This document shows, piece after piece, positions 1 to 20,000 of a DNA stretch of 20,000 nt (its first letter is position 1; every line of letters starts with the position of its first letter). The translations under genes and the position numbers were made by a program. The stretch lies in the IMG/VR virus record IMGVR_UViG_3300028228_000217; one strand, given 5' to 3'. Under the pieces are notes generated by a model. It was given only the letters and a program-made list of their open reading frames with translations, was not told where the DNA came from and ran no database searches. The DNA comes from an uncultured virus (IMG/VR IMGVR_UViG_3300028228_000217) (taxonomy: Duplodnaviria > Heunggongvirae > Uroviricota > Caudoviricetes).

Positions 1-755
1 TCATCTGATATATTTTTACTCATCAAGTTTAAAATAGGAGCAGCCTTTCTAAGAGAACCTTCGGCCATTCTTATCTGTGCGTCAAATTTAGATAACTCAG
101 ATTTATCAAACATAACTTTTGTTTCTTTATAACCTGCACTTGCTAAGAATACATTTCTATTAGATGAACCTTGAACTGTACCAAAACTAGCAGATAAACT
201 ATCCATCTTTTTACCATTGTATTGAGTGTGAAATACAATACCCATTTTGGCTTTTGAAATTTTGTTGGCAAGGTCACTACCCTTAGGTACTGCATATGTA
301 ATAGTGTTTGGTGTAAATGATACCATTTTCTCACCATCTATAGTTATATCTTTCAAGTCATTTGTAAATAACAAATCGCCTTGTAGAATACCTTTGATGT
401 TAAGTCTGGATAATTGTGATAAACATACAGTTAGTTTCTGTGCTACAACACCGCCGTGGTTATTGTTTATATCTCTAACTGTGTAATTGATTTTTGGAGT
501 TACATTGAATACAGATTTTGTACCAACGAAGAATTTACCATTTTCTGGATTAATACCACAGATAATAGCTGGTGCTCCGTCCCATTTGACGGTAATATTG
601 GCTGTGTCACCTGTACCTGCCAACATATTTCTAACTGACTTTAGAAAGTTGACTGCATTGTCACCACCTATCATACCTCTATTGATGATATCATCTTCAA
701 GATGTTCTAAGTGTGTGTTCTTGTCCTGTGTAAGGAAACCTTTAAAATTAAACAT
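1..755 (-). CDS. Conserved T4-like phage protein (DUF6267-like) with ligase-type KxDG motif; 3' end runs off the window
   Basis: Hand translation from ATG at 755: MFNFKGFLTQDKNTHLEHLEDDIINRG...ITVKWDGAPAIICGINPENGKFFVGTKSVFN...GILQGDLLFT; open to position 1. Absent from the ORF track because it has no stop in the window. Late promoter upstream at 840-847. Confidence 0.8.
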   Translation of the reverse strand, partial: MFNFKGFLTQDKNTHLEHLEDDIINRGMIGGDNAVNFLKSVRNMLAGTGDTANITVKWDGAPAIICGINPENGKFFVGTKSVFNVTPKINYTVRDINNNHGGVVAQKLTVCLSQLSRLNIKGILQGDLLFTNDLKDITIDGEKMVSFTPNTITYAVPKGSDLANKISKAKMGIVFHTQYNGKKMDSLSASFGTVQGSSNRNVFLASAGYKETKVMFDKSELSKFDAQIRMAEGSLRKAAPILNLMSKNISD

Positions 756-839
756 TTTTCTCTCTCATTTTTATCCATTATACTATAAAATATGAGGTTT
801 GGCAAGCCCTCTCAATCAGTCCATTAACAAATATATTAC

Positions 840-847
840 TATTTATA
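840..847 (-). promoter_or_regulatory. T4-type late promoter TATAAATA
   Basis: Exact TATAAATA on the minus strand, intergenic, about 85 nt upstream of ATG 755. Confidence 0.65.
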
Positions 848-858
848 ATACTTTATCT

Positions 859-2240
859 CTAGTATATTTTAATAAAGAAGCCGTTATCAGGATTGATTTT
901 CTTAGCACCGTTTATCATCTTATTCATAATACCAGATAAGTCTTTTTATTTTTTATAAAAAAATGCATTATTTTTAAACCTTGAATCTTCATAACCATAT
1001 TTTCAGCAATATCCATATTAGATTTTGCAATATTAATTGTTTTAACAAACTCTTTATAACTTATTTTTTTTCATTAAAAACTTTTGTGTCTTTAATAACA
1101 GTTTCATACATCTTATAAGTTTCTTTAAGTTTAGTTTCATCAAAATCTGAAAATGGTTTAGGTGTACCAAAATATTTTATACTATTAATTCTAGCATCCT
1201 TGTATTGACTCATAACACTATCAACCACTTTTGTAGGAATTTTTCCTAAACGACCTCCAGTTGGTGTACCATCAGATGTAATTTCGGTTTGTGCAGTACC
1301 ATAACCGTGAGGAAATCCTCTAACTTGTAAATTAATTGTTTTTTGTATCTTTATTTGTAAAGGTAAATAAACCTATTTCTTTACCTTCGATAGTTAAGTT
1401 ACAATTAAATTTTGATATTTCAATATCGTAATCTGACACTTTAGTTTGACCTGGTACATTTGTATAATCTACATTTGCTTTTTCTGCAATTATCTGTTTA
1501 AGAGAAATTGGATAAAGAATTTTATTTTCATAAAGATTATACAATTTATTGTTAAACATATTAATTAATCCATCTGAAATGTCATAAGTTTCTACTATTT
1601 TTTTCAGAGCTTTGATTACTTTTTCTCTTTCATTTTTCTTAATAATATAAACATCTGCTGGATTCCAGGAATCTGATTTTCCTAATTTTGATTTCTTTAA
1701 AAATTCTGTAATAGTTTTTCCAAAACTTGATTTATCGGTAGCGTCATGTATAATATCATAACTAGTTAAAGAACCTACAATTTTTTTAACTGCTGGACCT
1801 GTGAGTTGAAATGTGTTATACCAATCAGCAAAAGCCTCCGGGTCCCTTACGAATATAGATTGTTTAGTATCTTCAGCAGTTGCAATTTTTTTTCGCAAAG
1901 ACATTACAGTAGCTAACTCACCTGCGTCTGATAGTGCTTTACCTAAAGCATTTCTTGATTTGCCACCCATACCTGAGAATGGTGCTTTATCAATATCTGT
2001 AAATGTAAAATATTTTTTACCGTCCTGAAATATATAATCCCATTTATTATTAGGATAAAGTATCTTACTATATTTTGGAAAGTCTGTTTGTACTTTTTCT
2101 AAACTATCAATATTTTTAGTTCTTTTAAACAAGTAAGACTTACCATCTTTTACCTTAATCTTCGTGCCTTTTTTAATTTTAGCTACGATAGATACAATGT
2201 ATTTTGATTTAGATAAATCTGCTTTGCTGAATAATGCCAT
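859..2240 (-). CDS. Putative PD-(D/E)XK-fold nuclease-like protein of about 460 aa, split by apparent homopolymer frameshifts
   Basis: ORF 1332-2240 has AGELAT...DSWNPADVYII...YPISLKQ (E..D..xxK-like core). The reading frame resumes as INLQVRGFPHGYGTAQTEITSDGTPTGGRLGKIP... and ends ...GFFIKIY* at 859 if indels near 1339-1344, 1064-1071 and 943-947 are corrected. SD AGGAG upstream. Confidence 0.65.
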
Positions 2241-2244
2241 AGTT

Positions 2245-2271
2245 CTCTCCTATAACATATTTATAAGAGAG
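2245..2271 (-). promoter_or_regulatory. Late promoter TATAAATA (2258-2265) inside an SD-sequestering hairpin
   Basis: Minus strand CTCTCTTATAA-ATATG-TTATAGGAGAG: 11-bp stem (one G-U pair) whose 3' arm contains AGGAG. Confidence 0.75.
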
Positions 2272-2277
2272 TGTCAA

Positions 2278-2544
2278 CTAGTAATTCCAAAGAAATTTGG
2301 GAATACCACCATTCTCTTGCCAAACTTTATGTTGATTTTGAAAGTCTGCTATTTTTTTTGCGTCTTCTTCGAAGAAATATTTAGCTACAACATTCTCTGT
2401 AGGTGTTTCTACTACATGCCATAGTATTTTTCTTTCTTCTTTTATCATCTCTACTGAATATGCTAATTTACCTTTCAAATCTACTCCACCTGGCCTCTTA
2501 TCACCTTTATGAAATCTTACTTTTTGTGTCTTACTTTTTACCAT
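2278..2544 (-). CDS. Hypothetical phage protein (88 aa)
   Basis: ORF track; starts 2 nt after the gp41 stop in the same orientation. Confidence 0.75.
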   Translation of the reverse strand: MVKSKTQKVRFHKGDKRPGGVDLKGKLAYSVEMIKEERKILWHVVETPTENVVAKYFFEEDAKKIADFQNQHKVWQENGGIPKFLWNY

Positions 2545-2546
2545 AA

Positions 2547-3914
2547 CTATAATTTAAAATCGCTAAACTTATTGTAAGCGTCCTCTTTTGGTTCTACTTG
2601 ATTGGCGTCAACTATATTTTGACTTGATTGTTGTACATCATATAATCTCATCTTAGACCTATCAACACCAATAATAAATGCTCTGTTTACGCTTGGGTCA
2701 TTATATCTATTCTTCAATTGTTTTACTTTCATCTGACCTAGTTTTTCTAATTCTTCATTTGACATTAAGGCAAACATGAAGTCAGCAGTAGCAGGTAGAC
2801 CAAAAGATTCAGAAGTATCTTCAAGACCAAGGTCTGTACTTACGAAACCAGTTCTAGTTGTTTGTGTCGCACTAAAGATAGGCACATTTGCCTCTACAGC
2901 TAGACCCCTTAACTCTTCAGCAATTGCTTTGATGTAGAAGTAAGATGATATATTACCACCTTTAAATCTAGCACTAGCACAAATATTTAGATAATCAATA
3001 AAGATAACATCTGGTTTAAAACTTTTCTTTAATGCAAGTTCATTAATCAAAGACTTGAAGTGACCACTATGAGCAGACGCTGTTGGATATTCTTTGATGA
3101 TAAGTCTACCTTGTGTTTTCTCTCTGAGTTTTTTAATCTTGCCATCATATAATGATTGAGGCATATCATGTAAATCTTCCATAGTGACATCTAGTAAGTT
3201 TGCGTCAATTCTTTCTGCAATTCTTTCCTCTGCCATCTCTAAAGTGATATACAATACATTAAGACCTTGCAACAAATAACTAGCCGCTACATGACACATG
3301 AACAATGATTTACCAACGCCAGTACCAGCAAGAGCAATGTTTAATGTCTTACTTGGAACACCACCTTTGGTAATTCTATTCATATAATCTAAATCAAATT
3401 GATACTTCTTCTCTTTAGTATGATAAAATTTAAATCTACTATCTGCGTCTTCAATGTAATCGTGACCAACTGACTTGTCAAATGATACAGCCAATGCCTC
3501 TGATAGAATATGTGGTATTGCCTCTGGTGTTTGTGTCTTATCTTTATTATCTAAGATTTTAATACCAGCTAATACAGCATTGTGTACAGCACGGTCTTTA
3601 CAAAACTTTTCTGTTGTATTTAATAACCATTGGTCATCTGATTCAGTATTCTCAACACCAACAACATAGTCTTTTATGTGTTGTAATTCTTCTTCATTAA
3701 TATCTCTTCGACTATTCAGTTCAATTAGAATAGCGTCTTTTGTAGGAAGATTATTATACTTCTCAATGAAACCAAAGACTTCACCAAACAATAATTGTTC
3801 AACACGATTACTAAAGTATTCTTCTTTAATAAAAGGTAAAACCTTTCTAGTGTACCCTTCGTTAAAGAAGAGGCTAGAGATTATTGTATTCTCAATCCGT
3901 GATTGCTGTACCAT
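2547..3914 (-). CDS. 41: DnaB-like replicative helicase (T4 gp41)
   Basis: Walker A AGTGVGKS, YITLEMAEERIAERIDANL, IFIDYLNI, SESFGLPATAD, KQLKNRY; position next to uvsX. Confidence 0.97.
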   Translation of the reverse strand: MVQQSRIENTIISSLFFNEGYTRKVLPFIKEEYFSNRVEQLLFGEVFGFIEKYNNLPTKDAILIELNSRRDINEEELQHIKDYVVGVENTESDDQWLLNTTEKFCKDRAVHNAVLAGIKILDNKDKTQTPEAIPHILSEALAVSFDKSVGHDYIEDADSRFKFYHTKEKKYQFDLDYMNRITKGGVPSKTLNIALAGTGVGKSLFMCHVAASYLLQGLNVLYITLEMAEERIAERIDANLLDVTMEDLHDMPQSLYDGKIKKLREKTQGRLIIKEYPTASAHSGHFKSLINELALKKSFKPDVIFIDYLNICASARFKGGNISSYFYIKAIAEELRGLAVEANVPIFSATQTTRTGFVSTDLGLEDTSESFGLPATADFMFALMSNEELEKLGQMKVKQLKNRYNDPSVNRAFIIGVDRSKMRLYDVQQSSQNIVDANQVEPKEDAYNKFSDFKL

Positions 3915-4224
3915 TATCTAATTTCTCCTCTAGTAGTTCTATTAAAATGTCGCCGATATAATCTATAAACTCTTTGTTGTCAAGCAATTCTAAATCATTA
4001 GGATTCTTATCAACTGTGTAATCAAATCTCATAGGCAACCTGCCATCTGGAAGTTCTTCCTCTTCCTTAGCTAGTTGCACTTTGCCATAATGATAAATTA
4101 CATCTTTGAATTTACCCTCTGTCAACTTGACACAAGAATGTTCTTCGCCACTTTTTTGAGCGAAGGTATATCTTTTAGTCTTCGTCTTGTCCGTATGTGA
4201 ATTTTCTTTTTGCATGTTCATCAA
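3892..4224 (-). CDS. Conserved hypothetical protein in the T4 gene 40 position (between uvsX and 41); start uncertain
   Basis: ORF overlaps both neighbours. Equivalence to gp40 is positional only. Confidence 0.7.
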
Positions 4225-5200
4225 TTTTATCTAATACTTCTTTTGTAAAATACTTTTCTGGATTCTCGTTGATAGTTTTACCAAATACTTTTGTACCATC
4301 AGCCATTTCAAACCTTGTAGATACTTTTGAAAACACACCAGCTTCTTCACCAAGTTCTAGTAAACCATAATGTCTATCTAGTCCTGTTTTGTATGTTAAC
4401 TTAACATCAATCATTGCATTTTCTTTGGTCAATCTTGACTTATAATTTTTACAATGAATAATATTACCAATAACTTCGGTACCATCTTTGTCTTTTCTTT
4501 TACTTAGATATATAATTGATGAAGCGGCGTACTTCAAACCTGAACCACCACCCATTTCTTTTTGTGGGAACATAGAACCAATAACATCATATGTATGGTT
4601 GGTCATAATCATTGGAATGCCAGCCTTACCTAATTTTAATGTTAAAACTCTGAATGTAGATTTTACAATTTGAGACCTTGTCATATCTCTTGTTTCTTTA
4701 CCAGCAGCCGTATCTTCCATTTCTTTTGTAGTCGATAACATACCCAAACTATCTAATACAAACAGTAAAGGTTTTCTATCTGACTCTTTTTGGCTTAAAT
4801 ATTTTTCAATCACTTTAATTGATTGACTTCTAAATTCTTGTACAGTTGCAACCGGAACAATTACCATTCTAGTAGCGTCAACACCTCTAGCTTCAATCAT
4901 ACTTTTTGAAATTGCACCCTCTGATTCAAAATAGATAACACCAGCTTCTTTGTTTACATCTAAAAAACTTTTACAGATACCTAATGCAAAGAAGGTCTTT
5001 CCTGTCGCAGCTTCTCCGGCAATTGCCGTAATTTTGTTTGCTGGCATACCACCATATATACTACCTGATAGTAACGCATTGAACGAATATGAGCCTGTGT
5101 CAATGAAACTGGTTACATCTGCACTATCAACACCCTCACTTACTAAACCAGCATATTCATTGCCAGTTTCTTTAATTATATCTTTTAAAAAATCACTCAT
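4175..5200 (-). CDS. uvsX: RecA-like recombinase UvsX
   Basis: [14 protein letters not shown], Walker [41 protein letters not shown]. Confidence 0.96.
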
Positions 5201-5221
5201 ATTTTCTCCTTAGTTATGTAT

Positions 5222-5252
5222 AATATACACTATTTGTTTCAATTTGTCAAGC
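5222..5252 (-). promoter_or_regulatory. Sigma70-type promoter for uvsX
   Basis: GC-TTGACA-17 nt-TATATT, intergenic, directly upstream of the uvsX SD. Confidence 0.8.
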
Positions 5253-5489
5253 CTATTTTAATATCTCAACTTCACTATTCGTTTCAATGACAACTCTTGC
5301 ACCACAAGGTAGAATAGGTTTCTCACTACCACCATATCTAACTACACTATCACCTAAGATTTTAACTTCGTGACAATATCTATTAGTTTTACCTTGTTTA
5401 ACTGTAATAACAGGTTCATTGGTACCGTGTTTTTTGTTAGCTCTAATGACATGTTGATTGACATGTATGTAAGTTTTCGCTTTCTTCAT
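5253..5489 (-). CDS. Hypothetical phage protein (78 aa)
   Basis: ORF track; ATGA overlap with the upstream gene; IHVNQHVIRAN...LPCGARVVIET. Confidence 0.8.
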   Translation of the reverse strand: MKKAKTYIHVNQHVIRANKKHGTNEPVITVKQGKTNRYCHEVKILGDSVVRYGGSEKPILPCGARVVIETNSEVEILK

Positions 5490-6592
5490 CTTATAATATC
5501 TATCTTACTATCTTTAGTCCAGACCTCTAGGTCATTTCTAAGACGACCATCCTTATTTAGATTGTCAAATCTTTTTATGGCCATTTTTCTCCACCATTCT
5601 ATGATTTCTTTTTCATTATATCTGTCATAGTTTGGTGCCTTAACTATATCTTGTGTCTTACCATTTACAATGTCTATAAAGTTTTCTATACCATAGTTAC
5701 TTGCATAATATCTTTTTTGTTCGGTAAGATTTTTAGCATTTGCAATCGTAAGTTTAAATTTTTCTAAGTCATCACCTTCAAGTGTTTTCTTACATAGACC
5801 AATAATGCCGGTGGTCATTTTAAGTTTACGACTTGAAGCATCCGCTTTTACTAACTGACCTTTACCAATAATATTTTCAACATAGTCTACCATATCTAAG
5901 TATGGTTTACCATGCAACATAGGAATAAAATCTGACATTGTATTGCCTTTGTATCTTAAAAATGGTTTCATACCATCATACATTGAGGCACCTTTTGTTT
6001 TCCCATATAAAGATGTGGTTTCAAACAACACCAAGTTCATGTCATACTTCTTGTTTAACATCTCTCTAACTTGATGTGAACAACATAGACCAGCCAATAA
6101 TTTACCACCAAGATAATTAAAACCAAATGGCTGGCATGGTACAATTACAAAACCCATAATAGCAGTCTTGTTAAATACTTTTAAATCAGGTACATTACCT
6201 AACATATCGTTTCTAGGTTTACAGTTAATAACTGGCGAACCAAATCTCATAAAACCTACAAACTTACCTGTGTTCATTTCTTTTACTGCAAGCTTTAAAG
6301 TCTTACCAGGAATACTTGTCATATTACTATGACTTGATATCATATTAATACAGGTGTCCCATGTGTGATTATCTAGTTCTACAACTTGTAAATCCATGTC
6401 CTTTGGTGACATAGTAAAATCGCAAAACATATCACTATCAAACCCCATACCAGGAAGACTTGATGGTAATGATTCAATCTGAGCCATCTTTTGGTCACGC
6501 ATGTATTGGTCTATTCTTTCAAACTGACCAAAGTAGTCATTGAATATACCAGCACAATGTAGTGCCTGTTCTCTATCTAGGGTTTTCGCCAT
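5486..6592 (-). CDS. DUF4338 (DruA-like) family protein, probable GNAT-like fold
   Basis: Recognised motifs SIPGKTLKLAVKE..TGKFVGF..FGSP, VPCQPFGFNYLGGKLLA, FETTSLYG..SMYDG. Family call is from memory. Confidence 0.75.
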   Translation of the reverse strand: MAKTLDREQALHCAGIFNDYFGQFERIDQYMRDQKMAQIESLPSSLPGMGFDSDMFCDFTMSPKDMDLQVVELDNHTWDTCINMISSHSNMTSIPGKTLKLAVKEMNTGKFVGFMRFGSPVINCKPRNDMLGNVPDLKVFNKTAIMGFVIVPCQPFGFNYLGGKLLAGLCCSHQVREMLNKKYDMNLVLFETTSLYGKTKGASMYDGMKPFLRYKGNTMSDFIPMLHGKPYLDMVDYVENIIGKGQLVKADASSRKLKMTTGIIGLCKKTLEGDDLEKFKLTIANAKNLTEQKRYYASNYGIENFIDIVNGKTQDIVKAPNYDRYNEKEIIEWWRKMAIKRFDNLNKDGRLRNDLEVWTKDSKIDIIR

Positions 6593-6665
6593 TCATCTTC
6601 CATAACATTAATATAGGTACAGTATACACTAAACTCAACCAAAAGGCAAGCTCTAAGTATATCAT
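6573..6665 (-). CDS. Possible 30-aa membrane peptide MIYLELAFWLSLVYTVPILMLWKMNGENPR
   Basis: Hand translation; ATGA overlap with the MT-A70 stop; a single hydrophobic stretch; fills the gap to the DUF4338 gene. Confidence 0.45.
   Translation of the reverse strand: MIYLELAFWLSLVYTVPILMLWKMNGENPR
6621..6651 (-). promoter_or_regulatory. Sigma70-type promoter for the DUF4338 gene
   Basis: GC-TTGCCT-17 nt-TATACT followed by GTACCTATATTAA; closely matches the cobS promoter. Confidence 0.65.
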
Positions 6666-7198
6666 ACTTCATTACCCCAAAAGTCCCAATTCTCTCTGGT
6701 TTTCTTACGAGCAAACAGTTCAATATAGGGGCCCGGAACAAGTCTTTCAATTTCACCATGTAAAAGTGGTTTTTCGGAGTGTCGACCTCTTGGTGCAACC
6801 ACTAATTGAGCAACATCTTTATTGATTCGTTTTGGTCTACCTCTTGTTGCAAGTAAACACATTTCAGGATTACCTCTAGTCCAATAACCTAAACCTGTAA
6901 AAAATCCAAGTGTCTTTCTATTTGTTTTTGCCCATGTGAAACCTACTGTTTTATATTTAAATCCCCATGCGTCAATAACTTTTAATGCTTGGTCTAACAT
7001 AGGGTCACACACCCACATTAACAATACACAATCCTCATCTGCAATGTCCTTAACAGGTAAATTACAAATATCATTTAGTGACATACAATCATAATGTTTT
7101 TCAGGACTTTTATCTTTGCCTTTATCTGACCGTGTTCTAAACAACCATGGTGGGTCTGCATAGATTACTTTATATTTTTTGTTTGGTAAATCAGCCAA
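6662..7198 (-). CDS. MT-A70 family N6-adenine (or N4-cytosine) methyltransferase
   Basis: VIYADPPW catalytic motif, LLMWV, AWGFKYKT..FTWAK, GLGYWTRGNPEMCL, HSEKP, IELFAR; TTG start with GGAG SD. Confidence 0.92.
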   Translation of the reverse strand: MADLPNKKYKVIYADPPWLFRTRSDKGKDKSPEKHYDCMSLNDICNLPVKDIADEDCVLLMWVCDPMLDQALKVIDAWGFKYKTVGFTWAKTNRKTLGFFTGLGYWTRGNPEMCLLATRGRPKRINKDVAQLVVAPRGRHSEKPLLHGEIERLVPGPYIELFARKKTRENWDFWGNEV

Positions 7199-7583
7199 AG
7201 AAACTCTCCGTTTTAGTTGTTAATGTATTACAAAAGTCCTCACAACTTTTAAATGTTAAGTCAAAGTTTTTAGTTCTTGCCATCTCATTACAATGCATGA
7301 GTACAGTTGCACTAATCTTATGGTCACCTTTAATTATACACACATTACTGTAACCATATTTGTTATGGTACTTCCATAGTTTATGTGGTAATTTTTCTTC
7401 AACACTACCTACTGAATTCTGATTGGTACAATCTGCAAACACCTTACCATTATCAGTTTCAATTATGAAATCTATGGCATGGGCGCCTGGTTTTGCTCTT
7501 TGATAAGATATATTGTTTTCTTTACAATAGTTTTCTACTTTATCTTCAAGCAACTGACCTGATATGTTTACTGGATTATCCAA
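7191..7583 (-). CDS. Small PD-(D/E)XK superfamily nuclease-like protein
   Basis: SGQLLE...AIDFII...FADCTNQNSVGSVEEKLP resembles the E..D..ExKxQxxxGSxxEK family, with DCT at the ExK position; TTG start overlapping the gp43 stop. Confidence 0.65.
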   Translation of the reverse strand: MDNPVNISGQLLEDKVENYCKENNISYQRAKPGAHAIDFIIETDNGKVFADCTNQNSVGSVEEKLPHKLWKYHNKYGYSNVCIIKGDHKISATVLMHCNEMARTKNFDLTFKSCEDFCNTLTTKTESFFG

Positions 7584-10065
7584 AGAATGCCTCCAATGTT
7601 GCTTGTGGTTCTTCTTTCCAGTTTACAGCGTCCAGAATGAAACGCATAGGGTCAAGGAAAGTTTTCTGAAATTGTATATCATAATCAATATACTCTTGCA
7701 ATTTAAACTCTTCAGGTAGTGTGGTCATATAACTAATTACATCAAACTTAAATGGATTAGCAGGCTTAAGTTTGATAAATTTAATCTTATCTCCTTCTTG
7801 TATAATAGGATATTTACTTTGTAAACCTAGTCTATGTATTTGATAGTTGTAAACTAATGCACCTTTCACATGGATTGGTGTACCTTTAATAAAAATGTTT
7901 GCACTATCTTTATACTTTTTAAGATTGTTACAACTTCTAGGAAAGGCAATAGACTCTGCCGGTAATTGCATAAATTCTTTTCTAAAATCTGCAACAAGTT
8001 TATGTAAATCAGTTTCTTCTTTAGCCATGATAACCTTGATTGCCTCTTTAATCTTACCACGACAAACTTGTGGTGTAGATGACTTGACTGCCTCAATACC
8101 CATAAGTTTAAGTTTGGGGTCAGCAAGTCTAACTCCCTCATCATCAAGTACATTTAACATGTATCTTTTCTTTGCAACCCATATACCTTTATTGGCAACC
8201 ACTTCTCGTTTCATAACCATGGCATTTTTAAATGCGTTAGAATAATCTGCTAACTCATCAAAACATTTTTCAATAAATGGTTCAATCTTTTTGTCACAAA
8301 CTTTACCAAGAAAATCTATAATCTGTTCTTGACTTTTACCTTGACATGTTTTTTCTACAAGTTTATCAAATCTAACATAGATACTATCAGTATCAGAAGC
8401 AACAATATAATCTCGGTTTTCTCCACTTTGTAATATTTCATTTAAATATTTGTTTACCTTTTTCTCAATAAAACGAATAATAAATTGACCAGCAGTTGTA
8501 ATGCCGGCAGCCTGTCTAACATCATAGTATCTAAAGTATTGATTACCTACTGCACCATAAGCTGAGTTTAAGGCAATCTTCTTTGACCATTGAATGTTAT
8601 GGCACCTTGCAATCTCTTTGACAAGTTTAGGGTCTTTAGTCTTTTGATATTCGGCTTTCGCCTTCAACATTCTCTGTTTGAATACAACTCTTTCATTGTA
8701 CATTTTCTCCATCATTTCAGGAAGAAAACCTTGACTATCATTCTTAAACTTGGCACCGTTTGGTGTTATGCAAACTCCTTCTTGTTTAAGATTGTCAAGT
8801 GGTACAGTCATGTCAATCATTTTATTAACATTGACATTATAAGCTGATTCACCGAGTATCTTTTCAGGCGAAATATTGTATTGAATAATAATATGTGGAT
8901 ATAGTGAGTTAATATCAAACGAAACAATCCAGTCATGTTTACCTAGTATAGGTTCTTTAACATAAGCACCTTCATATTTCGTATCTTTAGTATTCTCTTG
9001 TCTTGGAGGAACACATATATTCTTTTTCATTAAATGATTAGCAATCAAGGTATCCCACACTCTAACTTGTGAGAATATGTCATCATAGTTTACCTTTGAA
9101 TCATATGCAACAGTAAGTGACAAGTCAATAAGACCTAACTTATCTTCTAATGCGTCAACAATTTCAACATCTTGAATATTGTAATCAACAAATGATTGAA
9201 AATCTTTAGTGTACCAATCTTTAAATGTATCAAAGCCGGCGTCATCTTTACCACGACCAAGTTCAACTTCACCAATATGGTCTAGTTTATAACTCTCTTG
9301 TCGTGTTGGAATAAACCACTTATACAAGTCTAGGTAATCTAACATAGAAATACCATAAAGATTGTAAGTAGTTTGTGGTCTACCATGTGTGATGACTTCA
9401 CCTTGGTTTACTATACCCCATGGCGACATCTTGTTTGCAACCGTTTCACCTGCAACCAATTTAATTCTGTTCATCAAGTATGGCAAATCAAAAAACTTGG
9501 TGTTCCAACCTGTGATAACATCTGGATAATTTTTAATCCAGAATTTCATAAACTCAAACATCAATTGTTTTTCGTCTTTACATTCAACATAAGTTACATC
9601 TAGTCGGTCAGTTACAAACTTACCTACACCCCATGTAATGATTTGTTTATTAGATTGATTTTTTACTGTAATACATAACAACTGTTCTTGTGGGTCTTGT
9701 ACATCTGGAAAACCACCTTCACAAGTTGTTTCAATATCAAGTGTAAAGATTTTAATATATTCTTTATCCCAATCAATATCTGTTGGATATTCTTGGCCAA
9801 TATATTGATAATGGTATCTTTCAAGACCATAGATAGGAGAATTTTGTGTTGCAATATCTTTACGAAATTTACGAGCTGCAAAAATATTGGTAAACTCAAT
9901 AGGTTTTAAAGATTGACCTTGTAGTGTTTTATAAACAGAGTCTTCTTGTGTTAATGAATATAAAGTAGGACCGAAATCAATTTTTTCTTTATACTCTTTA
10001 CCATTTAAGACACCTCGTATTAGAAGTTTGCCTCTGTGTTCAATTACATTTTTATAGAAGTTCAT
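7576..10065 (-). CDS. 43: Family B DNA polymerase (T4 gp43), uninterrupted
   Basis: ExoI DIET, ExoII GWNTKFFD, ExoIII YNIQD, polymerase motifs SFDINSLYP, KIALNSAYG, ASDTDS, KKRY; C-terminal clamp-binding-like TLEAFFG. Confidence 0.98.
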   Translation of the reverse strand: MNFYKNVIEHRGKLLIRGVLNGKEYKEKIDFGPTLYSLTQEDSVYKTLQGQSLKPIEFTNIFAARKFRKDIATQNSPIYGLERYHYQYIGQEYPTDIDWDKEYIKIFTLDIETTCEGGFPDVQDPQEQLLCITVKNQSNKQIITWGVGKFVTDRLDVTYVECKDEKQLMFEFMKFWIKNYPDVITGWNTKFFDLPYLMNRIKLVAGETVANKMSPWGIVNQGEVITHGRPQTTYNLYGISMLDYLDLYKWFIPTRQESYKLDHIGEVELGRGKDDAGFDTFKDWYTKDFQSFVDYNIQDVEIVDALEDKLGLIDLSLTVAYDSKVNYDDIFSQVRVWDTLIANHLMKKNICVPPRQENTKDTKYEGAYVKEPILGKHDWIVSFDINSLYPHIIIQYNISPEKILGESAYNVNVNKMIDMTVPLDNLKQEGVCITPNGAKFKNDSQGFLPEMMEKMYNERVVFKQRMLKAKAEYQKTKDPKLVKEIARCHNIQWSKKIALNSAYGAVGNQYFRYYDVRQAAGITTAGQFIIRFIEKKVNKYLNEILQSGENRDYIVASDTDSIYVRFDKLVEKTCQGKSQEQIIDFLGKVCDKKIEPFIEKCFDELADYSNAFKNAMVMKREVVANKGIWVAKKRYMLNVLDDEGVRLADPKLKLMGIEAVKSSTPQVCRGKIKEAIKVIMAKEETDLHKLVADFRKEFMQLPAESIAFPRSCNNLKKYKDSANIFIKGTPIHVKGALVYNYQIHRLGLQSKYPIIQEGDKIKFIKLKPANPFKFDVISYMTTLPEEFKLQEYIDYDIQFQKTFLDPMRFILDAVNWKEEPQATLEAFFG

Positions 10066-10381
10066 CTTTTCTTAATTTCACCGTTACATTATTTAATTCA
10101 TCATTTAGTTGTATCTGACATGCCAATCTTGACTTGTCTGCGATATAACCTTTCTCATATTCCAACAACTCTTGTTCTAAAGAGTTATCTTTTATCTTTA
10201 ACTGTGGCCATTGTAACACATCTACATAGATATGGCAAGTCGCACACGCACAACATCCACCACAGTCAGCAGGTATCTCTGGTAAATCCAGTTCTTTAGC
10301 TGCTTCCATGATGGTATAACCAACAGGTATCTCTGTCGATAATGTTTCACCATTCTCTCTTACAAAATTAACTTTTACCAT
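10052..10381 (-). CDS. fdx: 2Fe-2S ferredoxin (adrenodoxin/ISC type)
   Basis: CGGCCACATCH (C-x5-C-x2-C) and SRLACQ. Confidence 0.93.
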   Translation of the reverse strand: MVKVNFVRENGETLSTEIPVGYTIMEAAKELDLPEIPADCGGCCACATCHIYVDVLQWPQLKIKDNSLEQELLEYEKGYIADKSRLACQIQLNDELNNVTVKLRKDELL

Positions 10382-10386
10382 TGACC

Positions 10387-10701
10387 TTAGCCTGGTATAT
10401 TAGTTTCTGTTATAAGTCCTGATGGTTTAGTAATTATCTTACTTGTGTTTGCTTCGTAATTTGATTTGATGTCATCTTTAGGTTCTGTCATAAAGACAAT
10501 CTTATCTTTTGAAACCGTTACTGTATCATTTTTACCAAATGCATTATACAGCGACATCATTAATTGAATGGGTTGACCTGGTCCCTTTTGTTGTGGTATG
10601 ATTACAAATGGTTTATGTAAACTCACACCTTGGTCGTTTTCTCCTACTTTAGCAATTATATCTTCACCTGTACTCAATCTTAATAATTTCACTTCACTCA
10701 T
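10387..10701 (-). CDS. Conserved T4-like hypothetical protein (possible Sm-like fold)
   Basis: VKLLRLSTGEDIIAKV...LHKPFVI pattern; GGAG SD; recalled as the type of small gene found upstream of gene 43 in marine T4-like phages. Confidence 0.75.
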   Translation of the reverse strand: MSEVKLLRLSTGEDIIAKVGENDQGVSLHKPFVIIPQQKGPGQPIQLMMSLYNAFGKNDTVTVSKDKIVFMTEPKDDIKSNYEANTSKIITKPSGLITETNIPG

Positions 10702-10709
10702 ATTATCTC

Positions 10710-12095
10710 CTAATCTAAACTATATTTAGTTGTTACTACATATTTTCTTTGTGGGTTTACCATCACATTTAAACGATTCATAAACTCACGGTCAAGTAAG
10801 ATAGGTGTTCTATCTTCTCTATCATCAATGGTAAATTCTACATCTTTGTAGTAACCACCGGCGAATTCTACATCTAGTTTTACGACATATCGGTCTTCAT
10901 CATAATCTCTTAAACCACCAACTGATATTTTTTCTTTACGAATCACATCACTTGTTAATGTTTTACCTAGTAGTGACCAAGTAATAGTTTTGCCATTTGG
11001 TGACATTTTATCTGCATGAATAACTGGCATGCCTGAGTTACCTGTATCAAACTTTGATACAATTTCACCGAAAGGTTTAACGGTTAAGATTTCTTTATAA
11101 CCACACTCTGTTGGTACTGTATATCTATTTTCTTTCTTAGCAAAGTGTTGTATAACTTCCTTTGCAATGTTCATTTTAGAAGCTTCTTCAATACCCTCTG
11201 TACCTGGACTTGAATTTACTTCTAAGAAATAACATGGTTTATTTTCTCTGTCTTTACTTGGTATAAAGTCAACAGCAGTCCAATAACCACCAACTGCCTT
11301 AGCAGCCTTTAAACATTCTTTTATCTCTAAATCTGTTAGTTTATAATCTTTTGGTACTGAACCTTGTGATACATTTGACCTAAAATCTCCTTCAATAACA
11401 GGTCTCATCATAGAGGCTAATATTTTACCACCTAGTACATGCACTCTAACATCATACTCTGTTTTAATATACTCTTGCACCAATAGGTCAGCGTCTTCGT
11501 CTTGTTTATTAATAAGTTGTACAATTGAGTGTAAACTTTTAGGACTTTCAACAAACAATACACCAACACCTTTACTACCTCTAAGTGTTTTCATAATTAA
11601 AGGAAACTTAATACCAGCTTCTTCAACCATATCAACTGAGTTTTCGGGGTCATTGATTAACTTGGTCATTGGTTGTCTTAAACCATAATCTGCAAGTCTT
11701 AAAGAGGTTCTGTATTTGTCGGCACACATATTGATAGTAGTTCTTGGATTTACTAATGTTGCATTAGCCTTTTCAAGCATAGACACTAAGTCCATCCAAC
11801 TATCTTTTCTGACCACACTACCACGAATGATAGCAACTGTCATTGCACCTACTTCAAAACCTTTCTTATCGTCTTTGTTATGAAACTTACGGATACCATC
11901 TTCATAGGTTGTATAACCACCAGTTAACTTAAACAGATAGAATGGATAATTTAACTTCTTACATTCCTCTTGTAGTCTATCGGCAGTATGAAATTCTTTT
12001 GCACCCTCTGGCTCATCTGTAATAATGAGCAGACGCAAAAACTTTTTATTGTCTGTAGCTTCTTCTAAGTAATTTTTAAACGGTTGTACTTGCAT
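10710..12095 (-). CDS. rimK: RimK-family ATP-grasp ligase fused to a C-terminal retropepsin-like (RimB-like) protease domain
   Basis: CADKYRT, FPLIMKTLRGSKGVGV, LVQEYI, DVRVHV, FRSNVSQG, AVDFI, LEVNSSPG; then CGYKE...SKFDTGNSG...DRYVVKL...EFTIDDR...PILLDREFM. Confidence 0.88.
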   Translation of the reverse strand: MQVQPFKNYLEEATDNKKFLRLLIITDEPEGAKEFHTADRLQEECKKLNYPFYLFKLTGGYTTYEDGIRKFHNKDDKKGFEVGAMTVAIIRGSVVRKDSWMDLVSMLEKANATLVNPRTTINMCADKYRTSLRLADYGLRQPMTKLINDPENSVDMVEEAGIKFPLIMKTLRGSKGVGVLFVESPKSLHSIVQLINKQDEDADLLVQEYIKTEYDVRVHVLGGKILASMMRPVIEGDFRSNVSQGSVPKDYKLTDLEIKECLKAAKAVGGYWTAVDFIPSKDRENKPCYFLEVNSSPGTEGIEEASKMNIAKEVIQHFAKKENRYTVPTECGYKEILTVKPFGEIVSKFDTGNSGMPVIHADKMSPNGKTITWSLLGKTLTSDVIRKEKISVGGLRDYDEDRYVVKLDVEFAGGYYKDVEFTIDDREDRTPILLDREFMNRLNVMVNPQRKYVVTTKYSLD

Positions 12096-12516
12096 TGTTA
12101 CTATCTTCTGGTTTTTTACCTATATTATATTTAGCGACCATATTCCATTCACTTTTCTCTTTAAATGGTAATACTTTGATTTGACTTAATGGTGCCTTGT
12201 TTTCAACTAAAGAAGTATTAACTACCTCTATTAAATTCCAGTCTTGTAGTAGTAATGCTATTGTGTTTCTTCTTTCTATATCGTTTGCTGACAAACTAGA
12301 ATTCTTACCATCTAAGGCAAACAATTCTTTGAAGTGTGTTATGTAATATTTACCTTGTTTGTGTAAAATGTGACAACTTTGATATAGTGTTTTATCTTTA
12401 CGACTTGCAACACCAATTCGTGTCAAGGTTTCTCTGACTTTTAAGAAGTCATCTGGTTGCTTAATAGTGACCTCTAACATATCACTTTGCGACCATTTTA
12501 TAGTATCTTCACTCAT
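12076..12516 (-). CDS. regA: Translational repressor RegA
   Basis: PDDFLKVRETLTRIGVASRKDKTLYQSCHILHKQGKYYITHFKELFALDG; follows gene 62. Confidence 0.97.
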   Translation of the reverse strand: MSEDTIKWSQSDMLEVTIKQPDDFLKVRETLTRIGVASRKDKTLYQSCHILHKQGKYYITHFKELFALDGKNSSLSANDIERRNTIALLLQDWNLIEVVNTSLVENKAPLSQIKVLPFKEKSEWNMVAKYNIGKKPEDSNNASTTV

Positions 12517-12905
12517 TTTTTTCTCCCACCTTTATTCAGGCCAATTGTTATATTTTCAATTTGGGCGTCTGAAAGTAGGTTAAGAGCTTCTTTTGCTTTT
12601 TGATTACTATAACCATAATACTCTTTAATTACTTCAAGGTCTTTAACTTTCTTTTGTGAAAGCCACTTCCCACCAAATCGCTTCTTCTTTCGAATACTAT
12701 TTATAAAATAGTGGAATTGCATCCTTTTTGGCAGAAAGTGTAGTCCGTTCATCTCGTTACTATGCATAATTGTATCATAGAACATAGATAAACATTTGTT
12801 AATAATAAATGTAGGATACTTTTTCTCCCACACCGTGTCCTCTGTATCTAGTAATGGTTCTTTGGTTTCATTAATAGCTTTAAGATAGTCCTTCAGTTCA
12901 TACAT
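12513..12905 (-). CDS. 62: Clamp loader small subunit (T4 gp62)
   Basis: KKYPTFIINKCLS...NEMN...KKKRFGGKW...EYYGYSNQKAKEAL; between genes 44 and regA. Confidence 0.93.
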   Translation of the reverse strand: MYELKDYLKAINETKEPLLDTEDTVWEKKYPTFIINKCLSMFYDTIMHSNEMNGLHFLPKRMQFHYFINSIRKKKRFGGKWLSQKKVKDLEVIKEYYGYSNQKAKEALNLLSDAQIENITIGLNKGGRKK

Positions 12906-12914
12906 GATAGACCT

Positions 12915-13868
12915 CTATTTAAATTTACAGTTAGCCATAATCTCCGTCAAACACGCAACCATATTAATCTCTTGGTCTGCCACGAAAGCAGACTTGTACT
13001 GATAACCAGCAATGATTAATATTGATTGTGGAATAGAAGAAGATTCTAAAGACTTATACATTAACTCGTAAACACTAGTAAACAATGATGACGGTTCTTT
13101 GTCAAGATTATTAATAACCCATTTACGCATGTCATTAAATCTTTTTTCTTTTAAGATTTTGACCAGTTCTTTTGTATTTGCCTCAGATAAACTAAACAAA
13201 ATACCACTATCGACTTTACCTCTTACAGAATATCTTTGAAGTTCATTGATAGTCCGTCTAAAGTCTGGATAATATTTCTGAATTAACTCAGCTAATACTT
13301 TGGTATCATATTCAATACCTTCTTCATCAAGGACTTTGCCTAGCCTTTGTAATAACGCCTGTGCTGTCTTTACTCTTTGACCATTTTTAATGGCAAAGTC
13401 TATAACGGTACATCTACTATGCAAAGCAGGTAAAATCTTATTCTTGTAATTACAAGTAAAGATAAATCTACAGTTTTTGTAAAATGTTTCAATGAAGTTT
13501 CTTAAAGCAGGTTGTACGGACTCGGCATTCATATAGTCTGCCTCGTCAATAATCACAACTTTATGATTTGAATGTTCAGTTAATGATACAGTAGAAGCAA
13601 AGTTCTTAATCTTGTTTCTTAATGTATCAATCTGACGGCCTTCATCTGAACCGTTTATGATGATGTAATCTGCACCAAGTTCCTCACACAATGCACGAGC
13701 AACAGTAGTCTTACCAGTACCAGCAGTACCAGCTAATAACAGATTAGGTATTTCTTTTTGTTTTAAAAATTGAGTAAATGTAGTTTTTAACTCTTCCGTT
13801 AAAATACAATCCTCAATACGCTTTGGCCTGTAAGCTTCCACCCAAAGGAAGTCTTTTGACTTTTCCAT
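12915..13868 (-). CDS. 44: Clamp loader large subunit (T4 gp44)
   Basis: LWVEAYRP, GTAGTGKT, IIDEAD, SRC motif, YPDFRR. Confidence 0.97.
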   Translation of the reverse strand: MEKSKDFLWVEAYRPKRIEDCILTEELKTTFTQFLKQKEIPNLLLAGTAGTGKTTVARALCEELGADYIIINGSDEGRQIDTLRNKIKNFASTVSLTEHSNHKVVIIDEADYMNAESVQPALRNFIETFYKNCRFIFTCNYKNKILPALHSRCTVIDFAIKNGQRVKTAQALLQRLGKVLDEEGIEYDTKVLAELIQKYYPDFRRTINELQRYSVRGKVDSGILFSLSEANTKELVKILKEKRFNDMRKWVINNLDKEPSSLFTSVYELMYKSLESSSIPQSILIIAGYQYKSAFVADQEINMVACLTEIMANCKFK

Positions 13869-14475
13869 TCTTCACCTCTTTCATTATTATATAATTTTTA
13901 ACACCAGTTTTTCTACTTGCCTCACTAATAGATGCATAGTTTTTACCTTTATATTTAATAGGAACAGCATTTGATGGAGTTTTCCCATACATACCATTCT
14001 TTTTACCTCGGACTTTATCGGAGATTGATTTGATTTCTGCTTCAGTATAATTGTTCCATCTTTCTTTAGTTAATTTAGAAAGAGTGGATTTTTGTTCTTC
14101 ACTTTGTTTCTTACCCAACATTCCGTATGTAGCATATGATTCTCTAGTTTTAGTTTTATGATATTTTTTCATACTTTTTATAAAATTAATACTATTACTT
14201 GTATCTCCACCATCATTACCATTAGTCATATTATAATGAGGTTTTAGTTTAGAAATAGTATCAACTTCTAACAATTTAGATTTACCTTCTTTTATTAATT
14301 CAACATAAAAATTATCTTTTCCATTTTTTCTCATAGCTCTGTATAGATGTGTTTTCATATTTAAATTAAATGCATTATATAAATGTCTAGCAAATCTTTC
14401 TTCTAAAGATTTGGAGGTATATCCTATATAAAATTTTTTATTTACTTTATTTGTAATCTTGTATATTTTTATCAT
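13813..14475 (-). mobile_element. Free-standing GIY-YIG (Seg-like) homing endonuclease with NUMOD-type DNA-binding tail
   Basis: MIKIYKITNKVNKKFYIGYT...ERFARH...E...HYN; GMLGKKQSEEQK and GKKNGMYGK (NUMOD3-like); YASISEASRKTG (NUMOD1/HTH-like). Likely start is ATG 14475, not 14562. Very AT-rich; overlaps the gene 44 start by 56 nt. Confidence 0.9.
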
Positions 14476-14480
14476 ACAAG

Positions 14481-14488
14481 TATTTATA
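14481..14488 (-). promoter_or_regulatory. T4-type late promoter of the homing endonuclease
   Basis: TATAAATA separated from the ATG at 14475 by 5 nt. Confidence 0.75.
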
Positions 14489-14512
14489 AGACAGTAATTC
14501 TCTAAAAACCCA

Positions 14513-14860
14513 TTATTTATTTTCAATTGTAAACTTGTCAACGATTTCAGCATCAACATCATAACCGCCTTTATTCATTGTCCAACAATCTTCTTCACGG
14601 TCATAATCGTGCTCTGATACAAATTCTTGGACTTTATCAGCCAACTCTTTATCTTCTTGTGAAGATTTGTGATAATCGTTGCAATCAAAGTAAAGACCTT
14701 TTTCAAAGGTAGGTAAATCACCAAACTCCTTTATAATATCAGAAACAGCAATTTGTCTGTTAAGATAGTGTGTTGTTTGATGATATTCTCTGGTTTCTAC
14801 TTTGATATAGTCGTCTGAATTGTATTCGGTACCATCTTCTAGCTTATATGTATCGGACAT
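14513..14860 (-). CDS. Acidic hypothetical protein (115 aa)
   Basis: Likely start MSDTYKLEDG at 14860, 1 nt after the gp45 stop; the upstream part of the ORF-track call overlaps gp45. Confidence 0.75.
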   Translation of the reverse strand: MSDTYKLEDGTEYNSDDYIKVETREYHQTTHYLNRQIAVSDIIKEFGDLPTFEKGLYFDCNDYHKSSQEDKELADKVQEFVSEHDYDREEDCWTMNKGGYDVDAEIVDKFTIENK

Positions 14861-14861
14861 A

Positions 14862-15527
14862 TTAAAACTCACTATCAGGTTCGATTGCAATCCAATATTG
14901 AATTGGTTTGTTTCGATTGATAAAGTGTGAGATTTTTTGTGCTGAAATAGCCACATCATAATCATCTCTAATCATTTTAAAGTTCTCAGTTTTAAAATAA
15001 GCCGTAAAGGTCTTATCTGTTTCTCCGATAACAAATGAATAGTCATTTGACGCTGGCGTTTTCTTATCAGTTGCAACTAAACTAATCTCTTTACCATTAC
15101 CTTTTACTGCAATGTCTGGTAGATTAAGTGTTGTTACACCTTTCATTAATTTTTCAAAGACATCTTTCTTCAAAGAAAATGTTACATACTTATCAGGCAT
15201 GGTAATCATTTTAGACGGCGAAACTACCACCGACTTGTCTGCAAAATAATATTTGATTGATTGTTTACTATTACTATCTTTAATAGTTAGGTTTTGACCA
15301 CCATTAAATGCAAGGTCTGACTTATCAAATAAGTCAACAGCCCTTAAAAATTCTGGTAAATCGTAGATAGCAAACTCTTGTTCAAACTTTTCTGATACAT
15401 CAGCTTCAGCTAATATATTTTTTAAAGTTGAAATGGTTTGTAGTTGGTTGCCTGGCTTAACCAAAATATTCTGGTTAATATCTGAAAAGTTTTTCAGAAT
15501 AGCAATTGTATCACTAGTTATGTTCAT
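14862..15527 (-). CDS. 45: Sliding clamp (T4 gp45)
   Basis: TIAILKNFSDINQNILVKPG...FAIYDLPEFL...YWIAIEPDS; 221 aa; upstream of genes 44/62. Confidence 0.95.
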   Translation of the reverse strand: MNITSDTIAILKNFSDINQNILVKPGNQLQTISTLKNILAEADVSEKFEQEFAIYDLPEFLRAVDLFDKSDLAFNGGQNLTIKDSNSKQSIKYYFADKSVVVSPSKMITMPDKYVTFSLKKDVFEKLMKGVTTLNLPDIAVKGNGKEISLVATDKKTPASNDYSFVIGETDKTFTAYFKTENFKMIRDDYDVAISAQKISHFINRNKPIQYWIAIEPDSEF

Positions 15528-15553
15528 TATATAATCTCCGTTTCATAATTAAT

Positions 15554-15627
15554 TGGAGCGGAGTGATTGTACTGCCCAATCTTCTCTTGGTTGGAAACCA
15601 AGTGTGTTACTTTTATACTAACTCCGC
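15554..15627 (-). tRNA. tRNA-Gly(UCC) with non-canonical D and T loops, CCA encoded
   Basis: GCGGAGT TA GTAT AAAAGTA ACAC A CTTGG TTTCCAA CCAAG AGAA GATTG GGCAGTA CAATC ACTCCGC T CCA: perfect 7-bp acceptor, 5-bp anticodon and 5-bp T stems; U73. Confidence 0.92.
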
Positions 15628-15644
15628 ATTTGTTCATATTATAC

Positions 15645-15675
15645 ATTATACTCTAAAGGCGTCCTATTGTCAAGC
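15645..15675 (-). promoter_or_regulatory. Consensus sigma70 promoter driving tRNA-Gly and gene 45 onward
   Basis: GC-TTGACA-17 nt-TATAAT, a perfect consensus. Confidence 0.9.
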
Positions 15676-15685
15676 GTAGGACGCC
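15655..15685 (-). terminator. Hairpin downstream of hsp20, probable terminator
   Basis: GGCGTCCTA-10 nt loop-TAGGACGCC followed by TTTA; U-tract is short. Confidence 0.55.
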
Positions 15686-15698
15686 AATAGATTAAATG

Positions 15699-16151
15699 TT
15701 ATTTAATGTTGATTGTTCTAGCCTTTCTATGGTCTGGAACAATTTTCTCTAAAGAAACTGTTAAAAGGCCGTCTTTAAGTTCAGCACCTTTAACCTCAAC
15801 ATCTTCAGCAATAGTAAATGATTTCATAAAGTTTCTTTTAGCAATGCCTTTGTGTAATACTCCGTCATTTTCTTCTACTTCTTTTTCGTCTTTACTTTTT
15901 ACTGATTCGATTTTTAGGATATTATCCTCATAACTGATTGATACATCTTTCTTATTGTATCCAGCTAATGCCACTTGAATATCATATGTTAAAGAACCTG
16001 TCTTTACGATATTGTATGGTGGATAATTGTTAGCCGTCATGTGTGGTAGATGGTCAACCATATGGTCGAAATGGTCGAACATGTCGTCAAACCCCACGGT
16101 AAACGGCCTTAGTCCAGTAAAAATTGATTGAATTGCTTTGTGATTTGTCAT
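15699..16151 (-). CDS. hsp20: Small heat shock protein (Hsp20, IbpA-like)
   Basis: RPFTVGFD, NYPPYNIVK, ALAGY, LHKGIAKRNF..SFTIA, GAELKDGLLTVSLEKIVP, INIK tail. Confidence 0.96.
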   Translation of the reverse strand: MTNHKAIQSIFTGLRPFTVGFDDMFDHFDHMVDHLPHMTANNYPPYNIVKTGSLTYDIQVALAGYNKKDVSISYEDNILKIESVKSKDEKEVEENDGVLHKGIAKRNFMKSFTIAEDVEVKGAELKDGLLTVSLEKIVPDHRKARTINIK

Positions 16152-16205
16152 TTTAATCTCCTTTGTTAAGCAAGTTAATGTTTGATACCTCTTATGAGCG
16201 TATCA
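16152..16205 (-). promoter_or_regulatory. ROSE-like RNA thermometer in the hsp20 leader
   Basis: 5' hairpin TGATACGCTC-ATAA-GAGGTATCA, then CTTGCTT-AACA-AAGGAG: U(U/C)GCU motif pairing with the SD with a bulged G. Confidence 0.65.
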
Positions 16206-16209
16206 TAGT

Positions 16210-16241
16210 TATTTATATGGGGATTAAAGTTCATATTTCAA
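16210..16241 (-). promoter_or_regulatory. Sigma32 (RpoH)-type promoter overlapping a T4 late promoter
   Basis: TTGAAA-13 nt-CCCCATAT, running directly into TATAAATA (16210-16217). Confidence 0.75.
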
Positions 16242-16261
16242 CCCCCATACAAAATTTTTAA

Positions 16262-17398
16262 TTAAATATTCTCTAGTTTATCCTCCGGGATAGCTTTGAA
16301 AATATCTTTTCGGCTAATTAGAACCTGTTTTCTATTCAGATTCTTCTTACTCCATCTATTGATATTTTTAATCAGTTCATAAACAGGTTTCATAACATCT
16401 TTATTTTTACCTGAATTAGGAAATATATCTGATTGTTCAAATTGACCTGACCACTCCATAAACCATCCTTCAAAGACTTCTTTATTAATTTTATTATCAA
16501 AATAGTGTCTGATAATTGTTAACACAGATAAAGCTCCTGTTAAGATTTCACTATCTGTTTGATATGCCTTTCTAAGCAAATTAACATTATCTTTTACTAT
16601 TTCATAATCAAACTCTTTGATAATAGCCATTAAAGATGATGGAGAAGATATTTTTTTCAAAACTTTACCGTTTTGTTTCACTTGATTTTTAATATTAAAT
16701 CCCATGTCAACTAAAACTCTCATTGTATTTTCATATTGAGGTTCGCCAGCTTGAGCACCTGAAACTAATCTATCTTCAGCACCTTGGTTTGTTCTTCTAT
16801 CACTATCTGTGTGATGAATAATAGCACCAAACTTTCTGATTTCATCTAAAGATGTTTCTTTACCTAAACAAACAACTCTAGCAAATACAGGTGCACCAAG
16901 TCCACTTACAATAATAGATTTTGCTGTACAATGATTACCAATCACGGTTACAAATTTATATGTTCCGTCTTTAGCATAATATACAACTACGGTAATATTC
17001 ATAGCTTGCCAAAATAAACCTTCTCTTAAATCTAAATGTGTAGATATATTTGTAAAATTGATATTGTCTCCTCTATTGTGAATGATATTGGTGTATATCA
17101 TATCATTAGGAATCCAAGCATAAGTATCAAAACTACGACCTTTTCTGATTTTCTGGTCAATTGTTTGAAAATCAACACCGTCAGGTTTAATACCTATTTC
17201 TTTCCATCCTCTATCAGATTTTAATTCTGATGGTGTGAATGGATATTTTTTTCTTGTGTTGAAATGTTTATCAACTTGTCCACTAATTGAAAACAAATGT
17301 TTGCTTTCTTCATAGGCATTTAGTGATTTTTTTAAGTCGATATTTTTTACTGCGTCAGGTAACTTGTAGTCACCTTTTCTTAGGTCTGATATATACAT
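16262..17398 (-). CDS. Hypothetical protein, probable divergent ParB/Srx-like (DUF6551-like) domain
   Basis: AWIP..IY.NIIHNR...VVVYYAKDGTYKFVTVIGNHC...HTDSDRRTNQGAEDRLVSGAQAGE parallels YQR...viDGQHR...N..r...drf.a...ag; strong SD AAGGAGG. Confidence 0.55.
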   Translation of the reverse strand: MYISDLRKGDYKLPDAVKNIDLKKSLNAYEESKHLFSISGQVDKHFNTRKKYPFTPSELKSDRGWKEIGIKPDGVDFQTIDQKIRKGRSFDTYAWIPNDMIYTNIIHNRGDNINFTNISTHLDLREGLFWQAMNITVVVYYAKDGTYKFVTVIGNHCTAKSIIVSGLGAPVFARVVCLGKETSLDEIRKFGAIIHHTDSDRRTNQGAEDRLVSGAQAGEPQYENTMRVLVDMGFNIKNQVKQNGKVLKKISSPSSLMAIIKEFDYEIVKDNVNLLRKAYQTDSEILTGALSVLTIIRHYFDNKINKEVFEGWFMEWSGQFEQSDIFPNSGKNKDVMKPVYELIKNINRWSKKNLNRKQVLISRKDIFKAIPEDKLENI

Positions 17399-17477
17399 AT
17401 CGTTTAGCCCTCCTTGGACTGTTTGGTTGCTTACTTAAAAAATTCTACTAGAATTTAATAAACAACCGGTTCATTGT

Positions 17478-17485
17478 TATTTATA
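17478..17485 (-). promoter_or_regulatory. T4-type late promoter upstream of the ParB-like gene
   Basis: Exact TATAAATA, intergenic, about 80 nt before ATG 17398. Confidence 0.65.
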
Positions 17486-17772
17486 CATTAACATTCACTA
17501 GGCTAAGGATCCCTACCAGTTCCCTAGTGAATATGTTAATGATTTAGGTTCACTCTCGCTCTCCTAAATTTTATTGGGCTGAGGCAGGTCAACAACCTCA
17601 TTATACTAACTTATCTAACTAAGCCTATGCATTATGCCTACGAAGACCAATGAGCCCGAATTTGGTGGTGGTTTTTGTGTCGTCAGACCACCAACTGCGG
17701 CTTGTAATTTATTGCTATGCAATGGGTCAAGCTACCCTCCACGCCCCAGGTCTTACGATTTGCCTGGTATCA
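17486..17772 (-). ncRNA. Candidate structured non-coding RNA (~290 nt)
   Basis: GC-enriched intergenic region with successive stems (CCAGG/CCTGG, GGGT/ACCC, TGGTGGT/ACCACCA, GGGCT/AGCCC, GAGG/CCTC, ATTTAGG/CCTAAAT, long terminal stem), preceded by late-promoter-like AATAAATA at 17774-17781. Confidence 0.6.
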
Positions 17773-17806
17773 CTATTTATTCATGTTATAAGCACAGGCG
17801 GGAATT

Positions 17807-18009
17807 CTATCTATCTTGTTCCAATTTTTTCTGGTTCTTTTTATAGTTTTTAATACCTTCTTTTTCTTTTCCCTTTTAATTTCAGATGGTTTTTGATAGT
17901 GTTGTCTAGCTCTTAACTCTTTTACTAGACCTTCTTTCATAACCTTCTTCTTTAAAACTCTCATAGCTTTTTCGAGGTTACCACCTCTAACTTCTACAGT
18001 TATACTCAT
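17807..18009 (-). CDS. rpsU: Ribosomal protein bS21 (67 aa after correcting an apparent 1-nt homopolymer deletion)
   Basis: MSITVEVRGGNLEKAMRVLKKKVMKEGLVKELRARQHYQKPSEIKR; adding one A at 17861-17865 gives ...KKKEGIKNYKKNQKKLEQDR* ending at 17807; SD GGAGG. Confidence 0.9.
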
Positions 18010-18038
18010 AAATTTATTACCTCCTCCCTTGATAGTGT

Positions 18039-18067
18039 AAAAAGGTGGAGGGCACTACCCCTCCACC
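18039..18067 (-). terminator. Rho-independent terminator after cobS
   Basis: GGTGGAGGG-GTAGTG-CCCTCCACC-TTTTT; an outer inverted repeat TAGTGTAA/TTACACTA flanks it. Confidence 0.8.
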
Positions 18068-18093
18068 AAGGACTTACACTATGTTTAATAGAT

Positions 18094-19314
18094 TTAGATG
18101 GCATCGCTGTCATCTGACTCACTATCATTGTCGTCCATTTGTGAAGTCATATCCGCTTGTCTAGCTTCTTCGCTTATCTGCTCAGCAGTAGCGCCAGCAT
18201 CCACTTTGGTATATAATTCCATAAATGAATTCTTTGTGTCATCATCAAATCTGTTAGTACAAACTTCAATAGCTTTGATTTTTTGACCAAAGATACTGTA
18301 TGCTTGAGTGATGTGAACCAATCTTCTAGTTGATATAATCTCGTCAACACCACCATCATAGTAGGTTTTTCTGATTACATCAGCCCATGTTACCAACTTC
18401 TTACAAAAATCTATATCATCTTTGCTTGTAGCCTTTAATGTAGAAACTAAAATCTTTTCTTCTACACTTGGTTTTGGATATTTCTGTTCAAAGGTAATTG
18501 GAAATCTTTCCAAGAAAGCCTCATTAAGAACATTAGTACCAATAAACTTACCGTCATCACTACCTTGACCTTTAGTATTGGCAGTAGCAACACAGTTGAA
18601 ACCATGAGCAGGTTTTACAAATCTGTTTATCTTCTTAACATAGACACCAGAGCCTTCTAAGATAGGTTGTAAACACATAATCTTATTAGACGCAAGGTCA
18701 ATTTCATCAAGTAGAAGCACAGCGCCTCTCTCCATGGCTTCGATTACAGGACCATTCTGCCAAACAGTTTGGCCATCTTTAAGTCTGTAACCACCAAGTA
18801 AATCATCTTCATCTGTTTCAATGGTAATGTTTACTCTAATTAATTCTCTCTTGTTTTCGGCACAAGCTTGGGTAACACCCATAGTCTTACCGTTACCTGA
18901 AAGACCTGTAATAAAAACAGGATAAAACATCTTGCTTTTGATAATGCTCTTAACATCTGGATAATTACCAAATGAAACGAACACAGGATCCTTTTCAGGA
19001 ACAATGTTGCCAGTTAATGATGAAACTACATACGCAGCTTCAGAAACAGTTTCAGTTTCAGGTGCTTTAGTAGTCAAAACTTTTTCAGTTTCACCTTTTG
19101 TTTCAGCCTTAATAGACGGAGTATAATCTCCCTCAGTAGGCAATTTGAACAATGATTTACCAATTTTGAAATCATTATTTTTAATTAGCCATTGTGGTGC
19201 ATACTTGCAACCAAAATTGGCATTAGCTTCTTTTAATTGAACTGTAGTCAATTCGTTTGAACCAAACTTTTTAATAGCAAAGTCAACGAACTCTTGTTGT
19301 TTAGTGTTTAGCAT
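18094..19314 (-). CDS. cobS: CobS-like / MoxR-family AAA+ ATPase (406 aa)
   Basis: GLSGNGKT, ETDEDDLLGG, LLLDEID, TANTKGQG, NEAFLERF, ISTRRL. Start at MLNTKQQ (19314) with SD AAGGA; the longer ORF-track start would span the promoter. Confidence 0.92.
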   Translation of the reverse strand: MLNTKQQEFVDFAIKKFGSNELTTVQLKEANANFGCKYAPQWLIKNNDFKIGKSLFKLPTEGDYTPSIKAETKGETEKVLTTKAPETETVSEAAYVVSSLTGNIVPEKDPVFVSFGNYPDVKSIIKSKMFYPVFITGLSGNGKTMGVTQACAENKRELIRVNITIETDEDDLLGGYRLKDGQTVWQNGPVIEAMERGAVLLLDEIDLASNKIMCLQPILEGSGVYVKKINRFVKPAHGFNCVATANTKGQGSDDGKFIGTNVLNEAFLERFPITFEQKYPKPSVEEKILVSTLKATSKDDIDFCKKLVTWADVIRKTYYDGGVDEIISTRRLVHITQAYSIFGQKIKAIEVCTNRFDDDTKNSFMELYTKVDAGATAEQISEEARQADMTSQMDDNDSESDDSDAI

Positions 19315-19350
19315 AGTGTTATTGTCCTTCTTCATTGTTAATATAGGTAT

Positions 19351-19380
19351 ATTATACAGGCCTTTTTGTAAAAGGCAAGC
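19351..19380 (-). promoter_or_regulatory. Sigma70-type promoter for cobS
   Basis: GC-TTGCCT-16 nt-TATAAT-ATACCTATATTAA; the spacer contains an A5 run that may be one base short. Confidence 0.7.
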
Positions 19381-19454
19381 GTTATATACGATTTTTTCAC
19401 TTTTTTCGTTACCAGGTAACGGTTTTCTAACATTCATTAAATTAATTGCCATTT

Positions 19455-20000
19455 TTATGCAACCTCTTTAATAAATTTGTTTAAAACTACTCTGGAAACC
19501 AATCGATTCGCCATTGATTTACCAAAGATTCTTTTTAACTCAGAGGCTGTGCCTTTTTTAACTTCAGCACCTTGCATATCAAAGTTTTCAACAGCAAGTT
19601 TTTTACCATCTAAGATAAAGAATTTATTATAACCATTGGCGTCTACAGCCAAGGCTTTATCTCTAGTAAAGTCTTTTCTCATTTTATTATATTGATTTTG
19701 CTTATCATTATAATCTTTGTAGTCATTGATATATTTTTCAATATTCCATCTTTTAACTCTTTTGATTATGTAGAAACCAATAATGTTAACATCATATGTT
19801 TTACCAATATGAGATAATAATTTTTCTGTAGTATCATGGTAACCACCAACAAATTTTGATTTGCCAATTTGATAAACATTCTCTTTACCATACTCTTCAT
19901 CTGACCAACTACCAATAGTTTGACCAACAAGTTTACCTCTTGGACAGTTACCTGCTCCGTCAGTAAGAGTAATAAATGTCATCTTCTCAATACCATATTT
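19455..20000 (-). CDS. C-terminal part of a VWA-domain (CobT-like) partner of the CobS-like ATPase; 5' end outside the window
   Basis: Frame open to the window edge (KYGIEKMTFITLTDGAGN); hhhhTDG VWA motif, VNIIGFYI; adjacent to a MoxR-type ATPase. Confidence 0.75.
   Translation of the reverse strand, partial: KYGIEKMTFITLTDGAGNCPRGKLVGQTIGSWSDEEYGKENVYQIGKSKFVGGYHDTTEKLLSHIGKTYDVNIIGFYIIKRVKRWNIEKYINDYKDYNDKQNQYNKMRKDFTRDKALAVDANGYNKFFILDGKKLAVENFDMQGAEVKKGTASELKRIFGKSMANRLVSRVVLNKFIKEVA

What the first reader, a model, noticed from the sequence alone, without database searches (positions are those of the whole stretch)
5486..6592. Hypothesis: DUF4338 enzyme plus non-canonical tRNA-Gly form a tRNA-dependent DNA hypermodification system
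Seen: a DUF4338-like gene with its own promoter sits between gene 43 and uvsX, beside an MT-A70 methyltransferase, in the same replication module as the odd tRNA-Gly. Established: GNAT-fold enzymes (FemX, L/F-transferase) use aminoacyl-tRNA, and phage Mu Mom is a GNAT-fold enzyme making N6-carbamoylmethyladenine. From recall and needing verification: Mom has been reported to use Gly-tRNA as donor. Inference: if DUF4338 is Mom/GNAT-like, this phage carries both the transferase and a private donor tRNA to modify newly replicated DNA against restriction. The genes are about 9 kb apart, so the link is not shown by adjacency.
Basis: inference. Interest (0 to 1): 0.85.

Follow-up and report, generated by a model that had tools for sequence, protein, structure and literature searches.

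The report
Phage Mom-like enzyme and odd glycine tRNA
An ocean T4-like phage has an enzyme shaped like phage Mu's DNA-decorating Mom protein and an oddly built glycine tRNA, and comparison with related phages suggests, without proving, that the tRNA feeds glycine to such enzymes.

Summary
Both parts are real. ORF 5486-6592 (-) is a 368-aa DruA/DUF4338-family protein between gp43 and uvsX, beside an MT-A70 methylase. Its confident model is a GNAT fold. The best solved match is phage Mu Mom (8BV8, Z 10.4, 185 residues), statistically tied with ordinary GNATs. There is no sequence-level link to the Mom family.

The tRNA at 15557-15627 (-) is a tRNA-Gly(UCC) that ARAGORN misses. It has strong cloverleaf covariation, an encoded CCA and non-canonical D and T loops.

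New evidence for a link:
- Of 28 complete Kyanoviridae genomes, 12 of 13 with the gene carry a tRNA-Gly, against 2 of 15 without it. Only 4 of 5 independent contrasts agree, which is not significant.
- One related lineage has gp43, the gene and the odd tRNA directly adjacent.
- True Mom genes sit directly upstream of the same tRNA in 6 of 62 loci.

Against a link:
- The tRNA's neighbours are mostly unrelated genes.
- The cyanophage tRNA-Gly genes are canonical.
- The donor substrate is untested.

The scan noted the same idea before on other DNA.

The parts
5486..6592 (-). DruA/DUF4338-family GNAT-fold transferase, 'short paralogue' (P0001, 368 aa)
6610..6649 (-). promoter-like sites in the 69-nt gap upstream of the gene, including motif TTAGTGTATACT at 6621-6632
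   Evidence: consensus matches only
15554..15627 (-). non-canonical tRNA-Gly(UCC) with encoded CCA. It has G1-C72, C2-G71, G3-C70 and U73, D loop AAAAGUA without GG, and T loop GGCAGUA instead of UUCRANY
15645..15656 (-). motif TTAGAGTATAAT 18 nt upstream of the tRNA. It is the same 12-mer pattern as the one upstream of the GNAT gene
   Evidence: two exact matches in the window; with 1 mismatch 8 found against 5.0 expected, not significant
6662..7198 (-). MT-A70 type DNA adenine methyltransferase, upstream neighbour (context). It is absent from this position in HTVC008M and in the gp43-gene-tRNA lineage
7191..7583 (-). PD-(D/E)XK nuclease-fold protein between gp43 and the methyltransferase (context)
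7576..10065 (-). gp43 family-B DNA polymerase. In relatives the GNAT gene follows it directly
5253..5489 (-). 78-aa ORF (phrog_8676) overlapping the GNAT gene's stop; a counterpart is present in HTVC008M
4175..5200 (-). uvsX RecA-like recombinase (module boundary)

Best explanation
The 368-aa protein is a DruA-family GNAT-fold transferase. It is built like phage Mu Mom: a GNAT core with a helical insertion before the last strand and a basic C-terminal helix. It is expressed from the replication module of marine T4-like phages. I read it as a nucleic-acid, most likely DNA, modifying aminoacyl-transferase that takes glycine from Gly-tRNAGly. The phage's own tRNA-Gly adds to or reserves that donor pool. 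In the pelagiphage lineage the tRNA keeps what I recall as the GlyRS identity elements and an encoded CCA but has lost the canonical D/T-loop elbow. This resembles the staphylococcal non-proteogenic tRNAGly that serve Fem transferases. Shown here: the fold, the family, the tRNA's reality and oddity, the co-occurrence, and the adjacency in one lineage. Inferred: the acceptor (DNA), the donor (Gly-tRNA), any dedication of the tRNA, and the anti-restriction purpose.
For: Fold: the AF2 model has pLDDT 91.5 and pTM 0.88. Foldseek finds GNAT-type enzymes only. With VIA-align, 8bv8_A Mu Mom ranks first with Z 10.4, rmsd 4.4 and 185 of 222 residues aligned over model 63-312. Other GNATs align 139-156 residues. 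In BFVD, Mom of Salmonella phage FSL SP-031 is the first match that carries a functional family name (rank 9, E 2.4e-3). A published cyanophage annotation calls the orthologue 'methylcarbamoylase mom' on structural grounds. Mechanistic precedent: Mom transfers Gly from Gly-tRNAGly to N6-A of dsDNA (PMC13219725). Location: the gene always sits in the replication module, either after gp43 or between gp44 and gp62. Co-occurrence in 28 complete genomes: 12 of 13 with the gene have a tRNA-Gly against 2 of 15 without it (Fisher p 7e-5). Among genomes with 5 or fewer tRNAs the figures are 3 of 4 against 0 of 11 (p 0.009). Mosig (gp43 87% identical to the window) lacks both the short gene and any tRNA-Gly. 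Synteny: 7 of 7 related contigs with at least 8.5 kb upstream of the gene hold the odd tRNA. 9 of 10 odd-tRNA loci with at least 9.9 kb downstream hold the gene. Adjacency: gp43-gene-(59-61 nt)-odd tRNA in L229, L258 and L277, and with one 176-aa ORF between them in L238 and L267. True Mom-family genes (PF25680, E 1e-56) lie directly upstream of the same tRNA in 6 of 62 loci with enough flank. tRNA: cloverleaf 95.6% paired, 13 of 21 pairs with double changes, 0 of 500 shuffles as high, slid controls 34-50% paired. Relatives carry up to three tRNA-Gly genes (odd UCC, ACC, GCC) among very few tRNAs. Precedent for dedicated tRNAGly(UCC): PMC7826273.
Against: There is no sequence-level relation to Mom. 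No PF25680 hit at E<=0.01, no hit with my own Mom profile, and hhalign probability 0.3%. The invariant loop after strand 4 (QPFGxNYLGGKLL) resembles the CoA-pyrophosphate motif Q/RxxGxG/A, so an acyl-CoA donor is not excluded. By order of secondary-structure elements, Mom's essential R111, S124, D149 and R151 have no obvious conserved counterparts (my inference; no superposition was possible). The phylogenetic control is weak: 5 independent pairs, 4 in the same direction, 0-1 opposite, sign test p 0.125-0.375. There are exceptions. S-B68 has the gene but no tRNA-Gly. S-CAM4 and S-RIM44 have tRNA-Gly but no gene and no Mom. The cyanophage tRNA-Gly(UCC) genes are canonical, mostly 20-150 kb from the gene, and belong to the usual NNA-codon tRNA sets. 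The odd tRNA sits in a variable slot whose upstream neighbours are mostly Redoxin (14), hsp20 (13) and Dam-type methylase (10) of 75 loci. Two fragments (L257, L240) hold it in an unrelated context with no DruA gene. L262 and S-SSM7 carry both Mom and the DruA-type gene, so the two are not simply interchangeable.
Confidence: 0.36

Rival explanations
1. It is an ordinary acyl-CoA-dependent GNAT acyltransferase acting on a protein, a small molecule or a nucleotide during replication. The tRNA-Gly is simply a translation tRNA supplying GGA/GGG codons or a high glycine demand. Gene and tRNA co-occur through shared ancestry and larger tRNA sets.
For: Most structural matches are acetyl-CoA enzymes within 1 Z of Mom. 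The invariant QPFGxN...GGK loop lies where GNATs bind CoA pyrophosphate. Cyanophage tRNA-Gly(UCC) is canonical and sits in tRNA clusters with other NNA-reading tRNAs. Gene-positive genomes have more tRNAs overall. The independent-pairs test is not significant. The odd tRNA's neighbours are mostly unrelated genes.
Against: In genomes with 5 or fewer tRNAs, tRNA-Gly appears in 3 of 4 gene carriers and 0 of 11 non-carriers. HTVC008M's only tRNA is a tRNA-Gly. The pelagiphage tRNA lacks the D/T-loop consensus expected of a ribosomal tRNA, yet it is strongly conserved. Direct gp43-gene-tRNA adjacency occurs in one lineage, and Mom-tRNA adjacency in six loci.
Confidence: 0.34
2. It is an aminoacyl-tRNA-dependent transferase whose acceptor is not DNA, for example a protein N-terminus as with L/F-transferase, or a cell-envelope or lipid precursor as with FemX or MprF.
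For: FemA (1lrz) is among the tied matches (Z 9.0, 199 residues aligned, rmsd 6.0). The tRNA-Gly association says nothing about the acceptor.
Against: The protein has a single GNAT domain rather than the Fem tandem. Its constant place is inside the replication module. Mom gives the longest alignment, including the insertion.
Confidence: 0.1
3. The GNAT acts on charged tRNA-Gly rather than with it, by TacT-like N-acetylation of Gly-tRNAGly. The phage tRNA-Gly would be a resistant or compensating copy.
For: According to PMC13219725, the GNAT TacT takes Gly-tRNAGly as its substrate. The CoA-like loop and the tRNA-Gly association would both fit.
Against: TacT-type toxins are small single-domain proteins. 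This protein has about 200 extra residues, including a Mom-like insertion. Blocking glycine decoding would harm phage translation as well (inference).
Confidence: 0.07
4. It is a phage-borne DruA mimic that interferes with host Druantia type I defence and has no catalytic role.
For: It belongs to the DruA family.
Against: About 18 positions are invariant or nearly so around the GNAT active-site loops across relatives of 20-47% identity. The family is present in phages of SAR11 and picocyanobacteria and in giant viruses. No Druantia partner genes are nearby.
Confidence: 0.04

Closest known systems
Phage Mu Mom (Pfam PF25680; PDB 8BV8), the Gly-tRNAGly-dependent N6-adenine DNA modifier (PMC13219725)
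   Same: Both have a GNAT core with a helical insertion before the last strand. Mom is the top solved-structure match and gives the longest alignment. Both are phage-encoded. True Mom genes lie directly upstream of the same odd tRNA-Gly family in 6 of 62 loci.
   Different: There is no detectable sequence homology. The protein is 368 aa against 241 aa, with an extra N-terminal helical region and a larger insertion. Mom's essential residues are not evidently conserved (inference). It sits in the replication module rather than being a late gene under Com control. Its activity is unknown.
DruA (DUF4338, PF14236) of Druantia type I defence
   Same: Sequence family membership above Pfam's cut-off and the PADLOC DruA1 model.
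   Different: Only the central 110 residues match, at 29.9 bits. There are no DruB-E neighbours and it is encoded by a virus. A second, longer paralogue in the same phages matches DruA much better (65-83 bits). My searches found no paper giving DruA's biochemical function.
Staphylococcal non-proteogenic tRNAGly(UCC) NP1-3, glycine donors for FmhB/FemA/FemB (PMC7826273)
   Same: Both are tRNA-Gly with a UCC anticodon and with departures in the D and T arms. Both are linked with a GNAT-fold transferase that uses, or may use, Gly-tRNA.
   Different: The phage tRNA is viral and has a different T loop (GGCAGUA). No EF-Tu, ribosome or transferase data exist for it. Most copies are not next to a GNAT gene.
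Ordinary phage tRNA-Gly(UCC) of cyanomyoviruses
   Same: Same anticodon and acceptor stem start GCG...CGC-U73. It co-occurs with the same GNAT gene.
   Different: It has canonical GG in the D loop and GTTCRA in the T loop. ARAGORN detects it, Rfam scores it 62-75 bits, and it usually sits in tRNA clusters far from the gene.

Membership tests
DruA / DUF4338 (PF14236) | Match to the family HMM above the curated cut-off | tested here: met
   29.9 bits against a cut-off of 27, E 4e-7, residues 87-195 on profile positions 71-181 of 297. PADLOC DruA1 E 1.6e-6.
Druantia type I system | DruA encoded with DruB, DruC, DruD and the DruE helicase | tested here: not met
   The neighbours are gp43, an MT-A70 methylase, a PD-(D/E)XK protein and uvsX. 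No Druantia partner appears among the 25 window ORFs scanned.
GNAT superfamily | GNAT fold (mixed sheet with strands 4 and 5 splayed, helices on both sides) | tested here: met
   Model pLDDT 91.5. 270 of 997 re-aligned chains reach Z>=8, and all 50 entries shown are acyltransferases or GNAT-type proteins. Foldseek probability 0.96-1.00 for the compact single-domain GNAT matches.
GNAT superfamily | Motif A, Q/R-x-x-G-x-G/A, for CoA pyrophosphate (motif recalled) | tested here: inconclusive
   The invariant stretch Q154-P-F-G157-x-N...G162-G163-K164 fits partly (Q-x-x-G-x-N). No ligand modelling was possible.
Mom family (PF25680) | Match to the Mom HMM or profile | tested here: not met
   No PF25680 hit at E<=0.01. 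A Mom profile built from A2 finds nothing in the window. hhalign of A1 against A2 gives probability 0.3%, E 0.18. Positive control: Mu Mom scores 2.4e-75.
Mom family (PF25680) | HTH-like insertion between the last two GNAT strands, essential in Mom (PMC13219725) | tested here: inconclusive
   The model has three helices (228-287) between strands 213-217 and 294-298. The alignment to 8bv8_A spans 63-312 with 185 residues. No residue-level superposition is available.
Mom family (PF25680) | Catalytic residues R111, S124, D149, R151 | not testable with these tools
   The tools return ranges only. By order of secondary-structure elements I see no conserved counterparts (inference).
Mom family (PF25680) | Uses Gly-tRNAGly to modify dsDNA adenine | not testable with these tools
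   Only indirect evidence: co-occurrence and adjacency.
Fem / L-F transferase type aminoacyl-tRNA transferases | Tandem GNAT-like domains (Fem) and structural match standing above other GNATs | tested here: not met
   The model has a single GNAT core. FemA 1lrz reaches Z 9.0 at rmsd 6.0, inside the tie with other GNATs.
tRNA (RF00005) | Covariance-model score above gathering and a cloverleaf supported by covariation | tested here: met
   42.6 bits against 29. On 37 distinct sequences: 95.6% paired, 13 of 21 pairs with compensatory changes, 0 of 500 shuffles as high, slid controls 34-50% paired.
Canonical elongator tRNA | G18G19 in the D loop and T54-Psi55-C56 (UUC) in the T loop | tested here: not met
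   D loop AAAAGUA and T loop GGCAGUA, nearly invariant in 36 of the 37 aligned sequences; HTVC008M's Gly(ACC) row has different loops. ARAGORN fails to call it.
tRNA-Gly (bacterial GlyRS substrate) | G1-C72, C2-G71, G3-C70, U73, C35, C36 (identity set recalled from knowledge) | tested here: met
   All are present and invariant in the alignment. CCA is encoded in 35 of 37 rows; L209 reads UCG and L220 is cut after CC. Actual charging was not tested.
Non-proteogenic tRNAGly (staphylococcal type) | Weak EF-Tu and ribosome binding, preferred by the transferase | not testable with these tools
   Only the sequence oddities are seen. T-stem pair 51-63 is U-A or A-U in 31 of 37 sequences; the affinity was not computed.

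The most novel reading that the evidence does not exclude
Abundant ocean T4-like phages run a two-part DNA hypermodification system. One part is a DruA-family GNAT, unrelated in sequence to Mom, that glycylates newly made phage DNA. The other is a phage-encoded, non-proteogenic-style tRNA-Gly that GlyRS charges but the translation machinery largely ignores, so DNA modification does not compete with protein synthesis. By extension, DruA of Druantia type I would be an aminoacyl-tRNA-dependent DNA-marking enzyme, the counterpart of the methylase DruM of type II (recalled from knowledge; from no call).
Probability: 0.18. Interest if true: 0.9.

Novelty: new variant of a known kind. Interest (0 to 1): 0.62.

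Why it matters
tRNA-dependent DNA modification has one proven example, Mu Mom (2026). If a second, sequence-unrelated GNAT family in very abundant marine phages does the same with a phage-supplied donor tRNA, three things follow. It would show that this chemistry is widespread in the ocean virome. It would give the first viral case of a tRNA kept for a non-ribosomal job. It would also give a testable function for DruA, the uncharacterised first gene of Druantia type I. Cultured carriers exist (HTVC008M, S-SM2, S-SSM7, S-CAM9, S-T4), so nucleoside mass spectrometry can settle the question. Separately, the odd tRNA-Gly is missed by standard tRNA finders. HTVC008M is listed with 0 tRNAs in Table 1 of PMC7029224, so tRNA counts for pelagimyophages are too low.

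Tried and rejected
- Sequence search of PDB chains with the family profile: only two chance-level hits, E 0.36 and 0.42.
- hhalign against Mu Mom alone and against a 30-sequence Mom alignment: probability 0.2-0.3%. The short stretch it aligned (strands 2-3 and the following loop) is topologically sensible but not significant.
- Window's own genome: not held, so I used the nearest record, G001.
- Shared promoter idea: the 12-mer TTAGWGTATWNT occurs exactly only upstream of the gene and of the tRNA. With one mismatch it also lies upstream of uvsX and another gene, and 8 matches against 5.0 expected is not significant. I read it as a general early-type -10 region, not a specific link.
- Whether a Mom-family gene explains the two tRNA-Gly-positive, gene-negative cyanophages (S-CAM4, S-RIM44): it does not. 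PF25680 is found in 1 of 30 records, S-SSM7 only.
- Adjacency of Mom and the tRNA as proof of function: weakened, because the same slot holds Redoxin, hsp20, Dam-type methylase, HNH and unknown genes (cluster labels rest on one or two representatives each).
- Literature: no paper found that links DruA to GNAT by those words, or that holds DruA, DruB and DruC together. Passages of the YprA/Druantia preprint contain no 'GNAT' or 'acetyltransferase'.
- Not attempted: complex prediction, read mapping and a fold of Mom for residue mapping.
Full report
**What is there**

The window is the replication module of a T4-like marine phage, with every gene on the minus strand. The nearest named relatives are the SAR11 phages Mosig EXVC030M (gp43 87% identical) and HTVC008M.

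ORF 5486-6592 (-) encodes 368 aa. It matches Pfam PF14236, DruA (the former DUF4338), just above the cut-off: 29.9 against 27 bits, residues 87-195 only. It also matches PADLOC DruA1 and, over its full length, the functionless phrog_19197.

The gene lies between gp43 and uvsX. In this phage an MT-A70 methyltransferase and a PD-(D/E)XK protein are inserted between gp43 and the gene. In HTVC008M the orthologue follows gp43 directly. The family is very large in marine metagenomes: 6,499 proteins at E<=0.001 among 7,306 candidates and 699 representatives at 50% identity.

**Fold**

A 43-sequence alignment (A1) gave an AlphaFold2 model with mean pLDDT 91.5 and pTM 0.88.
- Foldseek against the PDB returns only GNAT-type enzymes, at weak E-values.
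- Re-alignment of Foldseek's best 1000 chains puts 8bv8_A, phage Mu Mom S124A, first: Z 10.4, rmsd 4.4, 185 of 222 residues, model 63-312. Ordinary acetyl-CoA GNATs follow at Z 9.9-9.0 with 139-156 residues, and FemA at Z 9.0.
Mom stands out only by the longer alignment. That fits the model's three-helix insertion (228-287) before the last strand, the place where Mom has its essential HTH-like insertion (section 13 of PMC13219725).
- In the viral library the top matches are uncharacterised giant-virus proteins. A Mom protein is the first match with a functional family name, at rank 9 (E 2.4e-3).

At sequence level there is nothing:
- no PF25680 hit;
- no hit with a Mom profile of my own;
- hhalign probability 0.3% against a 30-sequence Mom alignment;
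- no PDB relative by profile.

So the protein works from a Mom-like scaffold but is not a member of the Mom family. The invariant loop QPFGxNYLGGKLL after strand 4 partly resembles the CoA-binding motif of GNATs, which keeps an acyl-CoA donor open.

**Literature**
- One passage of PMC10853773 calls DUF4338 a GNAT domain.
- PMC13219725 shows that Mom transfers glycine from Gly-tRNAGly to N6 of adenine in dsDNA, followed by an on-base rearrangement. All three E. coli tRNAGly isoacceptors serve as donors. I read the abstract and sections 10, 13, 14, 38 and 47. The paper does not mention Druantia or cyanophages.
- PMC12801897 annotates the S-SCSM2R orthologue as 'methylcarbamoylase mom' from structural similarity (passages only).
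- The 2023 preprint and the 2020 Mom paper I saw only as search listings.
- My searches found no paper tying a DruA-family protein to a phage tRNA-Gly.

**The tRNA**

ARAGORN finds no tRNA in the window. Rfam RF00005 scores 42.6 bits at 15557-15627 (-).
- The anticodon loop is UUUCCAA (Gly, UCC).
- The acceptor stem starts G1-C72, C2-G71, G3-C70, followed by U73 and an encoded CCA. From my own knowledge these are the bacterial GlyRS identity elements.
- The D loop is AAAAGUA, without GG. The T loop is GGCAGUA in place of UUCRANY.

80 loci were fetched, holding 47 distinct variants. On 37 distinct sequences:
- the cloverleaf is 95.6% paired;
- 13 of 21 pairs show compensatory changes (149 cells);
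- 0 of 500 shuffles score as high, and slid controls reach only 34-50% paired.

The odd loops are nearly invariant. This is a real, constrained tRNA with a non-canonical elbow. HTVC008M has a related tRNA-Gly(ACC), although Table 1 of PMC7029224 lists it with 0 tRNAs. Relatives add a canonical tRNA-Gly(GCC) and a tRNA-Thr, or a tRNA-Gly(ACC) between gp44 and gp62. The staphylococcal non-proteogenic tRNAGly(UCC), which feed Fem transferases and bind EF-Tu weakly through D/T-arm features (PMC7826273, passages), are the obvious analogy.

**Is there a link? Evidence for**

1. *Complete genomes.* I took 13 Kyanoviridae genomes with the gene and 15 without it, verified with the A1 profile: 14 of 28 hit, of which Mosig hits only through a longer paralogue. 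I listed every Rfam tRNA and typed them with ARAGORN.
   - tRNA-Gly is present in 12 of 13 carriers (all but S-B68) and in 2 of 15 non-carriers (S-CAM4, S-RIM44). Fisher p = 7e-5.
   - Among genomes with at most 5 tRNAs the figures are 3 of 4 against 0 of 11 (p = 0.009).
2. *Close relatives.* Mosig, the window's closest named relative, lacks both the short gene and any tRNA-Gly; its tRNAs are Pro, Arg and Leu.
3. *Synteny.* All 7 related contigs with at least 8.5 kb upstream of the gene hold the odd tRNA. 9 of 10 odd-tRNA loci with at least 9.9 kb downstream hold the gene.
4. *Adjacency.* In another lineage (gp43 about 50% identical) the order is gp43, the gene, then the odd tRNA 59-61 nt later (L229, L258, L277). 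In L238 and L267 one 176-aa ORF lies between them, and in L243 the tRNA is 2.4 kb upstream.
5. *True Mom genes.* Genuine Mom-family genes (PF25680, E about 1e-56) lie directly upstream of the same tRNA in L228, L272, L262, L220, L266 and (split) L242. That is 6 of 62 loci with enough upstream flank.

**Evidence against**
- On a gp43 tree the gene changes state 6 times and gives only 5 independent pairs. tRNA-Gly goes the same way in 4 and the opposite way in 0-1, with sign test p 0.125-0.375. The raw association is inflated by shared ancestry.
- The tRNA-Gly(UCC) genes of the cyanophages are canonical. All but S-SSM7's lie 20-150 kb from the gene, in clusters of NNA-reading tRNAs. The 'non-canonical private tRNA' is therefore a trait of the pelagiphage-type lineages only.
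- The odd tRNA sits in a variable slot. Of 75 loci with an upstream ORF, that ORF is a Redoxin in 14, hsp20 in 13, a Dam-type methylase in 10, Mom in 6 and the DruA-type gene in 3. Labels come from one or two representatives per cluster.
- Two fragments (L257, L240) carry the tRNA beside a tRNA-Asp in an unrelated context without the gene.
- L262 and S-SSM7 hold both Mom and the DruA-type gene, so the two enzymes probably do different things.

**Further context**

These phages have two DruA-family paralogues. A longer one (about 435 aa, 65-83 bits to PF14236) lies near the peptidase, MazG and PDF genes, outside the window. The short one studied here scores 27-41 bits. In cyanophages the short gene lies between gp44 and gp62. 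It is thus always inside the replication module, which fits action on DNA or nucleotides.

**Verdict**

It is still inference, and no base modification or donor has been shown. I give:
- about 0.36 to a Gly-tRNA-dependent, Mom-like nucleic-acid modification;
- about 0.34 to an ordinary acyl-CoA GNAT with an unrelated translational tRNA;
- the rest to other acceptors or roles.

Earlier notes of this scan on other DNA reached the same idea (e1-5912687, e1-5618212) and reported Mom beside this tRNA (e1-5818277). I re-tested that adjacency here.

Noticed in passing
outside the window: G001:C1:4390-5088; L104 5644-6942 (Mosig); L001 26636-27730 (HTVC008M): A second, longer DruA-family paralogue (about 435 aa, 65-83 bits to PF14236) lies next to the peptidase, MazG and peptide deformylase genes in pelagimyophages. 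Mosig has only this one.
   Followed up: partly
L228 3340-4155, L272 2880-3710, L262 9068-9907, L220 4900-5577, L266 8459-9136, L242 1772-2602: Genuine Mom-family genes (PF25680, E about 1e-56 for the two scanned) lie directly upstream (36-82 nt) of the odd tRNA-Gly in marine T4-like contigs. In L242 the gene looks split into two ORFs.
   Followed up: partly
L201-L280, the ORF just upstream of the odd tRNA: The tRNA marks a variable slot. Upstream neighbours fall into 16 clusters: Redoxin (14), hsp20 (13), D12/Dam-type N6-adenine methylase (10), Mom (6), an HNH-containing 460-aa protein (3), DUF6433 (4) and several with no Pfam match.
   Followed up: partly
L273 12715-12789; L255 9558-9632; L001 22681-22754: A tRNA-Gly with the unusual anticodon ACC occurs between gp44 and gp62 in some relatives and is the only tRNA of HTVC008M. 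The published pelagimyophage table lists HTVC008M with 0 tRNAs.
   Followed up: partly
S-SSM7 GU071098.1 216832-217392 and 151563-151633: S-SSM7 has a Mom-family gene about 100 nt after its four-tRNA cluster. Its tRNA-Gly sits apart from that cluster, just upstream of gp43 and 3.2 kb beyond the end of the DruA-type gene.
   Followed up: no
window 15557-15627 (-): The window's copy has an A12-C23 mismatch in the D stem, which relatives compensate (U-A or A-U). D-stem pair 13-22 is unpaired in 22 of 37 sequences, so the D stem may effectively be 3 bp.
   Followed up: partly
window 10710-12095 (-), 10052-10381 (-), 17773-18009 (-), 13813-14562 (-): The module also holds a RimK-type ATP-grasp protein with a C-terminal Zn-protease-like part, a 2Fe-2S ferredoxin, a ribosomal protein S21 gene, and a GIY-YIG (homing-endonuclease-like) ORF between gp44 and gp45.
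   Followed up: no
window 1332-2240 (-), 16262-17398 (-), 14513-14965 (-): Three sizeable ORFs have no Pfam match. Two hit only PHROGs of unknown function (phrog_1462, phrog_15918).
   Followed up: no
BFVD matches to the model: The best viral structural relatives are uncharacterised giant-virus proteins (Faunusvirus, Yasminevirus, Dasosvirus; up to 1,260 aa). Several 450-710-aa 'endonuclease-like' or homing-endonuclease proteins of myoviruses also align over 250-290 columns, which hints at GNAT-nuclease fusions.
   Followed up: no

Follow-up and report, generated by a model that had tools for sequence, protein, structure and literature searches.

Can a tRNA that carries a complete set of glycine identity elements but has lost most of the canonical elbow still serve translation, or has it been set aside for another reaction? 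This question is raised by a tRNA-Gly gene in a 20,000-nucleotide stretch of DNA from an uncultured virus (IMG/VR IMGVR_UViG_3300028228_000217), the whole of which we refer to as the window. The initial annotation of the locus had proposed the second answer, namely a dedicated glycyl donor for a non-ribosomal reaction, expressed from a perfect σ70 promoter together with the replication genes and resembling the staphylococcal tRNA-Gly species that feed FemXAB enzymes.

The window belongs to a T4-like myophage of SAR11 bacteria (a pelagimyophage). Positions 14800-16400 match Pelagibacter phage Mosig EXVC030M with 81.9% identity over 65% of their length, and the minus strand carries a T4-type replication module encoding DNA polymerase, RegA, clamp loader, clamp, Hsp20, S21 and a CobS-like ATPase. 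The features surrounding the tRNA gene are given in Table 1.

Table 1. Features at the tRNA-Gly locus (coordinates are those of the window)
Feature	Position	Strand	Basis or detail
gp45-type sliding clamp gene	14862..15527	minus	Pfam gp45-slide_C, 7.6e-11; Mosig annotation
AU-rich spacer from CCA to clamp ATG, 26 nt	15528..15553	minus	GGAG ribosome-binding site at 15539-15536
tRNA-Gly(UCC), 74 nt including encoded CCA	15627..15554	minus	RF00005, 42.6 bits; own covariance model; covariation
σ70-type promoter, TTGACA-17-TATAAT	15645..15673	minus	12/12 match
Hairpin GGCGUCCUA / UAGGACGCC, then UUU	15655..15685	minus	Downstream of small heat-shock gene; read from sequence
Small heat-shock protein (Hsp20) gene, upstream of promoter and tRNA	15699..16151	minus	Pfam HSP20, 2.2e-15

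The element is a genuine tRNA gene. Read on the minus strand, it runs from G1 (15627) to U73 (15557), followed by the encoded CCA (15556-15554). The Rfam tRNA model RF00005, whose gathering score is 29, aligns 15627..15557 over model positions 1-71 (42.6 bits, E = 3.5e-6), so the covariance-model check supports the original call; this is the sole Rfam match in the 20-kb window, and our own covariance model, R1, scores the same element at 93 bits. ARAGORN reported no genes in the window and thus missed the tRNA-Gly, a false negative that is no evidence of absence. All three stems that had been described as perfect are so: the acceptor stem (GCGGAGU/ACUCCGC) is paired at 7/7 positions, the anticodon stem (CUUGG/CCAAG) at 5/5 and the T stem (GAUUG/CAAUC) at 5/5. 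The T stem contains A50-U64, U51-A63 and U52-A62 and lacks G51-C63, and positions 15 and 48 are both A, again as first noted. The RF00005 alignment marks an A12.C23 mismatch in the D stem (NC line). The anticodon loop is UUUCCAA with anticodon UCC, the variable loop is AGAA, G45 is present and the discriminator is U73. Minimum-free-energy folding recovers three of the arms (acceptor, anticodon and T; z = −3.9), and only one of 200 shuffled sequences folds as well.

The departures lie in the elbow, where the D loop is AAAAGUA and the T loop is GGCAGUA (G54 G55 C56 A57 G58 U59 A60). Of the canonical elbow set (G18, G19, T54, ψ55, C56 and A58), only C56 and a single G, aligned to G19, are left. 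The initial annotation had stated that the T loop lacks T54-ψ55-C56 and the D loop G18G19. That description holds for T54, ψ55 and G18, which are all replaced, but not for C56, which is kept, nor for G19, since the lone D-loop G aligns with G19 of the phage T4 tRNA.

We sampled homologues by anchoring on the clamp protein rather than on the RNA, which yielded 80 viral contigs with 77-100% clamp identity. The tRNA is present in 76 of them; three of the four contigs without it have less than 90 nt of upstream sequence, and the fourth (L069) has 963 nt with no match. The D loop is AAAAGUA at all 76 loci, and the T loop is GGCAGUA at 62 and AGCGUUA at 14. Among the 74 loci having at least 125 nt upstream, 65 carry the tRNA directly before the clamp gene; in the group L072-L080 it lies about 600-700 nt farther upstream and another, unannotated ORF intervenes. 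We then anchored on the clamp of G002, a 99%-complete contig; this protein is 48% identical to the window clamp. The tRNA was found at 19 of 20 loci of the clade comprising G002 and isolate HTVC008M (84% identity or more, with no less than 2.7 kb upstream), where the gene downstream of it is S21. In a third clamp clade (less than 84% identity to G002), the tRNA was found at none of 23 loci within 3.5 kb, so it is dispensable for some pelagimyophages. On the host side, a scan of genome contigs with the phage S21 protein gave 22 loci, none from SAR11, and a pattern scan of the 261 genomes of the small-genome phylum that includes G006 gave one match, which is not tRNA-like and has no bearing on SAR11.

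Both isolate phages carry the gene. In Mosig it is annotated as a 31-amino-acid hypothetical protein (Mosig_000011), and in HTVC008M it occupies positions 91140-91213, where no gene is annotated between CobS and S21, leaving 14 nt to the S21 ATG. R1 detects the tRNA in Mosig, HTVC008M and G002, and a fast genome search with RF00005 did not report it in Mosig or G002. Megablast and blastn against phage records matched Mosig alone over the tRNA; HTVC008M is too diverged and required the covariance model. In the portions of the genome reports available to us, HTVC008M was published with 0 tRNAs (PMC7029224, Table 1) and Mosig with 3 (PMC7892664). The latter are canonical Pro, Arg and Leu genes near 91.6 kb. 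The tRNA-Gly is thus an unannotated gene conserved in two pelagimyophage clades, and it is more general than first thought.

Selection on the structure is evident from an alignment of 70 distinct sequences (the window, 68 relatives and T4). Standard pairs form in 95.8% of 1466 cells, and double (compensatory) changes occur in 14 of 21 pairs. The covariation score of 0.611 compares with 0.162 for shuffled alignments, none of 500 of which reached 0.611, and with at most 0.095 when pairing partners were slid, so a cloverleaf of 7, 4, 5 and 5 bp is supported by covariation. G1-C72, C2-G71, G3-C70, U73, C35 and C36, the glycine identity elements originally reported as intact in the window, are invariant in all 70 sequences, and G10-C25 or G10.U25 is likewise present in 70/70. 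These invariant positions match the bacterial glycine determinants as listed in the accessible part of PMC9976931 (U73, G1-C72, C2-G71, C35 and C36, plus a consensus G10-Y25:G45). G51-C63 is never found in the family. Homologues thus retain the odd loops rather than canonical ones, and because these loops are kept alongside strongly covarying stems, we consider them to be under selection.

The closest relative of the family is the tRNA-Gly(UCC) of phage T4 (AF158101, 72291-72364). The T4 tRNA matches the Mosig type exactly in its 7-bp acceptor stem, at U8-C9, in the D stem (GUAU/UUAC), at U73 and in the encoded CCA, and it shares with the window tRNA the anticodon UCC, a D loop of 7 nt and a variable loop of 4 nt. 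Judged by sequence, the window tRNA is an orthologue of the T4-type tRNA-Gly(UCC). The two differ in the D loop (AAUGGUA in T4 vs AAAAGUA), in the T loop (UUCGAUU vs GGCAGUA), at position 32 (C vs U) and in the T stem, where T4 has G49.U65/U50-A64/G51-C63 and the window G-C/A-U/U-A. Because the lone D-loop G aligns with T4 G19 and C56 is present, the G19-C56 pair is most likely kept. In contrast, G18.ψ55 would have become A.G55, and T54.A58 would have become G.G or, in sister clades with the T loops AGCGUUA (A54/U58) and UGCGUUA (U54/U58), A.U or U.U. The D loop of HTVC008M is AGAAGUA. Throughout the 70 + 19 aligned sequences, G55, C56, U59, A60 and the single G of the D loop never vary.

We scanned IMG/VR for the four combinations of odd or canonical D loop with odd or canonical T loop, keeping the D stem GUAU fixed. 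At least 120 contigs combine both odd loops and at least 121 both canonical loops, the latter mostly in Gly(UCC) and Thr(UGU) tRNAs. By comparison, an odd D loop with a canonical T loop gave eight matches and the reverse combination ten, none of which is tRNA-like. The two loops are therefore strictly coupled, and the odd forms occur only together. Since C56 and the G19 equivalent are retained, the elbow looks remodelled as a co-adapted set rather than lost.

The same elbow is not specific to glycine. Eight distinct tRNAs share both odd loops and have the anticodons GUC, UGU (two), GGU, GAU and UUG (three), corresponding to Asp, Thr (two UGU and one GGU), Ile and Gln (three); by eye, their acceptor and discriminator features fit these identities. 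We examined the genomic surroundings of three of them. The tRNA-Asp lies 5 nt from a canonical tRNA-Asn, the tRNA-Ile (G003) is in a tRNA-rich region of a 137.8-kb phage with 14 Rfam tRNA matches, and the tRNA-Thr (G004) adjoins other, canonical tRNA matches. No homologue of the window clamp was detectable in these three phages. The odd elbow is thus compatible with ordinary tRNAs.

Expression signals at the locus are also conserved. The promoter, correctly described at the outset as perfect (TTGACA-17-TATAAT, 12/12), is the only such site among 22 promoter-like sites in 14800-18200, with 17 nt between its −10 hexamer and G1 of the window tRNA. A promoter of the form TTGAC(A/T)-17-TAnnnT precedes the tRNA at 67 of 72 related loci, with a −10 to G1 gap of 7-8 nt in 50 of the 67 and of 16-17 nt in 17. 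Given the gap of 7-8 nt in most relatives, the transcription start in these probably falls on, or beside, the first nucleotide of the mature tRNA. The −35 hexamer sits inside the loop of the upstream hairpin, which is likely to be the terminator of the Hsp20 gene; this hairpin fails the T-tail rule in a terminator scan and recurs in the upstream sequences of relatives. On the 3' side, the spacer is 23-39 nt long at 53 pattern-bearing loci (counted by script), and the sliding clamp gene, with its ATG at 15527, is the first downstream ORF in the window. Because no terminator was found in the 26-nt spacer between the tRNA-Gly and the clamp gene, the tRNA and the clamp mRNA would form one transcription unit. 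Among 24 metatranscriptome runs examined, four runs from four studies contain contigs spanning the tRNA and the clamp start, one of which (X2, record 9) spans 14862-15790; these are assembled contigs and prove no transcription, ends or strand.

The anticodon loop shows both constraint and departure from the norm. Among 69 sequences it is UUUCCAA in 39, UUACCAA in 19 and something else in 11, so that UU(U/A)CCAA accounts for 58/69; position 34 is U in 43, A in 23, C in 3 and G in none. Four distinct sequences (L117, L123, L131 and L186) have a 6-nt anticodon loop and a fifth (L129) has A33, and in all five the stems are perfect and covarying. Such abnormal loops with intact stems are hard to reconcile with decoding as the only function. 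Glycine codons in the window are dominated by GGT (278, 75%), followed by GGA (42, 11%), GGC (41) and GGG (8). An ACC anticodon would pair perfectly with the dominant GGU codon, and U32, present in most members, should restrict UCC to GGA and GGG (PMC7826273). GGA makes up 13.8% of glycine codons in loci with U34 and 9.0% in those with A34, a contrast that is a weak hint, as the loci are related, kinship is uncorrected and the ORFs are unvetted.

We predicted affinities for EF-Tu with the additive T-stem model of Schrader and Uhlenbeck (PMC3239215, Table 2), and all values for phage tRNAs below are predictions only. The T stem of the window tRNA-Gly is predicted at −9.5 kcal/mol, and the family mean is −9.33 kcal/mol (range −10.3 to −8.1, 68 of 69 sequences scorable). 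The T4 tRNA-Gly is predicted at −11.0 kcal/mol and bacterial Gly(UCC) has a mean of −10.8 (sd 0.68) kcal/mol (PMC3239215), whereas staphylococcal non-proteogenic tRNA-Gly is predicted at −9.5 and measured at −9.6/−9.7 (PMC3239215, Table 4). Canonical-elbow phage tRNAs are themselves 0.5-1 kcal/mol weaker than bacterial class means: 41 phage tRNA-Gly(UCC) with the same D-arm type average −10.27 ± 0.75 kcal/mol, and 20 phage Thr(UGU) average −8.85 against a class mean of −9.8 kcal/mol. Phage tRNAs being generally weak in this model, the anomaly of the Gly family shrinks to about 0.9 kcal/mol relative to comparable phage tRNA-Gly, a predicted difference that we regard as real but modest. The three canonical tRNAs of Mosig fall within 0.5 kcal/mol of their class means, and six of the eight odd-elbow non-Gly tRNAs within 0.4 kcal/mol. 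In Ca. Pelagibacter ubique, the single-copy Gln UUG (−7.6) and Thr UGU (−8.2) tRNAs are weak outliers (PMC3239215) and must nevertheless translate.

Taken together, we think that the most likely account, to which we would give about an even chance, is that the tRNA-Gly is still a translating, early-expressed orthologue of the T4-type tRNA with a co-adapted elbow. Early in infection, host σ70 RNA polymerase would transcribe it from a strong promoter of its own, at the 5' end of a transcript running into the clamp gene (or into S21 or an unannotated ORF in some relatives), and a cut in the AU-rich spacer 3' of the encoded CCA may free the tRNA. Host GlyRS would then charge it with glycine, as the invariance of the bacterial Gly determinants suggests, after which UCC forms would read GGA and GGG and the frequent ACC forms GGU. 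Rewriting of the elbow might make the tRNA independent of host T54/ψ55/Gm18 modification or let it evade a factor that recognizes the canonical elbow. Several observations count against translation: the weak predicted T stem, G55, the abnormal anticodon loops, the status of GGA as a minor codon, the confinement of UCC to GGA and GGG expected from U32, and the lack of the tRNA in the third clamp clade.

The main competing explanation, which we consider unlikely though not negligible, is that the charged Gly-tRNA is kept out of translation by poor binding to EF-Tu and the ribosome and acts as glycine donor for a tRNA-dependent transferase or as a decoy or sink for a factor targeting free Gly-tRNA-Gly. 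The predicted values of both the window and the family coincide with that of the staphylococcal non-proteogenic tRNAs and are about 0.9 kcal/mol weaker than those of canonical-elbow phage tRNA-Gly, and the EF-Tu rule itself seems valid in this system, as the canonical tRNAs of Mosig fit their class means. G55 in place of ψ55 is shared with the staphylococcal tRNAs as far as these are described in the part of PMC7826273 at hand. Stems remain intact and covarying in the variants that have A33 or a 6-nt anticodon loop. In addition, no variation is seen in the D loop or at T-loop positions 59/60, all of which are variable in ordinary tRNAs, suggesting a specific partner or fold. However, Pfam searches for FemAB, L/F-transferase, LPG_synthase_C (MprF-C), ATE and CDPS domains found none in the 24 ORFs of the window and none in 144 of the 184 ORFs of G002 (the other 40 lie in the structural block), although many of the scanned G002 ORFs have no Pfam family at all and thereby leave room for a novel partner. 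The host is a Gram-negative SAR11 bacterium and as such lacks interpeptide bridges. Thr, Ile, Gln and Asp tRNAs whose predicted EF-Tu values are normal share the elbow, position 34 is never G and hardly ever C although a pure donor needs no such limit, and a weak EF-Tu prediction is common to phage tRNAs and to the Gln UUG and Thr UGU tRNAs of Ca. P. ubique that must still translate (PMC3239215). With no transferase found among the ORFs scanned, an elbow shared across amino acids and the translating T4 tRNA-Gly as nearest relative, we regard the proposal of a dedicated glycyl donor as partly supported. Similarly doubtful in our estimation is the broader scenario in which a glycyl-tRNA made within minutes of infection and withheld from EF-Tu and the ribosome by its weak T stem and rewritten elbow would feed or block a non-ribosomal reaction in the glycine-dependent SAR11 host, with marine phages possessing a second, 'orthogonal' elbow that host factors tuned to the canonical G18G19/T-ψ-C elbow would not see.

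It is still less probable that the tRNA is a cis-acting 5' module, that is, a processing or stability element of the clamp or S21 mRNA whose released RNA has no role of its own. Such a module would explain why the tRNA always follows a strong promoter immediately, 23-39 nt before an ORF and with no intervening terminator, and with the −10 hexamer ending 7-8 nt before G1 at 50 of 67 loci the tRNA would itself be the 5' end of the mRNA; contigs from metatranscriptome libraries (four runs from four studies) also bridge the tRNA and the clamp gene, although contigs leave transcription unproven. A processing signal, however, could do without an encoded CCA, U73, C35/C36 and a glycine identity set that never varies. 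Moreover, the downstream gene varies by clade (mostly the clamp, S21 in HTVC008M and G002, and another ORF in L072-L080), and the same elbow is found on tRNAs within tRNA arrays. We give hardly any credence to a decaying pseudogene or an assembly error, to which the blank ARAGORN result and the absence of the gene from the tRNA counts of HTVC008M (0) and Mosig (3), as given in the consulted parts of those publications, might otherwise point. The loops are identical or nearly so in at least 120 contigs, the stems are fully compensated, the promoter is conserved and two isolate genomes carry the tRNA. This candidate was rejected on conservation and covariation, which exclude decay or error and bear out the original argument from the intact stems.

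We came across no account of this pelagimyophage tRNA-Gly or of its elbow in the searchable literature, and a review of T loops (PMC7912444) makes no mention of G54, G55, A18 or phage. Standard finders (ARAGORN here and tRNAscan-SE in published work) overlook a gene found in the majority of phages in two pelagimyophage clades, whose hosts are the most abundant bacteria in the sea. The elbow itself is a natural, hyper-conserved alternative to the near-universal G18/G19-T54/ψ55/C56 elbow, found on at least five amino-acid identities, and it offers a ready test of the roles of elbow nucleotides in modification and in recognition by RNase P, EF-Tu, the ribosome and defence nucleases. The weak predicted T stem and the odd anticodon loops also make the question of translation versus exclusion from translation testable.

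The resemblance to the staphylococcal non-proteogenic tRNAs (NP1-3, the donors for FmhB, FemA and FemB) that had been put forward at the outset is only partial. Like the phage tRNA, these have glycine identity and a UCC anticodon, ψ55 is replaced by G (UGC or UGU for UUC), and the canonical D-loop GG is disturbed (U19), according to the available text of PMC7826273; their predicted T-stem value of −9.5 equals that of the window tRNA (PMC3239215). Thus, the claim of staphylococcal-type losses stands for G55 and the weak predicted T stem. It does not stand for C56 and the G19 equivalent, which the pelagimyophage tRNA keeps, nor for ancestry, as the accessible part of PMC7826273 confines the staphylococcal lineage to staphylococci, whereas the phage tRNA is of T4 type and belongs to SAR11 myophages. 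U54 is retained in staphylococcal NP tRNAs, as far as that text describes them, whereas position 54 is G, A or U in the phage family. The staphylococcal tRNAs also serve a Fem-family enzyme, whereas none was found with the phage tRNA, whose host is Gram-negative.

Mitochondrial tRNAs provide another comparison, as they too have lost the G18/G19-ψ55/C56 consensus while keeping a functional L shape (PMC2777451, in the part accessible to us). Their loops, as described there, vary in size and sequence, whereas the phage loops are hyper-conserved and strictly coupled in an otherwise bacterial-type tRNA. With respect to gene arrangement, the T4 tRNA-Gly lies in a tRNA cluster, whereas the window tRNA stands at the head of a replication operon. 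A bacterial parallel is the E. coli thrU-tyrU-glyT-thrT-tufB unit, in which tRNA genes including a tRNA-Gly(UCC) form the 5' end of a transcript running on into a protein gene of the replication or translation apparatus. The unit in the window is phage-encoded and differs from it in having a single tRNA, the 5' end of which probably coincides with the start of transcription in most relatives.

The type pelagimyophage HTVC008M carries an odd tRNA gene, which has the anticodon ACC, the D loop AGAAGUA and the T loop AGCGUUA; a homolog is also found in the genome of Pelagibacter phage Mosig. The remodelled elbow is not confined to glycine identity. The D loop AAAAGUA and the T loop GGCAGUA recur in tRNAs with Asp, Thr, Ile and Gln anticodons on other marine phage contigs; the tRNA on L102 even has A53-U61 in its T stem. 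All three such non-Gly tRNAs whose context we examined lie within or next to arrays of canonical tRNAs.

In the family of the window tRNA-Gly, four members have a six-nucleotide anticodon loop and one has A33, with stems that are otherwise perfect and co-varying in all five. A pure decoding role leaves these members unexplained.

Considered together, the tRNA, the S21 gene and the RimK-type ORF of the window suggest that the phage remodels the translation machinery of its host. The ORF-free stretch flanking the S21 gene has a GC content of 0.435, versus ~0.30 in its surroundings, and an MFE z-score of −3.1. Our Rfam search of this stretch returned no match at E ≤ 1; it is possibly a structured non-coding RNA.

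Features of the window and of other phage sequences (L-numbers, sequences other than the window)
Feature	Sequence	Position	Strand	Remarks
tRNA, 6-nt anticodon loop (UCCCAA or UACCAA)	L117	392-464
	L123	385-457	minus
	L131	392-464
	L186	285-357	minus
tRNA, A33	L129	392-465
Non-Gly odd-elbow tRNA	L102	392-465
	L119	392-465
	L140	385-458	minus
	L173, L174, L187, L189, L190
Odd tRNA, HTVC008M	L405 (NC_020484)	2641-2714 (record 91140-91213)		unannotated gap, 14 nt before S21 gene
Odd-tRNA homolog, Mosig	L001	3692-3765		annotated Mosig_000011, 31-aa hypothetical protein
ORF-free stretch, ~375 nt	window	17400-17775	minus	between S21 gene and 378-aa ORF
RimK-type ATP-grasp domain fused to Zn-protease-like domain	window	10710-12095	minus
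Phage ribosomal protein S21	window	17773-18009	minus
GIY-YIG homing-endonuclease-like ORF	window	13813-14562	minus	between clamp and clamp loader
ORFs matching Druantia DruA family	window	5486-6592	minus	weak to moderate matches
	L254	1803-3059; 14595-15725		weak to moderate matches
CsgF-, CsgG-like and CHASE2-cyclase genes	L257 (part of G002)	10525-11826; 15107-16948

The DruA-matching ORFs of the window and of L254 sit within phage replication modules. In G002, a pelagimyophage relative, there are genes for a CHASE2-adenylate/guanylate cyclase and for curli secretion components resembling CsgF and CsgG. At the position occupied in the window by the GIY-YIG homing-endonuclease-like ORF, Mosig instead carries an Fe2OG dioxygenase gene.

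Follow-up and report, generated by a model that had tools for sequence, protein, structure and literature searches.

Ribosomal proteins often bind structured regions of their own mRNAs, and we know of no such operator for bS21. T4-type late promoters have the consensus TATAAATA, and T4-type phages also carry promoter-stem-loop cassettes, which occur in many near-identical copies per genome and flank mobile gene cassettes. According to the accessible parts of two studies, bS21 is the commonest ribosomal protein in phage genomes (PMC6375957, PMC7029224), and the first of them describes the incorporation of a pelagiphage bS21 into ribosomes in Escherichia coli (PMC6375957). The accessible part of PMC7029224 places S21 in no gene cluster and suggests that further viral factors are unneeded. 

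Here, we analysed a window of 20,000 nucleotides from an uncultured virus of the Caudoviricetes (IMG/VR IMGVR_UViG_3300028228_000217), in which an earlier note, made from the sequence alone, had marked a large structured RNA candidate behind the phage bS21 gene. It is well supported that the minus (gene-sense) strand of the window carries a pseudoknot-rich structured RNA of about 320 nt, running from 17804 to 17486, that the RNA behind bS21 represents a previously undescribed, modular RNA family of the bS21 transcription unit, and that its carriers are T4-like phages of SAR11 (pelagimyophages) in the ocean.

Results

Extent and coding potential of the RNA

The earlier note had described about 290 nt of non-coding, GC-enriched DNA. 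The lack of coding potential, the GC enrichment and the gene strand all held, and the true start was found further 5′, at about 17804, where helix P0 reaches into the final codons of the window's bS21 ORF. GC content was 0.41 across 17450-17749 versus about 0.30-0.32 in the flanking genes. No long conserved ORF was present: of the 47 distinct gap runs seen in 29 relatives, 37 had a length not divisible by three. In Mosig, two hypothetical CDS of 39 aa are annotated over this stretch; their frames were open in 3/29 and 6/29 relatives. Between clades, the RNA varies in length from about 150 to 426 nt and differs in module content. At least seven stems had been noticed before; we counted at least 14 helices, three pseudoknots among them (Table 1).

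Table 1. Coordinates of the RNA, its parts and the adjoining elements in the window.
Feature	Position	Strand	Remarks
Phage bS21 gene, 78 aa	17773..18009	minus	Pfam Ribosomal_S21, E = 1.2e-14
P0 5′ strand (UUCCCGCC)	17797..17804	minus	pairs with 17745-17737; inside the last bS21 codons here
AU box AAUAAAUA	17774..17781	minus	in the 29-nt P0/P1 loop, just 5′ of P1
P1 hairpin CCAGG/CCUGG	17746..17767	minus	2-bp top UC/GA, GUAA loop, CAAA bulge
P0 3′ strand (GGCGUGGAG)	17737..17745	minus	abuts P1 directly
Pseudoknot PK0	17700..17737	minus	S1, S2 and inserted hairpin
PK0 S1	GGGU 17737-17734 with ACCC 17727-17724	minus	
PK0 S2	GCUUG 17732-17728 with CAAGC 17704-17700	minus	5/5 pairs compensatory
PK0 inserted hairpin AUUGC-AUA-GCAAU	17723-17711	minus	3/3 pairs compensatory
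H-type pseudoknot PK1	17667..17699	minus	A-rich loop 3 = ACACAAAA
PK1 S1	CGCAG 17699-17695 with CUG-A-CG 17686-17681	minus	
PK1 S2	GGUGGU 17692-17687 with ACCACC 17672-17667	minus	98.3% paired, 5/6 pairs compensatory
Central domain	17576..17657	minus	helices a and b, hairpin c, two inner hairpins
Central-domain inner hairpins	17640-17626 and 17623-17610	minus	inner hairpin 4/4 pairs compensatory
Hairpin D AUUUAGG/CCUAAAU	17542..17569	minus	inner GC-GAGA-GU top; 3/7 pairs compensatory; clade variants exist
Terminal long hairpin G	17486..17541	minus	top 34 nt (17529-17496) invariant among relatives
TATAAATA box	17478..17485	minus	directly 3′ of hairpin G

Covariation supports the fold

A comparison of homologues, named in the earlier note as a check, revealed covariation: among 52 distinct relatives, 22 of 29 nested pairs were compensatory, with both sides changed. 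In this alignment, 94.7% of the cells were paired compared to 74.9% in shuffles, with not one of 500 shuffles as good, and slid controls reached 32-46%. A MAFFT alignment, which was not fitted to the structure, also gave 94.7% paired cells (87.0% in shuffles) and 19/46 compensatory pairs, again with 0/500 shuffles as good. G-U pairs are frequent in the helices (e.g. UG:12, GU:13), which fits the gene strand only. The folding energy of the whole region was unexceptional (z = -1.8 on either strand), so that the case for structure rests on covariation and not on energy.

At the 5′ end, 6/8 pairs of P0 were compensatory in relatives, and single-sequence folding recovered this helix. Its letters differ between clades while pairing is kept (UUCCAUGCC/GGCGUGGAG, UCUAUGCC/GGUAUAGA, UUUUACAC/GUGUAAAA, UUUAACGCU/AGCGUUAAA and UUUUGCG/CGCAGAA). 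Because P1 varies in length, a MAFFT alignment of P0-P1 over all clades places the P0 3′ strand out of register; P0 pairing across clades was scored by a per-sequence helix search, a crude and ungapped measure, in which the mean score was 16.7 with the own partner versus 13.1 with non-cognate partners. P1 itself was 100% paired in 29 sequences, with 3/5 pairs compensatory, and 97.3% paired in 52 sequences.

The GCUUG/CAAGC complementarity, proposed earlier as a possible pseudoknot, forms S2 of PK0, and each of its pairs is compensated. S1 of PK0 was 73-84% paired with changes between GC and AU in an alignment not fitted to S1, and a clade comparison also speaks for it. A helix of at least 4 bp corresponding to PK1 S1 was kept in 35/49 distinct sequences with differing letters, for example as GCAG/CUGC, UAGAG/CUCUA, GGUAG/CUACC or GUAGUAG/CUACUAU.

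In the central domain, the structure-independent MAFFT alignment showed helix a (GGGC/GCCC) 100% paired with 2/4 pairs compensatory, hairpin c (UGAGG/CCUCA) 100% paired with 2/5, and helix b 97.9% paired with 1/5. Helix b is a pseudoknot, formed by GGUCU (17648-17644) and the loop of hairpin c (17591-17587). The partner of GGUCU is thus AGACC in the downstream hairpin loop, and a change from U-A to C-G occurs in two sequences. Three further complementarities of the earlier note were not borne out: in AAGACC/GGUCUU, five of six pairs never vary and the sixth is broken in 7/29 sequences without compensation; UGACGAC/GUUGUUG was 68.8% paired and consisted mostly of gaps; and in UACCAG/CUGGUA an unchanging hairpin top faces a P1 strand that varies between clades. 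Many junction letters of the RNA are invariant, including UCAUUGGUCUU and GUUAGUAUAAUGAGG in the central domain, and the peripheral hairpins are variable. The central domain was located behind bS21 in 33/34 testable loci and is absent from many clades that retain other parts. In a motif scan for this domain, 44/80 loci were chance matches without the 3′ partner and were set aside. Whatever its function, the RNA is well supported as a candidate new family.

The terminal hairpin has an invariant top

The terminal stem of about 17 bp noted before could be substantiated as hairpin G, with a folding energy of -21.6 kcal/mol (z = -4.1) and 0/200 shuffles as good. In its outer stem the letters vary and the pairing stays. 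The 34-nt top, which is also an inverted repeat at the DNA level, was letter-identical in 56 IMG/VR and 75 metagenome contigs, with one copy per contig. bS21 was found upstream of it in 48/56 viral and in 66/68 testable metagenomic contigs, and the encoded proteins were only 42-100% identical to the bS21 of the window. Since this hairpin is single-copy in 56/56 viral and 75/75 metagenomic stretches, we rejected a T4-type promoter-stem-loop shuffling cassette. A role of the hairpin as mimic or antisense of 16S rRNA was unsupported: in local alignments with E. coli rrsH, used as a stand-in for the host, 234/300 shuffles aligned as well as the sense strand and 19/300 were as good as the antisense strand, and the Rfam SSU models gave no match.

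The RNA follows bS21 and precedes hsp20

A covariance model of the RNA 5′ half (R1) matched 78 of 82 bS21 loci, once each, and 76/77 matches were directly behind the gene, in line with the position given in the earlier note. The model matched once within the 20-kb window, and the nearest record (G001, a 27.8-kb fragment) contains one copy. In 36/38 clade representatives, the closing helix P0 starts 1-11 nt past the bS21 stop codon. The order is bS21-RNA-ORF-hsp20 in the window and bS21-ORF-RNA-hsp20 in HTVC008M (R1 E = 1.3e-5). HTVC008M and L077 have the RNA away from bS21 and without P0, showing that adjacency is not essential; survival of the RNA with a gene inserted on either side, as in HTVC008M and the window, indicates autonomy. 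A bS21-based scan of genome contigs for a host origin gave 22 loci, with SAR11 among none of them.

Downstream, hsp20 is nearly as constant a neighbour as bS21. It lies downstream of the RNA in 72/77 loci and directly after it in 59 of these 72, with another gene in between in the remaining 13, including the window. The start of the hsp20 leader resembles P1, with a late box, 5 nt and a hairpin with a C-AUAA-G top, and hsp20 leaders gave weak ROSE_3-like matches of 22.7-30.3 bits (window: 16146-16207, 22.7 bits versus a gathering threshold of 43). The tie to a "ParB-like" protein suggested by the earlier note was rejected: this downstream ORF of 378 aa has no Pfam match and belongs only to a PHROG of unknown function, and it follows the RNA in just 5/77 loci.

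Promoter-like boxes, termination and RNA-library contigs

The AU box AAUAAAUA is indeed located just before the first hairpin and shares nucleotides with UAG (17775-17773), the stop codon of bS21. We take this box in the P0/P1 loop to resemble a late promoter; late expression of the RNA, put forward in the earlier note, is conceivable. All 40 clade representatives have NATAAATA or TATATATA ahead of P1, at a distance of about 5-6 nt (0-7 across clades), and the eight copies of ATAAATA in the window are all on the coding strand. Promoter-like boxes also occur directly after the RNA unit and before the next gene. Judged by its letters, the TATAAATA box is likely the late promoter of that gene and would therefore mark the 3′ limit of the RNA unit. 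In a scan of 16100-18200, no intrinsic terminator was detected in or after the RNA, and terminator-like sites were present at 18044-18067 only, upstream of bS21. The likeness of this terminator region to the letters of P1, P0 and PK0 was reached by 69/1000 shuffles in the window and by 0/300 in L002, and was absent in L016 and L017.

RNA-library contigs from four runs of three studies cover the RNA and also the flanking genes; these are assembled contigs, for which DNA carry-over is possible. A 764-nt contig (X1) spans 17473-18102, with the RNA contiguous with bS21, which we count as weak evidence for the main reading discussed below. X5 and X9 contain bins without cover inside the RNA. In a single observation, adapter-like letters are attached where a contig ends, at 17733.

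Comparison with known families and literature

In agreement with the earlier note, which could not match the RNA to tRNA, tmRNA, RNase P or a group I intron, no Rfam 15 family was recognized. With all 4227 models at gathering thresholds, the whole window gave only a tRNA-like match elsewhere than in the RNA; the region 17350-17900 gave two chance-level matches (E = 1.2 and 5.9) at E up to 10, and 14 homologous loci gave nothing inside the RNA at E up to 1. The group I intron and RNase P RNA models had no match at E up to 10, ARAGORN found 0 tRNA or tmRNA genes in the window, and the Rfam tRNA and tmRNA models were also without match in the region. We rejected the identity with a ROSE thermometer, since the weak ROSE_3 matches lie in the separate hsp20 leader, and the position of the RNA, which starts after the stop codon, is not that of a ribosomal-protein operator, which lies in a 5′ leader or at a ribosome-binding site.

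The accessible parts of PMC7029224, PMC9723584, PMC6375957, PMC12753301, PMC10690425, PMC5737381, PMC2704228 and bioRxiv 10.64898/2026.10.21.760802 do not mention an RNA behind bS21. The accessible supplements of PMC10690425, files 1, 2 and 4 excepted, do not contain the term 'S21', and the RNA may be among the roughly 10,000 unnamed candidates of that study.

Discussion

Our tentative main reading, to which we assign a probability of about 0.4, is a stable RNA that forms a 3′ extension of the bS21 mRNA and interacts with bS21 or with the small subunit of host ribosomes. Since the P0 letters lie upstream of the late-promoter-like box, we infer that such an extension is one form of the RNA, if not the only one. 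A ribosome completing bS21 would have to open P0, and the box in the P0/P1 loop could be the start of a shorter late transcript at P1 or, alternatively, a cleavage site releasing the RNA. Newly made bS21 might be bound by the RNA, which would serve as its partner encoded in cis, as a buffer or as a feedback decoy; or else the RNA might dock on the host small subunit, with the letter-invariant hairpin top as the possible contact for a conserved host component. An identical top despite diverged bS21 fits a conserved host partner better than a variable phage protein alone. The covariation, the linkage to bS21, the autonomy of the RNA and its complexity, with three pseudoknots and many invariant junction letters, also speak for this reading, as do the entry of a pelagiphage bS21 into E. 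coli ribosomes and the habit of ribosomal proteins of binding their own messages. It counts against this reading that the ribosomal-protein operators known to us lie in 5′ leaders and not 3′ of the gene, that the terminal hairpin has no significant likeness to E. coli 16S rRNA, that the RNA is separated from bS21 in some phages, that hsp20 is nearly as constant a neighbour and that the folding energy of the whole region is unremarkable.

A more far-reaching and improbable version is a virus-encoded ribonucleoprotein for ribosome takeover, with bS21 and the structured RNA derived from one transcript. Here, the RNA would capture nascent bS21 as the ribosome terminates into P0, and the invariant hairpin would deliver or tether bS21 to the host 30S subunit; alternatively, the RNA could mimic a ribosomal or mRNA site and reprogram initiation. 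If this were true, a viral ribosomal protein would for the first time have an RNA as its cofactor.

The main rival, possible although on balance unlikely, is that the RNA is an element of mRNA architecture without a role in trans, acting as a block of helices and A-rich-loop pseudoknots against 3′-to-5′ exonucleases, as a processing site or as an insulator. The processing site would then be the AU-rich P0/P1 loop, and insulation would be from the promoters of the next gene. The location exactly at the bS21 3′ end, a terminator present upstream of bS21 and undetected between bS21 and the next gene, the promoter-like boxes immediately after the unit and the single contig end with adapter-like letters are all consistent with this, and the clade-variable modules suit a role that tolerates the loss of parts. 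However, invariant loop and junction letters are rarely needed for such a block, and the hairpin top is identical even at 42% protein identity. Furthermore, the three pseudoknots and the conserved central domain exceed the needs of a 3′ block, and HTVC008M retains the unit away from the bS21 3′ end.

We consider it very doubtful that the RNA is a ligand sensor or ribozyme, riboswitch-like or self-cleaving, with read-through or processing of the bS21-hsp20 region as output. Nested pseudoknots and invariant central junctions surrounded by variable peripheral hairpins would suit such an element, and SAR11 leans heavily on riboswitches according to the accessible part of PMC7029224, but no Rfam riboswitch or ribozyme model matched at E up to 10 and many clades lack the central domain yet keep the remaining modules. 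Nor was an expression platform apparent, neither a terminator nor a sequestered ribosome-binding site, and the next gene is separated from the RNA by promoters.

That the RNA serves hsp20 as a regulatory region or a leader of great length at its 5′ end, e.g. as an extended RNA thermometer, is less likely still. ROSE-type thermometers are known to control small heat-shock genes, hsp20 is the usual downstream neighbour, and its leader start shares the P1 arrangement; against this, promoter boxes and a weak ROSE_3-like leader of hsp20's own lie downstream of the RNA, a gene intervenes in some loci, the window included, and the RNA is linked to the stop codon of bS21 through P0. Finally, the idea that there is no RNA element and that the stretch holds small protein-coding genes or acts at the DNA level, e.g. 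as a palindrome bound by a protein, as the two Mosig annotations and the inverted repeat of the hairpin top might suggest, is largely refuted by the closed frames and frame-breaking gaps in relatives and by compensatory changes and G-U pairs, which indicate folding of the sense-strand RNA.

A conserved, pseudoknot-rich RNA locked onto the stop codon of bS21 runs counter to the picture drawn in the accessible part of PMC7029224 and gives a concrete handle on the question of why phages carry bS21, in viruses whose SAR11 hosts belong to the ocean's most abundant bacteria. The RNA is amenable to probing, pull-down, mutation and bS21/30S binding tests in the cultured Mosig and HTVC008M, and its natural variants, of which there are hundreds, its three pseudoknots and its unusually invariant 34-nt hairpin suit it to structural study. 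It also corrects genome annotation, in which spurious small CDS were called over the RNA.

Among known systems, ROSE thermometers touch this locus through the hsp20 leader, which gives the weak ROSE_3 matches and whose first hairpin resembles the P1 top, whereas the RNA itself has no match, precedes the hsp20 promoters and does not sequester a ribosome-binding site. GOLLD and ROOL are likewise large, intricate, phage-carried RNAs of unknown function found by comparative analysis; the RNA described here differs in its smaller size of about 190-400 nt, in having no Rfam match and in its place between bS21 and hsp20 rather than by tRNA clusters. The pseudoknot of T4 gene 32 is also H-type, occurs in a T4-like phage and lies beside an AU-rich single-stranded tract, and it is tied to the control that an RNA-binding protein exerts on its message. 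However, it is one small knot at the 5′ end of a leader, compared to several knots with extra domains 3′ of the gene, and a cooperative binding logic like that of gp32 is not evident here.

The pseudoknot arrays of tmRNA and the upstream pseudoknot domains of plant-virus 3′ UTRs share with the phage RNA a series of H-type pseudoknots in which loop 1 is short and loop 3 A-rich, as well as the 3′-terminal position on a message and a module number that varies between lineages. In contrast to these arrays, the phage RNA has neither a tRNA-like domain nor a tag frame, and its hosts and its partner, bS21, are different. The ribosomal-protein operators of S15, with its pseudoknot, and of S4, S8 and L20 are 5′ leaders or ribosome-binding sites that mimic rRNA sites, whereas the phage RNA lies 3′ of the stop codon, is 5-10 times larger and showed no likeness to 16S rRNA with the Rfam models or, for its terminal hairpin, in the comparison with E. 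coli. Like the phage RNA, these operators are structured, often pseudoknotted and linked to their gene, and by analogy both may plausibly follow a common logic, in which a protein binds an element on its own message.

A conserved structured RNA behind bS21

The DNA behind bS21 encodes, on the gene strand, a conserved pseudoknot-rich fold (bS21 RNA) that is fixed to the 3' end of bS21 and absent from Rfam 15. Every gene in this region of the window is encoded on the minus strand, in the order peptidase-like fragment, CobS-like ATPase, terminator, bS21, RNA stretch, 378-aa ORF, hsp20 and sliding clamp. Among named phages, the nearest relatives are two T4-like phages of Pelagibacter: Mosig EXVC030M, with 84% identity across the first 259 nt of the stretch, and HTVC008M.

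Features of the bS21 region and anatomy of the bS21 RNA (window coordinates)
Feature	Position	Strand	Remarks
Peptidase-like fragment	19455-19982	minus	PHROG 459
AAA/CobS-like ATPase	18094-19452	minus	Pfam AAA_5
Intrinsic terminator	18067-18044	minus	between CobS-like gene and bS21
bS21	18009-17773	minus	Pfam Ribosomal_S21, E = 1.2e-14
P0	17804-17797 with 17745-17737	minus	
P0/P1 loop		minus	29 nt, AU-rich; contains AAUAAAUA at 17781-17774 and bS21 stop codon
P1	17767-17746	minus	small top, closed by GUAA loop
Pseudoknot PK0	17737-17700	minus	with inserted hairpin
H-type pseudoknot PK1	17699-17667	minus	third loop A-rich
Central domain	17657-17576	minus	helix b into loop of hairpin c, third pseudoknot; helix a closes domain
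Hairpin D	17569-17542	minus	
Long terminal hairpin G	17541-17486	minus	
TATAAATA box	17485-17478	minus	directly 3' of hairpin G
378-aa ORF	17398-16262	minus	Pfam: no match; PHROG 15918 'unknown'
hsp20	16151-15699	minus	after 378-aa ORF
gp45-type sliding clamp		minus	next gene after hsp20

Scanning IMG/VR on the basis of bS21 confirmed 121 relatives; 80 loci from these were retained, and the region behind bS21 was alignable in most of them (68-98% identity). From eight close sequences and a hand-drawn structure, we built a covariance model of the 5' half of the RNA (R1). It matched 78 of 82 sources (the window and 77/81 loci), each once, on the gene strand and behind bS21, and also HTVC008M (23.4 bits, E = 1.3e-5). 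In the R1 alignment of 52 distinct sequences, which is fitted to the model and hence biased towards it, standard pairs made up 94.7% of the cells (74.9% after column shuffling), and changes on both sides were seen in 22 of 29 pairs. None of 500 shuffles equalled any measure, and pairing was 32-46% once the 3' partners had been slid along by 1-3 columns. In a second alignment, plain MAFFT on 29 full-length sequences of the window type, pairing was 94.7% versus 87.0%, with compensatory changes in 19/46 pairs (shuffles: 0/500; slid controls: 35-50%). RNAalifold, unaided, proposed 37 pairs, 16 of them compensatory. The frequent G-U pairs indicate that the fold belongs to the gene-sense strand.

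Pseudoknot stems outside R1 fitted less cleanly: stem S1 was 73-84% paired in PK0 and 75% in PK1, the PK1 helix keeping at least 4 bp in 35 of 49 distinct sequences despite widely differing letters, and the central-domain knot showed one compensated pair (U-A to C-G, two sequences). Among the complementarities proposed in the earlier note, GCUUG/CAAGC was confirmed as stem S2 of PK0; AAGACC/GGUCUU and UGACGAC/GUUGUUG failed when tested. For the fourth, UACCAG/CUGGUA, conservation is impossible, since the hairpin top is invariant and the P1 strand varies.

Linkage to bS21 and transcription

Of 77 loci, 76 have the RNA starting immediately after bS21. The distance from the bS21 stop codon to the 5' strand of P0 is 1-11 nt in 36 of 38 clade representatives and 19 nt in one more, and the letters of P0 vary between clades with complementarity kept. 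The bS21 ORF of the window has about 12 extra codons compared with most relatives (17773-17811, minus), a trait shared by L003 and L004. The stop codon that normally stands right in front of P0 is out of frame, and translation reads through the P0 5' strand to a UAG inside the AU box, an AT-rich late-promoter-like motif in the P0/P1 loop. Since the AU box comes after the P0 5' strand, the RNA in at least one of its functional forms would be co-transcribed with bS21, and by the same geometry a ribosome terminating bS21 would have to melt P0. HTVC008M and L077 have an inserted gene separating bS21 from the RNA; in both, P0 is missing and P1 is extended to 11 bp. The HTVC008M insert is a 111-aa ORF (PHROG 4973, unknown), and a tRNA lies immediately upstream of bS21 in this phage (listed at 2413-2483).

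The AU box, NATAAATA or, in some clades, TATATATA, stands upstream of P1 in 40/40 representatives, at a distance of about 5-6 nt that ranges from 0 to 7 between clades, and agrees with the T4-type late-promoter consensus. ATAAATA occurs eight times in the window, on the coding strand only and mostly within about 100 nt upstream of gene starts, versus 13.8 +/- 3.5 copies expected on both strands; this fits selection against stray late promoters. The hsp20 leader is headed likewise at 16217, by a box, 5 nt and a hairpin with a C-AUAA-G top. It is plausible that a shorter late transcript begins at P1 or that cleavage occurs in the AU loop.

Metatranscriptome contigs from four runs of three studies cover the region together with the adjoining genes, and one of 764 nt spans bS21 and the RNA (17473-18102); such contigs tell neither ends, level nor strand, and their cover is compatible with co-transcription, no more. 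A 95-nt contig seen once, in RNA-library run X5, ends at 17733, just 3' of P0, fused to adapter-like letters, possibly a fragment or cleavage end.

The terminator upstream of bS21 has its stem (18067-18044) nested in a longer helix, AUAGUGUAA / UUACACUAU, within 18031-18085 (minus). This stem covaries in relatives (GGUGGAGGG/CCCUCCACC versus GGGGUCGG/CCGACCCC), and with its 5' flank weakly resembles the P1-3', P0-3' and PK0 letters (shuffles: 69/1000 for the window, 0/300 for L002).

An invariant hairpin in a modular RNA

An identical 34-nt top of hairpin G (one Y permitted) is present in 56 IMG/VR stretches, with a single copy on each contig. bS21 lies upstream of 48 of them (42-100% identity), and seven of the other eight have at most 300 nt of upstream sequence. 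Its 20-nt core was found in 75 metagenome stretches, all with the full 34 nt, and bS21 in 66/68 with enough upstream sequence. No copy in another context occurred among the IMG/VR and metagenome stretches. Letters of the outer stem change with pairing kept. That the top is invariant though the phage proteins are far diverged argues for sequence-specific recognition by something conserved.

Minimal clade forms (about 150-220 nt) comprise P0, P1, one hairpin, one H-type pseudoknot and often hairpin G, to which larger forms add PK0, the central domain, hairpin D, a further domain and a second pseudoknot. The central domain (36 true instances among 80 pattern matches; bS21 in 33/34 testable) was seen only behind bS21. 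Long forms (L005, L008, L016 and others) carry, about 260-400 nt behind bS21, the extra conserved domain and second H-type pseudoknot, for example GGCU...GGUAGUUUUUU...AGCC...AAAAAACUACC, whose stems covary between clades. Both are lost from the window, where hairpin D is joined straight to hairpin G.

The RNA would be made together with the bS21 transcript, and the AU loop may be a site of late transcription or of processing. We tentatively propose that it is a stable RNA whose partner may be bS21 or the small ribosomal subunit, with the invariant hairpin as putative contact to a conserved host component; our guess for this role is roughly 0.4. The main rival, a purely architectural element that stabilises, processes and insulates the bS21 message, is only somewhat less probable, and a sensor or ribozyme improbable.

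Downstream genes and the hsp20 leader

Downstream of the RNA, hsp20 follows in 72/77 loci, directly in 59 and one gene further in 13, the window among them. That the RNA is a long hsp20 leader is a still slimmer prospect, as hsp20 comes with promoter boxes of its own and a leader that weakly matches ROSE_3. This leader (16146-16217, minus) scores 22.7 bits against a gathering cutoff of 43, and 27-30 bits in three relatives. A TATAAATA box precedes it by 5 nt; it opens with the hairpin GAUACG-CUC-AUAA-GAG-GUAUC, whose top is like P1, and is a candidate phage-borne thermometer for the small heat-shock gene. L021 carries a glutamine riboswitch downstream of hsp20 (1398-1448, 67 bits).

The 378-aa ORF, present behind the RNA in only 5/77 loci, looks like an inserted cassette; it had been called ParB-like, a label for which Pfam (E up to 0.01) gave no match and PHROG its unknown family alone. 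A tRNA-like element between the clamp gene and hsp20 (15557-15627, minus) scores 42.6 bits with Rfam tRNA (E = 3.5e-6); ARAGORN calls no tRNA there, and the T arm is atypical in appearance. The ORF at 13813-14562 (minus) has a GIY-YIG nuclease domain (E = 2e-6) and is probably a homing endonuclease; two ATAAATA boxes within its predicted 5' end suggest that the true start may be further downstream.

Coding potential and folding energy

A non-coding, GC-enriched stretch ending in a long hairpin had been described in the earlier note, and that observation is real, with corrections. The stretch has no conserved reading frame: 37 of the 47 distinct gap runs in 29 relatives have a length not divisible by three. 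GC is 0.41 versus about 0.30-0.32 for adjoining genes. A coding or DNA-level feature was rejected as highly improbable: the two 39-aa CDS annotated by Mosig across the stretch are open in only 3/29 and 6/29 relatives, and gaps break frame. The terminal hairpin is thermodynamically unusual (-21.6 kcal/mol, z = -4.1, matched by 0/200 shuffles). Whole-region folding energy is not (z = -1.8, both strands), so that the case for the RNA rests on comparative evidence.

Comparison with known systems

The RNA is neither an intrinsic terminator nor a multi-copy promoter-stem-loop cassette (the hairpin occurs once per contig) nor a ROSE element (the weak ROSE_3 match lies in the hsp20 leader). It is unmentioned in the literature searched, including those supplements of a 10,000-candidate viral RNA survey that were covered. 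PMC7029224 reports no hit by a riboswitch scanner in these phages and describes S21 as standing alone. The bS21 RNA is a genuine and, as far as can be told, undescribed RNA family of an abundant marine phage group and offers a testable link to why phages carry bS21. It has the defining features of neither ribosomal-protein mRNA operators, from which it differs in position and, in the tests run, in showing no rRNA likeness, nor pseudoknot arrays at RNA 3' ends, since tests revealed no tRNA-like domain; in its presumed working it is closest to these two.
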